From positions 7 to 64,006 of the forward strand of contig DQVX01000016.1 in NCBI GenBank assembly GCA_015661515.1: 64,000 bases of DNA. The letters are read 5' to 3'. The translations under genes and the position numbers were made by a program. This document shows, in pieces, positions 1 through 64,000 of the stretch. Every line of letters begins with the position of its first letter. The first letter of the stretch is position 1. The DNA comes from Nanobdellota archaeon. Lineage in GTDB: Archaea; Aenigmatarchaeota; Aenigmatarchaeia; Aenigmatarchaeales; SZUA-1535. Below the pieces are notes generated by a model, which ran no database searches, had not been told where the DNA came from, and was given only the letters and a program-made list of their open reading frames with translations.

Positions 1-2
1 CT

Positions 3-506
3 GAGCACAAAGGAGCAAATGCTATGATAACAGGGATAATTCCAAATTATCGCTACATTATACTAACTCATGCTCTCTTAAAAAACTTCGATAAAGAAGA
101 AATAAAAGCTATAATTGCTCATGAGATTGGACATATAAAAGGAAAACACCTTTGGATAAACGCTTTTGTAACTATCTCTTGGTTCCTTTTCTGGTTTGGA
201 ATAGTTTATGGCGTTTCGAATATTGGAGTTAATATATCTTCATCTCCTCTAATCTTTTTTATAGTATTATCCTTTGCAATACTTTTCTGGAATTTAGTAA
301 TACAGTCGTGGATAATAAGGAGAAATGAATTTAAAGCAGATGAATTTGCCGCAAAAATATGTGGTAAAGAAGTTACTATTAGAGCTCTAAAGAAACTAGC
401 TGAAATAAATTTAATTCCTGAAAAAACAGGCAAATGGTTTGATGTTCTAAGTATGCATCCTTCTATTGATGAAAGAATAAAACATTTGCAAAAGTTATTG
501 ACCTAG
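3..506 (+). CDS. M48/HtpX-like Zn metallopeptidase, C-terminal part (5' end lies outside window)
   Basis: Frame is open to the window edge. HExxH motif 'AHEIGHIKGKH' is followed by hydrophobic TM segments, typical of HtpX/M48 membrane peptidases. Confidence 0.5.
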   Translation, partial: EHKGANAMITGIIPNYRYIILTHALLKNFDKEEIKAIIAHEIGHIKGKHLWINAFVTISWFLFWFGIVYGVSNIGVNISSSPLIFFIVLSFAILFWNLVIQSWIIRRNEFKADEFAAKICGKEVTIRALKKLAEINLIPEKTGKWFDVLSMHPSIDERIKHLQKLLT

Positions 507-510
507 AAAT

Positions 511-1173
511 TCATTTCTTTGCAATAATAAAGCCATGATCTTTTTCAAAAGGATCTAGCATACGCCATTCTAAAATTTTCCAGCCTGCTTGAGAAAGTTT
601 TTCAACTTCTGCTTGACATATTTTTTTTGGTTTTTGCGTTACATCTATGCTTCTTGTTTTTATAGCAAGGAAAAGTATACCATTTTGCTTTAAAAATTCA
701 TCTGCATTGCGCATTGCTATTTCTGTAGCATCTGGTTGAGCTATATCAACGTAAAGTGCGTGTACTTCTTCAATCCAAGAATATTCTTCTGGTTTTCTAG
801 CATCTGCAAAAATAGGAGCTATATTTTTTCTTTCTTTACATACTGGCAAAAGCTCTTTGAAACAGCGGTCAGAAAATTCAACAGCATAAATAAAACCATT
901 GCATAATATGTCAGAAACATAGCTTACTGTATAGCCATGAGCAGCTCCTAAATATAGCATAATCCAATCACGTTTTTCAGGGAAAGGCAAATGCTCAAAA
1001 CCTTTTGCAACAGCTGCTGCAAGCTTTGAGCGGAAAGGATTAAATTCTCTATATTCAACCCCTTTGATTTTTATTATTTTTTCATCAGAATACCGAAAAC
1101 CTTTTACAAGATTTTCTGTATAAATTTCTCTTCCTTTTACAAAAATCCCAGGAAATTTTTCTTTTAACTGCAT
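511..1173 (-). CDS. flpA: fibrillarin-like rRNA/tRNA 2'-O-methyltransferase
   Basis: 220 aa. N-terminus 'MQLKEKFPGIFVKGREIYTENLV' and the SAM-MTase core match archaeal fibrillarin over the full length. Confidence 0.9.
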   Translation of the reverse strand: MQLKEKFPGIFVKGREIYTENLVKGFRYSDEKIIKIKGVEYREFNPFRSKLAAAVAKGFEHLPFPEKRDWIMLYLGAAHGYTVSYVSDILCNGFIYAVEFSDRCFKELLPVCKERKNIAPIFADARKPEEYSWIEEVHALYVDIAQPDATEIAMRNADEFLKQNGILFLAIKTRSIDVTQKPKKICQAEVEKLSQAGWKILEWRMLDPFEKDHGFIIAKK

Positions 1174-1207
1174 TAATAAAAAAAGGAAAAATAAGTTTAA
1201 AAAATTT

Positions 1208-2128
1208 TCATTTTGATTTAAGCTTGCGCAGGAAAAGTGTTTTAGCTTGATTTAAATAATCTTTTTTAATAACATTTGGTTTATCTAAATCGCTATGATA
1301 AAAATTCCATAGCTTTTTCATTTTTGAACTAAGTAAAAACATTTTTTCTTCCCATTTTTCTATATTTTTTAAAGGTAGTGCTTCTACGAGAAACTCTTTA
1401 CTCAATATAGGTTTATCGAAGCCTATACAATCCACAACAAAAATTTTCTTGCAATTTTCAAGTATAGCTTTGTATTCTTCTTCAAATATTCTATACCCTA
1501 CGCCCCAATAAATAGGTTTATCAAATGATAACTCTTCAGAACCTGAAAAAATAAAAGCATTCTCTTTAAGAAGTTCTGGTTTTTCTTTTATTATGCTTAT
1601 AAGCAAAGCTACACCAGAAGCGTTATCTACAGCACCTTTTTTTACTGTATCATAATGCGAAAAAATAACAAATTTTGGATTTTCTAAATTTCCAACAATA
1701 AGATTTTTTGAAGTATATTTTTCTTTTTTAACTTTTACTCTCCCTTCTATTTGCTCTGCCTCAAGAATATGCTTCACATTCTTTTTTTCTATAGCTATGG
1801 AAGGCGCAAAATAAAATGTTGCTAAGCTTATAACTTTGCAATATGGATTGAAATTTATGTTAGGAAAATTGAAAAAACGTGCAGAAATATAAATAGAAGG
1901 AATTAATACCTTTTCATCTATTTTTCCTGAAATAAAAGCTGTTGCTTCACATGGTATATTGTTTCCATCAGCTATGAGTTTTGCTTTTCCTATTGGTATA
2001 GCATTTTTGAATTTTTGTTCATAAATATCTATACCAGAAAGTTCATCTTTAATTATTTTTACTGCTTTCTTTTCATTCTTTCCTTTTCTCGGAGATACAC
2101 TTTCTAATTTTTTTATTATTTCAAGCAT
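1208..2128 (-). CDS. M28-family Zn aminopeptidase-like protein
   Basis: Motifs 'SHYDTV', 'VDNASGVA' and 'GSEE' match the M28 metal-ligand signature (H-x-D, D-N-x-S-G, EE). Confidence 0.6.
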   Translation of the reverse strand: MLEIIKKLESVSPRKGKNEKKAVKIIKDELSGIDIYEQKFKNAIPIGKAKLIADGNNIPCEATAFISGKIDEKVLIPSIYISARFFNFPNINFNPYCKVISLATFYFAPSIAIEKKNVKHILEAEQIEGRVKVKKEKYTSKNLIVGNLENPKFVIFSHYDTVKKGAVDNASGVALLISIIKEKPELLKENAFIFSGSEELSFDKPIYWGVGYRIFEEEYKAILENCKKIFVVDCIGFDKPILSKEFLVEALPLKNIEKWEEKMFLLSSKMKKLWNFYHSDLDKPNVIKKDYLNQAKTLFLRKLKSK

Positions 2129-2373
2129 TTTAAAAGCACCTTGGCAACAGTTTCGGAAATGTTATATATAGGTGTGTTATTATTTATTTCTATTTCTTTT
2201 TCCACATCCTTAATTATTTTTTCTTCCATTTCTTCTATTCTTTCTCTTTCTTCAGAAATATAAAGCCATTCAGGATATTTTGCCAATTTCTTGTAATTTT
2301 CATCTTTTCCGACATCATAAAACGGAATTTTCATATCCCTTCCTTGCAATTTTTTGTATTTTTTCATCCTCAT
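2116..2373 (-). CDS. hypothetical small protein (85 aa)
   Basis: ORF only. Overlaps the upstream 137-aa ORF by 59 nt, which suggests coupling. Confidence 0.3.
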   Translation of the reverse strand: MRMKKYKKLQGRDMKIPFYDVGKDENYKKLAKYPEWLYISEERERIEEMEEKIIKDVEKEIEINNNTPIYNISETVAKVLLKCLK

Positions 2374-2728
2374 TTTCCCAAGGTGTTACCATAAGCTCAA
2401 TAACTTCTTCTTTAGTTAAGGTTTCACAAAGTTTTTGTGAATAATAGCACTTGTTTTCTTTATCCCAGTCAAACGGATATTCTTTAACTATACCATTATT
2501 TTCTTTTTGTATCCAAACTCTTTCAGTAATATTTCCTGCATTAAGATATTCGGCTAAAAACTGAGAAAACATGTATGAACAATCCTTAGGATTAAGCTCA
2601 TAAATCTTCCAATGATATTCTGGAAGTTTTTCACCAGAAGTTGTTATTATTTCTCTCAAAACTTCTTTTTCTTCAGGTTTTGCTATTTTCTTTCTTTTTA
2701 TACCTTTTAGTATTCTTTTATTAACCAA
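2315..2728 (-). CDS. hypothetical protein (137 aa)
   Basis: ORF with plausible composition; no recognisable motif. Confidence 0.4.
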   Translation of the reverse strand: MVNKRILKGIKRKKIAKPEEKEVLREIITTSGEKLPEYHWKIYELNPKDCSYMFSQFLAEYLNAGNITERVWIQKENNGIVKEYPFDWDKENKCYYSQKLCETLTKEEVIELMVTPWENEDEKIQKIARKGYENSVL

Positions 2729-3142
2729 ACTTGCTTTATATGGATTAAAAGATACATATCCATCAGCCGTAAAACTTAAAGGAGTATAATTCCTTCAATG
2801 TTCTTAGTCGGCACTTGCCTTGCAAGACCTATATAAATTTCTTCATTTTCTCTTTCTTCAAATTTTAAATGTGAAGTAATTTCATCTATATCTATGCCAT
2901 ATTCCCGAAGATAATTCTTTCTTATTCTATCTCTTGTTTCTTCTATTTTTCTTTTTTTCTCTTTTATTTCACTAATAGAAGTTGCATAAGGAAAACTCCA
3001 TGTAAGGAGGAGAGCGGTTTGGACTTAAAAGGAAAGCAGGAGCATTTGCCCCCGATCTCCTCCTAAACCTGTGAAAAATATAAACATAAGGAAAATTACA
3101 AATATCCAAATTTAAAAATTAAAAAAGAAAAAGAAATAAACT

Positions 3143-3289
3143 TCATTTTCTAAAGTTTTTATGTTTCTGAAAACACTCTCTACAATATACAGGTCTTCCT
3201 TCTTTTGGTTTAAATGGAACTGTACATTCCTTTCCACAATCGCTGCATATTGCTTTATGAAATGTTCTTTTTTGGAATCTCCTATTCAC
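3143..3289 (-). CDS. small CxxC-x17-CxxC zinc-ribbon protein (48 aa), not in ORF track
   Basis: GTG start sits 6 nt after a 'GGTGG' SD-like element. Protein 'VNRRFQKRTFHKAICSDCGKECTVPFKPKEGRPVYCRECFQKHKNFRK' has the conserved C-x2-C-G-K-E...VPF-x-P...RPVYC-x-x-C zinc-ribbon pattern of a widespread small-protein family. The antisense 67-aa ORF 3161..3364 is rejected in its favour. Confidence 0.6.
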   Translation of the reverse strand: MNRRFQKRTFHKAICSDCGKECTVPFKPKEGRPVYCRECFQKHKNFRK

Positions 3290-3422
3290 TTCTTTCCACC
3301 TTTTAAGCCTCGGAGAAAGAGATCAAAAACCAAACTCTTTCTCCAAGGACTTACTCTTAATTAAGGGAATTAATAGTATTTAAAGGTATGGGTCTCATTG
3401 AATTAAGAGTTTTGTCTAACAC

Positions 3423-4601
3423 TTACACCAAAGGTCCGAAAAAGCTGTAAAGAAGTATGGAAAGTATAAAAAACGAAATTATTTTTGTTATTTTAATAGC
3501 TTGTTCTTCGCTTAACTTTTCTTCTAGAATAGCTTTAATCATATGCCCACCATCTAAAGGATAAAGAGGAAGTATATTAACTACAGCTACAGCAAAACTT
3601 AAAAGTGATAAAATTGCAAGAAATTTAAATAAAAATTCAAAGCCATTGCATTTAGTTCCAACAACAATGCCTATAAAAGGAGCTTTCTCTATTTGTGGAT
3701 GTTCTCCCAAAGTTACAGTAAAATTGCCTTTATCCGTTTCTATTACTATACTATCTCCAGGTTTAAAAGTATAATTAGAAAAACTCCAATTAGTTAAAAT
3801 TCCTACTAAATAAATTCTTGCTGCAACATCTTCTGGATTTTGTTTTGCTAGCACAAAATTTGAGTAAAAACCAAAATCGAAAAATAGTTCTTTCCCATTA
3901 ATGCTTTTTATTATCATACCTTCTTTTATTCCGGCAAGCTCTGCAGGAGAATTTTCAACAACTTTTTTTACATATACTCCATCTACCAAGAAAAACCATA
4001 AATGAGATGCTAATAGAAATACTAAGAATGATACTACAATATTTGCAAAACTTCCTGCTGAAAAAACTCTAAGCTTTGCTATAAGTTTCTTTCTTTTTAA
4101 CTGCTTTTCATCAGGCTCTACAAATGCTCCTGGAAAAATTAAAAAAAGTAATAAACCTACAGATTTTAATCTTATTTTCTCAACCCTTGCCATTATTCCA
4201 TGAGCAAATTCGTGTGGAAACAGAATAAAGAAAATTGTTAATATCCATATCCAAAAAGGAAGAAATATATGAGCATAACCTATTTCAGCATTTTTTACAG
4301 GAGCTGGAAGTACAAGCTTTATTCCTGATTCTTTTATTTCATCTTTTGCAACTCTTACAGCATTTTCTATAAGGTAAAAAACTCCAAAAAACATGAAGTA
4401 AAAGCATATAATTATACTAATAATTCCTATTATTTTCCATGCACGCGGAGATTTTTTAGCAATTCTATCTATTATTTCAATAAATCTTTTAGTTTTATAA
4501 AGAACTACTAGACCTTCAACTTCTATTTTTTCTCTTTTTTTCCATATGGCAATTCCAACAAAAACTATAAAAGCTATAATTGAAAGTGTGTGAAAATCCA
4601 T
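3423..4601 (-). CDS. site-2 protease (M50 family, RseP/S2P-like) with PDZ domain
   Basis: HExxH sits in a TM helix ('FPHEFAHGIMA'). The second metal-ligand motif 'LPLYPLDGGHM' is present. Multiple TM segments. Confidence 0.8.
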   Translation of the reverse strand: MDFHTLSIIAFIVFVGIAIWKKREKIEVEGLVVLYKTKRFIEIIDRIAKKSPRAWKIIGIISIIICFYFMFFGVFYLIENAVRVAKDEIKESGIKLVLPAPVKNAEIGYAHIFLPFWIWILTIFFILFPHEFAHGIMARVEKIRLKSVGLLLFLIFPGAFVEPDEKQLKRKKLIAKLRVFSAGSFANIVVSFLVFLLASHLWFFLVDGVYVKKVVENSPAELAGIKEGMIIKSINGKELFFDFGFYSNFVLAKQNPEDVAARIYLVGILTNWSFSNYTFKPGDSIVIETDKGNFTVTLGEHPQIEKAPFIGIVVGTKCNGFEFLFKFLAILSLLSFAVAVVNILPLYPLDGGHMIKAILEEKLSEEQAIKITKIISFFILSILLYSFFGPLV

Positions 4602-4605
4602 ACAC

Positions 4606-5841
4606 TCACCATTTTACTTTCTCTATTTTTATTACATCAAGCTCAACCACTTTTGCTGGAACTCCTAAAATCTCTGCTACACTTGGACGAGTTCTTCCAT
4701 TATCTCCTGAAACCAGCTCTTTTACATAAAGTCCTGCAGAACATTTTATTATAAGCTCTACTGTTTTTGAATTTATATATTTCCATTTTATAGCTTTTAC
4801 TTCTCTTTTTCTAAGCTTATCAGCCCTTCTATGAAGAACTCTTTCAGGAGTTTGCTGGTTTATAACTCCAATAAGTTTTCTTAGTTTTTTAAGCTCTTCT
4901 TTTTTTACAGGTTTTTCAAATTTTACAACCACTCTATATGTTTTATCCGGAGAAGCTTCTTTAACTTTTCTTACCATTTCTCTTTCTACAAGTTTAAGTC
5001 CTTTTACTTTAACTTTTTTAGAAGCATTTATTTGTTTTGCAATTTCTTTAAGGTTTATTTTTCTTTTTTTAGGTTCAATTATTTCTATAACAAATGCTCT
5101 CCAGGCAAGGCATCGAGCATCTATATCTTCTCGACCCATTCCGTGAAATTTTGTATCTTTACCTTTAGTTGCTTTAAGCAAAGGTTTTGCTATAATTTGC
5201 TCTACAGAAGTTTTATATTTCCCTGGTGTTCCCCATTTGCATTGCGGAATTCCTCGAACTAATTTTTGATAATAACCAAAAATAAAGAGAGAAGATATTT
5301 GAATTTCTATTTTTGGTTTGCCTTTTTCCCAGTCAAAAAGTATAACAACTTCTGGCTTTTTTAATTCAGCTGTTTTTTTCATTTTCTGAGAAATTAATTT
5401 TCCTAACTCTCTGTTAAGCTCAGCCTTTAAAGGTTCGCAATAATCCATTCCTGCCAATTTCCACATTTCTTCTTCCTTTTCCAACATTTCTTTTGAAGGT
5501 CGATTTCCTACTAAGAATGTATTAAACTCTATTTTTTCAAGTTTTTTGATAGCCTTTTCAGCTATTTTTTCAAGTTTTTCAAATATATTTCCGCAAAAAT
5601 AACAATTAAGTTTTTTCTTAGAAGAGGTTTTTTTAGTTAACCTAAAATTATATTCATTGAAATTTTCTTGAGCAAAATTCTCAAGCTCTTGTGCTTCAAT
5701 AAGAAATGCTGCAAAATCTCTTATAATTCTACCTCTTTCTTTATTACTCATTCCACTAAGCATTTGAGCAAAAACTCTTCCTAAACAATTATCGCAAATA
5801 GGTTTTTGGAGTAAATTTTTTATTCTTTCAATTAACTCCAT
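4606..5841 (-). CDS. pus10: tRNA pseudouridine synthase Pus10 (psi54/psi55)
   Basis: 411 aa. N-terminal 'ICDNCLGRVFA' zinc-binding start typical of archaeal Pus10; THUMP-like middle; basic C-terminal catalytic domain. Confidence 0.6.
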   Translation of the reverse strand: MELIERIKNLLQKPICDNCLGRVFAQMLSGMSNKERGRIIRDFAAFLIEAQELENFAQENFNEYNFRLTKKTSSKKKLNCYFCGNIFEKLEKIAEKAIKKLEKIEFNTFLVGNRPSKEMLEKEEEMWKLAGMDYCEPLKAELNRELGKLISQKMKKTAELKKPEVVILFDWEKGKPKIEIQISSLFIFGYYQKLVRGIPQCKWGTPGKYKTSVEQIIAKPLLKATKGKDTKFHGMGREDIDARCLAWRAFVIEIIEPKKRKINLKEIAKQINASKKVKVKGLKLVEREMVRKVKEASPDKTYRVVVKFEKPVKKEELKKLRKLIGVINQQTPERVLHRRADKLRKREVKAIKWKYINSKTVELIIKCSAGLYVKELVSGDNGRTRPSVAEILGVPAKVVELDVIKIEKVKW

Positions 5842-5878
5842 GGTTTAAGAAATCAAAGAAGATTTATAAATAATTTTC

Positions 5879-6451
5879 TTAGTCAGATTTTTTCAAAAAC
5901 TCAAGCACTTCTTTTTCTACTTGTTCCGGGGTTTTTTCATCTGTTTCTACAATAAGATCAAAAACTTCAAGATCCTTTCCAAGTTCATAACCATAAAGAT
6001 TTTTGTAAAGTTTTATATTTTCTTCATCTCTTTTTTTCACAATTTCTAAAGCTTGCTCATAGCTTATACCATCTCTCTTAGCTATTCTTCTAGCTCTTTC
6101 TTCTTGAGAAGCGTTTAGCCATATTTTTATAGCATTTCCCTTAAAAATCCAAGGAAGAGCCCAAGAAGTTATTACACAATTTCCTTGTGAAGCATATTTC
6201 ATAAGCTTTTCATCTAATTTTTTATCATACTCAAAATTTTTTTGTCTTTTCTTTAAAAACTCCATTCCTTCTTTTGTTTCCCACCAATTTTCTGTTGGGG
6301 AATAACCTTCTTCTTTTGCTATTTCTTTAAGTACATCTCCACCGCAAATATATTTAAGCTTCAGCTTTTCCGCTAGTTTTTTTGCTAAAGTACTTTTTCC
6401 GGCTCCGGCTAATCCACTTATTATTATTGTAACCATGAAAAATAATAGCAC
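5879..6451 (-). CDS. cmk: cytidylate kinase (archaeal type)
   Basis: P-loop 'GLAGAGKST'. 'KIWLNASQEERARRIAKRDGISYEQA' matches the archaeal CMP kinase LID/C-terminal region. Confidence 0.8.
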   Translation of the reverse strand: MLLFFMVTIIISGLAGAGKSTLAKKLAEKLKLKYICGGDVLKEIAKEEGYSPTENWWETKEGMEFLKKRQKNFEYDKKLDEKLMKYASQGNCVITSWALPWIFKGNAIKIWLNASQEERARRIAKRDGISYEQALEIVKKRDEENIKLYKNLYGYELGKDLEVFDLIVETDEKTPEQVEKEVLEFLKKSD

Positions 6452-6487
6452 AAGAATTTTTTAAATGTTTAAACTCAATAAATTTTC

Positions 6488-7159
6488 ATGGATTTTATTT
6501 ATAAAAAACCGGTAATTTCGCTAAGCGGAAGTTTTTTTTCCAATACTAATTTAATAAAAGCCTATGCTAAAGTTGTCAAAAAAATAAAAAACAAACTTGA
6601 ATTTATTTGCATAGTTACTGGTGGTGGAGAAATAGCAAGAAAGTATATTTCACTTGCAAAAGAACTTGGACTATCGAGAAAAAAACAAGATGAAATGGGA
6701 ATAGCAATAACAAGAGTTAATGCCCTTCTTTTTGGCATGCTTTTTAATTTCACAGAGATTCCAAAAACTTATGAACAAGCAGTTGAAATTATTAATAAAT
6801 ATAAATTCTGTATTTGTGGAGGTATGGTACCTAAGCAATCTACAGATAAAGTTGCTGTAGATATAGCTGTAATGTGCAATGCAGATATAATGATAAATCT
6901 CACAAAAGTTGAAGGTGTATATAATAAAGATCCTAAAAAACCTGGAGCAAAACTTTTGAGATCATTGACATATAAACAATTGAGAGAAATTCTTAAAAAT
7001 ACTTCTCAAACTCCTGGTAATTATCCGCTTTTTGATCTAAAAGCAATAAAAATAGCAGAAAAAAATTCTTTACCTATAATTATAGCTAACGGTACAAAAC
7101 CTGAAAATTTAATAAAAATACTTAAAGGAGAAAAAATAGGTACATTTATTTCTTTTTAA
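6488..7159 (+). CDS. pyrH: uridylate (UMP) kinase
   Basis: Amino-acid-kinase fold. 'IVTGGGEIARKYI', 'PKQSTDKVAV', 'VEGVYNKDP', 'LFDLKAIKI' and 'ILKGEK' align with archaeal PyrH over 223 aa. Confidence 0.9.
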   Translation: MDFIYKKPVISLSGSFFSNTNLIKAYAKVVKKIKNKLEFICIVTGGGEIARKYISLAKELGLSRKKQDEMGIAITRVNALLFGMLFNFTEIPKTYEQAVEIINKYKFCICGGMVPKQSTDKVAVDIAVMCNADIMINLTKVEGVYNKDPKKPGAKLLRSLTYKQLREILKNTSQTPGNYPLFDLKAIKIAEKNSLPIIIANGTKPENLIKILKGEKIGTFISF

Positions 7160-8000
7160 CTTCAAAAATAGGATAAACTATGTTTGTTCTTCCTCTTCTT
7201 TCAAGTCTAACTAATCCACGCTCTGCAAGTGATTTAAGAACTTTCGACACCTTTCCTTTGGAATAATTAGATTCTTTAACTATGATTTTTTGATTTACTC
7301 CTTTAGGATAACGAAGTATTATTTCCATTATTTTCTTTTCATCTTCTTTTAATACAGGTAAGATTATATCCCTTACTCGTTTTTTCTTTCTCCAAAGTAT
7401 AAACCATAATGCAAAACCAATTGCCGAAAGAAGGAATAAAAATAATGCTATTGAAAAAAGAGCAAAACTTTGTTTTTTTGGTGGAAACTCATAAAATATT
7501 TTTACTCCTTGTATTTCTCCTTCTTGTAAATTTTTTCTTTCCCAAATTACGAAAATTCTTCTACCATCAGTTGCTATTGTTCCATACAAAGGAAAAAATT
7601 TTGTTTGATTTTCTGGAAGAAGAGCGCCTTCAGGAAGCTTTACAAGAAATACACTTCGTTCAACAACATCAAAAACTCTTATATTTTTTTCGAAAGTAAA
7701 TCCTTTTTTATACTTTTCAACATGTGAAATTTCCGAAAATATTGTTTTTTCTTTTTCTAAACGACATTTTATTATTTCTTTTTCAATTCTTTTACAATTT
7801 TCAGGAAGAATAAATTTACCAGGTTCTTCAATAAAAATTTTTACATTACTTACATTTTTTGAAATTATAGTATAGTTTATTATAACATCTCCTTTAGGAG
7901 AAATTTCCATATAAGCTTCTATATAATATATTTTTCCATGTACTGCACTGAAAAACAAAAATAAAAAAAATATCACAGCAAATTTATTCTCTTTTAACAA
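7146..8000 (-). CDS. membrane-anchored protein with N-terminal signal peptide, extracytoplasmic domain, one TM helix and C-terminal winged-helix DNA-binding domain
   Basis: 'MLKENKFAVIFFLFLFFSAVHG' is a signal peptide; 'FALFSIALFLFLLSAIGFALWFILW' is a TM helix; the C-terminus 'NQKIIVKESNYSKGKVSKVLKSLAERGLVRLERRGRTNIV' is a MarR/PadR-like wHTH. Confidence 0.5.
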   Translation of the reverse strand: MLKENKFAVIFFLFLFFSAVHGKIYYIEAYMEISPKGDVIINYTIISKNVSNVKIFIEEPGKFILPENCKRIEKEIIKCRLEKEKTIFSEISHVEKYKKGFTFEKNIRVFDVVERSVFLVKLPEGALLPENQTKFFPLYGTIATDGRRIFVIWERKNLQEGEIQGVKIFYEFPPKKQSFALFSIALFLFLLSAIGFALWFILWRKKKRVRDIILPVLKEDEKKIMEIILRYPKGVNQKIIVKESNYSKGKVSKVLKSLAERGLVRLERRGRTNIVYPIFEVKKK

Positions 8001-8403
8001 CTATACCACCTATTCTCTCAGCTAATCTATGCATTATTCCTCCTAAAGTATTCAATATATCTTGTGCTTCATTAAGTTCAATTTCTATTCTTTCAGGCTC
8101 TAAAATTTCGCAAGCAGAAGGGCCGTAGATAAGCACCAAATTAATTAAATCCCTAAAATTTTTAGATAAAAATTCTACTTCACATATAACAGAAAAAAGC
8201 GTTTTTCCTTCAATTTGGATTTTCTCAACATTTGAAAATTCTTTCTTATAAACTTCTGTTCTATTATCTTTCTCAAATTTTTCTACATGTTCTTCAATAG
8301 CTTTTTTAACTATATCTTCTGCTGTACCCATAACTTCAAAAGTCATCCAAACACGAAGATAACCTTTTTTAATTTTTTTCTTAATTTCTTTTTCAGAGAG
8401 CAT
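7984..8403 (-). CDS. hypothetical protein (139 aa), co-transcribed with the wHTH membrane protein
   Basis: ORF overlaps the downstream gene by 17 nt; no motif recognised. Confidence 0.4.
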   Translation of the reverse strand: MLSEKEIKKKIKKGYLRVWMTFEVMGTAEDIVKKAIEEHVEKFEKDNRTEVYKKEFSNVEKIQIEGKTLFSVICEVEFLSKNFRDLINLVLIYGPSACEILEPERIEIELNEAQDILNTLGGIMHRLAERIGGIVVKRE

Positions 8404-8439
8404 TACAACACCTCTCTAAAAATTAATTTCTTGTAAAGT

Positions 8440-9444
8440 TTATAAAAACTCTATCGGTATTTTAGCTCCACAATAAGGACAAAGAGAATTTTTAAGATTT
8501 ATTTTTGTTACATAAAAGCCTTTTCTTTCTATTAAAAGCTTGCCGCATTCATGACAATATGTGTTTTCATAACTTCCAAGAACATTACCAAGATAAACGT
8601 ATTTTAACCCTTCTTCTTTGGCTATTGTAATACATTTTTCCAAGAATTTTATAGGTGTTGGTGGCAAATTAAGTTTATATGAAGGAAAATACCTTAAAAA
8701 ATGCACAGGGGTAAATTCCCCGAGATTTTCATATGTCCATTTACAAAAATTTCTCACATCCTTTTCACATTCCCCGTATTGGGTAACTATAAGATTTGTT
8801 ATTTCTACCCATACCTTGTTTTTAGCATATTCAAGAATTGCATCAAAAATTTTTTCGCTATATGGAGCATGAGAAAGTTTTAAATAAGCTTCTTTATTTC
8901 CAGAATTTTTCAAATCTATTACCACAGCATCCATATATTTAGAAAGCTCTTTAACAGCTTCTACGCTTGTATATCCATTTGTTACCATAGTATTGTATAA
9001 TTTTTCCTTTTTTGCAAGCTTTGCAATATCTAAAATAAATTCTATCCATATACTAGGTTCTGTATAGGTATATGAAATTCCATGTGCTAATCTTTTTGCT
9101 TTACTAACAATTTCTTCTGCTGTGATTTGTTCTCCTAAATAGCTCCATTCCTGAGAAATTTCAAAATTACAACAAAAATCACATGAAAGGTTGCATCCAG
9201 CACCAGCTATTGAAAACGCTATCGAAGCAGGAGCAAAGTGATAAAAAGGTTTTTTCTCTATTGGATCTATAGCAGCTGAAATTACTCTTCCGTAGCTTAG
9301 GGAATAAAGTTTTCCTTCTATGTTTTTTCTAACTCTACAAAATCCTGTTGCGTTATTTGTTATTACACAATTTCTTGGACAAAGAAAGCATTGAACTTTA
9401 GTATTTTTCTTTTTATAAAATAGCGCTTCTTTCATTTTTCTCAT
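8440..9444 (-). CDS. radical SAM enzyme, AmrS/PflA-like (AmmeMemoRadiSam-system type)
   Basis: N-terminal Cys motif 'CFLCPRNCVI...GFCRVR' plus radical SAM 'CNLSCDFC' (Cx3CxxC); 334 aa. Confidence 0.7.
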   Translation of the reverse strand: MRKMKEALFYKKKNTKVQCFLCPRNCVITNNATGFCRVRKNIEGKLYSLSYGRVISAAIDPIEKKPFYHFAPASIAFSIAGAGCNLSCDFCCNFEISQEWSYLGEQITAEEIVSKAKRLAHGISYTYTEPSIWIEFILDIAKLAKKEKLYNTMVTNGYTSVEAVKELSKYMDAVVIDLKNSGNKEAYLKLSHAPYSEKIFDAILEYAKNKVWVEITNLIVTQYGECEKDVRNFCKWTYENLGEFTPVHFLRYFPSYKLNLPPTPIKFLEKCITIAKEEGLKYVYLGNVLGSYENTYCHECGKLLIERKGFYVTKINLKNSLCPYCGAKIPIEFL

Positions 9445-9719
9445 CTTCCCAAGCCTATATTTTTTGCTGAATTAATTAATAAAGCAAATGAAATAGAGAG
9501 AAGAAATATAGATAAAGAAAGAAAAACACTTGAAAGTATTTTGTTTCCAAAAAGATTAAAAATCGAAGCATGTATCATAAGTACAGAAGCTATTATAGAA
9601 ATTTTAAATGCTGTTTTAAAGGTTTTTAATTTAAAACTCAAAAAAGCCCATGTAGAAATGAATAACAAAATTCCGCCTGAAAAAAGTTGAAGCCACATGA
9701 AAAAAATTTCTAATAGCAT
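9441..9719 (-). CDS. small membrane protein (92 aa)
   Basis: Three predicted TM helices; 4-nt overlap with the radical SAM gene. Confidence 0.4.
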   Translation of the reverse strand: MLLEIFFMWLQLFSGGILLFISTWAFLSFKLKTFKTAFKISIIASVLMIHASIFNLFGNKILSSVFLSLSIFLLSISFALLINSAKNIGLGR

Positions 9720-9781
9720 AAATTTAAAGAATCTTTTAATACTTAAATATCTTAACTTTATCTCCTTAACTCTTGCTATAA

Positions 9782-9892
9782 GCCCCGGTAGCTCAGCTGG
9801 TTAGAGCGGTCGCCTCGTAAGCGACAGGTCGAGGGTTCGAAAATAAGTATAATATTTTCTAGAATTTTCAGAAACTCCCTCCCGGGGCTCCA
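9782..9892 (+). tRNA. tRNA-Thr(CGT) with a non-canonical ~34-nt intron in the T-loop; CCA encoded
   Basis: Acceptor 'GCCCCGG/CCGGGGC'; D-arm 'GCTCAGCTGGTTAGAGC'; anticodon arm 'GTCGC CTCGTAA GCGAC' (anticodon CGT); T-stem 'GAGGG...CCCTC'. The T-loop 'TTCGAA' is interrupted by 9842..9875 before T60. Confidence 0.8.
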
Positions 9893-9893
9893 T

Positions 9894-11078
9894 TTAAAAA
9901 TTATTAAGAGTTTTTTGTGTAAGTACCATGCTAAGCTTTAAGTAATATTTTAAAGGCACTTTTAATCTTTTTTCAATTGTGGCTAAAGCTTGTTTTAAAT
10001 CTGAAAATTTTTCGGGTTTTTGTTCAAAAGCTCTTCTTATTGTTTCGCGAACTTCCCATACACCTACTGGAAGTACATAGCTTTCATAAATTTCGCGAAA
10101 AACCACTACACATGCTTGTTTTCGCATTTTTTCAAGTTGTTCACAAATTGCTAGACGTGCAGCATAATAGCCGCCACCCTGTTCTATTGCATAACATGTT
10201 CTATCTCTCCAAATTTCGCGTTCCACAGTGATTTTAAGCTCTTTTCCAGCCCAAACACTTCCAGCTGACCAAGCTTCAAAAAGTTCAAAACTCCAAGGTT
10301 TTGGAATAAATAAAATTTCGAAATGATTGCCTAAGTGTTCATTATTCCATACTAGGTATTCATTAATCAAAGAATATCCTCGAATTTTTTGTAAAAGTTT
10401 TTTGGCTATTATATCATCTACTGCAGTAATGCTCCATCTAGTTGGTACAAGCTTTTTTTGTTTTCCTAGTATTCCAGTAGAAAATAGACGAGTAATAGAA
10501 TAAACATCTTCCCCGCTTTTATAAAGCATATAAACTTGTTCACTAGCTTTAATATCATCTGAAATTATTTTTTCAGTTTTTTGTGGAATTTTGGGAGTAC
10601 TTGCAATTATAAGCTTTTTTATTTCTCCACTTGGTCCCATGGGTTGTAGAAATGAAGAAAAGGAAATTTTTGGAACTAATTTTTTAAAATAAGCTTCTAC
10701 ATATACAGGCTTTTCGGAAAGAACAAGTTCTTTTATATTTTCATGAAATTTTTCTGGTTGTTTTACATTTATAGTTTTTTTAATTCTAAGTAAATAAGCT
10801 CTAAAATTTATTATTTCTTTATAATCTTTTCCATACCATTGTGAAGGATTATCTAGAATTTCAAGATTTTGATTTTCTAAAAGCGAAACTAAAGGACCTG
10901 CATATACATAAGGATAGCCTATTCTTCCAACAAATACAGAAGGCGGAGTAGGTGAATAAACCTGGTTTTTCAAAATTCTTTTTACACTTTTTTCAGCAAA
11001 TCTTACAACATTTAAAGGGCAATAATTTCTTCCACATAAGAATTTTCCACCTTTACATCGTAAACATAAGCTTGGCAT
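9894..11078 (-). CDS. nreA: NreA-like archaeal DNA repair protein (N-terminal C4 zinc finger, C-terminal PIP box)
   Basis: N-terminal 'CLRCKGGKFLCGRNYCP' C4 finger; 394 aa; C-terminal 'QKTLNNF' fits the QxxLxx(F/Y) PCNA-interaction motif typical of Nre-family proteins. Confidence 0.5.
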   Translation of the reverse strand: MPSLCLRCKGGKFLCGRNYCPLNVVRFAEKSVKRILKNQVYSPTPPSVFVGRIGYPYVYAGPLVSLLENQNLEILDNPSQWYGKDYKEIINFRAYLLRIKKTINVKQPEKFHENIKELVLSEKPVYVEAYFKKLVPKISFSSFLQPMGPSGEIKKLIIASTPKIPQKTEKIISDDIKASEQVYMLYKSGEDVYSITRLFSTGILGKQKKLVPTRWSITAVDDIIAKKLLQKIRGYSLINEYLVWNNEHLGNHFEILFIPKPWSFELFEAWSAGSVWAGKELKITVEREIWRDRTCYAIEQGGGYYAARLAICEQLEKMRKQACVVVFREIYESYVLPVGVWEVRETIRRAFEQKPEKFSDLKQALATIEKRLKVPLKYYLKLSMVLTQKTLNNF

Positions 11079-11199
11079 GTATTTTTTATTAAACCGCGAT
11101 TCTTATAAATCTCGAGTTGAATCTATTTCCAATTAAGAACAGGTAGAAAATTGGTTTTATTAAGTTTTATTAACTCTTTTATCTTGTTTATCGCATTTC

Positions 11200-12033
11200 T
11201 TACTCTAAAAGTTTTTCAAAAAAAGCTTTTGCTGGTTTTTCTATATCTTTTGCGTAACCTCCTTCTAAAACCATGAAAAATTTTTTAGCAGTTTGTTTAA
11301 AAGGTTTTACAAGCAGTGCTATTTTTTCAAAATCTTTTTCTTTAAGTAATAATTGAGAAAGATTATCTTTTTCATAAGTATCAAATCCCAAGGAAATAGC
11401 AAAAATATCAGGTGAAAATTTTTCTACAATTTTTAAAGCTTTTATAAGCACTTTAATGTAAAATTCTCCTTTTGTATATGGAGGTAGTGCGAAATTTATA
11501 CAATTTTTTCTACTTTCTTTTCCTGTCCCAGGAAAAAGTGGATATTGATGCAAAGATATGTAAAGCACATTTTCTTTACCAAAGAAAATATTTTCTGTTC
11601 CATTCCCATGATGCGCATCTATATCTAAAATTACTGCTTTTTCTTCTTTCTTTTGAATACTTTTTAGTGCTACTGCTATATTATTTAAATAACAAAATCC
11701 TCCTAAGAAATTTTTTCCTGCATGATGCCCTGGTGGCCGTGAAAGGGAAAAACCATTAACTTTTGCTGCTTTAACAGCGCAAGATACAGAAGAAAGAATA
11801 TAATCAAAATCTAATTTTGGAGTATCTAAATCAAAATACTCTTTGTTTTTTAGTTTTTTTATGAATTCTTTTTCATGAACTTTTAACAACAAAGTTTCAT
11901 TTATTTTTCTTGGTTTGATAAAGCTTGCTCCTAATTCTTCTAAAACCAATTTTATTTTTTCTACTCTTTGAGGATTCTCAGGATGAAAGGGAAAAATATA
12001 ATTTAAGCATTTTTCATCAAACACAACTTTCAT
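11200..12033 (-). CDS. histone deacetylase/acetoin-utilisation (AcuC)/acetylpolyamine amidohydrolase family protein
   Basis: 'GFCYLNN' and 'DIDAHHGNGTE' motifs of the arginase/deacetylase superfamily. Confidence 0.8.
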   Translation of the reverse strand: MKVVFDEKCLNYIFPFHPENPQRVEKIKLVLEELGASFIKPRKINETLLLKVHEKEFIKKLKNKEYFDLDTPKLDFDYILSSVSCAVKAAKVNGFSLSRPPGHHAGKNFLGGFCYLNNIAVALKSIQKKEEKAVILDIDAHHGNGTENIFFGKENVLYISLHQYPLFPGTGKESRKNCINFALPPYTKGEFYIKVLIKALKIVEKFSPDIFAISLGFDTYEKDNLSQLLLKEKDFEKIALLVKPFKQTAKKFFMVLEGGYAKDIEKPAKAFFEKLLE

Positions 12034-12037
12034 AAAA

Positions 12038-13228
12038 TTAAATTACTTTCGTCTTATAAAGAATTAGTACTACCAAGACCCCTGAAATAAGAGTAGTGGC
12101 GCCAAGTACTAACAAAGCCTGTGTAAGTGTATAAACATCAGCGATATAGCCTATGACTGGAATTATAGAAGCGTAGAAAAGTTTTGTTAATAAAGACTTG
12201 GCGCTTAGTAGAGTAGCACGTATTCTGGAAGGTGTTAAAGAGTTTATGTATTCTGTTATTATTGGTTCTGAAAAACCTCGAATAAATTGTTGAATAAAAG
12301 CAAAAATAAATGCAAAGGAAAACACGAATTTGCCCATTAAAAAGTAGCTTATAGACAAAATAATCGGAAGTATAACAAGAGATCTAGTTTTTCCTATTTT
12401 TTCTTCGATGACATAAGCATATTTTGAAGAAAGAGCCGCAATAATATTGAACAAAGCAAAAATAAATCCAAAATATACTATGTCAATATTAGAAAGATTA
12501 AAGTAAGGTTGATATAACCAGAGTACAGCATTTGTAAAAGCTAGTAGTACAGCTGAATAAAGTATCAGTGCTTTTATCTGTGAGTGTTTTATGATATATT
12601 TTTTTATTGTAAAGAAAAAATCTTTGATATAATCCTTTTTTACTATTCTTTTGTAAATTCTTGGTTCTTTGAGACTGAGTGAAATTAGAAGTAAAATGAA
12701 GAAAAATGGTACGCATGCATAAAAAGTTAGGCGGAGATTTATTTTCCCTATAAACCCACCAACCACACTTGAAATAATTGCAGCTATAAAAGAATAAGAT
12801 ATAACACTTCCAGAAATTTTTTTATACTCCTTTTCCTCTCCTAAATTTTTTAAAGTATCATAAAGCAAGGCTAAATTCGCACCAGATAAAAAACTCGCTG
12901 ATATACCCCAGAGAATCTCTGCTACTAGAAACTGGAAGAAGTTATCACCAAGACTGTAAATGATTATAGCAAAGAATAGACTCAAGCTTCCTATTACCAA
13001 AGAAGTTTTTCTTCCATATAAGTCTGCGAAATAGCCTGAAGGAAGTTCAAGAACCACTATAGTAATAGAAAAAATAGATTGAAGTATCATAACTTCTGTT
13101 AAATTCAAACCATTATCCATCCAGAAAAGTACAACGACAGGAACAGGAAAAACCAAATTCGAAAGAAAATGTATGGCTTTTAATTTCCAGATATTGCTCT
13201 TAAGAGCTTTAGCTTGGGAAGAATGCAT
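12038..13228 (-). CDS. MFS transporter
   Basis: About 12 TM helices; 'GYFADLYGRK' motif-A-like loop between TM2 and TM3. Confidence 0.7.
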   Translation of the reverse strand: MHSSQAKALKSNIWKLKAIHFLSNLVFPVPVVVLFWMDNGLNLTEVMILQSIFSITIVVLELPSGYFADLYGRKTSLVIGSLSLFFAIIIYSLGDNFFQFLVAEILWGISASFLSGANLALLYDTLKNLGEEKEYKKISGSVISYSFIAAIISSVVGGFIGKINLRLTFYACVPFFFILLLISLSLKEPRIYKRIVKKDYIKDFFFTIKKYIIKHSQIKALILYSAVLLAFTNAVLWLYQPYFNLSNIDIVYFGFIFALFNIIAALSSKYAYVIEEKIGKTRSLVILPIILSISYFLMGKFVFSFAFIFAFIQQFIRGFSEPIITEYINSLTPSRIRATLLSAKSLLTKLFYASIIPVIGYIADVYTLTQALLVLGATTLISGVLVVLILYKTKVI

Positions 13229-13573
13229 ACATTTTTAATTTCAAAAATACTTATAAACCTTTTTTTCCAAAAACTTTTCATGCTTTGCGTATTTTATCTA
13301 GAAAAATATGGGAAAAAAGCAGAAGAAATTTTGAAAAAAGACGATATTTGTTCAAGACAAAGCATTGCTTTAAGAGAGGCAAAAACTCTTGGAATAGATA
13401 AAGAAGGTTATTTTCTTTTCTTTGAAGGTAGCGAGCAAGCATGTGAAAGAGCTAAAGAACTTTTAAAAGAATTTGTTAAAGAAGTTGAAGAAGAAGTCCT
13501 GGAAAAAGTAAGAAAAGCTTATGAAGAAGAAAACGAAAAAGCCTTACAAGGTTTTGGAGGAATTTTTGGATAA

Positions 13574-14869
13574 TTATTTTTTTCTTTCAAACCTTTTTAC
13601 TATTCCACAACAATTTTTTTCGGGGCAAATACCAATTTTACACTTAGGTGCTATTAGATTCTTAAGTTCTGGAACAGCTTTGGTTACATTTTCTGAAATT
13701 TTTTCAGCAAATCTACGAACTTCATAATGTGTAGTAGAGCAAGATCTTATCCCTATAAATCCAAAGGGATCAAGTAAATTATAACCATCTAAAATTAATT
13801 TAAACTTGACTTTAAGTGCATGTGGAATAATATATAAAGCATGCTTTTTTTCAACACCACTTTTTATAAGTTTTTCATAAAATGCTATTGCATTATGAAA
13901 AGCTTCTTTATAACTTTTTCCTGCGTTTGGAGGAATGTGAAAATATTCTTCTTTTGGATTTTTAAGGTATCGTTCTATTGCTTTATATATAGGCTCTACA
14001 AATTGCTTAACAGTTCTATGCCTTTTTATTTCATTCCAACCAGCTAATGAAATAAAAGAAACTACTTTTACAAATATTTCTAATTGTGCATGTTGTGAAA
14101 TTTTTTTCCAGTCAACACTTTTGTTATAAAGTTCTAAAATTTTTCTTATATCCCCTTTATAAATTACTTCTACACATTCATTTTCTAATATTTCATAATC
14201 TCCAAAAATATTTGGAAATGTATATCCTGTTTCATAAGCTTTTTCTGAGTTTTTAAAAATATAGGAAGTTTTTAGTTTTAAAATTTTTTCAAATTCGTTA
14301 GAAATTATTTTGAGCTCCTCTGGAATAGCTTTATTTCTTTTACATTCATTTATGCATGTTAAAATTGTTTGAGCAGGGAAAGAAAAAAAGCCATAAGAAG
14401 TAAAGCCTAAAGGTAAAATATTTCTTGCTTGATCATATCCGAACTTAAGTAAGTTTTTATATTCTTTTAATAACTCTTTGCAAATTTTTTCGTATTCGTT
14501 TTTATATTCCGAATTTTTAATAGCATCTGGAATTACTATATTATCCATAGAAATTTCTATTCTTCTTGAGCTAAACATTAAATAAGAACCAAAAGGAAAA
14601 GATGTAAGAAAAAAATCTATAACTCTACTTCCTTCTATCCAGAAATAGAAAATAGGAGTAGTCAATAAGCTTGCATGTCCTCGTTTTGTTGCTTCTTCAT
14701 GAAATTTTTTTACAGCATTTTCGCTTAAAGATTCAAGCATTTTTGTGAAATCTCCTTTTTTTGCTGTAAGAATTCCTGAAACTGCTAAAATTTTATCAGG
14801 AATAAAATTTTTATATACTGGGCCATAATCTATAAGCTCAACTTTTATACTTTCTGTTACACTCTTCAT
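13574..14869 (-). CDS. protein with two degenerate ThyX (Thy1)-like repeats and a C-terminal Cys cluster
   Basis: 'RGHASLLTTPIFYFWIEGSRVIDFFL' resembles the ThyX 'HxSV...FTFxIxGxSRA' block but lacks RHR. A second block 'IKRHRTVKQF...ERY' follows. The protein ends 'CKIGICPEKNCCGIV'. Confidence 0.3.
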   Translation of the reverse strand: MKSVTESIKVELIDYGPVYKNFIPDKILAVSGILTAKKGDFTKMLESLSENAVKKFHEEATKRGHASLLTTPIFYFWIEGSRVIDFFLTSFPFGSYLMFSSRRIEISMDNIVIPDAIKNSEYKNEYEKICKELLKEYKNLLKFGYDQARNILPLGFTSYGFFSFPAQTILTCINECKRNKAIPEELKIISNEFEKILKLKTSYIFKNSEKAYETGYTFPNIFGDYEILENECVEVIYKGDIRKILELYNKSVDWKKISQHAQLEIFVKVVSFISLAGWNEIKRHRTVKQFVEPIYKAIERYLKNPKEEYFHIPPNAGKSYKEAFHNAIAFYEKLIKSGVEKKHALYIIPHALKVKFKLILDGYNLLDPFGFIGIRSCSTTHYEVRRFAEKISENVTKAVPELKNLIAPKCKIGICPEKNCCGIVKRFERKK

Positions 14870-14904
14870 AAAATATTTAAATACAACATTAACTAATAAT
14901 TTTT

Positions 14905-15177
14905 ATGCCGCTAATTGGAGTTGTTATAGTAAATGTAATTATTGCTTTAATATTGTTTTTAGTGGCTTTTCGAACATATAAGTCTTACAAACTAAGAATT
15001 TTTAAAAATGCTTGGTTAATCATAACAATTGGTAGTGTATTATGGCTAATTGGAACTTTATTATTATTAGTAGGAGAAGTAGGAGTAATTCATACTGCTT
15101 TATTTACAATCTTTATAATTTTATTAACAATTGCGCTTTATTTATTATCAAAAGTAGGAGAAACCTTAGGTGTTTAA
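14905..15177 (+). CDS. small membrane protein (90 aa)
   Basis: Three hydrophobic helices; lies immediately upstream of glyA. Confidence 0.4.
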   Translation: MPLIGVVIVNVIIALILFLVAFRTYKSYKLRIFKNAWLIITIGSVLWLIGTLLLLVGEVGVIHTALFTIFIILLTIALYLLSKVGETLGV

Positions 15178-16440
15178 ATGCTAAATAAAGTTTTAGAAGT
15201 AGTAAAAATGCAAAATTTGTGGAGAAGGAAACAATGCTTAAATATGATAGCAAGTGAAAATGTTCTCTCTCCTTTAGCAGAAAAGCTTTATATTTCTGAT
15301 TTTGAAGGCCGATATAATGAACATGATGAAGAATGCCACTACCAAGGCACAAAATATGCTATGGAAATAGAAAATATTGTTAATAAAATTTTTGGAGAAA
15401 AGTTTTCAACACCTTTTGTTGATTGTAGACCAATAGCAGGAGCTATAGCAAATCTTTGCGTATATCATGCTTTTCTTAAGCCTGGTGATGTTTTTATAGC
15501 CCCAGGCTTAACAGCAGGTGCTCATGTTTCTTCTACAGAATACGGAATAGCAAGTGTTAAAGGATTAAAAAGTATTTCAGCTTTTTTTGACTTCGAAAGA
15601 TTTGTGCTTGATGTAGATAAAACAGCTTTACTTATAGAAAAGCTCAATCCAAAACTTATTATGCTTGGTCGCTCTGTTTTTCTTTTTCCCGAGCCTATTA
15701 AAGAACTTAGAGAAATAGCAGGAGATTCAATAATAGTTTATGATGCTGCTCATGTTTTTGGATTAATTTATGCAAACGAGTTTCAATCTCCTTTTGAAGA
15801 AGGAGCTGATATAATTACAGCATCCACTCATAAAACATTTCCAGGTCCACAGGGGGGAATAATACTTGCTAAAGCAGATTTTGATGAACAAAAATGGAAA
15901 AAAATACAAAGAGCTATATTTCCAGGAGTAATTAGCAATCATCACATTCACCGCTTACCTGCTCTTGCGGTTACAGCTTTAGAGATGAATGAATTTGGAG
16001 AAAGTTATGCCAAGCAAATAATAAAAAATGCTAAATGTTTTGCACAAGCTTTATATGAGCTTGGATTTAATGTGCTTTGCGAAGAATATGGGTTTACAAA
16101 TTCACATCAAATTCTTGTTGATGTTAAAAATCTTGGTGGTGGAAAAATAGTAGCAGAAAAACTTGAAAAGGCTAATATTATTACAAATAAAATTGCTTTG
16201 CCATGGGATAAAGATAAAGATGCTACCCAAAACCCTTCTGGTATTAGAATAGGTGTACAAGAACTTACAAGATGGGGAATGACACAAAGCGAAATGAAAG
16301 AAATTGCAGAATTTTTCAAAAAAGTTTTAATAGATAACCAAGATCCAAGTAAAGTAAAACAAGAAGTCATAGAGTTTAGAAAGAATTTCCAAGAAATTAA
16401 ATATGCTTTTTCTTTAGAAGGTGAAATTTATGAAGTATAA
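15178..16440 (+). CDS. glyA: serine hydroxymethyltransferase
   Basis: 'MIASENVLSPLAEK' and the PLP-lysine region 'TASTHKTFPGPQGG'; 420 aa. Confidence 0.9.
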   Translation: MLNKVLEVVKMQNLWRRKQCLNMIASENVLSPLAEKLYISDFEGRYNEHDEECHYQGTKYAMEIENIVNKIFGEKFSTPFVDCRPIAGAIANLCVYHAFLKPGDVFIAPGLTAGAHVSSTEYGIASVKGLKSISAFFDFERFVLDVDKTALLIEKLNPKLIMLGRSVFLFPEPIKELREIAGDSIIVYDAAHVFGLIYANEFQSPFEEGADIITASTHKTFPGPQGGIILAKADFDEQKWKKIQRAIFPGVISNHHIHRLPALAVTALEMNEFGESYAKQIIKNAKCFAQALYELGFNVLCEEYGFTNSHQILVDVKNLGGGKIVAEKLEKANIITNKIALPWDKDKDATQNPSGIRIGVQELTRWGMTQSEMKEIAEFFKKVLIDNQDPSKVKQEVIEFRKNFQEIKYAFSLEGEIYEV

Positions 16441-17155
16441 ACAAAATTTCTTTCCAAATGAATGGCTAGTATGTGATTTTCATATTCATACAACTTTTAG
16501 TGATGGTAAACTACCTCTTAGGGAAGTGGTTGATTTATATGGACAACATGGAGTAGATGTTATTGCAATAACAGATCATGTTTTGGATAAATATACGCTT
16601 AAAGAAAGAAAAGAAAAAGGCCAACCTATTAATGCAATAGAAGAAGACAATTTTAAAGAGTATTTAAAGCACTTATGGAAAGAACAAAAAAGAGCATGGG
16701 AAAAATATAAAATGCTTTTAATACCTGGAATAGAAATAACTAACAATCATAAATTATACCATATTCTTGGAATAGATGTAAAAGATTATGTAGATCCTAC
16801 TTTAACTGTAGAAGAAATTGTTAAAGAACTTAAAGATCAAAATGCATTAGCTATAGCTGCTCATCCAGATAAAAAGAAAACTGACGAAGAACATTTATCA
16901 TGGTATCTATGGAAAAACCAAGAAAAATATAGAGATTTATTTGATGCTTGGGAGGTTGCTAATAGAGATGATCTGTTTAATTCAATTGGAGTAAAGAAAT
17001 ATAATTACGTTGCAAATTCTGATTTTCATGAAAAAGAACACATTTATTCTTGGAAAACATTAGTTAAATGTGAAAAAAATATTGAAGCTATAAAAGAAGC
17101 AATAATAAAAAATGAAGATGTGGCAATTTATTTAATGAGAAAGAAATACAAATGA
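16421..17155 (+). CDS. PHP-domain metal-dependent phosphoesterase
   Basis: 'CDFHIHTTFSDG' PHP motif I plus downstream His/Asp ligands. Confidence 0.7.
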   Translation: MKFMKYKQNFFPNEWLVCDFHIHTTFSDGKLPLREVVDLYGQHGVDVIAITDHVLDKYTLKERKEKGQPINAIEEDNFKEYLKHLWKEQKRAWEKYKMLLIPGIEITNNHKLYHILGIDVKDYVDPTLTVEEIVKELKDQNALAIAAHPDKKKTDEEHLSWYLWKNQEKYRDLFDAWEVANRDDLFNSIGVKKYNYVANSDFHEKEHIYSWKTLVKCEKNIEAIKEAIIKNEDVAIYLMRKKYK

Positions 17156-17176
17156 TTTTTAATTTAGGCTGATCAA

Positions 17177-19744
17177 ATGATTACATATATAAATACAGGG
17201 CTTTCAGAAAAAGAAGCTGAAAAAAGGTTAAAAAAATATGGGTATAATGAGCTGAAAGAGAAAAAAATAACTGCTATAAAAATTTTGCTCAGACAATTTT
17301 CCAATTTTATTATTTATGTGCTTCTTGCTGCAGCAATAATTTCTTTATTGATTAAAGAACACCATAGCTTTTTTGTTATTCTAGCAATTATAGGTATTGT
17401 AATATTTCTTGGGTTTATTCAAGAATATAAAGCAGAAAAAGCTATGCAAGCTTTAAAAGAAATAATAGTGCCTATGACTACTGTTTTAAGAGATGGTGAA
17501 ATTAAAAAAATACCTACAAGAAATATAGTACCGGGCGATATTTTAATTTTAGAGGCAGGTGATAAAGTTCCTGCTGATGCAAAAATTTTAGAAGCTTTTA
17601 GTTTAAAAGTAGATGAATCTATTTTAACTGGGGAAAGTATCCCAGTTGAAAAATCTAAAGGAGATTTGATTTTTTCAGGAACTACAGTTGTTCATGGAAA
17701 ATGCAAAGCTTTAGTGAAAGCTACTGGAATGCAAACAAAAATAGGAAAAATAGCTCAACTAATTCAAGAAATCGAAGAAAAAACACCGCTCCAAATTAAA
17801 ATTGAAGAGCTGGCAAAAAATTTAGCTACAATTGCTTTAATTGCTTGTGTTATTGTTTTTTTAATAGGTATTTTGAAAGGAGCTCCTATAGGAGAGATGC
17901 TTGTAATAGCTTTGGCTTTAGCTGTTGCATCTGTTTCAGAAGGATTACCATTAACATTAACATTAACCTTAGCTTTTGGTATGCATAAAATGGCTAAACA
18001 TAATGCTATAGTAAGAAAAATGCTTGGTATAGAAGCTCTTGGAAGTGTAACAGTAATTTGCACAGATAAAACAGGAACATTAACAAAAAATGAAATGACA
18101 GTAGAGAAAATTTTTGTTAATGATAAAATTATTACTGTAACAGGCTGTGGATATGAATTAAAAGGTGAATTTTTTATAAACGGTAAAAAAATCAATGTAA
18201 CAAAACAAAAAGATTTAATTATGCTTATAAAAGCATGCGTGTTGTGTAATAATGCAGTTCTTAAAGAAAATAAAACAATTGGCGATCCTACAGAAATAGC
18301 ATTATTAGTTTTAGGTGAAAAGGCAAATTTATCTAAAAAAGAATTAGAAAAGGAATATAAAAGAATAGATGAAATAGTTTTTACACCTGAAAGAAAACTT
18401 ATGACAACTGTACATAAAAAAGGGAATAAAATAGTAATTTTTAGTAAAGGTGCACCTGAAGTTATTTTGGAAAAATGCAAATATATTCAAAAAAATGGTA
18501 AAATATTCAAACTTACCAAAAAAGAAAAAGAAAAAATTTTAAACTTAAATAAAAACTTTGCAAGAACTGGATTAAGAGTTTTAGGAGTTGCTTATAAATT
18601 TGCTAAAAAGATAGAGAAAGAAAATTATGAAAAAAATTTAATATTTCTTGGATTAGTTGGAATGATAGATCCACCTAGAGAAGAAGTAAAACAAGCCATA
18701 GAAGCTTGTAAAAAAGCAGGAATAAAAGTTATAATAGTAACAGGAGATCATCCTGAAACTGCTAAAGCTATTGCAGAAAAAATAGGATTAAATGTCAAAA
18801 ATGGAATAATTACAGGAGAGAAATTAAAAAAGCTTAGTGAAAAAGAGCTTGAAAATATGATTGAAAACATAGTTATTTTTGCGAGAATAATGCCAGAGCA
18901 AAAGTTAAAAATTGTTAAAATATTAAAAAACAAAGGTCATATTGTAGCAATGACAGGTGATGGAGTTAATGATGCTCCTGCATTAAAAAAAGCTGATGTT
19001 GGTATTGCAATGGGTATTAAAGGTACAGATGTAGCTAAGGAAAGTGCTGATATAATTTTACAAGACGATAATTTTGCAACAATTGTTGAAGCTATAAGAC
19101 AGGGTAGAACAATTTATGATAATATAGAGAAATTTACTTGTTATTTAATTTCAAGAAATTTCACAGAATTAATTTTAATTTTTTTGGCTATTATTTTATT
19201 AGGATTTGAGTTTTTGCCTTTGTTAGCAATACATATTTTATTTATAAACACCTTTGATGAAATTCTACCTTCATTAAGCTTAGGTTTAGATCCACCACAA
19301 AGTCATGTGCTTCTTAAAAAACCAAGAAATCCTAAAGAAAAAATTTTAAATAAAAGAAATTTAATTTTCACTCTAAGCGTGGCAACATTTATAGCTTTGG
19401 CTTCGTTTTTTGTATTTTTATCTTCAATAGATAATATAGAAAAAGCAAGAACATTAACATTTGCTACTATTGTTAGCACAATATTATTTTTACCTTTTGG
19501 TTTTAGATCTTTAGAAGATTCTATATTAAAAATTGATATTTTCACAAATAAATTAATGATAATTGGTGTAATATGTACATTTTTAATTACATTAAGCATT
19601 ATGTATATTCCATTTTTCCAAAATATTTTTGAGTTAGTACCTTTAAGCTTAAAAGATTGGAGCATTGCTCTATCTGTTGCATTTTCTTCATTAATTTTTG
19701 TAGAAGTGATAAAAGCAAAAATTTTTAAACCCTGGAGATCTTAA
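17177..19744 (+). CDS. P-type cation-transporting ATPase (type II, Ca2+/cation)
   Basis: 'ICTDKTGTLT' phosphorylation site; 'MTGDGVNDAPAL' hinge; about 10 TM helices; 855 aa. Confidence 0.9.
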   Translation: MITYINTGLSEKEAEKRLKKYGYNELKEKKITAIKILLRQFSNFIIYVLLAAAIISLLIKEHHSFFVILAIIGIVIFLGFIQEYKAEKAMQALKEIIVPMTTVLRDGEIKKIPTRNIVPGDILILEAGDKVPADAKILEAFSLKVDESILTGESIPVEKSKGDLIFSGTTVVHGKCKALVKATGMQTKIGKIAQLIQEIEEKTPLQIKIEELAKNLATIALIACVIVFLIGILKGAPIGEMLVIALALAVASVSEGLPLTLTLTLAFGMHKMAKHNAIVRKMLGIEALGSVTVICTDKTGTLTKNEMTVEKIFVNDKIITVTGCGYELKGEFFINGKKINVTKQKDLIMLIKACVLCNNAVLKENKTIGDPTEIALLVLGEKANLSKKELEKEYKRIDEIVFTPERKLMTTVHKKGNKIVIFSKGAPEVILEKCKYIQKNGKIFKLTKKEKEKILNLNKNFARTGLRVLGVAYKFAKKIEKENYEKNLIFLGLVGMIDPPREEVKQAIEACKKAGIKVIIVTGDHPETAKAIAEKIGLNVKNGIITGEKLKKLSEKELENMIENIVIFARIMPEQKLKIVKILKNKGHIVAMTGDGVNDAPALKKADVGIAMGIKGTDVAKESADIILQDDNFATIVEAIRQGRTIYDNIEKFTCYLISRNFTELILIFLAIILLGFEFLPLLAIHILFINTFDEILPSLSLGLDPPQSHVLLKKPRNPKEKILNKRNLIFTLSVATFIALASFFVFLSSIDNIEKARTLTFATIVSTILFLPFGFRSLEDSILKIDIFTNKLMIIGVICTFLITLSIMYIPFFQNIFELVPLSLKDWSIALSVAFSSLIFVEVIKAKIFKPWRS

Positions 19745-19771
19745 ATATTAAATTATTGGGGTGATGGCTTA

Positions 19772-21310
19772 TTGGAGAAAAAATCTGCAAAATCATTTAT
19801 TCAGGAAATAGCAAAATTTTGTAAAGAAAAAGGTTTTGTATTCCCTTCTTGCGAAATATATGGAGGTTTTTCAGGATTTTATGATTACGGACCTTTAGGA
19901 GTAGAGTTGAAAAAGAATATAAAAGATGAATGGTGGAACACTTTTGTAAGACAAAGAGATGATGTTGTTGGAATAGATGCTTGCACAATAACACATGCAA
20001 TGGTATGGAAAGCTTCTGGACATGTAGAAAGTTTTACAGATCCGCTTATAGAATGTAAAAAATGTCACAAACGTTTTAGAGCAGATCATTTTATAGAAGA
20101 TTCTTTAGGAATAAGTGTTGATGGTATAACAATTGAGCAGATAAATGAAATAATAGAAAAACATTCATTAAAATGTCCTTATTGTAAAGGTGAGCTTACT
20201 TCTGCAAAAGCATTTAATTTAATGTTCAAAACTTTTGTAGGAGCTGTAGAAGATGAATCAAGCATAGCTTATTTACGACCTGAAACAGCTCAGCTTATGT
20301 TTACAAATTTCAAGCTTGTAATGAAAGCTTCAAGGTTAAAACTTCCATTTGGAATAGCACAAATTGGAAGAGCGTATAGAAATGAAATTTCTCCACGTGA
20401 TTTTCTTTTCAGAATGCGAGAATTTGAGCAAATGGAAATAGAATATTTTGTACATCCTGATAAGCTTAACGATTGTCCTTACCTTAACGAAGAACTTTTG
20501 AATTTTGAGCTTAATGTATATTCTGCTGAAATGCAAAAAAAGGGTGAAAAACATAAAAAAATGAAGTTAAAAGAAGCTTTAGAAAAAGGTATAATAAAAA
20601 CAGCGTGGCATGGTTATTGGCTCGTACTTATGTATAAATGGTTTGTAGATCTTGGAGTAAATCCAGAAAAACTAAGAATAAGACAGCATTTACCAGAAGA
20701 GCTTAGCCATTATGCTTTAGACACGTGGGATATAGAATATGAATTTCCATTTGGGTGGAAAGAAATACATGGCATGGCTAATCGCACAACATATGATCTT
20801 GAAAGACATATGAAATTTAGTGGAAAAGATTTAACGTATTTTGATGAAGAAACAAAAAAGAAAATTGTTCCTTATGTTGTTGCAGAGCCATCGCAAGGTG
20901 TGGATAGAGCATTTTTAGTTTTTATAATAGATGCTTATACAAAAGAAAAAGATCGCATAGTGCTCAAACTTCATCCAAGACTAGCACCTTATAAAGTTGC
21001 TGTATTTCCTTTAGTAAAAAGAGATGGTTTAGATAAAAAAGCAAAAGAAATTCATGAAATGCTTAAAAAAGATTTTACAAGTTTTTATGATGAAAAAGGA
21101 AGTATAGGAAGAAGATATGCGAGACAAGATGAAATAGGAACACCGTTTTGTATAACAATAGATTATCAAACTCTTGAAGATGATACTGTAACAATTAGAG
21201 ATCGAGACACAAAAGAACAGATAAGAGTTAAAGTTTCTGAGCTTAAAAAGATATTATATGAGCTTATCTATAATGGAGTAAAATTCGAAGAAATAAAAAA
21301 GAAACTTTAA
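19772..21310 (+). CDS. glyS: glycine--tRNA ligase (archaeal/eukaryal-type dimeric GlyRS)
   Basis: N-terminal 'FVFPSCEIYGGFSGFYDYGPLGVELKKNIKDEWW' and class II motifs; 512 aa. Confidence 0.9.
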   Translation: MEKKSAKSFIQEIAKFCKEKGFVFPSCEIYGGFSGFYDYGPLGVELKKNIKDEWWNTFVRQRDDVVGIDACTITHAMVWKASGHVESFTDPLIECKKCHKRFRADHFIEDSLGISVDGITIEQINEIIEKHSLKCPYCKGELTSAKAFNLMFKTFVGAVEDESSIAYLRPETAQLMFTNFKLVMKASRLKLPFGIAQIGRAYRNEISPRDFLFRMREFEQMEIEYFVHPDKLNDCPYLNEELLNFELNVYSAEMQKKGEKHKKMKLKEALEKGIIKTAWHGYWLVLMYKWFVDLGVNPEKLRIRQHLPEELSHYALDTWDIEYEFPFGWKEIHGMANRTTYDLERHMKFSGKDLTYFDEETKKKIVPYVVAEPSQGVDRAFLVFIIDAYTKEKDRIVLKLHPRLAPYKVAVFPLVKRDGLDKKAKEIHEMLKKDFTSFYDEKGSIGRRYARQDEIGTPFCITIDYQTLEDDTVTIRDRDTKEQIRVKVSELKKILYELIYNGVKFEEIKKKL

Positions 21311-21344
21311 AAAATCCGTAAACTAATGTAAATATGGTGATATT

Positions 21345-22235
21345 ATGATATGGGTAATAGGTCATAAAAATCCTGATACTGATAGCATAGTTTCAGCTAT
21401 TGTTTATGCTAAAAAAATAAATGCAAAACCAGCAAGAGCAGGAAAGCTCAATCCTGAAACAGAATTTGTCTTACAAAAATTTGGAATTGAAGCACCTGAA
21501 CTTAAAGAAAAAATAGAAAAAAATGAAAAAGTTGTTATTGTAGATACAAATAACAAAGAAGAGCTTATACCAATAGAAGGCGAAATAATTGAAATAATAG
21601 ATCATCATCGTCTTTTTGGAAATCTTAGCACAGCAAATCCAATAGAAGTTTGTATTAAACCAGTTGGTTCAACTTCTACAATTATAGCAGAAAGATTTAT
21701 TAATAATCTTACTAAAGAAGAAGCTGGATTGTTGCTAAGTGGAATTCTTTCAGATACAGTAATTTTTAAATCACCTACAACTACTGAAAAAGACAAAGAA
21801 ATAGCAAAAAAACTTGCTGAAATAGCTGGTATAGAGAACATAGAAAGTTTTGGAATAGAACTTAAATCAAAAGCCTCGCAGCTAAGTGATAATCCAAAAG
21901 AAAATGTTTTAAGAGATTTTAAAATAACAGAAATAAATAACACAAAATTTGGTATAGGGCAAGTAGAAATAATAGGTTATGAAAAAGTAATGGAAAGAAA
22001 ACAAGAATATCTTGAAGCAATGGAAGAGATAAGAAAAGAAAAGAATCTTGATTTTGTACTCTTTATGGTAACAGATATAATTGATGAAGGAACTAAACTT
22101 CTTATTGTAGGAGAAAATCCAGAAAAAATAGCAAAAGCTTTTGAAAAAGAGCTTAAAGATGGCTATATATATCTTCCGAAAGTGATGTCAAGAAAAAAAC
22201 AAATAATGCCAGTGCTTTACGAAAAATTCAAATAA
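21345..22235 (+). CDS. ppaC: manganese-dependent inorganic pyrophosphatase (family II, DHH)
   Basis: 'VIGHKNPDTDSIVSAI' and 'IIDHHR' DHH motifs plus a DHHA2-like C-terminus; 296 aa. Confidence 0.7.
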   Translation: MIWVIGHKNPDTDSIVSAIVYAKKINAKPARAGKLNPETEFVLQKFGIEAPELKEKIEKNEKVVIVDTNNKEELIPIEGEIIEIIDHHRLFGNLSTANPIEVCIKPVGSTSTIIAERFINNLTKEEAGLLLSGILSDTVIFKSPTTTEKDKEIAKKLAEIAGIENIESFGIELKSKASQLSDNPKENVLRDFKITEINNTKFGIGQVEIIGYEKVMERKQEYLEAMEEIRKEKNLDFVLFMVTDIIDEGTKLLIVGENPEKIAKAFEKELKDGYIYLPKVMSRKKQIMPVLYEKFK

Positions 22236-22253
22236 GCATAATGTTACCAAATG

Positions 22254-23543
22254 TTACTTTCCTATTATATTTACATTTTTCATTAAAATAGGGGGGAAAC
22301 AAAGATTTTCGTGCCATTCTTGATTTTTACATATTTCTATTCTATTTTTTATTATATCAAAAAAATCATCATATACAATCCCACCGCTTACAGGAATTAA
22401 TTCTTGATCTGTTTTTATAAACCCAAAAGCTATGTTAAAGCTCATAATACCTTGAGTTGGGTTAGAGAGTTTTGAACCTATAATTTTATATACAAAAATA
22501 CAATTATTCAATTCTTCAATATCAATATCACCTTCTTTTAAAATAATATTATTTGCTTTTACTTCAGGAAGCGAATTATATTTTCTATATGAATTTCCTG
22601 TAGTTTCGACTTCTTCTATATGTGCTGTATAATAATTATGAAGAAAAGATTTTAGTACACCTTTTTCTATTAGTATTGTTTCTCTCGTTTTCAAGCCATC
22701 GCCATCAAAAGCTCTCGATCCAACTCTATGTGGTATTATACCAGAATCTATAAGTGTAAGATTTTCTTTAGCAATAGCTATTTCTGTTTCTTCAAATGCA
22801 CTTTTACCTTTTTGTACAGCATCTGCATATAATTGTTCTACAAGCATTTTCATAAACACACTCCCTGCTATTTCTGGTAAAAGCACTATATCCCATTTCC
22901 CACTTTTTACAGGTTTAGGGTTTTTAAAATTTTTCAAAAGTTGTGTTCTTTTTGAAAAAGTTTCAACATCTTTCAAAAATTTTTCAAAAGTTCTTGAAGA
23001 AAATGTTTTTCTAAAACTTTTTTCTCCACATTTTAGTCTCGCTTCAGCTGAAAGCGTAGTAATTTTTTCATTAATTTCTTGGTTAAATGAAAAAAGAAAT
23101 ATCTCTGAGCAAATAGTTTTTATATTTCCTTTTGGTATTTCCATCTTTGTTATATCAATAATAGAATTTTTGATATCTTTTATTTTTTCCAAATTCATTT
23201 CTTCTATTTTTTTATCATATAAGCATTTCACATTACTTTTCTCATATTTTTCAGGCAACCCAGGAAAAAAATGATCTGGTTTAGAAAGCTTAGCTATTTT
23301 ATATGCAATTCTAATTCCATGTTTAAGCATATTTTCACCTATTCCTGTAAAAGAAAATTTTCCTTGTTTTTTTCCTATTATTACTCTAATACCAACTCCT
23401 GTAAAATCTGTTGTATTTACTATTTCTCTATTTTCTCTCCAAGAAAGCTCATTTATTTTGTCATGTTCTACCCAGATTTCAATATTTTCTACTCCTAACT
23501 TTTTTGCAAATTTAAGAGCTTTTTCAATTTTTTCATAAAACAC
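22254..23543 (-). CDS. pmbA: TldE/PmbA-family metalloprotease modulator (peptidase U62)
   Basis: 429 aa U62-type protein lacking the HExxxH of TldD; overlaps tldD by 11 nt. Confidence 0.7.
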   Translation of the reverse strand: MFYEKIEKALKFAKKLGVENIEIWVEHDKINELSWRENREIVNTTDFTGVGIRVIIGKKQGKFSFTGIGENMLKHGIRIAYKIAKLSKPDHFFPGLPEKYEKSNVKCLYDKKIEEMNLEKIKDIKNSIIDITKMEIPKGNIKTICSEIFLFSFNQEINEKITTLSAEARLKCGEKSFRKTFSSRTFEKFLKDVETFSKRTQLLKNFKNPKPVKSGKWDIVLLPEIAGSVFMKMLVEQLYADAVQKGKSAFEETEIAIAKENLTLIDSGIIPHRVGSRAFDGDGLKTRETILIEKGVLKSFLHNYYTAHIEEVETTGNSYRKYNSLPEVKANNIILKEGDIDIEELNNCIFVYKIIGSKLSNPTQGIMSFNIAFGFIKTDQELIPVSGGIVYDDFFDIIKNRIEICKNQEWHENLCFPPILMKNVNIIGK

Positions 23544-24927
23544 CTATCATCACCTTATTAACTCTGACATGCGGACCCCCGAAACCCACTTTAACTCTTT
23601 GGCCTTCTTTTTTACATCCTAAAAAAATATTAAAATGTAGAGAAAAATCATTTGCTATAGCATCTATAGAGCTAAGAGCTTCTGTCACAAATCCACTTAT
23701 TGGTATTTGAGCAAGCTGTTTTTTTATTTCTCCATTTTCTATCAGATAACATACTCCAGAAGTGAATGTAAAATAGCCTGTAGAAACATTAGTTTCTCCT
23801 CCTTTTGCTCCTATCCCTGAAACATATATTGCTTTTTTTGTATCTTCTATAAGCTCTTCTAATTTATAATCTCCTGGAGACATGAAAAAATTTGTTTGTC
23901 TAACTAATGGAAGCATAAATGCATTTTCAGCTCTTGCATTTCCTGTAGAAGTTGTTGAAAATTTTGCAGCTGTTTCTCTATTATGAAGAAATGATTTAAG
24001 TACACCATTTTTTACAATTTCTGTTTTTCCTTTTTTTACACCTTCATCATCATATGGAACAAAAACTCCATTTTCTTCTACACCACTATCATATATATTT
24101 ACACTCTCAGAAGCTATTTTTTCGCCTAGCATATTTTTTAACAATGAACTTCCAGAAAAAACTAAATCAGCTTCGCATGCATGCCCTAGAGATTCGTGAA
24201 GTAATAAACCTATAGATTTAGGATCTAGAATTACAGGAATTTTTTCTTTTGGTGGAAAGGAAGAATGGAGCATTTTCTCGGTAAGAAAAGATATTTTACG
24301 AACAAATTCACTCCAGTTTTCACTATAAACAAATTCATAGCCTCCTACATTGCTTTTTGTTTCAGAAAGTTTTTGTATTCTTCCATTTTCTTTTGCTACG
24401 GATGTTTGTTTTATTCCTGTGCTTATAAATTTAGTAATAATATCAGCACCGTCTGTTGAAGTGAAATATCTTATTTCTTCCATTTCTCCTAACCATGTTT
24501 CAGATACTTTAATTTTTGCTGAAGTTATAGAAATTTTATTAAGTTCTTCACATATCAAAATTTTTTCTTCAAGAGGAAATTTACATGGATGAAGTTTGAA
24601 GTTTGAGCAAACTTCAGCTTTTTCAGGCTTTCTTTCTGCTAATTCAAAATTAGTACTACATGCTTTTAAAGAAGAAAAGGCATTAGAAATAAGCTTATCT
24701 AAGGATTTTTTATTAAATCCTGTGATACTTGCAAATCCTATTTTTCCATTTTGCATTACTCTTAGCGCTACTGAATATTTTTCTTTTGCTTGTATTTCTT
24801 TTAGTTTTCTATTTTCTGTTTTAATAACAAGAAATCTAAACATATGAACTCTTACATCTGCATAGCTTACAAAGTTTTCAATTTTTTTAATTACATAATT
24901 TCCTATTTCTTTTACTATTTCTTTCAT
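23533..24927 (-). CDS. tldD: TldD-family metalloprotease (peptidase U62)
   Basis: 'LHESLGHACEAD' HExxxH motif; 'GGPHVRVN' Gly-rich C-terminus; 464 aa. Confidence 0.8.
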   Translation of the reverse strand: MKEIVKEIGNYVIKKIENFVSYADVRVHMFRFLVIKTENRKLKEIQAKEKYSVALRVMQNGKIGFASITGFNKKSLDKLISNAFSSLKACSTNFELAERKPEKAEVCSNFKLHPCKFPLEEKILICEELNKISITSAKIKVSETWLGEMEEIRYFTSTDGADIITKFISTGIKQTSVAKENGRIQKLSETKSNVGGYEFVYSENWSEFVRKISFLTEKMLHSSFPPKEKIPVILDPKSIGLLLHESLGHACEADLVFSGSSLLKNMLGEKIASESVNIYDSGVEENGVFVPYDDEGVKKGKTEIVKNGVLKSFLHNRETAAKFSTTSTGNARAENAFMLPLVRQTNFFMSPGDYKLEELIEDTKKAIYVSGIGAKGGETNVSTGYFTFTSGVCYLIENGEIKKQLAQIPISGFVTEALSSIDAIANDFSLHFNIFLGCKKEGQRVKVGFGGPHVRVNKVMIGVL

Positions 24928-24936
24928 AGCTTTACT

Positions 24937-26538
24937 TTACCTCATTTCTCCTTTTTTCCATTGCTCAAGTCTACCTTTTTCTAAAGCAATTCTACTTAAA
25001 AATGTGTGATCTTCTTCAGGAATAGAAACCAAACCTTTTATAGGATCTAAAGCATGTTGCAATATTATTTGCCTTTGTCTTATTACTTCTGGTTCATCTA
25101 TTTTAAATCCATAAAATTCTGGAGGAAGTTCTTCAGGAGGAGTATCTTTTTCTAAGAATTCTTTAATTTTTCTTAAAACTATAATTGTTTGTTGTATAGG
25201 TGCTGAACCACGTTCATATATTATCCAACCATCTTTAAACCCTTTTTGTCTAAGAATGTATAGCAATTTATATACATATTCTTGAGCTTCAGAACCTAAA
25301 GGAATTGGATAATGGGAAGGATTTAAAGGAGAAGGATAAGTTATATGTACAACTTTTAAATATTTTCCAGCGTCTTCAGGAAGATTTTTTATAGCCTCTT
25401 CGGGATCTATACCACAGCTAAGTACATGCTCTATATCAAGTGCCCATGCAGCATAAGGTGTGCCTAAGTTCTTTGCAAGATAATAAAGCTCTTTTGGATG
25501 AGCTATTCTCATCATCCCCTCTTGTCCTTGAGCTGCCATTTGAGTTTCGAAAACTATGTACATTTTATATTTTTCCAAAATAGGTTTAGGATCTTCATGG
25601 ATTCGAGGATTAAAATGTCCCCATATATATTTTGTAGCAACAGCTCCTACCCAAAGCTCAGGATGTTTTATAATTTCTTCATCACTTAACTGCCTTCCTA
25701 CTATACCCATCCATATAGGGTCTTTTTTCTCATTAAGATACTTTGCAACAACATAATAAGCAAATCTTTCTGGACCATAATGAAGATCATAAGAATCAAT
25801 TACCTTAAGACATTCGTTTTTGTAATATTCGATGGCTTTTTCTATAGCTTCTTTTTGGAGTTCTAATTTTTTTATTTCCATTTTTAAATTAGTTTTTTCA
25901 TTTTCATTCTTTTCTTTTTCAAGTTGTTGTTTAAACTCAAGTATTGTTTTTTCTAAAATTTTTTTCTCTTCTTTTTTTCTATCTAATTGGGAAATATGAT
26001 AAGATCTTTCAAATCCCCAAAGAAACTCTTTTATTTTTTCTTCGCTTTCAAAAACAAATTTTTCTAAAAACTTTTCGCTTTCTATAAGCTCTTTTATAGG
26101 TCTTCCCCAAAAATCAACAAGTTTGCTTGGCTGAAATTCACGGAAAAGCATTTGGAATGGTGTATTTTCAGAAGCATGGAAAAGCACATATTTAGCTCCA
26201 AGCTCACCTGCATTTTTCAAGTGTTCTATTAAGCGTTGGTGTGTCATATCGTAAATATCTTTTATTGCAGAATCAAGCATTATAACTTCTCGGCTTGTTG
26301 TAGCAAGCGTTTCTCCATGAAAACCAAAACTTATACCAAAGCGTTTTAGTTCTTCTATACCTTTTCTTAAAAAAGGGTCTTTAAACTCTGTAACAGTATC
26401 TATATCTATTTGTGTAAATGTTACACCATAAGTTAATGCTTGATATCCTTTTCTTACAATTCCAAAAAATTCTTCTTTTTGTCCGCCTGCTCTCCATAAA
26501 CCAGAGCTTATTCCTAATACATAACCCATTTCTCTCAC
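24937..26538 (-). CDS. xylose-isomerase-like TIM-barrel (sugar phosphate isomerase/epimerase / AP-endonuclease-2 fold) protein with a ~100-aa coiled-coil insertion
   Basis: N-terminal half has 'GISFGFHGE' and 'KYVLFHASE'. A Lys/Glu-rich coiled coil follows ('KKEEKKILEKTILEFKQQLEKEKNENEKTNLKMEIKKLELQKE'). The C-terminal half has 'ALDIEHV' and 'VVHITYP', the second set of metal ligands. Confidence 0.4.
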   Translation of the reverse strand: MREMGYVLGISSGLWRAGGQKEEFFGIVRKGYQALTYGVTFTQIDIDTVTEFKDPFLRKGIEELKRFGISFGFHGETLATTSREVIMLDSAIKDIYDMTHQRLIEHLKNAGELGAKYVLFHASENTPFQMLFREFQPSKLVDFWGRPIKELIESEKFLEKFVFESEEKIKEFLWGFERSYHISQLDRKKEEKKILEKTILEFKQQLEKEKNENEKTNLKMEIKKLELQKEAIEKAIEYYKNECLKVIDSYDLHYGPERFAYYVVAKYLNEKKDPIWMGIVGRQLSDEEIIKHPELWVGAVATKYIWGHFNPRIHEDPKPILEKYKMYIVFETQMAAQGQEGMMRIAHPKELYYLAKNLGTPYAAWALDIEHVLSCGIDPEEAIKNLPEDAGKYLKVVHITYPSPLNPSHYPIPLGSEAQEYVYKLLYILRQKGFKDGWIIYERGSAPIQQTIIVLRKIKEFLEKDTPPEELPPEFYGFKIDEPEVIRQRQIILQHALDPIKGLVSIPEEDHTFLSRIALEKGRLEQWKKGEMR

Positions 26539-26539
26539 C

Positions 26540-28084
26540 TTATTTCACTCCAAATTTATCTAATAAAAAGCTTCGAATATCTTCGAAATCACTTCTTACT
26601 TTCGGAAACATATGTTTTTCAATTTGCTCTTTAAATTGGGTTATATAAGGACCTCGCTTTAGTGGATTAGCAATTTTTATTTCAGGAAATATTCCTTCTT
26701 TTTTCTCTTCTTCTTTTTCTTGTTCTTCTTCTGACGCTTCTTTTTTTGTTCCTATTATTTCTTCAATATATTTTTCAAATTCTATTTCTCTACATTTTAA
26801 TTCAAGCATTTTAAGTAGTAAAATATTTTGTGATATAAGATACATTTTGATATCAAAAGTTATATCTTCTATTTCTCCTCCAGGTAATTTAAGTCCAGCA
26901 CGGGCAACATCAATTTCTAAAAACTCATAATACATAAAGTTTGGATTCCAACCGTTCCTTCCATTTAACCAATCTTTAACAATTTCATCTGCAAGCTTAT
27001 CTGCGTATCTTGCATCATTTATAGGAACTATTTTTGCTTTTACTACCTCAAGTTCTTTTGCTTCATCTTTTGGAAGTTTTTTTCTCAAAAAAGGATAAAT
27101 ATCTGCTAATGGTGAAATTTTTAGTTTTTTACCATATAGAATTATATCCCTAACTACAGGATCGTAAGGATATACAAGCTCTTTAAGAGGCGCTCTCTCT
27201 ATAAATCCTAATTCAAACACTCTTAAATTCAACCAAGCCCAAAGCTTAATACAATTAACAAAAGTTGCTTGACCAGAAGATTCAAAAGTTGAAAATGGCA
27301 TTGCTATTCTTTCCGATGGTATTTCTGATCTTAATTTAAGCATTTTATATCGAGCGATATAAGGTTTAAGCCAATTTCTGTATTCTTCTACAAGTTTTTT
27401 TCTTGAATTAACAAGAGCTTGTAATCTTTCATATCTTTCTATAACTTCTCTTCCAAAAAGCTCTTTCCATTCTTTGTAAAGCTTGTTTTTTGTCGCAAGA
27501 ATAACAGCTTCTGCTTTAGATACTTCAAGCTTTTTCGCAATTTCATCAGGATTTTCTTCATCTCCTAATTTCATAAAGTCATAAATTATAGTCGGCCATC
27601 GTGAAACAATTGATCTTAGAGAAACTCCTTCGCCTGTATGAACATCTACTTGATCTACAAAAATAGCTCTTAATCTATGTTCATCATTTCTTTTCAAAGC
27701 ATCTACTATTTCTTTATATTTTCTTAAATCATGAAGTAACATTTCATATTCTCCAACTATTTGAGCTGCTGTAGCAATTCCAACTCTTATTTTTTCTTCA
27801 AGTGTACTTTTTTGAGCTTGAGTTAATTGATAATATTGTGCATGTGTTGGAGAAACTTCAATCCATTCATCCACTTTTTTAACCACCCAATCATCTTTAG
27901 GTAACCAGAATATGAATGAATAAAAAATCCCGGTTGCAGAACCAATAGAGCCTGTGAAGTTTAAAGTAGAAGCGGTACCTATGCTACCTTTTCCTGGTAC
28001 CCAACAATGAAACCATTCAAGCCATTTACTTTTTGGCTCGCTTTTTATTTGTGAGAGATCAAATATAGGCTTTTCAACAACCAT
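26540..28084 (-). CDS. hypothetical all-alpha protein (514 aa), translationally coupled to the TIM-barrel gene
   Basis: Long ORF with no recognisable motif. A 1-nt gap separates its stop from the next start. Acidic 'EEEQEKEEEKKE' stretch near the C-terminus. Confidence 0.5.
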   Translation of the reverse strand: MVVEKPIFDLSQIKSEPKSKWLEWFHCWVPGKGSIGTASTLNFTGSIGSATGIFYSFIFWLPKDDWVVKKVDEWIEVSPTHAQYYQLTQAQKSTLEEKIRVGIATAAQIVGEYEMLLHDLRKYKEIVDALKRNDEHRLRAIFVDQVDVHTGEGVSLRSIVSRWPTIIYDFMKLGDEENPDEIAKKLEVSKAEAVILATKNKLYKEWKELFGREVIERYERLQALVNSRKKLVEEYRNWLKPYIARYKMLKLRSEIPSERIAMPFSTFESSGQATFVNCIKLWAWLNLRVFELGFIERAPLKELVYPYDPVVRDIILYGKKLKISPLADIYPFLRKKLPKDEAKELEVVKAKIVPINDARYADKLADEIVKDWLNGRNGWNPNFMYYEFLEIDVARAGLKLPGGEIEDITFDIKMYLISQNILLLKMLELKCREIEFEKYIEEIIGTKKEASEEEQEKEEEKKEGIFPEIKIANPLKRGPYITQFKEQIEKHMFPKVRSDFEDIRSFLLDKFGVK

Positions 28085-28121
28085 ATATAAATTTAATATT
28101 CTTCAGAATAATAAAATTTAC

Positions 28122-28730
28122 ATGCTTGAACTTTCAAAAGGTGCAGAAGCTATAATTTACAAAAGTGGAAATAAAATAATAAAAGAAAGAATTAAAAAAT
28201 CTTACAGAATACATGAATTAGATGTAAAGCTTAGAAAATATAGAACAAAAATAGAAGCAAAACTTCTAAATGAAGCAAGAAGAGTGGGAGTTAATACACC
28301 AAGAATATTAGAAATTAAAGATTTTTCTATAGTGATGGAATTTATCAATGGAAAAAAAGTAAAAGATATTTTAAATAAAATCAGTCCTGAAGAAAGAGAA
28401 GCTATTTCATTTGAAATAGGTAAAAACATTGGTAAATTACATGCTTATGGAATAGTTCATGGAGATCTTACAACTTCTAATATGATTCTTTCGAAAGGAA
28501 AAGTTTTTTTCATAGATTTTGGTTTAGGATTTTTTTCTAAAAGAATTGAAGATCTTGCTACAGATCTTTCGGTATTAAAAGAATCTTTAAAAGCCACACA
28601 TTATAAATATTTAAATGAGATATGGAATAAAATAATTGAAGGGTATAAAATTTCGAATCCTCAATGGAAAGAAGTTTTAGCTCATTTAAAAAAGGTGGAA
28701 ACACGTGGAAGATATATTAAAAGAAATTAA
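28122..28730 (+). CDS. bud32: Bud32/PRPK-type atypical Ser/Thr kinase (KEOPS subunit)
   Basis: 202 aa; 'GAEAIIYK' Gly loop, catalytic 'IVHGDLTTSNMIL', 'FIDFGLG'. Confidence 0.7.
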   Translation: MLELSKGAEAIIYKSGNKIIKERIKKSYRIHELDVKLRKYRTKIEAKLLNEARRVGVNTPRILEIKDFSIVMEFINGKKVKDILNKISPEEREAISFEIGKNIGKLHAYGIVHGDLTTSNMILSKGKVFFIDFGLGFFSKRIEDLATDLSVLKESLKATHYKYLNEIWNKIIEGYKISNPQWKEVLAHLKKVETRGRYIKRN

Positions 28731-28938
28731 AAAATTATTTGCAATTAAAGGAAAAACTCTAGAAGAAACTCTTGAAAATATAAGTTTCCTTATAATAGTT
28801 TTTTCGGCTATTTTAGTTTCCATAGGTATAGCTCTGGGAAGTTTTTATAAAGGTGTTATTCTTTTAGCAAGTTTAGGTTCATTTACTTTGCTTATAGGAA
28901 TAATAATTTTTGTAATTGCTGAGGTTATGAGAGAATAG
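28705..28938 (+). CDS. small membrane protein (77 aa)
   Basis: Two hydrophobic helices; overlaps the bud32 3' end. Confidence 0.3.
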   Translation: MEDILKEIKKLFAIKGKTLEETLENISFLIIVFSAILVSIGIALGSFYKGVILLASLGSFTLLIGIIIFVIAEVMRE

Positions 28939-29425
28939 TTTTTACTCTTTTTGTTTCATAATATAAAAGCTTTTCTTTGAAATCTTTTCCGAAAGGAGTA
29001 TAATTTCCTATGGTTTTATCTTTTCTTATTACTCTATGACAAGGAATAATGATAAGCATAGGATTATAAGTAAGAGCTTTTATTACTTGATAAATATTTA
29101 ATTTTGTTATATTTGCAAGTTCTGAATAAGTTATTGTTTTTCCAGGCTGTAATTTAAGAAGTGTAGCATATACTTGGTTATATTTATAGCGAGAAACATC
29201 AACTAAAACTTTTTCTCCTTTTAAAACCTTTTCTATTATTTTTTCAAGTTTTTTATCAAGTTCTCTGTTTTCGACTATTTTTGCTTTCAAAGAGTGAAAT
29301 TTTCTTATTTTTTCTGCTCTTGAAATCGCTTTTTCGCGTGTATAATGTAAAGAATATGCTATAGGTTTTTTCTTTTTATAAACGAGCCATACACATTCAA
29401 GTTTATTCCCTAATATTCTTATCAT
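28925..29425 (-). CDS. ogt: methylated-DNA--protein-cysteine methyltransferase (O6-methylguanine-DNA methyltransferase)
   Basis: 'IIIPCHRVI' active-site PCHR motif; preceding HTH 'TYSELANI'. Confidence 0.85.
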   Translation of the reverse strand: MIRILGNKLECVWLVYKKKKPIAYSLHYTREKAISRAEKIRKFHSLKAKIVENRELDKKLEKIIEKVLKGEKVLVDVSRYKYNQVYATLLKLQPGKTITYSELANITKLNIYQVIKALTYNPMLIIIPCHRVIRKDKTIGNYTPFGKDFKEKLLYYETKRVKTILS

Positions 29426-29688
29426 TTTTTATACACACACTTCAGTTTTATTTTGAGAAGTTTATAATTAAGAATTAAATGTATGCATCCTAGAACACTC
29501 ATTAAAATTCCTGCATAGAAATGCACTGTTTTTAATGTTGTTTTATCCATGGCAAAATAATCCCAACTACTTATTTTTGCAATTTTGCCTGAAGGTGATA
29601 TCCACAGCCCTATACCTGTAAATATGAGCATAAAAAATATTACTACAAGTAATAATGAAATAAAAGCTCTTACTTTTTCTATTTCCAT
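29422..29688 (-). CDS. small membrane protein (88 aa)
   Basis: Two TM helices; 4-nt overlaps on both sides give an operon context with the radical SAM gene and ogt. Confidence 0.4.
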   Translation of the reverse strand: MEIEKVRAFISLLLVVIFFMLIFTGIGLWISPSGKIAKISSWDYFAMDKTTLKTVHFYAGILMSVLGCIHLILNYKLLKIKLKCVYKK

Positions 29689-29691
29689 TTA

Positions 29692-31275
29692 TTACACCGA
29701 TATTTTGCTTACATCATAGAAACTTTTATAATCTATCATTTTCTCAAGCTTTTTAATATCTCTTTTGTAGAAATCTTCTTTAAGTTTTCTTTTCTTTTTT
29801 CTTTCCCATTCTTTTATACTCATTGAATATTTCTTCTGTATTTTATCCCTATACCATTGAGGAATCACATTAAATGCACAGAAAGGTACTATTTTTCCAT
29901 CAGGTTGTGCATAATGTATTGTGCATCTTTGTACTCTAGCTATATCATAGTTATAAAGATCCATAAAGTGCATTAGCCCTATAAATAGAGCTTTATGATG
30001 AATATCTCCCAAGGAGCGGTAATCATGTTTTATTATTGCTTTGAAAAGCATTTTGGCAAAATCTAATCCTTTTGGTTGAGATTTTTTATCAATAAAGCTT
30101 CTTAGTTTCCAAAGCACTTTAAGTGCTACAAGAATTTTTGATTTTCCTTTTTCTATTTCTTCTGTTTTTTCTTCAAGATATTCAAGCAAACCTTCGACAT
30201 CAAGAAATCTTGGAAGAGGTATTATTTTACCATCTTTACCTTTAAATAAATATGTTGCCATGCCACATGCAAAATGTGAAGATAAGTAATATTGTGGTTT
30301 TCCTGTAAAAACTTCTATGAAGCGAGAAAGAGCATGTGGTGTCGGAACAGGATAAAAATCTTCTGGCTCTACTATACCAGTTTCGGCTAATTTTTCTATT
30401 ACTTCTGGAATAGTTATTCTATATTTCTTAACCTCTGCTTTAGTCAATTTCCCTACCAATGAAACAGGTTGATAATTAATTCCTCTTACTATATCCATGT
30501 ATTTTATTCCAAATTTAAGTATATTTCCAACTTCATGATCATTGAAAGTTTTTACAACAGTCGGAACAAGCACTATTCCCAAACCTGCTTTTCTGCAGTT
30601 TTCTATTACAAGAGGTATTTCCCAATAATTTTTGAAATTTGTTTTTGGGCTAAGACCATCAAAACTAAGATAAACAGTATTAACACCAGCTTTTCTAACT
30701 TTTATTGCAAACTCAGGATCTAATGCAAGTCTTATACCATTTGTATTTAATTGTACATGGTCAAATCCTTCTTCTTTGGCTATCTCAATTATTCTAATTA
30801 TATCATCTCTAAGCGTTGGTTCTCCACCTGTAAATTGCACAGCTTTTGCTGGAATAGGTTTCATTGCTCTTAATTTTCTAAGCATTTTTCTTATTGTTTT
30901 TAGATCTGGCTCATAAACATAGCCCATGGCTTTTGCATAGAAAAAGCAATAAAAACATTGCAAATCACAGCGATTTGTAACAACAATATTTGCTAAAGCT
31001 GTATGCGACTTGTGTCTTGTACATATTCCACAATTTTTTGGGCAAGGATATTTTGGTTTTATACCATTTTTCACTCCTTTGCCATCACGAGCAAATTTCA
31101 TTGCCCTTAAATACATTTCATAGCTTGCATAGTAAAGATCTTCAAATTTTCCATGCTTAGGACAAGTTTTTCGAATATATACTTTTCCTTTTCTTTCAAA
31201 AATTACAGCTGGAAGGATTCTTAGACATTCAGGACAAAGGCTTTGAGTTTCAGCTATTTTTTTCATGTGAATCAA
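29692..31275 (-). CDS. radical SAM protein with N-terminal Zn-ribbon (527 aa); possibly tetraether-lipid-synthase (Tes/GDGT-MAS)-like
   Basis: 'CPECL...CPKHG' N-terminal ribbon; 'NRCDLQCFYCFF' Cx3CxxC; long C-terminal extension without SPASM or B12 motifs. Confidence 0.6.
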   Translation of the reverse strand: MIHMKKIAETQSLCPECLRILPAVIFERKGKVYIRKTCPKHGKFEDLYYASYEMYLRAMKFARDGKGVKNGIKPKYPCPKNCGICTRHKSHTALANIVVTNRCDLQCFYCFFYAKAMGYVYEPDLKTIRKMLRKLRAMKPIPAKAVQFTGGEPTLRDDIIRIIEIAKEEGFDHVQLNTNGIRLALDPEFAIKVRKAGVNTVYLSFDGLSPKTNFKNYWEIPLVIENCRKAGLGIVLVPTVVKTFNDHEVGNILKFGIKYMDIVRGINYQPVSLVGKLTKAEVKKYRITIPEVIEKLAETGIVEPEDFYPVPTPHALSRFIEVFTGKPQYYLSSHFACGMATYLFKGKDGKIIPLPRFLDVEGLLEYLEEKTEEIEKGKSKILVALKVLWKLRSFIDKKSQPKGLDFAKMLFKAIIKHDYRSLGDIHHKALFIGLMHFMDLYNYDIARVQRCTIHYAQPDGKIVPFCAFNVIPQWYRDKIQKKYSMSIKEWERKKKRKLKEDFYKRDIKKLEKMIDYKSFYDVSKISV

Positions 31276-31806
31276 CTTTTAATACTTTTTAAATATTTAA
31301 AAAGTTTAAAAAATTATATAAAGCTTGTGGTCGGAAAAACTTTAGAAGAAATAGAACGTGAGATATATTCACTTTTTGCAGAAGTAGCAAGAGCTCTTGG
31401 ATATAGTGAGATTCACGGAAAAATTATTGCAGCCCTTTTAGTTAAAGGCGGAGAAGCTTCTCTTCAAGAGCTTGCTAAAAGTACAAAATACTCTCCTTCA
31501 ATGATTTCACTTTCCTTAGATTTGCTTGAATTTTTTGAAGTGATTAAAAAAGTTAAGCATACTGGCGATAGAAAGTTATATGTAAAGCTTCAAGGAAGTT
31601 TATTGGATAGTTTGAAAAGAGCTTTTATCATAAAATTACAGAAAAATGTAGAAAATTCTCTTGCAAAATTCGAGGAATATAAAAGAGAGCTCAGAAAAAG
31701 TAAAGAAAAAGATGCAAAAAAGGTAATGAAAACCTTAGAAATATTAGAAAATGAACTTAAAAGATTAAAGAAGTTTTTAAATATTGCAATGAACATAAAA
31801 TTTTAA
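31243..31806 (+). CDS. winged-helix transcriptional regulator (probable true start near 31320, TTG/GTG)
   Basis: 'ASLQELAKSTKYSPSMISLSLDLLEFFEVIKKVKHTGDRKLYVKL' wHTH followed by a coiled-coil tail. The first 30 nt overlap the divergent radical SAM start. Confidence 0.5.
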   Translation: MSFSYFFHVNQLLILFKYLKSLKNYIKLVVGKTLEEIEREIYSLFAEVARALGYSEIHGKIIAALLVKGGEASLQELAKSTKYSPSMISLSLDLLEFFEVIKKVKHTGDRKLYVKLQGSLLDSLKRAFIIKLQKNVENSLAKFEEYKRELRKSKEKDAKKVMKTLEILENELKRLKKFLNIAMNIKF

Positions 31807-31808
31807 TT

Positions 31809-31937
31809 ATGCTTGGAATATGCGCTGTTTGCGGTAAGCCTGCAAAGCTTAGATGTAAAGTTTGCGGTGCAGTTGTATGTGAGAACTGTATTTTAAGTTA
31901 TGGATGTAAGCTTTGTAAAGGAATAATTAATTATTGA
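31809..31937 (+). CDS. 8-Cys mini-protein (42 aa, four CxxC pairs), not in ORF track
   Basis: 'MLGICAVCGKPAKLRCKVCGAVVCENCILSYGCKLCKGIINY' is a double zinc ribbon. It starts 2 nt after the regulator's stop. Confidence 0.5.
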   Translation: MLGICAVCGKPAKLRCKVCGAVVCENCILSYGCKLCKGIINY

Positions 31938-31943
31938 TAAAAT

Positions 31944-33848
31944 TTATCCAAACCACCAATACCCTGCCCAGGGCCATGGCATTTGAAATGCTATATCTGC
32001 TGTTCTCGCTGTTGAGCTTCGGACACAAAAATTAAATGCAGAATTTTCTTGGAAAGACATAAATTTACCTTCTTGGAGCGAAACCCATATACATTGTCTG
32101 CAGCAATCCACTTCATTTTTACATTCTCCAGTCTCATCATACCATTTTGAACAAATATTATCGCATATTTTTGTTGGATCTTCGCAATCTCCTATCCAAA
32201 ACTGAGCATAAGCAAAACAAGGAGAAGCTAAGTAAAAATTATGCATTCCCGTTTCTTTAAAACCGCGATAAAAAAACTCTAATTTTCTATTCGCATTCAT
32301 TACTTTTATTCCGCATATTTTTGAGTTCTTCAAAGCATCCATGAGCTCTTTTTTCTTATAAGTTTTAGGAGCCATACCTGGACCTTTTATGCATATAGCA
32401 TTCCTACATTTTTCAGCTTCTCCTTTCACAGTTTCATATTTTGCTTCAAGTGTGTGAGCAATAAAAATAGGTGCGAATGTTACAGAAACTCCGTATAAAC
32501 AATTTTTGACTGTTCTTTCTTTCAACTCTTCATTTTCTAAAATTTCTTTTACTTTTCCAAGAGGTTTAGCTTCAATTTTTCCTGTATTTGGGTTATAATC
32601 TATTTCATATACTATCCAGTCTTTCATGTTTTTTGATGTGATATCCATTAAATCAACTTCTTGAATACTGTATCCTGTTGGAGATGAGGGGTCTTTCTTA
32701 AGTAAAAGCGTTTTTATTTTTGTTCTTCCGTTTTCTGTAACTTTTTTTAGTAAAAGAGACCATGCAGCGGTTTGGGTAATTTCTTTAGCAATTTCAGTTC
32801 CATCATTAAAGTAATAATATTGAGCATCTTCATCGGTTATATATCCAGCATTTTTCAAAGTTTCTATAATTACTTCAGGAGAAGCTATTCCCAAAGCAGC
32901 ACCGCTAAAAGAGCATATCCATGCTTGGTTATTCTCAATAAGAATTTTTAGTTTTTGGAAAAATATTGGTGCTCTTTTTTTAAGTTCTGTCGAAGCTTTT
33001 TTAATATTAGTTTTCGAAGGAAGAATAAAAGCCAAATTCTTAACATTAAAGTACTTTTTTGCTTTTTCTGTATAGTCTTTTAAACTTTGTTTGAATTTGT
33101 CAATCCTTTTAGCAGCTTCTTTATCCCCACCTTTTTCTAATCCTTTCGCAATCTCATCTAAGGCAGAAAGCATATCGTCTCCAGTTTCAGCTCTAATCAC
33201 ATATAATTTACCATCCTTTACCATAGGTTCTTTAACTTTTTTCCCACCAATTTTAATTGAGCCTCCAGTAAAATGTATTACTGCTTTTCCAAGTTTTGTT
33301 GTACCCCTTCCAAGTAGTTTAGCTGCTTCTGTTGCAAGTTTTATTCCAGTTCCGTATTTGAATATAAGCTTTCCAGCTATTTTCCCACCTTTTATTATAC
33401 CTTTACTGATTGGCCCACCAAGAAATATAAGTGCAACATCTAAGTAAAACCACCCGCTCCACGCATCACTTTCGACGTTTTCATATCTATCCCAGTAAAT
33501 TATATATTTAGGGTCTCCTAAAGCAGGGAGAGCTTCTTTTGAAATCATATTAAGTTCTTGTGGAAGAATAATCGGAACTCCACATGGCTTTTTTTCTAAA
33601 TAAGGAACTTCACATATTACAACATCTCCGTTACTCTTTCCTCCATATCTGTACGAATAATTATATTCTTCATAATTTTTTGCCACTTCAATAAAAGCGT
33701 CAACTAATCTTTTCTGTGTATTTAAAGCTTCCATTTTCATAAGAAAATCTTTTCCAAAAAGCAAATATGCAAGACCAAAAACAACTAAAGCAAAAACTAT
33801 TATTCTAACTAAAAATTCTAAATTAAGAGATAGAGCTTTTCTTATCAT
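31944..33848 (-). CDS. large signal-anchored extracellular protein with Cys-rich, aromatic C-terminus
   Basis: N-terminal TM 'IVFALVVFGLAYLLF'. The C-terminal 100 aa carry about 14 Cys ('DCEDPTKICDNICSKWYDETGECKNEVDCCRQC') and end 'WPWAGYWWFG'. Confidence 0.5.
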   Translation of the reverse strand: MIRKALSLNLEFLVRIIVFALVVFGLAYLLFGKDFLMKMEALNTQKRLVDAFIEVAKNYEEYNYSYRYGGKSNGDVVICEVPYLEKKPCGVPIILPQELNMISKEALPALGDPKYIIYWDRYENVESDAWSGWFYLDVALIFLGGPISKGIIKGGKIAGKLIFKYGTGIKLATEAAKLLGRGTTKLGKAVIHFTGGSIKIGGKKVKEPMVKDGKLYVIRAETGDDMLSALDEIAKGLEKGGDKEAAKRIDKFKQSLKDYTEKAKKYFNVKNLAFILPSKTNIKKASTELKKRAPIFFQKLKILIENNQAWICSFSGAALGIASPEVIIETLKNAGYITDEDAQYYYFNDGTEIAKEITQTAAWSLLLKKVTENGRTKIKTLLLKKDPSSPTGYSIQEVDLMDITSKNMKDWIVYEIDYNPNTGKIEAKPLGKVKEILENEELKERTVKNCLYGVSVTFAPIFIAHTLEAKYETVKGEAEKCRNAICIKGPGMAPKTYKKKELMDALKNSKICGIKVMNANRKLEFFYRGFKETGMHNFYLASPCFAYAQFWIGDCEDPTKICDNICSKWYDETGECKNEVDCCRQCIWVSLQEGKFMSFQENSAFNFCVRSSTARTADIAFQMPWPWAGYWWFG

Positions 33849-33915
33849 AATAATAAAATCTTAATTTCTTAATTATTAATAAGTTTTATATTTTTCAGTT
33901 CTAAAATTTTTCTTC

Positions 33916-35577
33916 ATGGATTTAGAAAAAAAAGTTAGTGAAGTAGCAAAAAAATATGCTTTACTAAATGCTTTAGAATTTGGAAAAGCTAATGAAAAAG
34001 CTGTTATAGGAAAAGTATTTGCAGAACTTAAAGAAGCCAAAAATAAAGCTAAAGATATTTTGAAAATAGTTAAAGAAATTGTTAATGAAGTAAATTCTCT
34101 TTCTCATGAAGAGATAAAAAAGCTTTGCAGTCAACTTGAATTGTTAAAAGAAAGGGAAAAAAGAAAACAACAAAAAACACTTCCAGAACTTCCTGTTAAA
34201 ACTAAGCCTGTATTTCGTATAGCACCAAATCCTAATGGACCTTTGCACATAGGACATGCAAGAATGGTTGTGCTTAATGATGAATATGCAAAAAAATATA
34301 ATGGAAAACTTATTCTTCGTTTCGATGACACAGATCCCAAGAATCCTGCAAAGCGAGCTATAAAAGAAGCTTATCAAATGATACGAGAAGATCTAAAATG
34401 GCTAAATGTAACTTGGCATGAAGAAATTATAGCTTCACAACGCTTAGAAATTTACTATAAATGGTTTGAGAAATGCATAGAAAAAGGAATAGCATATATA
34501 TGCACATGCGATGCAGAGGAATGGAGAAAAAAAGTAAGAGAGCAAAGAATTCCTTGTGAATGTAGAAAGAGAAGTATAAATGAAAACTTAGAATTATGGA
34601 AAAAAATGCTTTGTTATGAATTTAAAGAAAATGAAGCTGTTGGGAGAATAAAAACTTCTTTACAAGAAACCGATCCTGCAGTTATAGATTGGGTTGCATT
34701 TCGTATAGTTGATAATCCTCAACATCCTCTTTATCCTCAAAACCCTCCAAAAGTTTGGCCTACATTAGATTTTGCTTCAGCAATAGATGATAAATTATGT
34801 GGAGTAACTCATATATTAAGAGGAAAAGATTTAGCTATTTGTGAAAAAAGGCAACGAATATTGTATAAAGCTTTTGGTTGGGAATATCCAAAAGTTTTTG
34901 TTTTTGGAAAAATTTTTTCAGAAGAATATGTATTTTCTACAAGTAAAATTCGTGAGCAAATAGAGAAAAAAGTTTTTTCTGGTTTCGATGATCCAAGATT
35001 ACCAACACTTAGAGCTTTTAAAAAACGAGGAATTACTCCACAAGCTATAAGAAATTATATAATTTCTTTGGGCTTAAATGAAGCTGAAACAAAATTTGAC
35101 CCAAAAATACTTTATGCAGAAAATAGAAAAATAATAGATCCTATAGCAAAAAGGTTTTTCTTTGTTGAAAATCCAGTAGAAATAGAGCTTAGTGAAATAC
35201 CGCTTGAAAAAGTTAAAGCTCCTTTATATCCTGATAAAAGCCAATATAGAGAAATAGAAATAAGTGAAAAAATTTTTGTAGAAAAACAAGATTTCGAAAA
35301 ATTAAAAGGTAAAGAAGTAAGACTAATGCATTTTTGCAATGTAATATTAGATAAGAAAGCTGAAGTTACAGGAATAGAGAATAAAGATATTCCCAAAATC
35401 CACTGGGTTAGTGAAAAAAGTTATGTTGAAGCAAGATTAATTTATCCTGAAAAAAGCGTTAAAGGATATGCAGAAAAGAATATTGAAAATGTAGAAAAAA
35501 ATGAAATTGTTCAATTTGAGCGTGTTGGTTTTGCAAGATGCGAAGAAAAGTTATTGTTCTTTTTTGCTCATAAGTAG
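33916..35577 (+). CDS. gltX: glutamate--tRNA ligase (archaeal, likely non-discriminating)
   Basis: 'RIAPNPNGPLHIGHAR' HIGH motif, 'VFSTSK' KMSKS-like motif, 553 aa with the archaeal anticodon-binding C-terminus. Confidence 0.85.
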   Translation: MDLEKKVSEVAKKYALLNALEFGKANEKAVIGKVFAELKEAKNKAKDILKIVKEIVNEVNSLSHEEIKKLCSQLELLKEREKRKQQKTLPELPVKTKPVFRIAPNPNGPLHIGHARMVVLNDEYAKKYNGKLILRFDDTDPKNPAKRAIKEAYQMIREDLKWLNVTWHEEIIASQRLEIYYKWFEKCIEKGIAYICTCDAEEWRKKVREQRIPCECRKRSINENLELWKKMLCYEFKENEAVGRIKTSLQETDPAVIDWVAFRIVDNPQHPLYPQNPPKVWPTLDFASAIDDKLCGVTHILRGKDLAICEKRQRILYKAFGWEYPKVFVFGKIFSEEYVFSTSKIREQIEKKVFSGFDDPRLPTLRAFKKRGITPQAIRNYIISLGLNEAETKFDPKILYAENRKIIDPIAKRFFFVENPVEIELSEIPLEKVKAPLYPDKSQYREIEISEKIFVEKQDFEKLKGKEVRLMHFCNVILDKKAEVTGIENKDIPKIHWVSEKSYVEARLIYPEKSVKGYAEKNIENVEKNEIVQFERVGFARCEEKLLFFFAHK

Positions 35578-36228
35578 ATAAGGTAAGATGTGTGAGCTGA
35601 TTTCTCAGCTATGTGAATACATTACCGAGAAAGAGCCAATTTCTTTACCTTTAGATAGAAAAATCTGCGAGGAGATTTACACCGATAATCTTTCTTTAAG
35701 AGAAATAAAAAGAATACGGAGAAAACTCCCAGAAATATGTAAAAACTTCTTTTACTAAATTCTCATTAATTTTCTAAAAAAAGATGAGAATATAAAATTA
35801 GAGATTTGTGAATTTAAGAAAAAAATAATAAACGAGCAAAATTGAAAGAATTTATAAATATTGAAAATGTAGCTGCAAAAGGTTTGGAAAAACTTCTACA
35901 ATATGAAGAAGCTGTAGAAATAGCCCAAAAACAAAATTTTTCTGCTGAAAAAGCAAAAGAACTTTTCCTTTACTGGCTTTAAAATTTTTCTTAAAAATTG
36001 TAAAAATTGGTGTTGCCCATTGCCGTGCTCGGGTCCCAGAACATTTAGTGATAATTCAAATGAAAAATTTTACTGAAGTTCTTGTTGAAGAATGTATGAA
36101 AGCTAAAAAATTGGAATATCTTAATGCTTTAATTGATATGCTCTTTATCAATCTTGTAATGATACTTTTTGGGTATAAATATACTCAGCTTAAATGTATT
36201 AAAAAATCTGGAATATCTTTTTAATTTT

Positions 36229-36927
36229 TTATATCCTATGGCTTAAAGCAGATTCTTCATGAGGAAAAACAACAATACCTTTTTCTGTTATTTTATAAGG
36301 GTGTATTCTTTGAGAATGGTTTGTATAACGCATTTTCCATATTGTAAGGGCTCTTGCAAAATATGTATTAACCCGCATATAATAATAAACTATTACTCCA
36401 TCTGCTAAAAATTCTTCTACTCCGAATCTTGAAAGCTCTGATTGATTTGGAAGTATTTCTGAAGTTAAAATTGTTGTGCATCCAAGCTTGTAAATATTTG
36501 ATACAAGAAGATATATACTTCTTCTAACTTCTGTAGGATCACGAATATACATTCCTAATGCAGAAATAGAATCTATTACAAGCCTTTTTGCATTTATTTT
36601 TCTTACAGAACTTACAATTATATCTATTACTTCTTCAACATGAAACGGATCATAACGAAGCATAATAATTTTTCCTTGTTTTTCGGCTGTTTCAAAATCC
36701 CAACCAAATTGTTTAGCATTACTTTTTACTTGTTCTACAGGCTCTTCAAAAGTTATATATACACCATTTTCTCCATGTTGTACTCCATACCACAAAAACT
36801 GTAAAGAGCTTAATGTTTTACCAGTTCCACATGTTCCACTAAGAAGAATTACAGATCCTTTTGGGAAACCACCTTCAATTAATTCATCTAACCCTGGTAT
36901 ACCCGAGGACACACGCTCCATGCTCAC
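36229..36927 (-). CDS. flaH: KaiC/RecA-like ATPase, FlaH(ArlH)-like
   Basis: 232 aa; 'LLSGTCGTGKTLSSLQFLWYG' Walker A in the KaiC-type context; lies directly downstream of the FlaI-like ATPase. Confidence 0.6.
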   Translation of the reverse strand: MSMERVSSGIPGLDELIEGGFPKGSVILLSGTCGTGKTLSSLQFLWYGVQHGENGVYITFEEPVEQVKSNAKQFGWDFETAEKQGKIIMLRYDPFHVEEVIDIIVSSVRKINAKRLVIDSISALGMYIRDPTEVRRSIYLLVSNIYKLGCTTILTSEILPNQSELSRFGVEEFLADGVIVYYYMRVNTYFARALTIWKMRYTNHSQRIHPYKITEKGIVVFPHEESALSHRI

Positions 36928-36945
36928 ACCTTATAATTTTGAGTT

Positions 36946-38559
36946 TTAAATTTTTATACCAGCCTTTTTTATAACATCTTCAGGATTTTTATAATACTCT
37001 GAAATTATTTTAGAAACTTCATCATATTTTTTAATACCCTTTCTACTCATCCAAAGAAGAATTTGTTTTCTTATTTCCATTTCTTTTTCAAGCTCTGAAG
37101 GAGTTAAACCTATTTGTCTTGAAATCTTATGTAAAATCCATAAATATGCATTTTTTTCAAATTCATCAGAAGCAGGAAGCCAAGAAAAAGCTCTATTTAT
37201 TCTTGCAGCCCCTGTTTTAGGATCAACACTTTGTAGCTCATCAATTTCTTTAACTCTTCTTGCCGCTTTTCCTTTTTCTGCAGCATGAACCATGAAAATT
37301 AAAAGATCTAAAGTTTCTATAAGAGTTGGAGATAATTCTATTGGCGGAGTTTCTAAACGATAAATTACGTCTTCAACTTTACCAGCATGCATAGTACCAA
37401 AACAACTATGTCCAGAAGCCATGCCTTGAAACATTACATATGCTTCTTTTCCTCTAATTTCTCCGACTATAACATAATCTGGATTTTGTCTAAAACTTGC
37501 TTTAAGTAAATCAAACATCGTAACTTCTCCATATTTTCCACCTTCTTTTGTTAATATCCCAAAACCTGTTCTTGTAACTGCAGGAATCCAATTTTCATGA
37601 GGTAAATAAAGTTCTCTTGTATCTTCTATACTAACTATTTTTGCTTCAGGAGGAATAAAAAGAGAGAGAGCATTTAAAAGTGTTGTTTTTCCGGTAGCAA
37701 CACCACCGCATATAAGAAGAGAGCATTTATGTTCTATAGCTAACCATAAATAGGCAAGCATTTCTGCTGAAAGTGTATTTAGCTCCATTAGCTCTACAGG
37801 AGAAAATGGGTTTTTTCTAAATTTTCTTATTGAAAAAGTAGGTCCTCGAGTTGTTACATCTTCTGCTAATGTAGCTTGAACTCTTGAACCATCTGGGAGA
37901 GTTCCATCGAGTAAAGGCTCTGCATAAGATATATATCTTCCACATCTTTCAGCAAGCTTTATTACAAAATCTTTAAGTCTTTCTTTATCTCTGAAAATTA
38001 TATTTGTTCTCATAGATCCAAAACGTTTATGAACAACATAAATAGGAATATTAACTCCGTCACAACCTATGTCTTCTATATAAGGATCATGGAAAAGCGG
38101 TTCTATTTCATTTAATCCTACAAAATCTCTGAAAATATAATAAAGTATTTTCAAATATGTTTGTTTTTTAAGTTTTAAATTAAGTTCTTTAATTACCTTT
38201 TTTACAAGATTTTCAATATAATGCGCTACTTCTCCACTACCTTTTATTTTAGAAAGACCTACATCAATTATTTCTAGCATTGCATTTTGAATTTTTTCTA
38301 AAAGCTTTTTTTCCTCTTCACTAAGCTTTGGTTCAACCACATTATAAACAAGAGTTTTAAGATTATCATCCCATTTTATTCTTGCATACGCATATGGAGG
38401 CAATAAAGGATATCTTATATCTACTTCTTTTAAGTTTTTATAGGTGGGAAGAAAAATAAATTTGGGTTTAAAAATTTCGAATTCGGGGTACTCTTCTTTT
38501 TCAATCCCTTTAAGAGCTAAATAAAGTGCTCCTCTAAGCTTTTTTATTGATTCTAACAT
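36946..38559 (-). CDS. flaI: type IV filament (archaellum/pilus) assembly ATPase, FlaI(ArlI)/TadA-like
   Basis: 'LICGGVATGKTTLLNALSLFIPPEAKIVSIEDTRELYL' Walker A and Asp box, plus 'GEIRG' Walker B and His box. The start is taken at the internal Met (MLESIKKL) 5 nt after the rps26e stop; the ORF track extends it to 38640. Confidence 0.7.
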   Translation of the reverse strand: MLESIKKLRGALYLALKGIEKEEYPEFEIFKPKFIFLPTYKNLKEVDIRYPLLPPYAYARIKWDDNLKTLVYNVVEPKLSEEEKKLLEKIQNAMLEIIDVGLSKIKGSGEVAHYIENLVKKVIKELNLKLKKQTYLKILYYIFRDFVGLNEIEPLFHDPYIEDIGCDGVNIPIYVVHKRFGSMRTNIIFRDKERLKDFVIKLAERCGRYISYAEPLLDGTLPDGSRVQATLAEDVTTRGPTFSIRKFRKNPFSPVELMELNTLSAEMLAYLWLAIEHKCSLLICGGVATGKTTLLNALSLFIPPEAKIVSIEDTRELYLPHENWIPAVTRTGFGILTKEGGKYGEVTMFDLLKASFRQNPDYVIVGEIRGKEAYVMFQGMASGHSCFGTMHAGKVEDVIYRLETPPIELSPTLIETLDLLIFMVHAAEKGKAARRVKEIDELQSVDPKTGAARINRAFSWLPASDEFEKNAYLWILHKISRQIGLTPSELEKEMEIRKQILLWMSRKGIKKYDEVSKIISEYYKNPEDVIKKAGIKI

Positions 38560-38564
38560 AAGCT

Positions 38565-38849
38565 TTACCTTTCTAGATGCTTTTTCCTTACCGTTTTTCC
38601 TTTTTGAACAATACCATGGAACCTTGCACAAGATGGACAAACATATATTTTTTGCTTGAATAAGTGTACCATTCTTTTATCAACAGATTGAAGGATTAAA
38701 GGATCTGTTATTCTAAATCCTCTATATGTCACTATGGTTTTATATCTCGGGACTTTTTTTCCACAAAAACCACAAAGTACAGTGCTTTCTCTACCTCTTC
38801 TTTTTGTATGTTCATATTTTCTTGTATAAGGAGCTACACTTATAGGCAT
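38565..38849 (-). CDS. rps26e: 30S ribosomal protein S26e (eS26)
   Basis: 'TKRRGRESTVLCGFCGKKVPRYKTIV...VCPSCARFHGIV' matches the eS26 pattern (RC-x2-C-x-R-x-VPKDKAI ... YC-x-SCAIHSK). Confidence 0.6.
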   Translation of the reverse strand: MPISVAPYTRKYEHTKRRGRESTVLCGFCGKKVPRYKTIVTYRGFRITDPLILQSVDKRMVHLFKQKIYVCPSCARFHGIVQKGKTVRKKHLER

Positions 38850-38921
38850 ACTACCACCTCCTTTTAATTATTTAAACAAAGATAAATAAAAAATTTAAAT
38901 ATAACAGCGTGATAGAAAATT

Positions 38922-39239
38922 ATGGAAATTTATTGTGAAAAATTTGTAAAATATTACCTATCAGCAATAAGAGCAATAATAGCAAAACTTCTTTTAGAAA
39001 AATATGATTTAACACAAAATGAAGTAGCCAAAAAAATGAAAACTACACAACCTGCTATTTCCCATTATATCCGCGAAGTTCGAGGAAAAAAAGTAAAAGA
39101 AATAGAAAATAATGAAGTTGTAATTAAAAAAATAAACGAATTTGTAGAAATGCTTTATAATAAAGAGTTAAGCGAAGAAGAGTTCCAAAAATTTTTTTGT
39201 GAAATATGCAAACTAATTTTAGGTGATAAAACTTGCTAA
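38922..39239 (+). CDS. small HTH-domain protein (105 aa)
   Basis: 'LTQNEVAKKMKTTQPAISHYIREV' helix-turn-helix; C-terminal 'CEICKL'. Confidence 0.4.
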   Translation: MEIYCEKFVKYYLSAIRAIIAKLLLEKYDLTQNEVAKKMKTTQPAISHYIREVRGKKVKEIENNEVVIKKINEFVEMLYNKELSEEEFQKFFCEICKLILGDKTC

Positions 39240-40084
39240 GATTAGGACCTGCAGGCATACCATTAAGCTGTAAAAAATGTGATACCATAAAAGGTGTTGA
39301 AAAAGTAGCAGAGCTTGGATTAAATGCAATGGAAGTAGAATTTGTTCGGGGAGTTAATCTAAGTAAAGAAAAAGCAAAAGAATTAGGAAAAGTAGCGCAG
39401 GAATTAGATGTAGCTCTTTCAGTTCATGCTCCTTATTATATAAACCTTGCATCTGAAGATGAGCAAAAAGTTAAAGCTTCTATGCAAAGAATTATAGATT
39501 CCTTAGAAAGAGCTGCTTTAATGAAAGCAAAAGTTGTTGTAGTGCATGCTGGGTATTATGGAAAGGATAAAGAAAGAGCTGAAAAAATGATTTTTAATGC
39601 TTGTAAAAAAATCTCGGAATATATTTCAAAAAAGAAATGGAAAGTTTTTTTGGGTTTAGAAACTACAGGAAGACAATCGCAATGGGGCACTTTAGATGAA
39701 ATAATAGCTTTATGTAAAAAGATAAAACATTGTATACCTGTTATAGATTTTGCGCACATATATGCAAGAAATGGCGGAAAAATAGATTACTCTGAGATAT
39801 TTGATAAAATTTCGGAATTAAAGCTTGAAGAAATACATTCTCATTTTTCTGGAATAAAATTTGTAAAAACTTTAACAGGTGGTGATGAAAGACAACATTT
39901 ACCAATTCGTGAATCAAAAGGCCCTGATTTTAAAAAACTTGCTAAAGGAATTTTAAAAAGGAAAATAAATATAACAATAATTTCCGAAAGCCCTATTCTT
40001 GAGGAAGACGCTCTTTATATGAAAGAGATTTTTGAAAAGCTTGGTTATAAATTTACAAAAACTAATAAAAATGATAGCCGTTAA
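39233..40084 (+). CDS. AP endonuclease family 2 (endonuclease IV-like) TIM-barrel protein
   Basis: 'VHAPYYINLAS', 'VVHAGYY', 'IDFAHIYAR' and 'HSHFS' metal-ligand blocks characteristic of Nfo-like enzymes. Confidence 0.6.
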   Translation: MLRLGPAGIPLSCKKCDTIKGVEKVAELGLNAMEVEFVRGVNLSKEKAKELGKVAQELDVALSVHAPYYINLASEDEQKVKASMQRIIDSLERAALMKAKVVVVHAGYYGKDKERAEKMIFNACKKISEYISKKKWKVFLGLETTGRQSQWGTLDEIIALCKKIKHCIPVIDFAHIYARNGGKIDYSEIFDKISELKLEEIHSHFSGIKFVKTLTGGDERQHLPIRESKGPDFKKLAKGILKRKINITIISESPILEEDALYMKEIFEKLGYKFTKTNKNDSR

Positions 40085-40117
40085 TTATTTAAATTCTTTT
40101 ATTTATAATTTCTTTAC

Positions 40118-40705
40118 GTGATTTTTATGAGCGAAATATATTTGCAAGCAGGAGCGCACATAGGTTTAAAGAGTAGAACAAAGGATATGAAAAAATTTAT
40201 ATTTCGTATACGCCAAGATGGGTTAAGCATAATAGATGTAAGTAAAATAGATGAAAGAGTAAAAGTTGCTGCTAAATTCCTTGCAAGATTTAATAAAATA
40301 ATGGCTGTTTCAAGAAAACCAAATGGACATAAAGCTGTAAAGATGTTTGCAGAAATTGTTTCTGGAAAAGCTATTATAGGTAGATTCCTTCCTGGAACTC
40401 TTACAAATCCTAATTTTGAAGAATATTACGAGCCTGATGTTGTTATAGTTACAGATCCTATAGCAGATAAACAAGCAGTAAAAGAGGCTGTAAAAATGCA
40501 TATTCCTGTAGTAGCTCTTTGCAGCACTTCTAATACACTTAGAAATATAGATTTAGCAATACCTTGTAATAATAAAGGTAGAAAATCTATTGCAACAATT
40601 TATTACATGCTTGCAAAAGAAGTTTTAAAAGCAAGAGGAGAAATAAAAAGCGATGAAGAGTTTAAGTATAGTGTTGAAGATTTTGAAATGAAAATAAAAT
40701 CATAA
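40118..40705 (+). CDS. rps2: 30S ribosomal protein S2 (uS2)
   Basis: '[34 protein letters not shown]' uS2 signature; 195 aa. Confidence 0.9.
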
Positions 40706-42019
40706 CTTTAATCCAAATTTTCTTAAAAACTTTATCATACCTCTACCTCTTATCATTTTTGCTATCTTTTTTGCTTGCTCATAATGTCTTAAAAGTTCTC
40801 TGACATCTTCTTCTTTTGTTCCAGAACCTTTGGCTATTCTTTTTATTCTTGAAGAATTTATTATTTCAGGGTTAGCTCTTTCTTCTTTTGTCATTGAATC
40901 TATTATAACACACCATTTCTTTATTTTCTCTTCTTCTTTACTTAAGTCAATACCTTTAGGCAGAGCCATACCTAATCCAGGAATTGCTTCTAAAATACTT
41001 GAAAGAGAACCCATTTTTCTTAAAGTAAGTAATTGTTCTTTAAAATCATTCAAATCAAATTTTCCGGTTTCTAATTTTTCTTGAAGTGTTTTTGCTTTTT
41101 CTTTAGAAATAACTTCTTTAGCTTTTTCTAAAAGGGCTTCGATATCACCCATTCCTATTAGTCTTGAAATAAACCTTTTTGGGTCAAAAACATCAAAAGC
41201 ATCAAGCTTTTCCCCAAAACCAATAAACTTTACAGGTGCTCCAGAAGTTGCACACGCAGTTAGTGCACCACCACCTTTTGCTGTACCATCAAGCTTTGTA
41301 ATAACTACTCCAGTTATACCTACAAGTTTGTGGAATTCTTCTGCTTGTTTTTTTGCAACTTGCCCTAAGTCTGCAGGAATTATTAAAAGAACTTCATCAG
41401 GGTTTATAGCTTGTTTTAATCTTTTAAGCTCTTCAGCTAATTCTTCATCTAACGCATCTCTTCCTGCAGAATCAAAAATTAATACATCAGCTTTCTTAAG
41501 TTTTTCTATACCTTGCTTAGCTATTTCTACAGCATCTTTTAGTTCTCGGGAAATGAAATATGGAACAGAAATTTGTTTTGCTATTTGCTCAAGTTGATCC
41601 ATAGCAGCTGGTCTATGGATATCACAACCTACTAATCCTGGTCTTAAACCGCGTTTTCTATACCAAAGTGCAAGTTTTCCTGCTGTAGTAGTTTTTCCTG
41701 AACCAAAAAGACCTATAAGAAGAATTTTACATGGTTTTAACAAAATTTCTTGTTTTTCTCCCACAAGCTTAACTAATTCATCATAAATTACTTTTATTGC
41801 ATGTTCTCTTTGTGTAAATCCAGGTAAAGGCTTTTCTTTAAGTATTCTTTCTTTAATTCTTTCTGATAATTTAAAAACAAGCTCTATATTAACATCTGCT
41901 TCTATTAAAATTTTTTGAAGATCTTTTATAATTTCATTCACAACTTTTTCATCTATATGCCCTGTACTAAGAAGTTTTTTCATTAACTCTCTTAAACCTG
42001 AAGCTAATTTTTTAAGCAT
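40700..42019 (-). CDS. srp54: signal recognition particle protein SRP54
   Basis: N domain, G domain ('[16 protein letters not shown]', 'DSAGR', 'TKLDG') and Met/Gly-rich M domain ('[12 protein letters not shown]'); 439 aa. Confidence 0.9.
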
Positions 42020-42074
42020 GAAAGGAGTTTAAACAAAAATATTTAAATATTTTGATAAAAAACTTTACTCATAT

Positions 42075-42171
42075 AGCGGGGTAGGGCAGCCAGGAGTGCC
42101 CGCCGGGCTCATAATATATTATTTAATGAGACACCCGGAGGTCGGTGGTTCAAATCCACCCCCCGCTACCA
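42075..42171 (+). tRNA. initiator tRNA-Met(CAT) with canonical 19-nt 37/38 intron; CCA encoded
   Basis: A1:U72 acceptor pair ('AGCGGGG/CCCCGCT'); three G-C pairs at the base of the anticodon stem ('CCGGG/CCCGG'); loop 'CTCATA|A' split by intron 42114..42132; T-arm 'GGTGG TTCAAAT CCACC'. Confidence 0.85.
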
Positions 42172-42172
42172 T

Positions 42173-42682
42173 TTAAACAACTACTATTTCAATAGGTTTT
42201 TCAAAAATTGTTTCTACAACTTGTTTTACTAAGTTTTCATCTATTCTTTTAACGTAGCTTTCAGGAATTCTTATTTTATATTTTATTTCACCATCTCTTT
42301 TATACAAAATATTAATACCTTCTATACTTGCAGGAAAAACTAAATTATTTAGAAATTCTTTAAGATCTTCACTAAATTCAATTACTTTTACAGGTTGTTT
42401 AAATTCTTTTGAAAGAAGTTTTGCTATTGTGCCGTTTCTGCCTATTATTTTAGAAGCATCTCCTTTACGCGCTATTATTATTATGTTTTCATTTGTTTTT
42501 ACTACTTTATAAATTTGTGCATCTTTAAGTACTTTGAATTTTTCTTTTAAAGATTCTAAAAATTTTGCAACTTCTATGTCTATTTTTTCAAGCTTACCTT
42601 TTCTAAGTTTTTCTTCACAAACAGGACAAAATACTTCTGATTTTAAACATATTTCACATATTTCTTTATGAATCGACGGCAT
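42173..42682 (-). CDS. RNA-binding protein with N-terminal C4 zinc ribbon and KH domain
   Basis: 'CEICLKSEVFCPVCEE' ribbon; 'KIIGRNGTIAKLLSKEF' KH GXXG loop; 169 aa. Confidence 0.5.
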   Translation of the reverse strand: MPSIHKEICEICLKSEVFCPVCEEKLRKGKLEKIDIEVAKFLESLKEKFKVLKDAQIYKVVKTNENIIIIARKGDASKIIGRNGTIAKLLSKEFKQPVKVIEFSEDLKEFLNNLVFPASIEGINILYKRDGEIKYKIRIPESYVKRIDENLVKQVVETIFEKPIEIVVV

Positions 42683-42740
42683 GAACTTTATTAAATATTA
42701 AAAGTTTATAAAAATTTAACCTAATAAAATCAAATAAGGT

Positions 42741-42917
42741 GCCGAGGTAGCTCAGCCTGGTTAGAGCGCCAGACTCATAAGCTTTGCTTATGAGTGATGA
42801 GTTTGCCGAGTAATGAGGCAACGATGAATAGCAGGCTGAGAACTGAGATATCTGGAGGTCGCGGGTTCAAAAACTACAGCCCTTAAACAAAGCTTGAAAC
42901 TCCCGCCCTCGGCACCA
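42741..42917 (+). tRNA. tRNA-Met(CAT) (elongator or Ile2-type) with two introns: 70-nt canonical 37/38 intron and 29-nt T-loop intron; CCA encoded
   Basis: Acceptor 'GCCGAGG/CCTCGGC' (G1:C72); D-arm 'GCTCAGCCTGGTTAGAGC'; anticodon arm 'CCAGA CTCATAA ... TCTGG' with intron 42781..42850; T-arm 'GCGGG TTCAAA[42872..42900]T CCCGC'. Confidence 0.8.
42794..42846 (+). ncRNA. box C/D sRNA embedded in the 37/38 intron of tRNA-Met
   Basis: C 'GUGAUGA' (42794-42800); 13-nt guide; D'-like 'UGAG' (42814-17); C'-like 'CGAUGAA' (42822-28); 14-nt guide; D 'CUGA' (42843-46). The spacing matches archaeal C-12-D'-x-C'-12-D architecture. Confidence 0.6.
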
Positions 42918-42943
42918 TTTTATTTTATTCCTTGCGCCGGTAG

Positions 42944-43068
42944 TCTAGTGGTAGGACCCCGGCTTCCCAAGCCGGTGACCCGGGTTCGAAAGAAAACAAA
43001 AATATAAAATAGAGATTGAAGTAATTTTTCCTTTATCTTTTTGGCCGAATCTCCCGGCCGGCGCACCA
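42944..43068 (+). tRNA. tRNA-Gly(CCC) with ~61-nt T-loop intron; CCA encoded
   Basis: Acceptor 'GCGCCGG/CCGGCGC'; anticodon arm 'CCGGC TTCCCAA GCCGG'; T-arm 'CCGGG TTCGAA[42991..43051]T CCCGG'. Confidence 0.75.
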
Positions 43069-43079
43069 TTTAATAGAAA

Positions 43080-43517
43080 TTACCAATGATACCTTGTTTC
43101 ACGTTTTTCTATTTTTTTCTTTCTTTTTTTCCAACCTTCTATAATTTTTTCAACAATATCTATAATTTCATATTTTGCATTATTCCAGAATTCTTTAATT
43201 TTTGCTAACCATTCGGCTTTCTTTTTATCATTCATTTCTATACTTATCAAAAACTCTTCATTTAAAAGTACTTGGAGTTCTCGATAAAGTTTAGAAACAA
43301 TTTTTTTATCTTCTTCTGAAAGAAACGAGCGTTCAACAAAAGTTTTATAAGATTCACCTAAAAGCAAAGCTTCAAAATAATCTACAACTTTTTTAAGTTT
43401 GTTATTAACAGCTTTTATAACATCTTCCACACTATTACCTTCTACTTCAAAATTTTTCTTTATCCACGCAAATTCAGGAGCTTTAGGATATCTTTTTCTA
43501 AAAGTTTCATATTTCAT
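43080..43517 (-). CDS. hypothetical protein (145 aa)
   Basis: ORF only; helical, Lys/Glu-rich. Confidence 0.4.
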   Translation of the reverse strand: MKYETFRKRYPKAPEFAWIKKNFEVEGNSVEDVIKAVNNKLKKVVDYFEALLLGESYKTFVERSFLSEEDKKIVSKLYRELQVLLNEEFLISIEMNDKKKAEWLAKIKEFWNNAKYEIIDIVEKIIEGWKKRKKKIEKRETRYHW

Positions 43518-43552
43518 GAAATTATTAATTAAATCAAAACCTTATAAACTTC

Positions 43553-44035
43553 ATGCATTTTTATTCAAAAATTTACAAGGAATGGATGGAAAAAACACAA
43601 CAAGAAAAAATAAGAAAAATACTAAAAATCTCTAAGCCATATGGTAAAATTCTTGATGTAGGCTCTGGCTTTGGCGTGCTTGAAAAGTTTATAAAAGCAA
43701 TAGCAGTTGATATAAATGAAGAGTATTTAAAAATTGTTCCAAGCAAACACAAAATAAAAGCTTCAGGTGATGCATTACCTTTTAAAAGCAATAGCTTTGA
43801 TTTTGTTTTTTGTATAGATACAATTCATTTGTTGAAAAGTCTAAAAGAAATTAAAAGAGTTTTGAAAAGACATGGAAAGCTTGTAGTATCGATTTTTTGT
43901 TTTGCACAAAATATTGAAGAAAAAGCTGAATGGCTTGAAAATATTGTAAAAAATAGTGAAATGAAAATAAAACATAAATTTTTAGTAAAAACAGAAAAAG
44001 AATGGGATTTTGTAATAATTGCAGAAAAGGTTTAG
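43553..44035 (+). CDS. class I SAM-dependent methyltransferase (type 11)
   Basis: 'ILDVGSGFGVL' motif I; 'FDFVFCID' motif II/III; 160 aa. Confidence 0.7.
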   Translation: MHFYSKIYKEWMEKTQQEKIRKILKISKPYGKILDVGSGFGVLEKFIKAIAVDINEEYLKIVPSKHKIKASGDALPFKSNSFDFVFCIDTIHLLKSLKEIKRVLKRHGKLVVSIFCFAQNIEEKAEWLENIVKNSEMKIKHKFLVKTEKEWDFVIIAEKV

Positions 44036-44799
44036 TTCAAAATTTCTTCAATAGATTTTAAAACAAGCTTAGGCTCATTTATTCCACGTGCTTTAAGATA
44101 TTCTATTGTGCTATCTTTTCCTGTTGTAACAAGCACAGTAGTATAGCCAAGCATATTTCCAAGTGCTATATCAGAATCGCATTCATCACCAAATAAAACA
44201 GTTTTTTTAGGATCGAGATTAATGGATTCAAAAACCTCGACCATATACTTTGAAGGAGCACCAAGAAGTTTAGATTTTTTTCCTGTAGTAAGCTCTATAA
44301 CTTTTGCAATAGCTCCTGTTCCAGGAAGAATTTTATTGCCATTAATAAATATATTGCTTTTTGATGTTTTAAAAAATGATGCGCCTTTCATTATAAATTC
44401 TACTGCCATAGAAAGCTTTTCGTAATTTACAGTTCTGTCCATTCCTACAAGCACAACTTCAGGATTAGAGCTTGTAACCTTTATTCCCGCTTTCCTCAAA
44501 TCTGTTATAAGTCCTTCCCCTATGCAGAAAACTTTTTTATTTTTCAAAATTTTTGTTGCTGGAATAGAAGGGTTAATTATATGGTTTGGTTTAACATCTA
44601 TTCCAAAATTTTGAAGTTTTTTTGCATATCCATCTCGCGTAAGCAATGTATTATCTGTTACAAAATATACTTCTTTTCCCAAGCGTTTCAAAATTTGATA
44701 AACTTTTTCAAAACCTTTTATAAGCTCTGTCCATTTCCAAACAGTGCCGTCTAAATCAAAAATAAAATTTTCAAAATTCATAAAAAATTTTTTAAGCAT
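44032..44799 (-). CDS. HAD-IIA family hydrolase (NagD-like sugar phosphatase)
   Basis: 'FIFDLDGTVW' motif I and 'VLFGDECDSDIALG' motif IV; 255 aa. Confidence 0.75.
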   Translation of the reverse strand: MLKKFFMNFENFIFDLDGTVWKWTELIKGFEKVYQILKRLGKEVYFVTDNTLLTRDGYAKKLQNFGIDVKPNHIINPSIPATKILKNKKVFCIGEGLITDLRKAGIKVTSSNPEVVLVGMDRTVNYEKLSMAVEFIMKGASFFKTSKSNIFINGNKILPGTGAIAKVIELTTGKKSKLLGAPSKYMVEVFESINLDPKKTVLFGDECDSDIALGNMLGYTTVLVTTGKDSTIEYLKARGINEPKLVLKSIEEILN

Positions 44800-44846
44800 A
44801 ATTTTAGTTTCAACTCAAAGAATTATATAATTTATTTTTCAAAATT

Positions 44847-45929
44847 ATGATTATGATTAGTGATTTATCTTTGCTTCACGGAATTGCAGAAAAAATAAAA
44901 AAACTTGAAACAAATAGAGAAAAGTTGGGGATATTTCTTAAAGAGATAAAATACGATGTTGACATTTCTGGTGGTGATGTTCTTGAAAAGAAAATTTCTT
45001 ATCCTATTAAAGAATTTAAGGGAAGAATAAAAATATGTGCTACTGATGGTGGAAGTATTCAAAATTCTTATCATGGTTTAGATATAATACTTGTAAGAGC
45101 TGTAAGTGTAATAGCAGAATATTCTCAAGGAAAACTTGAAAACATAGCATATTTTCCAAATGCTTTTCCTCAACCAGATATAGAAATAGTTTTTGATCCT
45201 TTTACAGATGAAGAATTTCTTTTAAAATCATCTCTTATAAGACAAAAAAAGGAAATACTTACTACTATAGAAGCTGTTAAAAGATTTAACCCTGATATAG
45301 TGCTTCTTGACGGCTCTATAGTTCCACATCCTTCTTCAAAACCACAAAAAAATTCTGTGCTTTATCAAAACTATTTAGAAGTAATAGAAAACCTTGAGAA
45401 ACTTTACTCTATTCCTTTTTTAGCTGGTTGTTCAGAAGATTCAAGAGGAAGAAAATTTTGTGAAATTATTTCTGAAAAAATACTTTCTTGTATAGAAAGC
45501 CCTTTAGTACCAGAACTTAAAAAAATATTAAAAGGTACAAGAGATACGAATTTGTTATATCATGTTTTAGATGTAGGAGAAAGAACGTGTGTGTTTCGAT
45601 ATGGAGATTCACCTGTAATAAAAGATATTGGAGAAAAAGGAAAAAACATTTATACATTCTACATGAAACCTGCTGAATTTGATAGACCTTTAAGAATAGA
45701 TTTTTATGCAGAAAAAGATGTGATTAAAACAGCAGAAAAATTAGCTTCAATAATTCATATGCTCTGTTGTCATTCTTCATATGCTTTTCCAGCACCTTTA
45801 GTAGAAGCGGATTTAAGAGCAAAGCTTAAAGAAATAGATATAGAAGTTGTACATAAACATTTAGTAGATATTACAGGTTTATTACCTTCACTAATGAAAC
45901 TTAGAAGGGAAACTAGACCTTTTAGATGA
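44847..45929 (+). CDS. nurA: NurA 5'-3' DNA nuclease
   Basis: 'ICATDGGS' and 'IVLLDGSIV' acidic motifs of the RNase-H-like NurA fold; C-terminal 'PAPLVEADLRAK' is the NurA signature. Confidence 0.65.
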   Translation: MIMISDLSLLHGIAEKIKKLETNREKLGIFLKEIKYDVDISGGDVLEKKISYPIKEFKGRIKICATDGGSIQNSYHGLDIILVRAVSVIAEYSQGKLENIAYFPNAFPQPDIEIVFDPFTDEEFLLKSSLIRQKKEILTTIEAVKRFNPDIVLLDGSIVPHPSSKPQKNSVLYQNYLEVIENLEKLYSIPFLAGCSEDSRGRKFCEIISEKILSCIESPLVPELKKILKGTRDTNLLYHVLDVGERTCVFRYGDSPVIKDIGEKGKNIYTFYMKPAEFDRPLRIDFYAEKDVIKTAEKLASIIHMLCCHSSYAFPAPLVEADLRAKLKEIDIEVVHKHLVDITGLLPSLMKLRRETRPFR

Positions 45930-45935
45930 AACTTT

Positions 45936-46268
45936 TCATATATCAAAAATTTTATAAATTATTTCTATTACTGCTTTTTTTCCGCACTGAATTATTTCTT
46001 CCGCAAATTTATTTTTCTTAGTATCATCGATTTCGTTTAATTTTTCATCTAAAACTCTGATAACATCTTTAGTTCTATCGCTTTTTACACCAATTTTTCC
46101 TAAAATTTCTCTGTTTTCCTTTCTACTGAGAGAAAATATTACTGAAGAAACAATAACCTCTTCAGGTGTGTAACCTTTAGCAAATTTTTCCAATTTTTTC
46201 AATTGTTCTATAACTTCCTTTACAATTTTTCCATCCATATAATTAACCAAAAGAGATATATCATACAC
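45936..46268 (-). CDS. hypothetical protein (110 aa)
   Basis: ORF only. Confidence 0.35.
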   Translation of the reverse strand: MYDISLLVNYMDGKIVKEVIEQLKKLEKFAKGYTPEEVIVSSVIFSLSRKENREILGKIGVKSDRTKDVIRVLDEKLNEIDDTKKNKFAEEIIQCGKKAVIEIIYKIFDI

Positions 46269-46458
46269 ATCCTTTATAGCTTTTGCTCCTCTAAATCTTG
46301 AAATAAAGTTCCTATTTCCTCCAAAGGATAGTTTTTAGTATCTTTATTTTCAACAATTTATAATACGTTTTTTATTTAACTCAAGTTTTTCACATGTTTT
46401 TACCAATTTATAAACATTGGAAATAAACTTTAAGTAATTTTTTGTTTTATTTTTTATC

Positions 46459-47421
46459 ATGCTTCCAGTAAAAGATCTTGAAGCAAAAAAGCACATGCAA
46501 ATTAGCGAACTTTTAAAACAATTTTCTGTTTGTGGAGGTTTTACAGCAAAAAAGCTTGCAGATGGCTTAGAAATTATGAAAAAAATGCTTTCAGAAAAAG
46601 ATTGTACAATTTTTCTTTCTTTTCCTGCTTGCATAGTTGCAACAGGTATAAGAGGTGTGCTTAAAGAAATTATTCGAAGAAAATTTGTAGATGTTGTTAT
46701 AACAACATGTGGTACCTTAGATCATGATCTTGCAAGGATTTGGAAAGATTATTACCACGGTTCTTTTGCTTTGGATGATGTAAAATTAGCTGAACAAGAT
46801 ATTCATCGCATAGGCAATGTAATTGTACCGAAAGAAAATTATGGTGAAATTCTTGAGAAAAAACTTCAGCCTATGTTGAAAGAAATTTATGAAGAAAATA
46901 AAAATTTAGCAACTTATGAATTAGTTTGGGAAATAGGGAAAAGAATAGCAAAAGAAGAAAATGCGAAAGAATCTATAATTTATTGGGCATGGAAAAATAA
47001 AATTCCTATAATAATTCCAGGTATAACCGATGGTGCTGTTGGTGCTCAACTTTGGATTTTTTGGGAAAGCAAAAGAGATTTCGTAATAAATATAATGAAA
47101 GATGAACATTTGCTTAGCGATATGATATTTACTTCTAAAAAAACAGGAGCTCTAATTATAGGTGGTGGTATAAGTAAGCATCATACTATATGGTGGAATC
47201 AATTTAAAGGTGGGCTAGATTATGCTGTATATATTACAACAGCAGTAGAATGGGATGGCTCTTTATCTGGAGCACCTCCAAGAGAAGCTATTTCTTGGAA
47301 AAAACTTAAAGTAGAAGCAAAATATGTACAAATAGAAGGAGATGCAACAATTCTTTTGCCTTTACTTTTTTATGCACTTATCGATGAAATACCAGAGCGC
47401 TTGAGGGAAAAAACAAGCTAA
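46459..47421 (+). CDS. dys: deoxyhypusine synthase
   Basis: 'CGGFTAKKLADGLEIMKKML...CTIFLSF...GIRGVLKEIIRRKFVDVVITTCGTLDHDL' and 'REAISWKK...ATILLPLL' match archaeal DHS; 320 aa. Confidence 0.8.
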   Translation: MLPVKDLEAKKHMQISELLKQFSVCGGFTAKKLADGLEIMKKMLSEKDCTIFLSFPACIVATGIRGVLKEIIRRKFVDVVITTCGTLDHDLARIWKDYYHGSFALDDVKLAEQDIHRIGNVIVPKENYGEILEKKLQPMLKEIYEENKNLATYELVWEIGKRIAKEENAKESIIYWAWKNKIPIIIPGITDGAVGAQLWIFWESKRDFVINIMKDEHLLSDMIFTSKKTGALIIGGGISKHHTIWWNQFKGGLDYAVYITTAVEWDGSLSGAPPREAISWKKLKVEAKYVQIEGDATILLPLLFYALIDEIPERLREKTS

Positions 47422-48117
47422 AAATCCTGCGACAAATACAAAAAGTTTGTTAGAAAATATAATTATAATAGACATTATACTGACTGATAAAATAAAATTT
47501 AATATTCTCTTTTTTACTGTTGTTTGCTCTTTTAAATTTAAAAAATGCACAAAAACATGTGCTAAACCAAATCCTAAAAAAGCAGAACCTATTAAAGGAA
47601 GTTTAAAAATTAAATAAGGTGAAAGAAAAACAATTATTAAAGTTCCTATAGCAAGGGTTTTATTTTTCTTTTCTTCTTTGAGATTTTTTATTTTGTTATC
47701 AAGGAAATAAAAAATAAGAGCCAATGCTAATCCAAGCAATATTCCTACAATAATATCTTGTATATAATGAACTCCTAAAATTACTCGAGAAACAGCTACA
47801 AGCAATATTATAACTGCTGAAATAATATAAAATAATTTATTTTTGAGGTTTAATGCTAAATAGCTCCAAAAACTACTTGCACCAGCTGAATGGCCGCTAG
47901 GAAAACTATAGCCTTCTGCTTCTATTTTCCACAGCTCTTTTGGTGGTCGAGTAATTTTGAAAAAATCTTTTAGTACTTGCACAATTACTCCTGTGAGTAC
48001 ACTTAAAAGAAGAATTTTCCATCCTATTTTTCTGCTTATTATAAAATAAACAAACGCTACTAAAAAAATATATGTTTCACTATTCCCTAAGGTTGTTATT
48101 AATATCCAAAAATCCAT
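47362..48117 (-). CDS. PAP2-family (type 2 phosphatidic acid phosphatase-like) membrane phosphatase
   Basis: 'KITRPP', 'PSGHSAGA' and 'SRVILGVHYIQD' are the three PAP2 motifs; 6 TM helices. Confidence 0.8.
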   Translation of the reverse strand: MDFWILITTLGNSETYIFLVAFVYFIISRKIGWKILLLSVLTGVIVQVLKDFFKITRPPKELWKIEAEGYSFPSGHSAGASSFWSYLALNLKNKLFYIISAVIILLVAVSRVILGVHYIQDIIVGILLGLALALIFYFLDNKIKNLKEEKKNKTLAIGTLIIVFLSPYLIFKLPLIGSAFLGFGLAHVFVHFLNLKEQTTVKKRILNFILSVSIMSIIIIFSNKLFVFVAGFLACFFPQALWYFIDKCIKK

Positions 48118-48180
48118 GGAAAACTTTTTAAATTAAAAGTATTTATTTATTTAAAGATTAAGAAATATTAGAAAAAGCAT

Positions 48181-48339
48181 GGGCCCGTAGCTCAGCCTGG
48201 TAGAGCACCGGGCTTTTAGCGTTGAGCTAAAAGCTCGCTAAGCCGTAAGGCGATGGCGAAAGCGGAAGATACCCGGGAGTCGCGGGTTCAAAATTAAAAG
48301 TGGAAAAATTATTAAATGAAACTCCCGTCGGGCCCACCA
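48181..48339 (+). tRNA. tRNA-Lys(TTT) with two introns: 52-nt 37/38 intron and 30-nt T-loop intron; CCA encoded
   Basis: Acceptor 'GGGCCCG/CGGGCCC'; D-arm 'GCTCAGCCTGGTAGAGC'; 'CCGGG CTTTTA[48219..48270]A CCCGG'; T-arm 'GCGGG TTCAAA[48293..48322]T CCCGT' with a G:U closing pair. Confidence 0.75.
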
Positions 48340-48349
48340 ATTATGTTAG
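48298..48349 (+). repeat. direct repeat copy A (overlaps tRNA-Lys T-loop intron, 3' T-stem and acceptor)
   Basis: 'AGTGGAAAAATTATTAAATGAAACTCCCGTCGGGCCCACCAATTATGTTA' recurs at 48486..48537, with divergence confined to the acceptor/CCA-equivalent 7 nt. Confidence 0.8.
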
Positions 48350-48369
48350 CAGAAAAGGAGGTGAAAAAA

Positions 48370-48507
48370 ATGTGCAGATATAAGTCGATATATAATGGAA
48401 AATGCGAAAATACCTATTCACCGTATTATGGTAAAAAATGTAACGACTTTTTAGAAGCTGTATGTATTTATAGATGTAAAATTGATAGTGGAAAAATTAT
48501 TAAATGA
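48370..48507 (+). CDS. Cys-rich mini-protein (45 aa) between the repeats
   Basis: Strong RBS 'AAGGAGGTGA' 7 nt before the ATG; 'MCRYKSIYNGKCENTYSPYYGKKCNDFLEAVCIYRCKIDSGKIIK'. Confidence 0.45.
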   Translation: MCRYKSIYNGKCENTYSPYYGKKCNDFLEAVCIYRCKIDSGKIIK

Positions 48508-48537
48508 AACTCCTGTCGGGTGTAGCGATTATGTTAT
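48486..48537 (+). repeat. direct repeat copy B (degenerate copy of the tRNA-Lys 3' end)
   Basis: 'AGTGGAAAAATTATTAAATGAAACTCCTGTCGGGTGTAGCGATTATGTTA'. It is followed by an in-frame single-TM mini-ORF (MKLLSGVAIMLLEIITVIALILTASLIWF...). Confidence 0.8.
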
Positions 48538-48646
48538 TGGAAATAATAACCGTAATAGCTTTAATACTTACTGCAAGTTTAATATGGTTTATCAGGGCAG
48601 ATAAAAAACTAAACAAAAAACTCAAAAAATTAATTGAAAAATTCGG

Positions 48647-49117
48647 GTGCTGTTCGTGAGTAAAAGAGAAAAAAAGTTCTATAATTACAATATAAGGAAT
48701 ATACTTACAAATCTTCTGCAGGCAGAAGAGCACGCAAAAGCAATGAACACAATAAACTTTATAGAAGGTGAAGGAAGCTGTTATTTAAAACACCTTCTTT
48801 TTGTTCGCGGTGAATTAAGTGAGTTAATTTCTCATTCTACTGCTCTTGAAAAATCTTCAAAAACATATGAAAGACTTTTAAAAAAGATTGAAAATTTTTT
48901 AGATAAAGTAGAAAGTGGTGCTAAGTTTACAAAAAGAGAACTTATATTGTTTGTAAGAGAGATAAGAAAAGAAATTGAAAAAGAACATAAACCTTATGCT
49001 ACTTTTAACTGTGCATGCTTACATGCAATACCTTATTTAAAAATTTTGCTTATATTTCTTGCAGGAACAGGTTTTGGTTTAACGCTTTATTTTATTTTTA
49101 AGTTTATAGGACTGTAA
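48647..49117 (+). CDS. hypothetical tail-anchored membrane protein (156 aa)
   Basis: Helical soluble part plus C-terminal TM 'ILLIFLAGTGFGLTLYFIFKFIGL'. Confidence 0.4.
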   Translation: MLFVSKREKKFYNYNIRNILTNLLQAEEHAKAMNTINFIEGEGSCYLKHLLFVRGELSELISHSTALEKSSKTYERLLKKIENFLDKVESGAKFTKRELILFVREIRKEIEKEHKPYATFNCACLHAIPYLKILLIFLAGTGFGLTLYFIFKFIGL

Positions 49118-49139
49118 AAAAGGTGAGGAATTTCTTAAA

Positions 49140-49965
49140 AAATACGGGTTTGGAAAATTCATAGCTCTTATGACTGCTACAGGCTTAATAATTTTCAGCT
49201 AAAAGGCGAAGCTGAAATATACTATAGAAAATTTGAAAGTAAATGTAACATGCAACTGGACAGAAAATCATACTGTATTAAATATTAGTGTAACTTTGTT
49301 AAGGAGTATATCAACATCACCTTTACCGCTGCTAATTCAAGTGAGCTAGAGAATGTAAGTGAAGTGCTAGTGGATATAAATTACACCAATATATCCGATG
49401 CCCCACCATTGGTGTTTATGTACAAGAAGCAAAATTGGTATGATGTAACTAATTATTCAAAAGTCAATGCAGCTGGCAAAATAATAACTCTCAATTTAAC
49501 AGCAATAGCTAATGGATTATGTATCAGCACCAGATTTAACAAGTGATGTAAATGTACCTTCTAAAGTAAAAGTAGGTAGAAAATGTTTGATTAAAGTAAC
49601 AGTTAAGAATGTTGATAATGAAGATGCTGACCAATTTACAGTAGCATTATATATAGACGGTAAATATATAGATAGCAAATCAATTAACCAATTAATAGCT
49701 GGTGAAAGCGGGCTTGTAACATTTGAATTGGTTCATATGATAAACTCACTGAGTTAGATGAAGCAAACAATATTAAAAATGCTAAAATAAAAGTTTTTAG
49801 GCCAAGTAAAAAAATATTACTACTGATATCAATCCTGAAATGTCAGTAAATCTCTCTAAGACATCGGCAAATAAGTCTATTAGTGAAGAGCCTCCAATTA
49901 TACCATCTGAGCCTAAATTTGAACAAGATTCTACTCAAGATTCCAGAAACAAAACCGTTGGATAA
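49140..49965 (+). pseudogene. frameshift-disrupted surface protein gene with CARDB-like domain
   Basis: The domain reads 'PDLTSDVNVPSKVKVGRKCLIKVTVKNVDNEDADQFTVALYIDGKYIDSKSINQLIAGESGLVTFEL ... LTELDEANN' and is spread over at least three reading frames (ORFs 49364..49546, 49512..49757 and an unlisted frame), with extra stops upstream. Confidence 0.6.
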
Positions 49966-49981
49966 AACAGTTTAGCAGGAA

Positions 49982-50536
49982 TTATAATAGTAATTGATAT
50001 TTTGAAAGCACTTCACTAACAAATTTTACCCTTTCTTCTAAATCTTTTTCTTTTATTTCAATGTAGTTTATATTTCTTTCTCTAAAAAACTTTTCAAACA
50101 TTTTATCTATTTCCCTTTGAGCTTTTCTATCAAAAACATCAATCTGCCTAAAGCTATTAACTTCTATTACAGGTCTAACAAAAAATATTAAGGAATATCT
50201 TTCTTTACCAACAGTCTCTACTATCGCTTCTATTATGCTATATTCCTCTTCTGTTATCAACCCTTTCTCTTTAAGCCATGCACTATAAACAAGCATATCC
50301 CAAACACATCTATCCGCGATTATAATTTTTGTATTGTTATTTTTCAACACTCTGTTCTCTTCTCTTATTTGCTCAAAAACCATTAAAAGCTCTTTATGGA
50401 AATACCCCATTTCTGGATAAAGCTTATGTATTTTTTCAGCAACTTCGTTCACTACAGGCAATCTAAACCTTTTCTTTAGCTCATTCACTAATGTTGTTTT
50501 TCCTACTTGATGCGACCCAGAAAATGCTACTATCAT
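49982..50536 (-). CDS. P-loop NTPase (AAA_28 / NadR-kinase-like ATPase)
   Basis: 'VAFSGSHQVGKTTLVNEL' Walker A; 'IIIADRC' Walker B-like; 184 aa. Confidence 0.55.
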   Translation of the reverse strand: MIVAFSGSHQVGKTTLVNELKKRFRLPVVNEVAEKIHKLYPEMGYFHKELLMVFEQIREENRVLKNNNTKIIIADRCVWDMLVYSAWLKEKGLITEEEYSIIEAIVETVGKERYSLIFFVRPVIEVNSFRQIDVFDRKAQREIDKMFEKFFRERNINYIEIKEKDLEERVKFVSEVLSKYQLLL

Positions 50537-50560
50537 ATGTCATACCTCAGTATTTTTTTA

Positions 50561-50908
50561 TTAAATATACATTTTCTTATTTTCTTTTATTTTTTCTTCA
50601 ATTTGTTTTTTGAGAGTTTTTCCTGTTCTAATCATTCCCGGTGCTCCTGTTCCATCTAAAAGAAAAATTACTTCATCTTTAACAAGCTCAGCTTCTTTAA
50701 GCAAAAATTTATCATAAGCAATAAGCTCTAAAATTTCTTTCATTTTCTCTTGAGCATATTTTTTTGTAGCTTCGTTTGAATTTTCTGAGAGTTCTTTGTA
50801 AAAGTTATATAACTTTTTATGCGTTTCTATTCTTTCTTTAATTATTTTCTTGAATTCCTCGTATTCTATTATTTTATAATATTCGTAATGTTCCATCATC
50901 ATTATCAA
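50561..50908 (-). CDS. hypothetical protein (115 aa)
   Basis: ORF only; helical. Confidence 0.35.
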   Translation of the reverse strand: MIMMMEHYEYYKIIEYEEFKKIIKERIETHKKLYNFYKELSENSNEATKKYAQEKMKEILELIAYDKFLLKEAELVKDEVIFLLDGTGAPGMIRTGKTLKKQIEEKIKENKKMYI

Positions 50909-51068
50909 AATTTAAATTTTATTATACTAATTTTTTATTAGAGCTTAAAAAATTTTATAGGTTGTAACACATGAGTTTGCAAAAGGCTAAGAAAATACTA
51001 CTAATGTTCTTTTCTAAGTTCTTGACAGGTAAATTTAGCTATAAAAAAATATTTGGGGGTGGTGACCC

Positions 51069-51566
51069 ATGAAAAGAAAAATGACTGTAAGCGAAATAAT
51101 AACAGTGTTATATTATTTATCCTATTATTTAAATTCTTTAACGGGTAAATTCTCTTCTAACGCATTTTCACAAAATCTAGAAACTGGTAACAAGATACAT
51201 AAAAAATTAGGATATTCTCAAGATAAATATATTTTTCAAAGATTTGTTGAAGTTGATGGAGAATATTGGCAAATTATAGGAAAACCAGATGAAGTTAATG
51301 AAGAAGAAGGATACATCGGTGAACTTAAAACTTATAGAAATAAAAAGAAAAAGGAAAAGATTAAGGAAATTGCAGAAACACAAGCTAATATTTACTGCTT
51401 TTTAAGCGGTTTTCCAAAATTTAAAGTATATCTTTATGATGCTTTAGAAGATAAAAAAACTTATGAAAAAGAATATGAAGCGAATTATAAAAAAGCTGAA
51501 GAAGATATTAAAAAAGCGGTTAGAAGAAAGAAAAAAGCACATAAACTGCTAAAAAAATTAAAATAA
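51069..51566 (+). CDS. small PD-(D/E)xK nuclease-fold protein (Hjc/restriction-endonuclease-like) with Lys-rich tail
   Basis: '...ETGNKIHKKLGY...IIGKPDEVNEEEGYIGELKTY' gives an E ... D-x13-E-x-K arrangement compatible with the Hjc-type active site. Confidence 0.35.
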   Translation: MKRKMTVSEIITVLYYLSYYLNSLTGKFSSNAFSQNLETGNKIHKKLGYSQDKYIFQRFVEVDGEYWQIIGKPDEVNEEEGYIGELKTYRNKKKKEKIKEIAETQANIYCFLSGFPKFKVYLYDALEDKKTYEKEYEANYKKAEEDIKKAVRRKKKAHKLLKKLK

Positions 51567-51567
51567 A

Positions 51568-52101
51568 TTAATAAATTACTGTACAACCTTTTGTTTTACA
51601 GGTATTAATAAGATAATCTATTGCATATTTATTGCCTAATATAACACCAGTAGGCAATTCACAAAATTTATAATCTCCATTTATCATTATTTTTTCTCCA
51701 TTCATATTTTCACAAATCTTTTGTTCTTTTTCCTTTCCAAGAAAATATCCATTTTTTTCCTGACCTTTAGCAGGATAACCTTGAATTACAATAAGAGTTT
51801 TATTCTCTATAATTCCAAAAAGAAGTGGAACACCACCATCCCAAGAAAAATTAAAGTTTTTATAAAGATAACTTAGATATTTTTTAGGCTGTGTAGTTTT
51901 TACAATTTTAATTTCGTTTTCATAATTTTTAAGATATTCTATCATAGCGTGACAATGAGGACATGCTGGAGAATATATTAAATATACCACATTTTCTTTA
52001 TTTTCATGAATTTGGTTTGTATTTTGGTTTTTTTCTTCTTGCATTATGCATGCAGAAAACAGAACAAGTGCAAAAATAAAAAGAAAATAAACTTTTCTCA
52101 T
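51568..52101 (-). CDS. secreted thioredoxin-fold thiol:disulfide oxidoreductase
   Basis: Signal peptide 'MRKVYFLFIFALVLFSAC'; 'SPACPHCHAM' CxxC active site. Confidence 0.7.
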   Translation of the reverse strand: MRKVYFLFIFALVLFSACIMQEEKNQNTNQIHENKENVVYLIYSPACPHCHAMIEYLKNYENEIKIVKTTQPKKYLSYLYKNFNFSWDGGVPLLFGIIENKTLIVIQGYPAKGQEKNGYFLGKEKEQKICENMNGEKIMINGDYKFCELPTGVILGNKYAIDYLINTCKTKGCTVIY

Positions 52102-52104
52102 GCA

Positions 52105-52758
52105 TCACACCGTTAAGAAAACTCCTAACAATAATAATCCTGCAATAAGATGAAGCTTTTTTATGTGTCTTTCTTTCCAATCTAAAATTTTCTTTGGAGA
52201 AGTACCAAAAGCTACTATTAATGTTATTGCAATCATTGGTAAAATGAAAATAAAGTTATAATAAAGAAGAATTGCGAGTTTTTCTAAAGAGCTTTGAGCT
52301 AGAAGCATTAATGCACTTAAATAAGGTCCTGAAGAGCATGGGAGTAAAAGTATAGAGCAAAGTGCAGCAACAGGAATTGCTGTATACGGATTTTCTACTG
52401 AAGCTAAAAGTTTTTTTGCGTAAGGCCTAAACTTTAAGGGCATTTCTAAGGAGCGAAAACCAGGTTTGTAAGATAAAACAGCATAAAATTCCATTATTAT
52501 CATAATTCCTAAAAGTACTTTCAAAACAATTCTGAGAATATTTTCTATTCCTAAAGTATACAATACTTGAAGTATACCTAAACCATAAAGAAGATACATA
52601 AAGTAAATTGTTCCAAAGAAAAATACTCCTCCTAAGAGTGCATTTTTTCTACCTTTAGTTATTAAAAGAGCTGAAAGTAAAAGAGCTTGAACAGTTAATG
52701 TACATGGATTTACAGCATCAACTAAAGCCAAACTTGTTATATGAATTATATCTGCCAT
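52105..52758 (-). CDS. ccdA: CcdA/DsbD-family transmembrane disulfide electron transporter
   Basis: Six TM helices; conserved Cys in 'DAVNPCTL' and 'LLLPCSSGPYL'. Confidence 0.7.
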   Translation of the reverse strand: MADIIHITSLALVDAVNPCTLTVQALLLSALLITKGRKNALLGGVFFFGTIYFMYLLYGLGILQVLYTLGIENILRIVLKVLLGIMIIMEFYAVLSYKPGFRSLEMPLKFRPYAKKLLASVENPYTAIPVAALCSILLLPCSSGPYLSALMLLAQSSLEKLAILLYYNFIFILPMIAITLIVAFGTSPKKILDWKERHIKKLHLIAGLLLLGVFLTV

Positions 52759-52811
52759 AAATAAATAATGAGAAAAAAATCTTATATAAACTTAATCTTG
52801 AATTTTGAAGT

Positions 52812-54122
52812 ATGGGACTTAAAAGAGAGTTAGGACTTTTTGAAATAACTCTTTATGGAATTGGAATGATAGTGGGTGCAGGAATTTATGCTTTAATAGG
52901 AAAAGTTGCTGGTTTAGCTGGAAATGGTGTGTGGCTTTCCTTTCTTATATCTTCTTTTCTTGCTATATTTACAGGGCTAAGCTATGCAGAGCTTTCAAGT
53001 ATTTTTACTAAGGATTCTGCAGAATTTGATTATGTTAGACATGCTACTAAAAGTAAATATCTCAGCTATATTGTTGCATGGTTTATGTTAGCAAGCATGA
53101 TTATTTCTGCAACTGTTGTTGCTTTAGGATTTGGAGGGTATCTTTCAGCTATTTTAGGCATAGCCAACGCTGTAGTTTTTGCAGCTTTATCTATTTTTAT
53201 TTTTACTTTGATAAATTTTGTTGGAATAAAGATTTCTGCTAAAATAAATAATGTCGCAACAATTTTAGAGGTGTTAGGACTAGCTCTTATAATCTTTGGA
53301 GTAATAGCTATAGTAGGATTAAATCCTAACTATACTAAAGTTAAAATAGATTATTTTGACTTTTCACTTTCTGGTGTAATTTCAGGTGCTATTTTAGCAT
53401 TTTTTGCATATATAGGATTTGGAAGTATAGCAAAAATGGGAGAAGAAGTAAAAAATCCTGAAAAAACACTACCTAAAGCTATATTACTTTCTATTTTTAT
53501 CACAACACTTCTTTACATAGGCGTTGCAATAGCTTCTATAACAATAGCTTCTCCTCAAGAATTATATACTTCATCTGAACCAGCAGCTCTTATAGCTGAA
53601 AAAATACACCCTAATTTAAAACTAATTCTTTCTATCATAGCTCTTTTTTCAACAGGAAATACAATTCTCCTTATTTTAATTTCTTCTTCACGCATGCTTT
53701 ATGGATTAGCTTCTCAAAAAGTTTTCCCTCCAATATTTTCTAAGATAAATAAATTTACACATACTCCGCATTATGCAGTCTTAATAACAGGAATTATAGC
53801 TACAGCTCTTTTAATATATAGTGATATAAAAATTGTTGCAGAAGTGACAAATTTATGGATTTTTATATGCTATTTCTTTGTAAATCTTTCTGTAATATTG
53901 CTTAGATATAAAAACCTTGAAAAAGAAAGAAGTTTTAAAATACCACTTAATATAGGAAAATTTCCTTTACTTGCCTTTTTTGGTGTAGTAACTTCGTTAT
54001 GGATGATTTTTGAAACTATAAAAGAAAGATTCTTTTTAGAAGATCCTGCTATATATCTTACTTTACTTGTTTTATGCATTGCAACTATATTTTATTTGTT
54101 TGAGCGGTTTAAAAATTTATAA
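52812..54122 (+). CDS. APC-superfamily amino acid permease
   Basis: 12 TM helices; 'GAGIYALIGKVAGLAG' N-terminal consensus of amino acid/polyamine transporters. Confidence 0.8.
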   Translation: MGLKRELGLFEITLYGIGMIVGAGIYALIGKVAGLAGNGVWLSFLISSFLAIFTGLSYAELSSIFTKDSAEFDYVRHATKSKYLSYIVAWFMLASMIISATVVALGFGGYLSAILGIANAVVFAALSIFIFTLINFVGIKISAKINNVATILEVLGLALIIFGVIAIVGLNPNYTKVKIDYFDFSLSGVISGAILAFFAYIGFGSIAKMGEEVKNPEKTLPKAILLSIFITTLLYIGVAIASITIASPQELYTSSEPAALIAEKIHPNLKLILSIIALFSTGNTILLILISSSRMLYGLASQKVFPPIFSKINKFTHTPHYAVLITGIIATALLIYSDIKIVAEVTNLWIFICYFFVNLSVILLRYKNLEKERSFKIPLNIGKFPLLAFFGVVTSLWMIFETIKERFFLEDPAIYLTLLVLCIATIFYLFERFKNL

Positions 54123-54152
54123 AATAATGGTTTTGAAAATATTAATAATAAG

Positions 54153-54809
54153 GTGAGTGCCATGAAACTTAGTTCTGGATATATAATAGTTGGTGCATAT
54201 GCCGATAAAGTACGACGCATATTATTTGCTCAATTAAAAGATTATATCAAAAACAAAGAAATTAGCTCGCAAGATATTGCTAAAGCCTCTGGAGATTTAA
54301 ATAAGTTATTATATGAAATATTTGTAAACAAACTTAAACTTGATAAGGGCGATGTAGTTAGAATAATGGTAGAGTATGAATTGGTTAATAATAAAATAAA
54401 TTGGAAACTTGACACATTAAATATAGAAGTGTTTAAAAGAATGCCAGAAGAAGAAATTAAACCCGTTATAACAGATGCTATTAGTAGAATTGAAGAACTT
54501 GAAGAAGTTGAACAAACTAAATTTAACATTGAAAAAGCCGGTAAAACTGAGCTTGGAGATATTGTATATTTTGTAAAAGTAGAAGGTGAATTTGTCGGAG
54601 CTTTAATATTAACACCATTAAATGGCGAAGGTTTAGTTAGAGGGGCTATAATAAAGCCTAATCCTATTGCTATTGATAAAACAAAAATAAAAATAACTGA
54701 AAACATTGAAAGAACGCTTAGTGAATTAGTAGAACAAAAAGGGAGAGAAATTGACGAAGCAACAGCTGAAAAGATTGTAAATGAAATTAAAGATATGCTA
54801 GTTGAATAA
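54153..54809 (+). CDS. hypothetical soluble protein (218 aa)
   Basis: ORF only; no motif recognised. Confidence 0.4.
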   Translation: MSAMKLSSGYIIVGAYADKVRRILFAQLKDYIKNKEISSQDIAKASGDLNKLLYEIFVNKLKLDKGDVVRIMVEYELVNNKINWKLDTLNIEVFKRMPEEEIKPVITDAISRIEELEEVEQTKFNIEKAGKTELGDIVYFVKVEGEFVGALILTPLNGEGLVRGAIIKPNPIAIDKTKIKITENIERTLSELVEQKGREIDEATAEKIVNEIKDMLVE

Positions 54810-54844
54810 TTTTAAAAGTTTAGTTATACTAAACTTATTATAGT

Positions 54845-54967
54845 GCGCCGGTAGTCTAGGGGTAGGACACTGCCCTGCCACGGCAGAGGCCCGGGTTCGA
54901 AATATAACTAATATTAATATCACAGCTCTTTACTATACCTTGTTCGAATTTCCCGGCCGGCGCACCA
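54845..54967 (+). tRNA. tRNA-Gly(GCC) with ~49-nt T-loop intron; CCA encoded
   Basis: Acceptor 'GCGCCGG/CCGGCGC'; D-arm 'GTCTAGGGGTAGGAC'; 'CTGCC CTGCCAC GGCAG'; T-arm 'CCGGG TTCGAA[54902..54950]T CCCGG'. Confidence 0.75.
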
Positions 54968-54971
54968 TTTT

Positions 54972-55139
54972 ATGAAAAGAAAAACAAGAAAAATTCTTGA
55001 AAAAAAGTGGAAAAGAATTGCTAAAGAAAGAATAGCAATTCTTGAAAAAATGAAAAAAATAAAACCAGAATTTGCTCAGCGTTATGATGAACTTATTTAT
55101 CTTATAAAGAAAAAATGTAGACTTCTCCCTAAAAGATAA
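54972..55139 (+). CDS. small basic protein (55 aa), not in ORF track
   Basis: 'MKRKTRKILEKKWKRIAKERIAILEKMKKIKPEFAQRYDELIYLIKKKCRLLPKR' lies immediately 3' of tRNA-Gly. Confidence 0.35.
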   Translation: MKRKTRKILEKKWKRIAKERIAILEKMKKIKPEFAQRYDELIYLIKKKCRLLPKR

Positions 55140-55172
55140 ATTATATATACTTCTCTTCTCTTTAAACTAAAT

Positions 55173-55547
55173 ATGTCAGGAGAAATATCTCTTCCTCCTG
55201 AAGCACAACAAGTTATTGCACAACTTCAAACATTTCAACAGCAATTACAAGCTAGTATTCTTCAAAGAGATTCCTTAAATTTACAAAAATTAGAAATTGA
55301 AAAAGCCTTAGAAGCTTTAGAAAAAGTTAAAGAAAATGAAAGCGTATATAAAATTACAGGACCTGTACTTATTAAAACTAAAAAATCTGAAGTTGAAAAA
55401 GAGTTGAAAGAAAAATTAGAAGAAATAGAAGTAAAAATAAAATCTCTTGAAAAGCTTATTAAAAAACTTGAAGAAAAAATTAAAGAAAAACAAGAAAAAA
55501 TTAAAGCATTTTTTGAAGGTTCTATTTCTTTTGGAGGTGCGCAATAA
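55173..55547 (+). CDS. pfdB: prefoldin beta subunit
   Basis: 124 aa coiled coil. 'QQVIAQLQTFQQQLQASILQRDSLNLQKLEIEKALEALEK...VYKITGPVLIK' matches the GimC beta pattern. Confidence 0.75.
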   Translation: MSGEISLPPEAQQVIAQLQTFQQQLQASILQRDSLNLQKLEIEKALEALEKVKENESVYKITGPVLIKTKKSEVEKELKEKLEEIEVKIKSLEKLIKKLEEKIKEKQEKIKAFFEGSISFGGAQ

Positions 55548-55560
55548 AGATTTTTTATTT

Positions 55561-55911
55561 TTACAGTTGAAGAAGAAAGAAGAAAGGCTTGTATATTTCA
55601 AAAAATGTGTGAGTAACAAAACAAAGAAAACCTATTATAATTGCATGAGAAAAAGAAATATCTCTAAAAACAAGTTTTATTAAAACTATCCAAAATAATG
55701 CAGGAATTATTATAAACGGGTTCCATATATTTATCCCTAACCTTAAGAAAAAACCTATTATCAAAGGAATTATATAGTTTTGGAAATTTGCTATAGAAGC
55801 AACAATAAGTATTTTTGGTATATTTACATATTCATGAAATATTTTAAGCCATATATAAATTATTGCAGAAGTAAAAATTATTGGCAATATAATATTATTT
55901 ATAACTTCCAT
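55561..55911 (-). CDS. small integral membrane protein (116 aa)
   Basis: Four hydrophobic helices; 2-nt gap to the upstream 431-aa ORF. Confidence 0.4.
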   Translation of the reverse strand: MEVINNIILPIIFTSAIIYIWLKIFHEYVNIPKILIVASIANFQNYIIPLIIGFFLRLGINIWNPFIIIPALFWIVLIKLVFRDISFSHAIIIGFLCFVTHTFFEIYKPFFFLLQL

Positions 55912-55913
55912 TT

Positions 55914-57209
55914 TTATTCACCTAATTCAAGTTCCGCATCGCTTATAATTATCCAGCCATCTCCATATGTTTCAAACTTTATTTTATTCTCTCCAATTGA
56001 AAGATCATCTTTTGTAAGTTTTATTTCATATTTTTCCCCTTCTTTTATTATACCATGAATAAGTATTCTTTTTTCTTTTCCATCACTTTTCACAACTTTT
56101 AAAGCAATAGATATGACATCTCCATAAATTTTTTGAATAGTAAAGGAAAGAGTAGCATTTTTCTTTAAAAGCATGTTGTATTCATCTTCTGAAATATTAA
56201 AAGTAAAAACAGGGCTTTCTTTTTCTCTATAAAAAAGTACCGCATTAACTTTTTCTATATAAAATGAAGTATTTTTTTCTGTGTAAAATTCGAGAAGATT
56301 TACACCTTTCTTTATTTCTATTTTTTCAGGTTCTAAATCTATCATAGGAGCTTTTTCTCTACCACGATATATTTCTTTTCCATTAAATTTTACTATTAAA
56401 TTTCCTTCTCCTTCTATTTTTTCAACTGTCCATAATAGTCTCAAAAGTCTTAATGTCTTTATTTCATCTCCTATATTGAATGGTAGTTCTTTTTTCTTGA
56501 GATCAAAAAAGTAAAGTGTAACATTGAATGAAAGAATATATGTAGTCGGGGCCCATAATCTCCAACCAGAAGAAGTTGCAAAAATCATTATTTCATTTCT
56601 TTCTTTAAGTTTTGAAACATTAAGATCTATTACAACTTTTCCACGTCTTGTAAGATTTTCATAAATAAGTTCATTGTTCAAAAATACTAATAAATTTCCA
56701 TAAAGATTTGTATCATGTACTTCAATTTCTATCTTTGCTTTTTCTACCATTTCAGGCCAGAATATATAAAATGTATTCTCATAAGCCTTTCTACCTCCAA
56801 AACCATTTTTTACTGTTATATTGCTTTCTGAAAGAGCAATTTTTTCATCTGCAGTAAAGCTAATAATAACATTTTCAGCAATTGTTATGTGTTTTATTTT
56901 TTCATTTATTCCAACTTCAAATATTTTTATTACACTTTTATTTTCTGTTTCTGGAGGAGAAGGATAAGAAATATAAGTTACTTGATTTTCTTGAGGAGAA
57001 ATAAAAAATCCTTCTTGAAAAGTAATTACAAAAAGTCCTGCAAGAAGTAATATAGCTACTGCCATTACTCTCTCAAAATCTGACATAAAGATATTAAGTT
57101 TTCTAAATAATAAAAAGTTTGTGAAAATGTGGTATAACGTAAAGGAAAAGGCTGTGAAGCTTAGAATAGAGGCTCCAGAAGAAATATTTTTTATAAAGCA
57201 TTTTATCAC
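55914..57209 (-). CDS. signal-anchored extracytoplasmic protein (start probably the internal Met at 'MSDFERVMAVAILL')
   Basis: TM 'AVAILLLAGLFVITF' followed by a ~390-aa beta-rich domain. Confidence 0.45.
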   Translation of the reverse strand: MIKCFIKNISSGASILSFTAFSFTLYHIFTNFLLFRKLNIFMSDFERVMAVAILLLAGLFVITFQEGFFISPQENQVTYISYPSPPETENKSVIKIFEVGINEKIKHITIAENVIISFTADEKIALSESNITVKNGFGGRKAYENTFYIFWPEMVEKAKIEIEVHDTNLYGNLLVFLNNELIYENLTRRGKVVIDLNVSKLKERNEIMIFATSSGWRLWAPTTYILSFNVTLYFFDLKKKELPFNIGDEIKTLRLLRLLWTVEKIEGEGNLIVKFNGKEIYRGREKAPMIDLEPEKIEIKKGVNLLEFYTEKNTSFYIEKVNAVLFYREKESPVFTFNISEDEYNMLLKKNATLSFTIQKIYGDVISIALKVVKSDGKEKRILIHGIIKEGEKYEIKLTKDDLSIGENKIKFETYGDGWIIISDAELELGE

Positions 57210-58116
57210 CCCACATAGCTATGTTACTGCAGAAACTATAAGATCAAAAGAAATTATAAGAGATGGTAGAAAAATTAAAGTAGGAAAAGAAAAAATAAAG
57301 CTAACTATTGAAGTTGAAAAAATAGAAATAAAGGAAAATGGACTTAAAATTCTTGGAAAAATTGTTGAAAGTTCAAAAGAAACAAAAGGTTATCATTCTT
57401 TAGTTCTTTCTGTTGGTTCAGAAGCAATAATAAAAAAAGACTGGAAAAATTGGGAAATAGAAAAGCTTAGAAAATTAATTAGGCCTTGTGAAAAAGTGCT
57501 TGTTTGCGTAATGGATGAAAAAGAAGCTGAAATATTTATTATAGGAGATGTTATAGAAGAAAAAGGAAAAATTTATTCTGGTTTTTTCAAAGCTCATGAT
57601 TCTTCGCTTAAAACAAGATTTTTTTCCGAAATTTCGAAAGCCATAAAAGACTGGGAGGGGAAAATAATATTAGCTGGACCAGGTTTTGCAAAAGAAGAAT
57701 TTTTCAAATATCTAAAAGAAAATTTATCAGAAATAAAATCAAGAAAAGTTTTTGTGGATTCTATTTCGCATACAGGAATGGCTGGGGTAAATGAGCTTTT
57801 AAAAAGAGGTACTTTAAAAAGAATTTTAAAGGAAACAAGAATTTCTGAAGAAGCAAAAGAAATAGAAAAGTTTTTTGAAGAAATAGCAAAAGAGGGATTA
57901 GCAGTTTATGGAGCCCAAGAAGTTAAAAAAGCTATAGAGTTAGGTGCTTTAGAAAAACTTTTGATAAGCACAAAGTTGATAGAAAAGTATAAAGAGCTTT
58001 TAGATCAAGCAGAGAAAATAGGAGCAAAAATCATGCTAATAAGCGATTCTCATCCTGAAGGAGAAAGATTTTATCATTTCTGCGGAATAGGAGGGTTTTT
58101 GAGGTTTAGAATGTGA
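57121..58116 (+). CDS. pelA: Pelota/Dom34 (mRNA surveillance, eRF1-like, no GGQ)
   Basis: 331 aa; eRF1 domain 2/3 architecture; C-terminal 'FCGIGGFLRFRM' resembles the 'GGIGAILRY' terminus of Pelota; no GGQ motif. Confidence 0.7.
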   Translation: MKMWYNVKEKAVKLRIEAPEEIFFIKHFITPHSYVTAETIRSKEIIRDGRKIKVGKEKIKLTIEVEKIEIKENGLKILGKIVESSKETKGYHSLVLSVGSEAIIKKDWKNWEIEKLRKLIRPCEKVLVCVMDEKEAEIFIIGDVIEEKGKIYSGFFKAHDSSLKTRFFSEISKAIKDWEGKIILAGPGFAKEEFFKYLKENLSEIKSRKVFVDSISHTGMAGVNELLKRGTLKRILKETRISEEAKEIEKFFEEIAKEGLAVYGAQEVKKAIELGALEKLLISTKLIEKYKELLDQAEKIGAKIMLISDSHPEGERFYHFCGIGGFLRFRM

Positions 58117-58251
58117 TGTGAAATAACTGCTGGAAAATAAAAGGTGATAAATATTATTATATCTTCGATTTTTTCGTATTTTTGTTCATCCTCTATAAAA
58201 TAGCTTATGAATCATGTTAATCATAAAAAATAAAAAAGGCTTAATTGTATT

Positions 58252-58758
58252 TTATAGCCGTACATTGTTTTTGTATTCATCGTAGAACTTTATGTTTATT
58301 GGTGTAATTCCAAGTCTTGCAATTTCTATTTCATTGCCTAAATCTCTTACATAGTAATGTATTTTTGAAACAAAACGGGAAACTTTTGTGCCTGTTATTC
58401 TTTTGTCATATTCACCATTTGGCTTTATGCTTACATAGTATAAGTCCTGTAATGAATTAAAACTTGGTTCTCTGCCGAAAATATATTCCTTTCCTTTTTT
58501 TAAAGATGATCTGAAATGTCCGGAATACATTACTTTTGGATAAAAACTTGCCAAAATTCTGTCGTCCACGCTTTTAATTACAAAAGGCTCTTCTTTGCTG
58601 ACATACGCTGTTTTCCACTCTTCTTTATATTTCTTGACATAGTCTAGATCTGTTGGTAGCGGTATTCCCATTTTCTCTACTTTTTCTTTTAGTTCCTCAA
58701 ACCTATCAAATCCCAACTCTATTTTCACTTTCATAACTATATAGTAGTAAATTCTCAT
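58252..58758 (-). CDS. hypothetical protein (start probably the internal Met 'MKVKIELGF')
   Basis: ORF only. Confidence 0.35.
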   Translation of the reverse strand: MRIYYYIVMKVKIELGFDRFEELKEKVEKMGIPLPTDLDYVKKYKEEWKTAYVSKEEPFVIKSVDDRILASFYPKVMYSGHFRSSLKKGKEYIFGREPSFNSLQDLYYVSIKPNGEYDKRITGTKVSRFVSKIHYYVRDLGNEIEIARLGITPINIKFYDEYKNNVRL

Positions 58759-58819
58759 ATAAATACTTTTCGGTAGGATTTAGAAATTTTTTAATTTCTA
58801 ACGTATCGAATTTAGTAAT

Positions 58820-59572
58820 ATGAGGAAGAGAAATAGAAAAATAAAAGCACTGGGTCAGCATTTTATTATAGATGAATCTATATTTGAAAGGGAATGTAAG
58901 TACGCTTTGTTAAATAAAAAAGATGTTGTTTTAGAAATAGGAGCTGGAGATGGTAGATTAACAAAAGTTATTTCTAAATATGCTGGAAAAGTTATAGCAA
59001 TAGAAAAGGATAAAGATCTTGTTGAGCTTGCGAGATATAATACAGGAAAAAATGTAAAAGTAATTCATGCAGATGCTCTTGAAATTAAATTTCCAGAATT
59101 CAGTAAAATAGTTTCAAACATACCATATTCAATTTCTTCAAAGATACTTGAAAAAATTTTTAAGTATAAATGGGAAGTTGCTGTGCTTACATTTCAAAAA
59201 GAATTTGCGCTTAGATTTTTTGCAAAACCAGGTGAAAGAAATTATTCAAGATTAACAGTAATGGTTAATTATTATTCTATTCCAGAGCTTTTAGAAATAA
59301 TTCCAAAAAGTAAATTCTATCCTAAACCACAAGTGGATTCGGTAATAGTTAGACTAAAAAGAAAAAAAGTGCCAGAACTTCCACAAGATTTTTGGGATAT
59401 GCTTAGAATACTTTTTACTCATAAGAAAAAGCTCGTAAAAAACTCTTTTGAAGATGCAAAAGTCAAAATTTCTCTTCCTAAACATCTTGCCTATAAGCGT
59501 GTTTTTCAATGCACAATAGAAGATTTTCTTGAAATATATAAATATTATAAAGCTATTCTTCCTCCTCCATGA
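58820..59572 (+). CDS. ksgA: 16S rRNA (adenine1518/1519-N6)-dimethyltransferase KsgA/Dim1
   Basis: 'LGQHFIID', 'VLEIGAGDGRLTK', 'VVSNIPYSISS'. Confidence 0.85.
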   Translation: MRKRNRKIKALGQHFIIDESIFERECKYALLNKKDVVLEIGAGDGRLTKVISKYAGKVIAIEKDKDLVELARYNTGKNVKVIHADALEIKFPEFSKIVSNIPYSISSKILEKIFKYKWEVAVLTFQKEFALRFFAKPGERNYSRLTVMVNYYSIPELLEIIPKSKFYPKPQVDSVIVRLKRKKVPELPQDFWDMLRILFTHKKKLVKNSFEDAKVKISLPKHLAYKRVFQCTIEDFLEIYKYYKAILPPP

Positions 59573-59768
59573 GATAAGAAGCTGCTGAAATCCAAAACAT
59601 ACCACCTATTAATATAAGAACAAAAGCTATTACATAAGAAATTATAACTCCAGTAGAAGTAGCACCTAAAACATATGGATCTACAGCACCTGCTATTAAA
59701 CTTCCTAAAAATACAAAAATACTACCAATAATCCAAAAGCCTATAGTTTTACTATAGTTTGTTGGCAT
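59553..59768 (-). CDS. small membrane protein (71 aa)
   Basis: Two TM helices. Confidence 0.3.
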   Translation of the reverse strand: MPTNYSKTIGFWIIGSIFVFLGSLIAGAVDPYVLGATSTGVIISYVIAFVLILIGGMFWISAASYLMEEEE

Positions 59769-59861
59769 TTAATTAAATTGTTTAAGAAAACTTTATAAAC
59801 TTTTTTAAATAACTATTCCTAACAATTAGTTCAATATTAACTATGCTTACTTGGTGATACT

Positions 59862-60320
59862 ATGGCAAGAATGTATGCTAGAAAAAAAGGAAAATCTGGT
59901 AGTAAAAAACCTTTAACAAAAGCTACATGGGTAGAATACACTCCAGAAGAAGTTGAACAATTAGTTGTTAAATTAGCTAAAGAAGGTTATTCTTCTGCGA
60001 TGATAGGGCTAATACTTCGTGATCAATATGGTATTCCTTCTGTGCGGGATATAACTGGGAAAAAAATAACTAAAATTCTTGCTGAACATGGATTAGCTCC
60101 TAAAATCCCTGAAGATTTATTTAACTTATTGAAAAAAGCTGTGAACTTAAGAAAACACCTTGAAGTTCATCGCAAAGATAAGCATTCTCGCAGAGGTTTA
60201 GAGCTTTTAGAATCTAAAATTAGAAGGCTTGCTGAATATTATATAAGAAAAGGTAAGCTTCCAAAAGATTGGAAATATGATCCTGAGAAAGCAAAGATTT
60301 GGGTACAAACAGGTGGTTAA
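59862..60320 (+). CDS. rps15: 30S ribosomal protein S15 (uS15, S13e-type)
   Basis: '[17 protein letters not shown]' N-terminus and C-terminal S15 fold '[18 protein letters not shown]'. Confidence 0.85.
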
Positions 60321-60905
60321 ATGGCGAAAAAAAGGCAAAAAAGTGCACAAAGAAAATGGAAAGGAAAGGAATGGTATACAATTTATGTTCCAAAATGGCT
60401 TGGAGATATTGTAGTAGGTGAAACTCCTGCAGGAAGTAAAGAAGCTGTTATAGGAAGAACAGTAGAAGTGAGCCTTTTTGAGCTTACAAACGATCCTATA
60501 AGATATTATCTTACTTTAATATTCAAAATAAATCAAGTAAATGGAACAAATGCTTATACAATTTATCATGGCCATTATTGTACAAGAGACTTTATTGCAA
60601 GAATTGTACAAAAAAGAACAACAAGAATAGATACAAACGAAGTTTTTCAATTTAAAGATGGAAAATTAAGAATAAAAACTATTACTATTACTAATGGAAG
60701 AGCTTGTTATAGAGTACAAAAAACAATAAGAAAACTTATAAACAGCTTTCTTGAAAATTATTCCAAAGATAAAAAAATAGAAGATTTTGTAAAAGATATG
60801 ATTGCAGGAAAACTTCAAGAAAAAATTCTAAAAGAAATAAAAACTGTTTACCCAATAAAAGTTTTTGAATTTAATAAAACTCATGTTATTGAATATTCTT
60901 CCTGA
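60321..60905 (+). CDS. rps3ae: 30S ribosomal protein S3Ae (eS1)
   Basis: 'KGKEWYTIYVPKWLGDIVVGET' N-terminal block typical of archaeal S3Ae; 194 aa; start abuts the rps15 stop. Confidence 0.75.
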   Translation: MAKKRQKSAQRKWKGKEWYTIYVPKWLGDIVVGETPAGSKEAVIGRTVEVSLFELTNDPIRYYLTLIFKINQVNGTNAYTIYHGHYCTRDFIARIVQKRTTRIDTNEVFQFKDGKLRIKTITITNGRACYRVQKTIRKLINSFLENYSKDKKIEDFVKDMIAGKLQEKILKEIKTVYPIKVFEFNKTHVIEYSS

Positions 60906-61804
60906 AGATTTTTTATAAGTTCTATAATTTTTGTGCCTGTATATAGCTCTTGCACAGTAGCACCAGCAGCAACTTTATGACCACCACCATTAAGCATTTC
61001 TGCTATTTTCTTTACATTAACTCCTGTTTGTGTTCTTAACTCTATTTTAGTGCTAACACCTTTTTCAGAAACTCTATAACAAATAACAGCTATTATATCA
61101 AAAGGTGCTTCTTCATGTTCAGAGAGTTTTTCAGTAATAGCATATACAGGAAGGAATTTAGTAGATTCATATATAGCTATTTTCATTCCATTTATACTTT
61201 CTATTTTTATTTTTTGCACTACTTCATTAAGCGAGTTTTCTATAAATTCATTAAATTCTTGAATTAATTTTGCATAATTTTCATTTGTTTGCATTTCTTC
61301 TATTCCCTTAAATGCTATTTCTTTTGAAATTTCTCTTAATTTAGAATTAAGTTCCTTTTTTCCATTAAATTTCCATTTTATTGCGCCTATAAGATTTCTA
61401 AGAAATTCTGCTTCCGAAGATTTTATTGAGTTTGTATCTATTTCATTAGCTATTTCTATAATTCCATCCTTTATACCAAAATACTCTGCCACAACTTGTG
61501 TTGCAGAAGGATAAGGTTTAATAATTATCTCCATGTTTTCAAATTTATCTTCAGGTTCCCATGAATGGTGATCTATCCATACTACTTTTTTCCATGCAGA
61601 TGCTATTCTTACTGTTTCTCTTGTTCCTGCAAGATCGAAAATATAGAGCTCATCTAAAGCTCTTTTTATCATGCTTCTGCATAAAGTATCTTTTAAAGCA
61701 GCCGGAGAAGTAAAAATTACTGGGATTTTTGAATTTTGTTTAGCTTTATAAAAAACTGCTACAGAACAAACACCATCTGCATCTCCATGAGAAAGTATTA
61801 ACAT
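60881..61804 (-). CDS. DHH-DHHA1 phosphoesterase (NrnA/RecJ-like nanoRNase)
   Basis: 'LILSHGDADGVCS' motif I, 'DHHS' motif III, C-terminal 'GGGHKVAAGA' DHHA1 motif. Confidence 0.65.
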   Translation of the reverse strand: MLILSHGDADGVCSVAVFYKAKQNSKIPVIFTSPAALKDTLCRSMIKRALDELYIFDLAGTRETVRIASAWKKVVWIDHHSWEPEDKFENMEIIIKPYPSATQVVAEYFGIKDGIIEIANEIDTNSIKSSEAEFLRNLIGAIKWKFNGKKELNSKLREISKEIAFKGIEEMQTNENYAKLIQEFNEFIENSLNEVVQKIKIESINGMKIAIYESTKFLPVYAITEKLSEHEEAPFDIIAVICYRVSEKGVSTKIELRTQTGVNVKKIAEMLNGGGHKVAAGATVQELYTGTKIIELIKNLQEEYSIT

Positions 61805-61856
61805 AATTTCTTTTAGAATGATGAAGTTTAAATATTTGAAAAACTAAAACAATCAC

Positions 61857-62261
61857 ATGGTGTATTTTTCAGAAGTTAGAATAAAAACACAACCTAAGAA
61901 TTTTTATGTTTTAACACATAAAATCCAAGAAATTGTTGAAGAAAGCGGTGTTAAAGATGGTTTATGTATTTTATTCCTTCCAAGTACAACTTCATTTATT
62001 CTTCTTCAGGAAAATTGCGACTTACTTAAAGAAGATTTTAAAAAACTTTTTGAAAAATTAGCTAGCGAAAATAAAATTTATGAGCATCCAGACAATGCAC
62101 ATTCTCATTTGCTTACAGGAATTTTCGGAGGAGAAAGAATAATTCCGATAAAAGATGGGCGATTAGATTTAGGAACATGGCAAGATATTATTTTTTATGA
62201 AGCTGATGTAAAACCGAGAGAAAGAATAATTAAAGTCATAATCATCGAATTAGAACTATAA
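61857..62261 (+). CDS. yjbQ: YjbQ/UPF0047-family protein (secondary thiamine-phosphate synthase-like)
   Basis: 134 aa; 'HSHLLTGIFG' and 'DGRLDLGTWQDIIFYEAD' conserved blocks. Confidence 0.75.
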   Translation: MVYFSEVRIKTQPKNFYVLTHKIQEIVEESGVKDGLCILFLPSTTSFILLQENCDLLKEDFKKLFEKLASENKIYEHPDNAHSHLLTGIFGGERIIPIKDGRLDLGTWQDIIFYEADVKPRERIIKVIIIELEL

Positions 62262-63146
62262 AATTATTTTCATACCATCCTTAGCTACTGTTGCTTTTGA
62301 AAAATATTTTTTTGCTTTTTTTACGAGCTCAGAATGGTTTTTATATCTTTTACTTATATGCGTGAGAATAAGCTTTTTTACTTTATATTTTTTTGCAAGC
62401 TCACAAACTTCTTTAAAAGAAGAATGTGCTCTACCTTCTACTGGCTCAACAAAAGTAGCATCATGTATAAGCACAGAATTAGAAGCTTTTTCAAATAATT
62501 TTTCAACAGGTAAAGTATCTCCAGAATAAACTATTCTCCTCCCCTCTATTTTTCTTGCTACTTCACTAATTTCAATAATTTTTCCATCAATTTTAATTTT
62601 TCCTTTTTCTTTTAGTAATTGAATTTTGTCTTCCGGTATTCCAAGTTTTTTAATTTTAGAAGGAATTATTTTCCAATGATCTTTTTCTTGAAATATATAT
62701 CCAACTGCAGGAACTGAATGAACAACAGGCAAAGAAAAAATTTCATACTTTTTTTCTTTAACAATTTTTTGTTCTTCTTCTATGGAAACATCAATAGGTT
62801 TTATTTTAAATCCAAAACTCCAATAGCTAAGTTCTAAAATTGTTTCTACAAACCTTTCTGCTTCAGGAGCATATATTTCAAGCATTTTTTTCCTTCCAAG
62901 CATGTGTAAGGTTTCTATTAATGGTATTAGCCCAGCAAAATGATCTGCATGCCAATGAGTTATAAATACTCTTTTTATTTTCATTGGTGATATACCTGCT
63001 TTTTGCAAACCTAATTGGGCGCATTCTCCACAGTCAAAAAGCATATAATCGCCTTCATATTTAATAAGAATTGCAGGATGCTTCCTTTCTAAAGTAGGTA
63101 TTGCAGAACCGCTTCCTAAAATAATTATTTCTATTGGTACAGGCAT
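62256..63146 (-). CDS. rnz: ribonuclease Z (tRNA 3' endonuclease, metallo-beta-lactamase fold)
   Basis: 'ITHWHADHFAGL' HxHxDH motif, 'VVHSVP' and 'LTHIS' downstream His ligands; 296 aa. Confidence 0.7.
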   Translation of the reverse strand: MPVPIEIIILGSGSAIPTLERKHPAILIKYEGDYMLFDCGECAQLGLQKAGISPMKIKRVFITHWHADHFAGLIPLIETLHMLGRKKMLEIYAPEAERFVETILELSYWSFGFKIKPIDVSIEEEQKIVKEKKYEIFSLPVVHSVPAVGYIFQEKDHWKIIPSKIKKLGIPEDKIQLLKEKGKIKIDGKIIEISEVARKIEGRRIVYSGDTLPVEKLFEKASNSVLIHDATFVEPVEGRAHSSFKEVCELAKKYKVKKLILTHISKRYKNHSELVKKAKKYFSKATVAKDGMKIIL

Positions 63147-63182
63147 AATAAATATATGAAAAAAGGATTTAAAGAAATTTTA

Positions 63183-63974
63183 TTACTCATCACAGCTTCT
63201 TTGAGAGACTATTATTCCTAATGGATTAATTAAAACTGCTGTATCTCCCTTATTGTTCCAAGTAATTCCTGTTACACTACTATCAAATTTTATACTTTCT
63301 CCTGGTTTCAATATGATATCTTCAAATTCATAAGACTTTGTATTAGTACCTTCCATATCCTTTAGTACATATCCTCTAAGGTTAACAGGTACAATGCCTG
63401 TGTTTGTTATTTCTACATATTCTTTTTCTTTACTTCCACTACAATTAAGATATGTAATTTCAACTTTTCTAACACCTGTGATTTCTTCTGTGGAAATTTT
63501 AAGCAATTCTACTTCTTGATAAAGTATTTGTTCACTTTCTCTTAGTATTTCAATTAAAGCATTCTTAGGCAAATATCCAGAAATTTGAGTTGAATTTTTC
63601 CCGTCTTGAGAAATAAATGTTATACTTCCATAAGGTGTTTTCAAATAACTTTCTATTCTGAAAGGAGTTGTATTTATCTTAAGATATTTTTCAGGTTCCC
63701 AAAGCTCATAAACTTTTTCTGAAGAAGAATACATAACCTTAACTTTTCTTCCTATTCTAAAAACTTCTCCTTCAAATTTTTCTGGAGAAATAGAAAATGT
63801 AAATTTACCATAAGGAGTTAAATATGTATAAACAACTTTTTCTCCAAGATGTTCTTTTTTAATTGAATAATAATCGCTATAATTATTTTCTACAAAACTT
63901 GAATTCAAAGAAAAAGCTAAACCTGAAATATCTCTATTATCTAAAGTTATATTTCCTGAAATTAAAGGAATCAT
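63183..63974 (-). CDS. secreted protein with C-terminal lamin-tail (LTD) domain
   Basis: 'YVEITNTGIVPVNLRGYVLKDMEGTNTKSYEFEDIILKPGESIKF' matches the LTD consensus (yVEl.N.g...vdLsGw.L.d.....y.fp...l.pG). The N-terminus may extend past the window edge. Confidence 0.5.
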   Translation of the reverse strand: MIPLISGNITLDNRDISGLAFSLNSSFVENNYSDYYSIKKEHLGEKVVYTYLTPYGKFTFSISPEKFEGEVFRIGRKVKVMYSSSEKVYELWEPEKYLKINTTPFRIESYLKTPYGSITFISQDGKNSTQISGYLPKNALIEILRESEQILYQEVELLKISTEEITGVRKVEITYLNCSGSKEKEYVEITNTGIVPVNLRGYVLKDMEGTNTKSYEFEDIILKPGESIKFDSSVTGITWNNKGDTAVLINPLGIIVSQRSCDE

Positions 63975-64000
63975 TATTAAGCTAGATATAACAAAAGCTA

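Follow-up and report, generated by a model that had tools for sequence, protein, structure and literature searches.

The locus on the minus strand of the window, i.e., of the whole 64-kb stretch of DNA that was analyzed, probably contains two unrelated units, an intact gene for a zinc mini-protein and the 5' end of an operon. The operon would consist of an uncharacterized gene for a protein of about 330 amino acids and a gene for an M28-like peptidase, and a conserved RNA hairpin would form its leader. In the window the regulated gene appears to be dead, and a start-less N-terminal fragment and two ORF fragments are what would be left of it. The identification of these parts can be made with good confidence, while the mechanism, an occlusion-type control of translation, is proposed tentatively, as a possibility with nearly even prospects. 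To our knowledge, the cis-regulatory RNA structures described in archaea are very few, and essentially none of them come from DPANN archaea. The motif is attached to a widespread uncharacterized family that is always paired with an M28-like peptidase, and it thus offers a handle on the role and the control of the operon. In addition, the locus would record gene decay in a reduced DPANN genome, in which a candidate regulator persists in spite of the fragmentation of its gene, and it provides a candidate case of archaeal +1 frameshifting that can be tested.

Conservation and Covariation of the Hairpin

The hairpin of the original prediction is conserved in relatives, and it was found in 11 sequences from about five Aenigmatarchaeota lineages (the window with L001 and L090; L094; L100 and L105; L095 and L108; and L098 with L106 and L107). 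RNAalifold revealed a consensus structure of an outer helix P1, an AAA bulge, and an inner helix P1b. The fractions of paired cells were 97.5% and 96.3%, compared to 41-63% when the partners were slid against each other, and four pairs were altered on both sides (G-C<->A-U). The observed covariation score was reached by 0 of 500 shuffles, although scores above those of shuffles can arise from the relatedness of the sequences, in the absence of any structure; the covarying pairs are all purine/pyrimidine swaps, they lie inside a compositionally biased helix, and they stem from about five independent lineages. Several unpaired nucleotides were invariant, namely the AAA bulge, a URAG preceding P1b, and an A and a U in the loop, and the nucleotides that close the loop were invariant as well.

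A covariance model of the motif (CM R1) matched the window with 79 bits (E 5e-16), and this was the only copy in the 64 kb. On the reverse strand the score was 17.8 bits. The presence of G-U pairs and the far lower score of the reverse strand point to an RNA encoded on the sense strand of the gene. Only in the window is the hairpin weakened by two changes, namely a U.C mismatch and an exchange of G-C to G.U, as expected once the downstream gene is dead.

In other archaeal loci, amounting to about 0.9 Mb, CM R1 found no copies beyond the instances already known, and one bacterial match (27 bits, E 0.004) had a low score and was judged to be due to chance. An S2P-anchored scan of GTDB genomes yielded 80 loci that were at most 45% identical and had no conserved synteny; they were used as negative sequence for the covariance model. 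A scan with a DNA pattern retrieved three true and two chance loci, and scanning of JGI metagenomes with a protein pattern retrieved nothing. The motif was absent in L101, a more distant homologue whose gene sits inside an operon, and in L105 it precedes an ORF without recognizable homology to the family. In Rfam, the window region had no match to H/ACA or any other relevant family at E values up to 10, and five relatives had no relevant match at E values up to 1. On the window and these five relatives, gathering and permissive thresholds returned only tRNAs and sub-threshold chance matches, e.g., HIV_FS2 on a different hairpin, and nothing was found with ARAGORN. As judged from the alignment, the hairpin is a conserved, covarying RNA structure without an Rfam family. 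A local hairpin P2 (CGGGGGC/GCUCCUG) was also considered and rejected; it was 80% paired, and no pair was altered on both sides.

Fold of the Hairpin in the Window

The match to the covariance model, and thus the conserved leader RNA motif, spans positions 2998..3068 on the minus strand. The original prediction had described a perfect 8-bp stem with a 42-nt loop at 3001..3058. This stem exists, but the coordinates were off by 5 nt at the upstream end, and it is in fact located at 3006..3063 on the minus strand, where GGAGGAGA (3063-3056) pairs with UCUCCUCC (3013-3006) to form the outer 8 bp of P1. The distance between GGAGGAGA and the 3' arm, TCTCCTCC at 3013-3006, is 42 nt, as described. The perfect pairing extends to 9 bp (3005-3013 with 3056-3064), and it is part of a conserved hairpin of 16-17 bp. 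The sequence TTACA, which had been noted 3' of the stem on the minus strand, was found at 3005-3001, directly 3' of the 8-bp stem.

The full hairpin consists of P1 (3064-3052 paired with 3017-3005), the invariant AAA bulge (3020-3018), the GGGC/GYCC helix P1b, in which GGGC at 3051-3048 pairs with GUCC at 3024-3021, and a pyrimidine-rich loop (3047-3025). Its 5' arm is purine-rich and resembles a Shine-Dalgarno (SD) sequence, its 3' arm is pyrimidine-rich and resembles an anti-SD sequence, and the region is rich in G+C although the genome is AT-rich. The window sequence by itself does not set the stem apart from chance: G+C-rich perfect 8-bp stems were counted three times, two of these counts being this stem, and about 1.1 were expected from a first-order Markov resample of the 64 kb that kept the mononucleotide transition frequencies. 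The stem was judged to be real because of the comparison with the relatives. For 8 of the 10 trimmed sequences the conserved fold was the minimum free energy (MFE) structure, and for the window it was within 0.4 kcal/mol of the MFE. With more 5' flank, ViennaRNA favored a different, proximal hairpin in the window (-32.4 kcal/mol, z -3.4), and this alternative was the MFE structure of both the window and L001; it was unsupported by the comparison.

Putative archaeal promoter elements, CCTTATG / TTTATATT, were assigned to positions 3077..3090 on the minus strand, 13-26 nt upstream of P1. The conservation with L001 resumes at about position 3112, i.e., about 45 nt upstream of P1, and the putative promoter box lies inside that block, while the region further upstream was unalignable. 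By eye, a similar YCYTTAT box was seen in L090, L098, L100, and L094. We infer that the leader is transcribed together with the gene, and a distance from the TATA box to the transcription start site typical for the genome could place the transcript start inside the 5' arm.

Position of the Hairpin Directly Upstream of a Start Codon

In L094, L095, L098, L100, and L108 the hairpin ends 0-5 nt before a start codon, which is UUG in L094, L098, and L100 and GUG in L095 and L108. Gene callers had picked these starts in four of the five contigs (L094, L098, L100, and L108), and a downstream ATG was called in L095. In the clade of the window the helix ends 2-3 nt before an AUG. Upstream of the hairpin the situation is variable. 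In the four other lineages it is located 3' of genes that are unrelated or transcribed divergently (NurA, EF-2, RFC, and aIF-2), the upstream gene being on the other strand in L095, L098, L100, and L108 and encoding NurA in L094. Because the hairpin is fixed before the start codon of one gene family, whatever the upstream gene is, we regard it as a 5' leader rather than an H/ACA RNA. Likewise, the mini-ORF and the hairpin seem to be unrelated neighbors, because the upstream genes differ while the downstream start codon abuts the hairpin. The same observations spoke against the earlier suggestion of a structured 3' element, if it is assigned to the mini-ORF. Evidently, the hairpin forms a unit with the start-less ORF, and the mini-ORF is a separate unit.

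Inside the hairpin, a short upstream ORF (AUG CUC CUG ... UAA) in frame with the downstream ORF was considered and rejected; its AUG is AUA in L094, and its length varies. Read-through or recoding of this upstream ORF was also unsupported, TAA being the commonest normal stop codon here (28/42).

The Gene Downstream of the Hairpin and Its Family

The gene that follows the hairpin in the window is present as three ORF pieces in three frames. Fragment A (2779..3024, minus strand) has no canonical start and contains the family N-terminus WSFPYATSI... from position 3000. It is open for 82 codons up to a stop at 2778-2776, and its first ATG, GTG, or TTG is a GTG 12 codons before its end. It matches the start-less frame of about 80 codons predicted at about 2781..3030, including the quoted peptide. 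Fragment B (2315..2794, minus strand; called as a 137-aa ORF from the TTG at 2728) is set apart from fragment A by a 37-nt frameshifting deletion and lacks an additional segment of 99 nt. Fragment C (2116..2373, minus strand), an 85-aa ORF that overlaps the start of the M28-like gene, is set apart from fragment B by a 35-nt frameshifting deletion. The deletions of 37, 35, and 99 nt were defined relative to L001, L002, and L009. They remove the invariant residues A218/P220/A222/Y225/Y226/P234/G235 and K266/E267/G270/P273; the 99-nt and 35-nt deletions take out the blocks ARPDA..YY..PG and KE..G.YP, which are invariant in A2 and A4. Because the frame is broken and invariant residues are lost, the window copy is, as judged from its sequence, a pseudogene. 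Intact orthologues in relatives and the frameshifting deletions in the window thus supported the view that the start-less ORF is the remnant of a gene. The fragments could be translated separately.

The intact orthologues have lengths of 314-354 aa, and a hallmark of the family is an [FL]PY[VI] motif, which is located at residues 3-7. The FPY part is kept via synonymous changes (TTT CCT TAT versus TTC CCG TAC). As far as the alignment can tell, the start-less ORF encodes the genuine N-terminus, with its xSFPY motif, of this uncharacterized family of about 330 aa. The family has 134 cluster representatives. Sequence searches against Pfam, NCBIfam, and PDB gave no match for it, and the AlphaFold model (pLDDT 48.7) was too poor for a fold search. 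The gene order in relatives identified the intact gene for the M28-like peptidase (1208..2128, minus strand) as the conserved downstream partner, and it overlaps the end of the uncharacterized gene in all relatives with intact orthologues.

The Start Site in the Clade of the Window

The AUG of the window (2999..3001, minus strand) is located 3 nt after the helix, at the site of the UUG or GUG start of the relatives, and is shifted by +1 relative to the frame of the long ORF. The sequence reads AUG GAG UUU U|CC UUA, with a run of T at 2992-2995, and the start ATG GAG TTT T CCT TAT aligns with TTG TTC GAG TTC CCT TAT of L100. A 1-nt insertion common to the window, L001, and L090 puts the AUG out of frame. 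The genes of L001 and L090 are otherwise intact, and AUG GAG UUU UCC is identical in all three.

In this clade the gene might be expressed via a programmed +1 frameshift of the ribosome at AUG GAG UUU_UCC. With the rare codon UCC waiting in the A site, tRNA-Phe would slip by one nucleotide, from UUU onto UUU. The product would be MEF-PYATSI..., and those relatives, at least, that have intact genes would translate the start-less frame. Several observations are consistent with this route. The AUG lies where the relatives start, the extra T is common to three lineages from independent assemblies, and after the shift the product would again begin with M-E-F-P-Y, in agreement with MSEFPYV and MFELPYV at the N-termini of the family. 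The codon usage is 2.3 per 1000 for the rare UCC and 20.4 per 1000 for the common CCU, and ORFs of about 350 codons in L001 and about 345 codons in L090 were kept, with a dN/dS of 0.33 from codon 63 to the end. Known +1 sites are CUU_UGA in prfB and UUU_CGN in influenza PA-X and in amalgaviruses. The site of the window clade shares with them a slippery P-site codon for Phe, a 0-frame A-site codon that is rare, and an abundant +1 codon, and it is conserved in three lineages. In contrast to them, it is located at codon 3, right after initiation, and has neither a stop codon nor a known stimulator. Further points against frameshifting are that the dN/dS was about 1.1 for the first 62 codons of L001 versus L090 (a value from 34 synonymous sites with a biased composition), that an in-frame ATG at codon 20 of L090 and a GTG at codon 63 of L001 are possible new starts, and that the window gene is broken further downstream anyway. 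A fixed frameshift mutation with downstream re-initiation explains the start site equally well, and programmed frameshifting is regarded as unlikely.

Possible Functions of the Hairpin

The leader would act in cis and control the access of ribosomes to the start codon 0-5 nt past its 3' arm. As a 5'-terminal stem-loop it may also add to mRNA stability, and a trans-acting factor would probably read its invariant unpaired nucleotides. Translational operators in leaders are well known from the K-turn autoregulation of archaeal L7Ae, from leaders of ribosomal protein genes, and from phage T4. The hairpin resembles them in that it is conserved, covaries, lies beside a start codon, and has invariant unpaired nucleotides suited to a trans-factor. 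In contrast to them, it has no K-turn and no similarity to Rfam leaders, and its start-proximal arm is anti-SD-like, not SD-like. A more far-reaching version is that the hairpin is the first DPANN-specific (Aenigmatarchaeota) translational switch that responds to a trans-factor, i.e., a metabolite or a protein, with a self-contained SD/anti-SD-like helix and an invariant AAA bulge gating the start codon 0-5 nt past it, combined with the programmed +1 frameshift in the window clade; the probability of this combination is low.

The original prediction had considered an H/ACA-like sRNA, since the window hairpin is followed by an ACA, located 2 nt downstream of the stem, and the enzymes Pus10 and fibrillarin, which are involved in RNA modification, are encoded nearby. 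The likeness to archaeal H/ACA guide RNAs, a stem and then an ACA, is however confined to the window sequence, as the ACA is replaced by AUA in L001, by UUA in L090, and by UGUUG, UUUUG, UUUUA, or UCGGA in the other lineages. A two-stranded pocket is lacking, and instead there is a continuous P1 of 12-13 bp, a one-sided 3-nt AAA bulge, and a P1b of 4 bp. A K-turn or K-loop is also absent, the bulge being followed by CC instead of GA and the alignment having no conserved GA/AG pair, and none of the H/ACA models of Rfam matched, even at the most permissive E value. The H/ACA assignment was thus abandoned, and its probability is considered to be negligible. A C/D-box RNA was also rejected, as no C box is present. 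An independent gene for a trans-acting small non-coding RNA of about 65 nt, which merely happens to lie upstream of a protein gene, would fit the G+C-rich composition in an AT-rich genome, the TATA-like boxes upstream, and the U-runs after the helix in several lineages. Yet the distance of 0-5 nt to the start of one gene family is fixed across lineages with differing upstream genes, the U-runs are Phe codons of the conserved xFPY N-terminus, and the motif is absent in L101, where the gene is inside an operon. An independent sRNA is thus quite improbable.

The hairpin might also be an aptamer of a ligand-sensing riboswitch, in which the G-run would pair alternatively with the pyrimidine tract of the loop and thereby free or occlude the start region. 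The invariant nucleotides in bulge and loop and before P1b, the alternative pairings of the 5' purine arm in most lineages, the position of the motif directly beside the start codon, and the possibly different gene downstream in L105 are in line with this idea, and the archaeal riboswitches in Rfam (fluoride, TPP, and others) are likewise cis-acting structured leaders with an outer helix touching the translation start. In contrast to these, the motif is a single hairpin without a multi-stem junction or a supported pseudoknot and without a match in Rfam. In addition, the alternative pairings were not above the controls (80.5% paired, a value reached by 93 of 500 shuffles), and there was one copy per genome region examined. 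A riboswitch is therefore doubtful. As a last alternative, the mini-ORF might have its 3' structure or terminator here, or the hairpin might be a palindromic operator at the DNA level. The distance of 79 nt between the mini-ORF stop and the hairpin in the window and the location of an inverted repeat near a promoter would be compatible with it. However, the upstream genes of the other lineages, which are on the opposite strand or encode NurA, argue against it, L090 and L001 retained the hairpin though the mini-ORF has decayed there, and an RNA of the sense strand is favored by the G.U pairs and by the different CM scores of the two strands. This alternative is regarded as very improbable, and a cis-acting leader of the operon is the preferred reading.

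The Gene for a Zinc Mini-Protein

As predicted, a gene for a C4 ribbon mini-protein of 48 aa with the architecture CxxC-x17-CxxC is located at 3143..3289 on the minus strand. It was identified from the ORF list and from profile matches. It has a GTG start codon (3289-3287), which is preceded at a distance of 6 nt by the Shine-Dalgarno sequence GGTGG (3300-3296), and GGTG(A/G) is the type used in this genome. The four cysteines are arranged as CSDC-GKECTVPFKPKEGRPVY-CREC, with the CxxC pairs exactly 17 residues apart. The product matched the NCBIfam family TIGR04272 with 72.9 bits (cut-off 36) and the Pfam family PF23477 with 71.5 bits (cut-off 27), the E values being about 1e-20, and in both cases residues 8-44 aligned with profile positions 1-37 of 37. 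On the basis of these profile matches, the mini-ORF is a clear and genuine member of the known TIGR04272/PF23477 family. Members of this family in Methanosarcina mazei have been detected by proteomics and bind zinc (PMC12704099).

The mini-ORF is a single copy within the window. It was called by no gene caller on six assemblies of the same species, and it seems to be called nowhere, because an exact-protein look-up gave no record. It is thus one more uncalled member of a family of zinc mini-proteins that is routinely missed by annotation pipelines. With TIGR04272 (cxxc_cxxc_Mbark) and PF23477 (zf_Tbcl_2) it shares the exact cysteine spacing, a similar size, and a basic tail. The RGG-rich N-terminal extension of the Aenigmatarchaeota homologues L013 and L020 is missing in this copy.

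Genomic Setting of the Decayed Gene

The window is archaeal, with a G+C content of about 29%. Near the locus the minus strand encodes fibrillarin (511-1173), an M50/S2P protease (3423-4601) and Pus10 (4606-5841). The S2P protein shares at most 45% identity with the proteins of GTDB species representatives, and its top matches are from Candidatus Aenigmatarchaeota (DPANN). Public metagenomes contained six near-identical assemblies of the same species (L004-L009). In all six the interval from the S2P gene to the 137-aa ORF was left without a gene call, and thus the locus is indeed unannotated. The codons UCC, CCC, CTG and CGG are very rare in the window. A tRNA at 42075-42168 (plus strand, 94 nt, 51 bits with Rfam) was missed by ARAGORN and is probably an intron-containing archaeal tRNA.

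The original prediction included a start-less ORF as a possible gene remnant. The frame is open from 3024 to 2779 (minus strand), and the conceptual fusion of the open frames had three homologues only. One homologue, P0003 in contig L001 of a relative, is a continuous ORF of 289 aa, which spans three consecutive minus-strand ORFs of the window in three frames (3024-2779, 2794-2315 and 2373-2116). DNA alignment revealed that the window and all conspecific assemblies have deletions of 37 nt and 35 nt compared with L001, each of which shifts the frame. Because the window deletions take out the blocks ARPDA..YY...PG and KE..G.YP, which are invariant in the family, the window copy is, judged from its sequence, a pseudogene, and the remnant had been recognized correctly. 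A 99-nt in-frame segment is polymorphic within the species: it is present in the strains L002 and L009, as it is in the sister lineage L001, and absent from the window and some strains (L003 aligned only to just before the segment, and L005 has an N gap there). L009 has an additional 1-nt deletion in the decayed gene, and several public assemblies (L002-L009) break inside it (2100-2800, minus strand). These differences point to decay that is still ongoing and to strain heterogeneity.

More distant relatives were fetched with homologues of the adjacent M28-like peptidase (1208-2128) as anchors. An intact gene of 314-368 aa lies directly upstream of the M28-like gene in seven loci (L090, L094, L095, L098, L100, L101 and L108); the two genes overlap in six of them and are separated by 1 nt in L100. 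No Pfam domain was found in these seven orthologues. Their N-termini read (M)FSFPYV, (M)NFPYI or (M)FEFPYV, and the window frame reads WSFPYATSI from 3000. The FPY stretch is coding sequence, because its codons differ synonymously between lineages (TTT CCT TAT versus TTC CCG TAC). An exhaustive profile search yielded 134 cluster representatives of this family, 19 of them below 1e-30; no relatives were found in Pfam, NCBIfam and the PDB, and the structure prediction (pLDDT 48.7) was too uncertain for use. With tblastn, P0003 matched weakly (28% identity, E 2e-4) in L021 and L023 (9497-9775, minus strand), two further MAGs of Aenigmatarchaeota, about 2.4 kb from the S2P gene. This is possibly a distant family member, and the RNA motif described below was not detected at these loci.

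A Conserved Hairpin Precedes the Gene

The predicted 8-bp stem is perfect, GGAGGAGA (3063-3056) pairing with UCUCCUCC (3013-3006), but at the upstream end its coordinates had been off by 5 nt. It has 9 bp when the flanking A-U is counted. A stretch of 42 nt lies between the arms, and UUACA (3005-3001) comes after the stem. By itself the stem is statistically unremarkable, as chance predicts about one perfect, G+C-rich stem of 8 bp in 64 kb. Elsewhere in the window such an inverted repeat with a short loop occurs only once, AAGCCTGG at 15478-15509 (plus strand, 16-nt loop).

Comparison with orthologous regions revealed that the hairpin is conserved. It precedes the gene in all lineages except the most distant one, L101, and additional instances were found in L105-L107 by a pattern scan of JGI metagenomes and in L108. 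With an alignment of ten sequences (A3), RNAalifold predicted a single long hairpin. It consists of helix P1 of 12-13 bp, of which the outer 8 bp are exactly the predicted stem, an invariant 3-nt AAA bulge in the 3' strand, helix P1b of 4 bp (GGGC/GYCC), and a pyrimidine-rich loop of 17-23 nt. Of the cells, 97.5% are paired in A3 and 96.3% in A5, an alignment of 11 sequences, compared with 41-63% when the partners were slid by 1-3 columns, with few independent lineages contributing. Both sides have changed at four pairs (G-C to A-U or the reverse; 11-13 cells), again in a small number of independent lineages. Neither the paired fraction nor the covariation score of the alignments was attained in any of 500 shuffles.

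Among ten trimmed sequences, eight have the conserved fold as their minimum free energy structure; in the window it is within 0.4 kcal/mol of the minimum. With additional 5' flank, RNAfold favored a proximal hairpin for the window sequence, but this was paired in 80.5% of the cells, not above the controls. P1 combined with a local hairpin CGGGGGC/GCUCCUG was also rejected, because that helix was 80% paired with zero both-side changes. In the window copy alone, a U.C mismatch (3055/3014) and a G.U pair (3049/3023) replace the G-C pairs of the other sequences, which fits a relaxed constraint after the death of the gene.

A covariance model of the motif scored 79 bits on the minus strand of the window (2998-3068), compared with 17.8 bits on the plus strand, and detected no second copy in the window. 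Applied to other archaeal loci (about 0.9 Mb), it found the known motif-bearing loci and one 27-bit match only; the latter, in the bacterial locus L104, was judged to be due to chance. In no lineage does the motif match an Rfam family. In L105 (1614-2914) the ORF behind the motif (77.9 bits) has 377-409 aa, shows no recognizable homology to the family (hhalign probability 1%) and has its first canonical start 97 nt past the helix. Either the ORF is a very divergent homologue or the leader is attached to another gene.

Possible Function of the Leader RNA

The hairpin is probably a conserved cis-acting leader RNA, here in front of a decayed gene; as an RNA structure the motif is new and uncatalogued, although its general kind is known. 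To our knowledge, no cis-regulatory RNA has been described in the host phylum. The pseudogene and the mini-ORF described below are ordinary; of interest are the leader, which is attached to a conserved operon, and a candidate +1 frameshift site.

Upstream of the 56 window ORFs with 150 aa or more, a TATA-like box is frequent 20-27 nt ahead of the start codon and points to leaderless mRNAs; about one fifth of these ORFs have a GGTG(A/G) Shine-Dalgarno (SD) sequence. First genes are mostly of the leaderless type, with the box 20-27 nt before the ATG, and internal genes have a GGUGA SD. With its predicted structured leader of about 65 nt, the uncharacterized gene is exceptional among them. The transcript may start at or near the helix base, as suggested by a conserved box, YCYTTAT/TTTATATT, 13-26 nt before P1; the helix would then be a 5'-terminal stem-loop. 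Its 3' arm, CUCUCCUCC, is anti-SD-like and lies where the SD would ordinarily be, and in every lineage with a canonical start a weak UUG or GUG follows the arm after 0-5 nt. The folded helix would thus restrict the access of ribosomes to the start codon. Translational control by such occlusion is proposed tentatively. A recognition site for a trans-factor may be formed by the invariant AAA bulge and the nucleotides that close the loop (URAG...A). This factor might be a small ligand or a protein, perhaps one encoded by the operon itself; a riboswitch version of the leader is unlikely.

The ACA behind the stem had led to the proposal of an H/ACA-like RNA, but in the nearest relatives AUA or UUA replaces the ACA, the other lineages lack it, and there is no two-stranded pocket, K-turn or K-loop, so that this identity is next to impossible. 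A C box is also absent, which excludes a C/D box RNA, and an independent sRNA is improbable. A 3' element of the mini-ORF, also proposed, was not borne out: elsewhere the upstream genes encode NurA, EF-2, RFC or aIF-2, mostly on the opposite strand. The G.U pairs and the strand asymmetry of the model score favor a sense-strand RNA of the gene over a DNA palindrome, and a terminator or operator is very improbable. The hairpin contains a short in-frame uORF (MLLLSF*), which lacks conservation, its AUG being AUA in L094; read-through of it is unsupported because TAA ends 28 of 42 long ORFs, more than any other stop codon.

The Missing Start Codon

In L094, L098 and L100 a UUG 0-3 nt past the hairpin opens the ORF, and in L095 and L108 a GUG 5 nt past it. 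Gene callers took the hairpin-adjacent start in four of these five contigs, and a downstream ATG in L095. At this position, 2-3 nt past the helix, an AUG occurs in the window, L001 and L090, but it is +1 out of frame: the window has ATG GAG TTT T CCT TAT versus TTG TTC GAG TTC CCT TAT in L100, i.e., one additional base in the T run. The additional T is real, because it is present in independent assemblies.

The ORFs of L001 and L090 are otherwise intact, with a dN/dS of 0.33 from codon 63 to the end; for the first 62 codons it is about 1.1, calculated from just 34 synonymous sites in a Lys/Glu/Arg-rich stretch. One remaining explanation is that the clade ancestor was frameshifted and translation now begins internally, candidate starts being an ATG at codon 20 in L090 and a GTG at codon 63 in L001. 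A +1 ribosomal shift at UUU_UCC in this clade would be mechanistically reasonable: re-pairing of tRNA-Phe would be perfect, UCC is rare (2.3 per 1000) and CCU common (20.4 per 1000), and the product MEFPY... would agree with the family N-termini. Nevertheless, such a shift is considered rather doubtful.

The Zinc Ribbon Mini-ORF

The predicted 48-aa mini-ORF (3143-3289, minus strand) was verified, with a GTG start, GGTGG 6 nt upstream and four cysteines. It matched the complete profiles of TIGR04272, the CxxC-x17-CxxC domain (72.9 bits, cut-off 36), and PF23477 (71.5 bits, cut-off 27), and is present once in the window. In Methanosarcina mazei, members of this family are abundant, small, zinc-binding proteins that were verified by proteomics (PMC12704099). 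The versions of other Aenigmatarchaeota are longer and have an RGG-rich N-terminus. The mini-ORF is a new member of a known family, without a consistent link to the hairpin. It is decayed in sister lineages: cysteines are lost in L090 (530-2373), where a DDE transposase gene lies directly upstream, and the L001 sequence (1-120) diverges after CGKEC. The decay is reciprocal, as in the window the mini-ORF is intact and the large gene broken.

Between the S2P stop (3423) and the SD of the mini-ORF there is a second strong hairpin (3303-3354, minus strand), whose stem CCUUGGAGAAAGAG/CUCUUUCUCCGAGG has 14 bp. Its match to Rfam HIV_FS2 (30.9 bits) was below the gathering score of 44 and was rejected as a chance match. 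The region is carried by identical strains only; the surrounding 136 nt (3290-3425) have a folding z of -3.0, and the hairpin might belong to either neighbor, as terminator of the S2P gene or as leader of the mini-ORF.

Follow-up and report, generated by a model that had tools for sequence, protein, structure and literature searches.

A two-domain ThyX-like protein of an Aenigmatarchaeota archaeon, probably a single-chain flavin-dependent thymidylate synthase with split active sites

In the 64,000-nucleotide stretch of archaeal DNA analysed here (the window; contig DQVX01000016.1), a gene for a 431-aa protein raises the question of whether a degenerate relative of the thymidylate synthase ThyX has taken on another task or still makes DNA precursors with an unusual architecture. 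A sequence-only reading had described two degenerate ThyX-like repeats and a terminal Cys cluster, and had suggested a duplicated fold with a different, possibly RNA-directed, function. The duplicated ThyX fold is borne out by profile searches. Pfam Thy1 (PF02511) matches the full protein in two stretches with E=7.5e-29, and when the halves were searched separately, residues 1-222 scored 46.8 bits (profile positions 17-164) and residues 223-431 scored 58.1 bits (profile positions 64-191), both above the gathering score of 24.8. The profile of the N-half also aligns to that of the C-half (hhalign probability 89.6%, E=1.9e-6), and tblastn with the ThyX of Clostridioides difficile matched both halves (E 9e-7 and 4e-10). 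The AF2 model of the protein has a pLDDT of 93.3, and the protein combines the Thy1 match with the ThyX fold. Against the NCBIfam thyX equivalog (TIGR02170) it scored 54.5 bits, under the cutoff of 87.9.

Active-site residues were located by alignment. As hmmalign of the T. maritima ThyX to the half-profiles covered the C-terminal parts only, MAFFT with closer single-domain ThyX proteins was used instead. No canonical residue is retained in both halves at once, and neither half contains the contiguous RHRxxSxxxxSxR(Y) inside one domain. The N-half (SFPFGSYLMFSSRR; S..S.R present, RHR absent) retains the HxS motif, the 'SR' Arg, the SxR and an R147-like Arg, and lacks RHR and an R174-like Arg. 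The earlier description of the first repeat, with the HxS...F.F.IEGSR block kept and RHR replaced, is thus accurate, as H65-A-S67 and F74.F76.IEGSR82 are present and S90-F91-P92 stands at the RHR position. Conservation was followed in 140 full-length two-domain representatives, where H65 is found in 120 and S67 in 106, R or K occupies the R82 position in 115, and S100 and R102 occur in 130 and 128, respectively. The S90/F91/P92 positions vary widely, and RHR was not seen there in any of the wider-family relatives listed in the alignment. At position 103, the site of the lid Tyr, 98 of the 140 have R, 14 have Y and 7 have F. R149 is invariant in 34 close homologues and is Arg in 97/140 relatives. 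The R165-like FAD-phosphate Arg of the N-half is Gln (Q167) within the clade of the protein; it is retained in the N-half of bacterial and CPR family members, some of which also have SxRY.

The C-half (RHRTVKQFVEPIYK; RHR present, S.R lost) retains RHR and the R174-like Arg, and is without HxS, the SR-Arg, the SxRY loop and the equivalents of R147 and R165. That the second repeat keeps RHR in an altered context had also been noticed from the letters alone, and this holds, since R283-H284-R285 is followed by TVKQFVEPIY in place of xxSxxxxSxRY. The alignment directly after RHR is ambiguous, with two solutions given by MAFFT, of which we chose one because it is consistent with the predicted strands. 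R283 is present in all 140 relatives, position 284 is H or Q in 135 and R285 occurs in 124, whereas further downstream R375 is found in 139 and C377 in 137.

This complementary pattern holds in the 34 close homologues and in the 140 representatives, and the active-site ligand residues are retained in relatives down to ~21-25% identity with the protein. Divided between the domains, the ligands present are H65/S67, R82, S100, R102, R149, RHR283-285 and R375, while Y91 has become R103 and R165 has become Q167. Between them, the halves retain almost all the residues that make up one canonical active site of ThyX.

Table 1. Positions in the window of the two-domain gene, its domains and motifs, and the neighbouring glyA gene
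Feature	Position	Strand	Basis or remark
Whole gene, two-domain ThyX-like protein	13574..14869	(-)	431-aa ORF, ATG start; stop codon 13574-13576
N-terminal ThyX-like domain, residues 1-222	14204..14869	(-)	Thy1 46.8 bits alone; aligned with the ThyX of T. maritima, C. difficile and Geoalkalibacter
H65-A66-S67, HxS motif	14669..14677	(-)	= T. maritima H53/T55, M. tuberculosis S71; invariant in 34 close homologues
R82 of 'GSR'	14624..14626	(-)	= M. tuberculosis R87, H. pylori R66; aligned to C. difficile ThyX 'GISR'
S90-F91-P92, lost RHR position of the N-domain	14594..14602	(-)	alignments to single-domain ThyX
S100-S101-R102-R103, substrate loop	14561..14572	(-)	= T. maritima S88-G89-R90-Y91; Ser and Arg kept, lid Tyr replaced by Arg
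R149 in 'DQARNILPLG'	14423..14425	(-)	= T. maritima R147 in 'ARIVLPL' by hmmsearch alignment
C-terminal ThyX-like domain, residues 223-401	13667..14203	(-)	Thy1 matches; PDB phmmer alignments to 6j61, 4gtc
R283-H284-R285, RHR motif	14015..14023	(-)	alignments to ThyX
R375-S376-C377	13739..13747	(-)	R375 = T. maritima R174; C377 ~ T. maritima D176, second Cys of C. difficile 'RCC'
C-terminal tail, residues 402-431 and stop	13574..13666	(-)	C410, C415, C421 in 'PKCKIGICPEKNCC' (13607-13642)
Serine hydroxymethyltransferase (glyA), divergent neighbour	15178..16440	(+)	Pfam SHMT 191 bits; NF000586 392 bits vs cutoff 335

Canonical ThyX is a homotetramer in which each active site is made of three subunits; the RHR motif binds both FAD and dUMP, and dUMP is also bound by the SR-Arg (M. 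tuberculosis R87, H. pylori R66) and by T. maritima R174. According to published structures, RHR comes from subunit A along with the R174-type Arg, the Ser of HxS, an FAD phosphate ligand, comes from subunit B together with an Arg, and subunit C adds its 'SR' Arg and SxRY loop (PMC6514825). Since the complementary sets of the two halves correspond to residues of different subunits, a dimer of the present protein should mimic the ThyX tetramer with two, not four, complete sites. Because the catalytic residues kept in one half are just those missing from the other, an ordinary DNA-precursor enzyme with unusual architecture, rather than a new function, is the most likely reading, and the product is probably a flavin-dependent thymidylate synthase (ThyX/FDTS, EC 2.1.1.148) in the form of a single-chain 'pseudo-dimer' with complementary split sites. 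An ancient tandem duplication would have been followed by complementary loss of catalytic residues, leaving the C-domain limited to role A and the N-domain to roles B and C. A pair of chains would then form a ThyX-like pseudo-tetramer in which the C-domains lie diagonal to one another. We infer this quaternary arrangement, with two complete sites that would bind FAD and dUMP and two dead sites, from the alignments and the published subunit roles. In the predicted activity, dUMP would be methylated to dTMP with a C1 unit from methylene-tetrahydropterin produced by the adjacent SHMT, and FAD would act as a relay reduced by an external donor. Three observations count against ThyX activity: the lid Tyr (T. 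maritima Y91), described as strictly conserved and critical in ThyX (PMC11940539), is Arg in the protein and most of its relatives; in its clade the N-half has Gln for the R165-like Arg and the C-half has no equivalent; and the score lies under the thyX equivalog cutoff.

Compared to the canonical homotetrameric ThyX (T. maritima TM0449, PDB 1O26/5CHP; M. tuberculosis 2AF6), the protein has two domains in one chain and, because the ThyX motif is split between them, would have at most two of the four sites complete. It differs from these also by the Arg in place of the lid Tyr, by the R165-like Arg lost in its clade, and by a C-terminal Cys tail and C377, which are absent from every solved ThyX structure. 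In sequence, the C-half is matched best by the single-domain ThyX of C. difficile (WP_021364966.1) and Geoalkalibacter subterraneus (WP_052465129.1), which share with it an identical Cys4 motif, 'R-C-C ... GPxC-x4-CPEG-x3-CG', aligned to C377, C410, C415 and C421. In contrast to the present protein, in which the unit is duplicated and the Cys site occurs in the C-domain only, they are ~252 aa long, carry the complete contiguous motif in one domain and are presumably homotetramers. Closer in architecture are the two-domain relatives named by NCBI from Lachnospiraceae, Pacearchaeota, Nanoarchaeota, Micrarchaeia and Parcubacteria (420-590 aa), which align over both halves in one stretch and show the same complementary pattern and Cys4. 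Within this family, the clade of the protein (Aenigmatarchaeota, Undinarchaeota, Altiarchaeota, Aigarchaeota) has RHR where the Pace/Nano/CPR group has RQR, and is further set apart from that group by Gln at the R165-like position of the N-half and by tight SHMT linkage. PolB, the UMP/dUMP methylase of Streptomyces cacaoi (PDB 4P5A), is a single-domain protein without a Cys tail and belongs to an antibiotic gene cluster, whereas the context here is primary DNA-precursor metabolism.

The terminal Cys cluster of the sequence-only reading exists, but its spacing had been given wrongly as CxxxCxxxxCC, the actual order being C410-KIGI-C415-PEKN-C420-C421, or Cx4Cx4CC. The conserved set comprises C377, which stands two residues after the R174-like R375, and C410, C415 and C421, the tail Cys being kept in the 34 close homologues too; C420 is not conserved. 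C377 with at least three downstream Cys is found in 136 of the 140 two-domain relatives. In the model, confidence is lower in the tail (pLDDT dropping from 87 to 42), and residues 402-422 are without regular secondary structure. The protein falls into what we informally define here as a Cys-tailed ThyX subclass, with a Cys two residues past the R174-like Arg and three Cys in a GPxC-x4-CPE-x3-5-C tail. The Cys4 motif occurs also in proteins P0178 and P0170, and as it is common to canonical single-domain ThyX, including those of C. difficile and Geoalkalibacter, the cluster is not a marker of new function. The Cys4 site was probably inherited from the Cys-tailed class of single-domain ThyX.

The earlier observation that the window holds no canonical thyA or thyX was confirmed, as phmmer, six-frame tblastn and Pfam scans all match this gene alone. 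Among all window ORFs of at least 70 aa, phmmer with T. maritima ThyX found only this gene and with E. coli ThyA found none; six-frame tblastn of the 64-kb window with ThyX and ThyA queries found only this gene, and Pfam scans of ~60 window ORFs gave no other thymidylate synthase. Neither thyA nor another thyX was found in 79 related loci. Of 25 DPANN loci, 21 have glyA, here the divergent neighbour, at a distance of 2 kb or less from the ThyX-like gene; four arrangements occur (divergent, upstream co-directional, downstream, convergent), and this SHMT linkage is limited to the DPANN clade, the Aigarchaeota loci having other neighbours. In a CPR locus a thymidylate kinase starts 1 nt past the stop codon of the two-domain thyX, and the 540-aa archaeal forms have a class II ribonucleotide reductase as convergent neighbour. 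No homologues of the small ORFs at 13214-13573 (+) and 14905-15177 (+) occur in the related loci, and these ORFs are therefore not counted as parts of the system. Two other candidate links were set aside: methanopterin as C1 carrier, taken from a Pfam 'Zn_ribbon_HMPTM' match at 29692-31275, where NCBIfam names the gene tetraether lipid synthase Tes, and QueD-like and QueC-like neighbours (our own sequence reading) in 8-9 Aigarchaeota loci, which are a minority of closely related, syntenic loci.

Against this background, the different, possibly RNA-directed, function suggested earlier finds no support, as the retained residues make up nearly all of one canonical site and are invariant or near-invariant in 140 divergent relatives, the context points to dTMP synthesis, and the Cys cluster occurs in canonical thyX. 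In a broader form, the protein would be a neofunctionalised ThyX paralogue with another substrate, for example UMP or CMP (as PolB), dCMP or uracil in RNA. Such a role would account for the absence of the contiguous RHRxxSxxxxSxR from both halves, the change of Y91 to Arg, the lost R165 equivalent, the score under the thyX equivalog cutoff and the extra basic residues R63, K409 and K411, invariant in the 34 close homologues, and the literature records ThyX paralogues that have acquired new roles (PMC5954106). We nevertheless consider it unlikely, since the residues kept are those that bind the dUMP phosphate, uracil and FAD in one canonical site, some family members retain SxRY, and the neighbours are SHMT, thymidylate kinase and ribonucleotide reductase, not RNA-modification or antibiotic genes. 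The family is also frequent in DPANN and CPR organisms, which have small genomes, with no other thymidylate synthase in any locus examined, and the window encodes Pus10, the archaeal enzyme for tRNA U54/U55.

The opposite view, of a fully redundant fused ThyX with both domains catalytically competent and four sites per dimer, would agree with the Thy1 scores of both halves above the gathering threshold, and the sequence-only reading had itself named a simply fused functional ThyX as the outcome that would overturn it. This is near what was found, but neither half is canonical alone: the N-half has S-F-P for RHR and no R174 equivalent, the C-half has no HxS, SR-Arg, S88/R90 or R147, and since these absences are family-wide, full redundancy is contradicted by the alignments and appears highly improbable. 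Equally improbable is a pseudoenzyme that has lost catalysis, or a protein with a structural or regulatory role on a ThyX scaffold; the degenerate motifs of both halves and the low equivalog score would fit it, but the exact ligand residues are invariant at ~21-25% identity to the protein and the operon link with SHMT is conserved.

The split-site enzyme that we prefer belongs to a two-domain family of at least 467 clusters at 50% identity, found in DPANN, Aigarchaeota, CPR and Clostridia, whose members NCBI and JGI label 'FAD-dependent thymidylate synthase'. A scan of IMG/VR with alignment of close homologues gave no viral relatives in the clade of the protein. A gut 'phage' contig, MT835736.1, encodes a two-domain homologue, and was not used as evidence because its record is UNVERIFIED and unannotated. 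We found no biochemical characterisation of a two-domain ThyX in the literature, and searches for duplicated or fused forms of ThyX, for Fe-S clusters or Zn in the enzyme, for CT632 and for the thymidylate synthases of DPANN or Aigarchaeota yielded a single relevant remark, that a Chloroflexi ThyX 'domain duplication ... has not been characterized' (PMC3224940); the Chloroflexi two-domain ThyX may belong to the family of the present protein. As the genome annotation is already ThyX, the functional label does not change, and what is new here is the split-site two-domain architecture, a variant form of what is probably a true thymidylate synthase.

Interest in ThyX comes from its standing as an antibacterial target and as a textbook case of an active site shared by three subunits. 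A naturally occurring single-chain form with the three subunit roles sorted into two domains could allow the contribution of each subunit to be separated by mutation, and the two-domain form would be a natural half-of-sites enzyme. It may also be the sole route to dTMP in DPANN and CPR organisms.

Our literature searches found neither structural nor biochemical work on a four-Cys site in ThyX. The Cys4 site probably binds a metal (Zn or Fe-S) with a structural or electron-transferring role, and should it prove to be a metal or redox centre, much of the ThyX family would have an unrecognised cofactor. A more specific and rather doubtful idea is that Cys4 forms a redox centre, e.g. [4Fe-4S], passing electrons from a ferredoxin or a thioredoxin-reductase-like partner to FAD, in which case Cys-tailed ThyX, the present two-domain form among them, would be NADPH-independent, oxygen-sensitive and typical of anaerobes, DPANN and CPR. 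Some hints point towards the redox reading: no solved ThyX has the motif; the Cys tail turned up only in records linked to anaerobes and is absent from the ThyX of haloarchaeal and Sulfolobales viruses; and the gene is followed in Micrarchaeia loci by one with only a faint thioredoxin-family match and in Nanoarchaeota loci, directly and on the same strand, by one for a Pyr_redox_2 flavoprotein.

The ORF of the two-domain ThyX begins with ATG and lies in a window of ~30% G+C that also encodes archaeal housekeeping proteins (fibrillarin, Pus10, Nre, SRP54, an eRF1-family protein, deoxyhypusine synthase and NurA) and the ribosomal proteins S2, S15 and S3Ae. Its nearest relatives are found in genome bins of Aenigmatarchaeota and other DPANN. 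The Thy1 profile (PF02511) matches the whole protein in two stretches (E=7.5e-29), and it also matches residues 1-222 alone (46.8 bits, profile positions 17-164) and residues 223-431 alone (58.1 bits, positions 64-191), both over the gathering score of 24.8. The two half-profiles can be aligned (hhalign probability 89.6%, E=1.9e-6), ThyX of C. difficile matches both halves of the gene in tblastn, and the AlphaFold2 model, based on 34 homologues, has high confidence (mean pLDDT 93.3, pTM 0.91), which together support an internal duplication of the ThyX unit. Against the TIGR02170 thyX equivalog the protein scored 54.5 bits, under the cutoff of 87.9.

Each half was aligned with T. maritima ThyX and with two more closely related single-domain enzymes, the ThyX of C. 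difficile and that of Geoalkalibacter. The numbering of the T. maritima sequence used matches the published H53, R78, S88, R90, Y91, R147, R165 and R174. For ~15 residues after the C-half RHR, MAFFT gave two differing solutions, and the one chosen pairs the predicted strand 288-291 with the N-half strand 95-98. The contiguous ThyX motif is whole in neither half, and both repeats are as the sequence-only reading had described them, the RHR being replaced in the N-half and standing in an altered context in the C-half. The lid Tyr (Y91), called strictly conserved and critical in ThyX (PMC11940539), is absent from the protein.

Features of the two-domain ThyX and of the loci compared, with residue counts over 140 full-length representatives
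Feature	Position	Strand	Canonical counterpart	State	Count
Two-domain ThyX ORF, 431 aa	13574-14869	-
N-half	G64-H65-A66-S67		GH53xT55 (M. tuberculosis S71)	kept	H65 120/140; S67 106/140 (Ala in 15)
N-half	G80-S81-R82		'GISR' Arg (M. tuberculosis R87)	kept	R or K at 82, 115/140
N-half	S90-F91-P92		RHR	lost
N-half	S100, R102		S88, R90	kept	S100 130/140; R102 128/140
N-half	R103		Y91	replaced	R 98/140; Y 14; F 7
N-half	R149 in DQARNILP		R147	kept	97/140
N-half	Q167		R165	replaced
N-half	no conserved residue		R174	lost
C-half	R283-H284-R285		RHR	kept	R283 140/140; H or Q at 284, 135/140; R285 124/140
C-half	none		HxS	lost
C-half	L275		SR-Arg	lost
C-half	predicted helix 294-303		S88-Y91 loop	replaced
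C-half	L345		R147	lost
C-half	Y363/N364		R165	lost
C-half	R375		R174	kept	139/140
C-half	C377				137/140
Small ORF, 119 aa	13214-13573	+
Small ORF, hydrophobic, 90 aa	14905-15177	+
AmmeMemoRadiSam-system radical SAM gene	8440-9444	-
Tetraether lipid synthase Tes	29692-31275	-
Large ORF, 514 aa	26540-28084	-
Large ORF, 634 aa	31944-33848	-
Large ORF, 431 aa	55914-57209	-
Canonical single-domain thyX, C. difficile NZ_CP149745.1	L090:2354-3112
Canonical single-domain thyX, Geoalkalibacter pGSUB1	L089:2345-3103
Pyr_redox_2 flavoprotein, Nanoarchaeota	L097:6394-7275; L098:4103-5071
ORF with faint thioredoxin-family match, Micrarchaeia	L095:6520-7218; L096:1592-2290

According to a review of ThyX structures from M. 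tuberculosis and H. pylori, each active site is built by three subunits: subunit A gives the RHR and the Arg R199(Mtb)/R174(Hp), subunit B the HxS Ser71(Mtb) and Arg190(Mtb)/R165(Hp), and subunit C Arg87, Ser105, Arg107 and Tyr108 in Mtb numbering (PMC6514825). All A-role residues survive in the two-domain protein, in the C-domain only, the surviving B- and C-role residues are all in the N-domain, and no role residue is kept in both. In a D2 tetramer the triples that form the four sites are (A,B,C), (B,A,D), (C,D,A) and (D,C,B). With C-domains at A and D and N-domains at B and C, exactly two complete sites would arise, (A,B,C) and (D,C,B), related through the single remaining true two-fold axis; the remaining two sites of the pseudo-tetramer would be without RHR, and any other placement of the domains would give zero complete sites. 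From the sorting of the residues by domain and these site triples we infer a homodimer with two active sites that would mimic the tetramer of ThyX.

A word-indexed search gave 35 clusters of full-length homologues with 36-70% identity to the query, and the active-site residues kept in the protein are invariant or nearly so in the alignment of close homologues. This alignment was then used for an HMMER search, exhaustive over 1.84 billion representatives: 1769 matched at E≤1e-3, of which 467 also passed E≤1e-10 and 83 passed E≤1e-30. Of the top 150, the majority have a length of 420-590 aa and match in one unbroken stretch across both halves. All three N-half positions matching the RHR are highly variable among the 140 representatives, and none of the relatives listed has RHR there. 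The Q167 column is Arg in 46/140, mainly in a Pace/Nanoarchaeota and CPR group together with a Lachnospiraceae-type group, and this retention of the B-role Arg in the N-half agrees with the prediction of the split-site model.

The protein appears to function as a ThyX does and is best classed as one, and it is probably a functional thymidylate synthase with two sites. A four-site enzyme is highly improbable, as the RHR and the R174 equivalent are lost in the N-half and HxS, SR-Arg and R147 in the C-half. It is equally hard to believe in a dead scaffold, since the conservation of active-site residues across the 140 full-length representatives counts against it, and a change of substrate is unlikely. 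In databases the family already carries the ThyX label, and its duplication was remarked on earlier; the searchable literature yielded no account of the complementary active-site split, the two-site prediction or the Cys4 site.

When each GTDB species was represented by one genome, a scan gave 79 loci. Among these, relatives at 35-69% identity are carried by Aenigmatarchaeota, Undinarchaeota, Altiarchaeota and Woesearchaeota, and full-length relatives at 24-32% by many Aigarchaeota/Caldarchaeales. A more distant group with RQR for RHR (Pacearchaeota, Nanoarchaeota, Micrarchaeia and the CPR bacteria Parcubacteria and Azambacteria) is named 'FAD-dependent thymidylate synthase' at NCBI, as is an SSRY-keeping group in Lachnospiraceae (MCI8770774.1). 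Forms of 540-564 aa occur on contigs with archaeal-type neighbours, e.g. an eIF2-gamma-like protein. In BFVD, two phage 'thymidylate synthases' that are ThyX-like and of double length, from Microcystis phage LMM01 (A0A7D4, 491 aa) and Bacillus phage SP-15 (A0A127AWA5, 413 aa), can be structurally aligned with both domains of our model, with query-normalised TM-scores of 0.59 and 0.47, respectively. Chloroflexi ThyX was reported in 2009 to contain 'a domain duplication' that 'has not been characterized' (PMC3224940); it is a candidate member of the family.

Neighbourhoods were compared by clustering the ORFs of all loci. SHMT lies ≤2 kb from the gene in 21/25 DPANN loci, window included; in the window this neighbour is a confident SHMT (NF000586, 392 bits; cutoff 335). 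The two genes diverge in the window, L001-L003 and others; SHMT precedes the gene on its strand, abutting or overlapping it (0-5 nt between ORFs), in L012, L014-L016, L018 and L019; it follows the gene on that strand in L008; and the two converge in L017 and L020. An adjacency that outlasts such rearrangement indicates a functional link. SHMT remakes the methylene-C1 donor, and because ThyX leaves the pterin reduced, the two make a complete thymidylate cycle (PMC6514825). On the CPR/Parcubacteria-type contig CAYTKF010000005.1 (L093:8001-10010) a thymidylate kinase starts 1 nt past the two-domain ThyX stop, an apparent thyX-tmk operon, and a class II ribonucleotide reductase lies directly beside the 540-aa form from archaea. 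The Aigarchaeota loci have lineage-specific synteny only. Neither thyA nor another thyX was found in the 79 loci or in the window, for which their absence had already been noticed. The small ORFs flanking the gene have no Pfam match and no homologue in any related locus and so may not be genes, in which case the divergent thyX-glyA intergenic region is 309 bp. The radical SAM gene of the AmmeMemoRadiSam system is ~4 kb from the ThyX-like gene, Memo, AMMECR1 and a radical SAM protein (L095:1-2548) are also close to the Micrarchaeia relative, and among neighbours in Aigarchaeota loci the most frequent is a cluster judged Memo-like from its sequence (15 loci); this proximity is possibly mere conserved synteny.

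The terminal Cys cluster of the sequence-only reading is present, with the spacing C410-x4-C415-x4-C420-C421 and not CxxxCxxxxCC; C377, C410, C415 and C421 are conserved and C420 is not. In tblastn against plasmid records the C-half including the tail (to residues 429-430) matches the annotated thyX of C. difficile and Geoalkalibacter. These are ThyX of 252 aa with all canonical motifs (GHxS, GISR..HQ.VRHR.ASFSQQSQRY, DAR, NAR) and also 'R-C-C-x-RAQWEIR' and 'GP(S/P)C-x4-CPEG-x3-CG', whose Cys align with the four conserved ones. The C. difficile 'plasmid' record looks chromosomal, since cysS, rlmB, sigH and tuf surround thyX. The motif also occurs in two further single-domain ThyX (P0178, P0170). 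Being common to canonical single-domain thyX, the putative Cys4 site is not a novelty of this protein; it was inherited as a trait found in one class of bona fide ThyX genes, and after the duplication it was kept in the C-domain only. C377 and at least three downstream Cys occur in 136/140 relatives, and where the RQR group lacks the first tail Cys an extra one follows (CPE-x3-C-x2-C), so that four are maintained. No solved ThyX has the motif, all PDB alignments ending before the tail; M. tuberculosis ThyX instead reads 'MRASEHA'.

C377 is two residues from the dUMP-binding Arg and the Cys spacing is not CxxC; position and spacing are compatible with either Zn or an Fe-S cluster. The tail is matched only in anaerobe-tied records (C. 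difficile, Acetoanaerobium, Geoalkalibacter, Desulfovibrio phages and gut phage contigs), and where the match is a haloarchaeal or Sulfolobales virus ThyX, the alignment ends short of it. Directly after the gene, on the same strand, two Nanoarchaeota loci have a thioredoxin-reductase-like flavoprotein of ~300 aa (32-nt gap in L097, overlap in L098). In two Micrarchaeia loci the next ORF has a faint thioredoxin-family Pfam match only. These proteins could be external reductants for the Cys-tailed ThyX, and together with the anaerobe-tied tail they are weak hints favouring a redox role of the putative site.

Elsewhere in the window three large ORFs matched nothing in Pfam or NCBIfam at the thresholds applied. 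The gene first taken for a methanopterin enzyme (Pfam 'Zn_ribbon_HMPTM') is instead Tes, a radical-SAM synthase of tetraether (GDGT) lipids (NF045702, 701 bits; cutoff 450), here in an apparent Aenigmatarchaeota (DPANN) genome.

Follow-up and report, generated by a model that had tools for sequence, protein, structure and literature searches.

The U62 proteins TldD and TldE (PmbA) form a heterodimeric zinc metalloprotease, a general degrader or trimmer of unfolded peptides, which is represented by TldD/E of E. coli and Sso0660 of Sulfolobus. Endonuclease IV (Nfo/Apn1), a TIM-barrel protein, is a trinuclear-zinc AP endonuclease and 3'-diesterase; nine of its metal ligands (H69, H109, E145, D179, H182, H216, D229, H231 and E261) are compared here. 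Ketose 3-epimerases and sugar-phosphate isomerases (PF01261) carry an E-D-H-E metal tetrad, and the MNIO enzymes (DUF692: MbnB, TglH, PbsC) bind several metals through His, Asp and Glu residues of a TIM barrel and have a tightly coupled partner gene. In Mre11-Rad50/SbcCD, a nuclease is combined with a coiled-coil scaffold.

Each of these systems bears on four genes found in the window, a stretch of 64,000 nucleotides from the genome of a Nanobdellota archaeon. The four open reading frames, A, B, tldD and tldE, were confirmed on the minus strand at 22254-28084 (ORF coordinates; Table 1). It had been suggested that they might constitute an uncharacterised processing or modification system. Instead, we consider them to be two independent two-gene cassettes, tldD-tldE and A-B, which adjoin one another only in this genome, and we put the probability of this reading at about 80%.

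Table 1. Features of the A-B and tldD-tldE locus (window positions).
Feature	Coordinates	Strand	Description
tldE/pmbA	22254..23543	-	429 aa; GTG start; non-catalytic partner; overlaps tldD
tldD	23533..24927	-	464 aa; catalytic subunit of U62 metalloprotease
HESLGH (HExxxH) zinc motif of TldD	24181..24198	-	residues 244-249
Gene B	24937..26538	-	533 aa from GTG start; predicted xylose-isomerase-fold TIM barrel
K/E-rich helical insert of B	25774..26103	-	residues 146-255; between barrel strands 4 and 5
Gene A	26540..28084	-	514 aa; orphan DPANN family
A residues 79-248	27341..27850	-	helix 79-131, tip subdomain of ~58 aa, helix 190-248 (AF2)
A/T-rich divergent intergenic region between A and kinase gene	28085..28121	.	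37 nt
Bud32/RIO-type kinase gene	28122..28730	+	202 aa; Pfam RIO1 E 1e-13

The gaps along the locus are 37, 1, 9, -11 and 18 nt. For the three internal junctions the original prediction gave 1, 10 and -11 nt; the first, with B read from its GTG codon, and the 11-nt overlap of TldD and TldE both hold, and the B/TldD gap is 9 nt rather than 10. If B begins at the ATG at 26529, the A/B gap becomes 10 nt and contains a Shine-Dalgarno-like GGTGA motif. This start, which gives a protein of 530 aa, is favoured by the consensus of homologues and by the NCBI model and is probably the true one. The tight spacing of the four genes is a matter of packing and no sign of shared function, because same-strand neighbours lie no more than 10 nt apart in 16 of 37 pairs in the window (43%), which also holds three runs of at least three tightly packed genes. 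More generally, junctions of 1-10 nt are the default in compact DPANN genomes and are no evidence of a functional module. Co-transcription of all four genes is nevertheless likely in this one organism.

In this genome TldD and TldE are an ordinary U62 pair, as had been proposed. TldD contains all three PmbA_TldD Pfam domains (PF19289, E 1.3e-62; PF01523, E 2e-9; PF19290, E 4e-4) and matches the archaeal TldD of NCBIfam with an E-value of 9e-83, while the C-terminal domain of TldE matches PF19289 (E 7.5e-45). TldD carries the HExxxH motif, which was not found when looked for in TldE. The domain architecture agrees with that of the described heterodimers, as do the overlapping genes and the conservation of the pair as an autonomous unit: of 47 other, unrelated loci with TldD, 44 have TldE as the next gene. 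There is no notable difference from the known proteins; the NCBIfam scores fall under the equivalog cut-offs (278 against 635 bits), as expected of a divergent DPANN orthologue.

The linkage between the two cassettes does not extend to other genomes. In tblastn and phmmer comparisons, TldD/E were detected within ~8 kb of A in 0 of 90 other A-bearing loci. These loci include the closest informative relatives, L087, L089, L088 and L006 (82%, 77%, 73% and 68% identity, respectively), in all of which other genes follow B in place of tldD. Conversely, neither A nor B was found near TldD in 47 loci with TldD relatives. Synteny with L087 extends through a 77-aa gene, Bud32, A and B and stops at the stop codon of B, so that the break falls exactly at the B/TldD boundary. 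The proposed co-occurrence of the A-B pair with tldDE is thus confined to this genome, and the idea of an uncharacterised module survives for A-B alone, with tldD and tldE removed from it. In this very compact DPANN genome, a rearrangement particular to the lineage probably set the two cassettes head to tail, tldD-tldE travelling as a self-contained pair. TldD/E would then probably be read through from the A-B transcript while standing outside the A-B machinery, although their co-transcription could carry some local regulatory meaning.

A and B together are genuinely a conserved, translationally coupled and uncharacterised module specific to DPANN archaea. A is immediately followed by B in 65 of 76 loci, the two overlapping or separated by 1-4 nt, and the pair is present across the sampled Aenigmatarchaeota and recurs in more distant form in Nanohaloarchaea. 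Most genomes have it within a larger conserved cluster, in which two paralogues of ~165 aa and a protein of ~100 aa are encoded divergently and are followed by A, B and a nucleotidyltransferase. The two c2 paralogues lie upstream of A-B in 63 of 75 loci and the nucleotidyltransferase downstream in 46 of 61; neither was found within this 64-kb window. The nucleotidyltransferase (~400 aa) is KNTase/MNT-like, has a helical domain resembling UPF0332/HEPN and is 57-69% identical across Aenigmatarchaeota; its closest solved relatives are aminoglycoside (sugar-OH) nucleotidyltransferases. The triad of A, a B-like protein and the nucleotidyltransferase also occurs on a Nanohaloarchaeal contig (E 2e-14 with the B profile and 2e-84 with the nucleotidyltransferase profile). 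In relatives, the neighbours of A-B are housekeeping genes such as those for TFIIB, eIF5A, histone and L35Ae.

On the evidence of profile matches and an AF2 model (pLDDT 90.3), B is a predicted xylose-isomerase-fold TIM barrel. Its own match to PF01261 (E 1.8e-6, 28.3 bits) lies under the gathering cut-off of 31.1, and 36 of 51 B family members match this family, with a best E-value of 1.7e-11. PF01261 is the only family to recur in the Pfam scan of these 51 members at E<=1, and DUF692 (PF05114) is not among the families listed there. Some members have been named 'sugar phosphate isomerase/epimerase' by JGI. In Foldseek the model matches both ketose epimerases and Endonuclease IV with a probability of 1.0, a value reached by 90 PDB entries at E<=1e-3. 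The best 45 consist of barrels of the sugar isomerase/epimerase type and uncharacterised xylose-isomerase-like ones, the majority being ketose 3-epimerases (E down to 1e-6, TM to target 0.6-0.75) at only 8-11% identity; Endonuclease IV itself is matched with an E-value of 1e-4 (1qum/1qtw).

The barrel is split by a K/E-rich coiled-coil insert, as originally predicted. In the AF2 secondary structure the hairpin consists of helices 180-208 and 212-246, and the insert as a whole is 40% K+E. Within Aenigmatarchaeota the insert ranges from 78 to 166 aa, and the Nanohaloarchaeal homologue of B, at 916 aa, is 383 aa longer overall; the length of the arm does not co-vary with that of the coiled coil in A.

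Twelve residues of B are invariant: H74, H100, H121, E257, H308, E331, E340, D368, H371, H398, H409 and E442. Profile alignments place D368, H371 and H398 on D179, H182 and H216 of Endonuclease IV, and H121 on H109. The invariant H74, E331, H409 and E442 lie at the ends of strands 3, 5, 7 (loop) and 8, and from this strand register we infer that they correspond to H69, E145, H231 and E261; no residue of B corresponds to the ligand D229. The sequence similarity itself is not significant, with E-values of 0.26-0.74 for the B profile against the PDB and an hhalign probability of 5% over 43 columns against E. coli Nfo. B also differs from Endonuclease IV in having ~200 aa extra between strands 4 and 5, including residues 146-255, further invariant residues (H100, E257, H308 and E340) in a conserved extra subdomain, a conserved C-terminal tail and an obligate neighbouring partner gene. 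An MNIO-type site with several irons would also be compatible with these histidine-rich invariant residues, to judge from the ligands of MbnB; at the position of H371, however, MbnB has an asparagine.

Gene A, described at the outset as lacking detectable motifs, is indeed an orphan, with no match in Pfam, NCBIfam, PHROG or PADLOC. No recognisable relatives were found outside two DPANN phyla among 1.84 billion representative proteins, and none on viral contigs. It is not all-alpha, as had been supposed, since the AF2 model (pLDDT 81) contains five long beta strands, which form a head, in addition to long helices. The predicted shape is that of a mixed alpha/beta head, an antiparallel coiled coil of fixed length and a conserved tip. 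The two helices measure 52-53 and 59 aa in all 62 genomes compared and carry invariant polar residues. A is strongly conserved, its mean column identity being 49%. The tip subdomain bears the motifs that are best conserved, F-[IV]-D-Q-V-D-V-H-T and R-W-P-T-I, and invariant residues of the region 79-248 are H118, D119, R121, D144, D147, W163 and T165. No ATPase family was matched in Pfam or NCBIfam, and no Walker A/B or signature motif was noticed among the conserved columns.

How A and B might work together can be suggested from these features. B would be a hydrolase of the endonuclease-IV type that binds several metals, most probably a phosphodiesterase, with a projecting helical arm splitting its barrel. 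A would be a scaffold without enzymatic activity, organised like SMC/Rad50, in which an N-/C-terminal head leads through a rigid antiparallel coiled coil to the conserved tip, and it would bind B and place it on a polymeric substrate. The substrates would most plausibly be nucleic-acid ends or targets nucleotidylated by the partner nucleotidyltransferase. That A-B is a scaffolded metal-dependent phosphodiesterase is a tentative proposal. More doubtful is its extension to an undescribed core machine of Aenigmatarchaeota and Nanohaloarchaeota, made up of A, B, the KNTase-like nucleotidyltransferase and the two c2 paralogues. Such a machine would be an ATP-independent analogue of Mre11-Rad50, in which an Endo-IV-derived multi-metal phosphodiesterase is carried on a rigid coiled-coil protein and cooperates with the transferase in processing nucleic-acid ends or nucleotidylated substrates. 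Unlike Rad50/SbcC, however, A has no detected P-loop-type ATPase domain and only a short coil (~55 residues per arm), and the fold of B differs from that of Mre11.

B could be read instead as a single-metal sugar or sugar-phosphate isomerase/epimerase. A, B and the nucleotidyltransferase would then make or remodel an envelope or lipid-head-group carbohydrate, the KNTase-like enzyme nucleotidylating a sugar hydroxyl. The predominance of ketose 3-epimerases among the best 45 structural matches and the JGI name favour this, as do the presence of the E-D-H-E tetrad in B (E331, D368, H398 and E442) and the sugar-hydroxyl specificity of the transferase's closest solved relatives. Nevertheless, B has H371 and the extra invariant histidines H74, H121 and H409 (the first two at the ends of strands 3 and 4, the third following strand 7), which are ligands of the Endonuclease IV type and, to our knowledge, are not used by single-metal epimerases. 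Its large insert and partner protein also set it apart from the ketose 3-epimerases, and a coiled-coil arm with a long coiled-coil partner would be unexpected in a soluble sugar enzyme. The context in these reduced DPANN genomes is, moreover, informational and not carbohydrate-related, and we consider a sugar enzyme unlikely.

A further alternative concerns this organism only, in which TldD/E might have been captured into the A-B transcript, either to act on A or B in maturation or turnover, or to share their regulation. The 9-nt gap between B and tldD carries a Shine-Dalgarno-like GGAG/GAGG, and no T-run, obvious terminator or TATA-like element was seen within it, which speaks for such a capture. 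Against this, 43% of the window's same-strand junctions are just as close, and in none of the other genomes sampled do the homologues of A and B have TldD/E beside them. Neither protein shows a feature resembling a cleavable extension, the ends of both being colinear with those in L087 at 82% identity. Functional recruitment is accordingly improbable.

Least probable is a four-component RiPP-like peptide system with B as an MNIO/DUF692-type modifier, A as its partner and TldD/E as the leader-peptide protease, which the tight junctions, the probable co-transcription, the fit of B to a multi-iron site and the existence of bacterial gene clusters with both an MNIO and a TldD-type protease (PMC12257519) might suggest, but which is largely refuted by the conservation test (0/90 A loci, 0/47 TldD loci and a synteny breakpoint exactly between B and tldD) and is opposed also by gaps that hold no precursor peptide and leave no space for its gene, by the absence of DUF692 from the families listed for B at E<=1, by a partner unlike those of the MbnC/TglI type and by the phylum-wide location of A-B among core informational genes, unlike a biosynthetic cluster.

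The lasting interest of the locus thus lies in the A-B pair, in which a putative metal enzyme resembling Endonuclease IV, with its unusual coiled-coil arm, is coupled to an orphan partner. Lineage-defining genes of this type are candidates for roles in the cell biology of ultra-small symbiotic archaea; resolving the function of A-B would fill a gap, although nothing yet marks that gap as a major one.

On its other side, A faces a Bud32/RIO-type kinase gene, and the short A/T-rich region between them probably holds the promoters of both. Comparison of neighbourhoods by tblastn shows that, within the clade to which the window belongs, the kinase gene is conserved next to A in divergent orientation, and the order kinase-A-B is common to the seven close-relative loci that were fetched (L004-L007 and L087-L089).

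The run of four minus-strand genes at 22254-28084 is an accidental juxtaposition. Gene A, which encodes an orphan protein, and gene B, which encodes a xylose-isomerase-like TIM barrel, form one cassette, tldD and tldE form the other, and the probability that the two are independent is put at about 0.8. The original prediction had placed four open reading frames here, and these were recovered at the same coordinates. Of the three junctions that it gave as 1, 10 and -11 nt, the first stands if B starts at GTG and the last, an 11-nt overlap of TldD with TldE, stands as described, but the middle one is 9 nt, with GGAG/GAGG ahead of tldD. An ATG at 26529, preceded by GGTGA, would lengthen the gap after A to 10 nt, and is favoured as the putative start of B by the homologue consensus MxYxIGxSSG and by the 530-aa NCBI model.

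Features of the window and of comparison loci (L numbers; other genomes or metagenome contigs carrying A or B relatives)
Feature	Location	Strand	Remark
TldE, 429 aa	22254-23543	minus	ORF
TldD, 464 aa	23533-24927	minus	ORF
Gene B, 533 aa	24937-26538	minus	ORF
Gene A, 514 aa	26540-28084	minus	ORF
Bud32/RIO-type kinase gene	37 nt upstream of four-gene run		divergent
DHH-DHHA2 phosphoesterase gene	18 nt downstream of four-gene run		convergent
Gene of ~77 aa	28705-28932	plus	overlaps 3' end of Bud32-type kinase gene
O6-methylguanine-DNA methyltransferase-like protein, 166 aa	within 28925-31275	minus	tight three-gene run
Membrane protein, 88 aa	within 28925-31275	minus	tight three-gene run
Radical-SAM protein, 527 aa	within 28925-31275	minus	tight three-gene run; HMPTM-type N-terminal zinc ribbon
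Protein of 634 aa	31944-33848	minus	no Pfam match
Rfam tRNA match, 94 nt	42075-42168	plus	51 bits
Conserved cluster	L001:5547-12496; L003:6154-12503; most of L008-L085		all members annotated hypothetical
Nanohaloarchaeal contig theme	L091:7001-14035		A-like gene, B-like gene, nucleotidyltransferase

The window is AT-rich (GC ~30%) and very compact, with a coding fraction of 89% under a simple ORF model. An exact protein match identifies it as part of a hydrothermal MAG labelled "Nanoarchaeota archaeon" (locus tag EYH56_00790), while its relatives place it in Aenigmatarchaeota. Neighbouring genes lie no more than 10 nt apart in 16 of 37 same-strand pairs, and are that close or overlap in 12 of 31 opposite-strand pairs. 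Since there are also three runs of at least three tightly packed genes, three consecutive tight junctions are unremarkable, and operon calls from adjacency in this genome need support from conservation. The 9-nt gap between B and tldD and the 50 nt preceding it contain no T-run or TATA-like element; a scan for sigma70-type promoters and terminators gave background levels, although that model is not applicable to archaea. It is likely that tldDE is co-transcribed with A-B in this organism, but this reflects packing, not shared function.

Conservation was examined from both sides of the run. In none of 90 other loci, which comprised 80 GTDB species representatives together with metagenome contigs, did tblastn or phmmer find TldD or TldE within ~8 kb of A. 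Among the nearest relatives having enough sequence downstream of B, the gene that follows B is a YbaK-type tRNA-editing gene in L087 (82% identity), an opposite-strand gene in L089 (77%) and an opposite-strand DRG GTPase in L088 (73%), while in L006 (68%) TldD was not found near A-B. Conversely, A, B, Bud32, DHH and GlyRS were absent from all 47 metagenome loci carrying TldD relatives. Synteny between L087 and the window spans the 77-aa gene, Bud32, A and B and ends at the B stop codon, which marks the B/tldD junction as a rearrangement breakpoint; the L087 genes downstream of B are found nowhere in the 64-kb window. The proposal of a functional A-B-TldD-TldE system thus has the A-side, TldD-side, synteny and spacing tests all against it, and the adjacency, whose absence from every other genome had been named in advance as refuting, recurs in none of the loci sampled from either side.

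The protease pair itself is ordinary. All three PmbA/TldD domains are present in TldD, with HESLGH at residues 244-249, while TldE retains the C-terminal PmbA/TldD domain and lacks HExxxH, a pattern that bears out the identities first assigned to them. They match the canonical U62 heterodimer architecture (PMC5810440), of which an archaeal example has been described (PMC3497727), and TldE directly follows or overlaps TldD in 44 of the 47 TldD-relative loci.

A-B, by comparison, is a genuine, conserved and uncharacterised DPANN module. A scan of one genome per species for A gave 152 matching stretches, from which 80 loci were kept, almost all from Aenigmatarchaeota. Searching 1.84 billion representative proteins exhaustively with a profile gave no more than 281 matches, with a remote tail in Nanohaloarchaea; no relatives were found on the viral contigs of IMG/VR. 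Of the 76 non-redundant loci with enough sequence, 65 have B directly downstream of A, two have it at another place in the locus, and nine lack it. The A/B junction elsewhere is usually an overlap or a gap of 1-4 nt; the two genes are co-inherited and translationally coupled. In most Aenigmatarchaeota they sit within a larger conserved cluster, in which the divergent upstream genes encode a ~100-aa protein, whose C-terminal part has an amphipathic helix, and a pair of ~165-aa paralogues (c2) bearing an RTEYPQDT motif; A, B and a ~400-aa nucleotidyltransferase follow. Of 75 loci, 63 have both c2 genes upstream; the c2 proteins have no Pfam or PDB-profile match, and hhalign shows no relation to A. 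The nucleotidyltransferase, downstream of A-B in 46 of 61 loci and 57-69% identical across the phylum, joins a KNTase/MNT-like part to a helical UPF0332/HEPN-like C-terminal part; an archaeal CCA-adding enzyme was considered and rejected, as only KNTase/MNT-type matches were obtained. The neighbourhood is made up of informational genes (TFIIB, eIF5A, histone, L35Ae, ABCE1). Isoelectric points of the families were uninformative, controls being equally basic.

Variations on this arrangement occur. In the window's own clade a Bud32-type kinase takes the place of the upstream c2 genes, and c2, the nucleotidyltransferase and a further gene labelled c4 are all absent from the 64-kb window. The nucleotidyltransferase directly follows A, with no B between them, in L062 and L084, while in L048 and L056 B and the nucleotidyltransferase are inverted upstream of A. 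At L090:4802-7526 a B homologue (58% identical) is preceded by ORFs of 157 and 202 aa, with no match to the A profile. The Nanohaloarchaeal contig L091 encodes a 916-aa B-like protein (B profile E 2e-14), 383 aa longer overall than B, whose gene overlaps the A-like gene, together with a nucleotidyltransferase (profile E 2e-84) and two divergent ~215-aa genes with no detectable similarity to c2.

A has no match in Pfam, NCBIfam, PHROGs or PADLOC, in line with the earlier view that it lacks detectable motifs. The sole PDB-sequence match of its profile, to the N-terminal region of MRCK kinase (70 residues, E 9e-4), is a spurious match between helical segments. The description of A as all-alpha is contradicted by the AF2 model (pLDDT 81), in which a head is built from N-terminal strands (38-46, 67-77) together with C-terminal strands (275-286, 385-400, 403-418), and two long antiparallel helices (79-131 and 190-248) project from it. 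In all 62 genomes compared these helices keep constant lengths, of 52-53 and 59 residues, and they carry invariant polar residues; at their end sits a tip subdomain of ~58 residues, where the motifs most strongly conserved in the family are found.

B scores just under the PF01261 gathering threshold, and 36 of 51 family members match that family. Its AF2 model, from a 51-sequence alignment, is an eight-stranded barrel (pLDDT 90, pTM 0.87) in which the whole stretch between strand 4 (117-121) and strand 5 (327-331) is additional to the fold. The extra sequence includes a K/E-rich helical hairpin (180-208/212-246; residues 146-255 are 40% K+E), as anticipated in the proposal of a split barrel with a coiled-coil insert. 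Insert length ranges between 78 and 166 residues across Aenigmatarchaeota, and the C-terminal tail is conserved though disordered in the model. Foldseek returned 90 PDB matches at E<=1e-3, and B may be a sugar isomerase or epimerase, since the top matches are ketose 3-epimerases (E 1e-6); E. coli endonuclease IV (Endo IV) follows at E 1e-4. The E-D-H-E tetrad is common to the whole xylose-isomerase-like superfamily, whereas extra histidines typify its multi-metal branch (Endo IV, MNIO/DUF692) and not the single-metal epimerases. Across 51 sequences 34-83% identical to the window protein, 13 polar residues show no or almost no variation (H74, E76, H100, H121, E257, H308, E331, E340, D368, H371, H398, H409 and E442).

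Weak profile alignments, individually non-significant but consistent in their three placements, set YVLFHASE (H121) against Endo IV LLNFHPGS (H109), LDIEH (D368, H371) against IDTCH (D179, H182), and H398 against H216. Going by strand register in the model, H74 at the end of strand 3, E331 at the end of strand 5 and E442 after strand 8 would correspond to Endo IV H69, E145 and E261, and the resemblance of SHYPIPLGSE, which follows strand 7, to RHHSLGEG would make H409 the equivalent of H231. A counterpart is therefore plausible for eight of the nine zinc ligands in Endo IV; D229 is the exception. B is accordingly assigned a site that is Endo-IV-like and probably multi-metal, and is classed as a family of its own within the superfamily, new and highly derived, outside the Endo IV family. 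The literature search returned no papers joining Aenigmatarchaeota or DPANN with xylose-isomerase-like proteins or endonuclease IV.

A mechanism can be tentatively proposed, although as a whole it is unlikely to be correct: A would serve as a rigid scaffold binding B, perhaps through the B tail, and B would act as a metal-dependent phosphodiesterase. That the nucleotidyltransferase usually accompanies the pair suggests nucleic-acid end processing, or a cycle of nucleotidylation and de-nucleotidylation. Simple pairing of the A coiled coil with the B arm is argued against by the lack of length covariation, the A helices being invariant while the B insert is not. Local recruitment of TldD/TldE to act on A or B is a possible, if unsupported, rival reading. 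A RiPP system combining an MNIO-type B with a TldD protease has real bacterial precedent (PMC12257519) but fails every test applied here: adjacency to TldD/TldE is not conserved, a precursor gene would have no space, the families listed for B do not include DUF692, and A-B has a core-genome context. A-B pairs an unusual Endo-IV-like enzyme with an orphan coiled-coil partner and is of moderate interest.

Several other features of the window were recorded. The Rfam tRNA match, in a window where ARAGORN found no tRNA, may represent an archaeal tRNA that contains an intron or is atypical in some other way. In the 634-aa protein an N-terminal segment is hydrophobic and the C-terminal region is rich in Cys. 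Another tight three-gene run includes the radical-SAM protein, which is unexpected for a reduced DPANN genome. The ~77-aa gene falls below the 80-aa minimum of the window ORF list and is 74% identical to its counterpart in L087.
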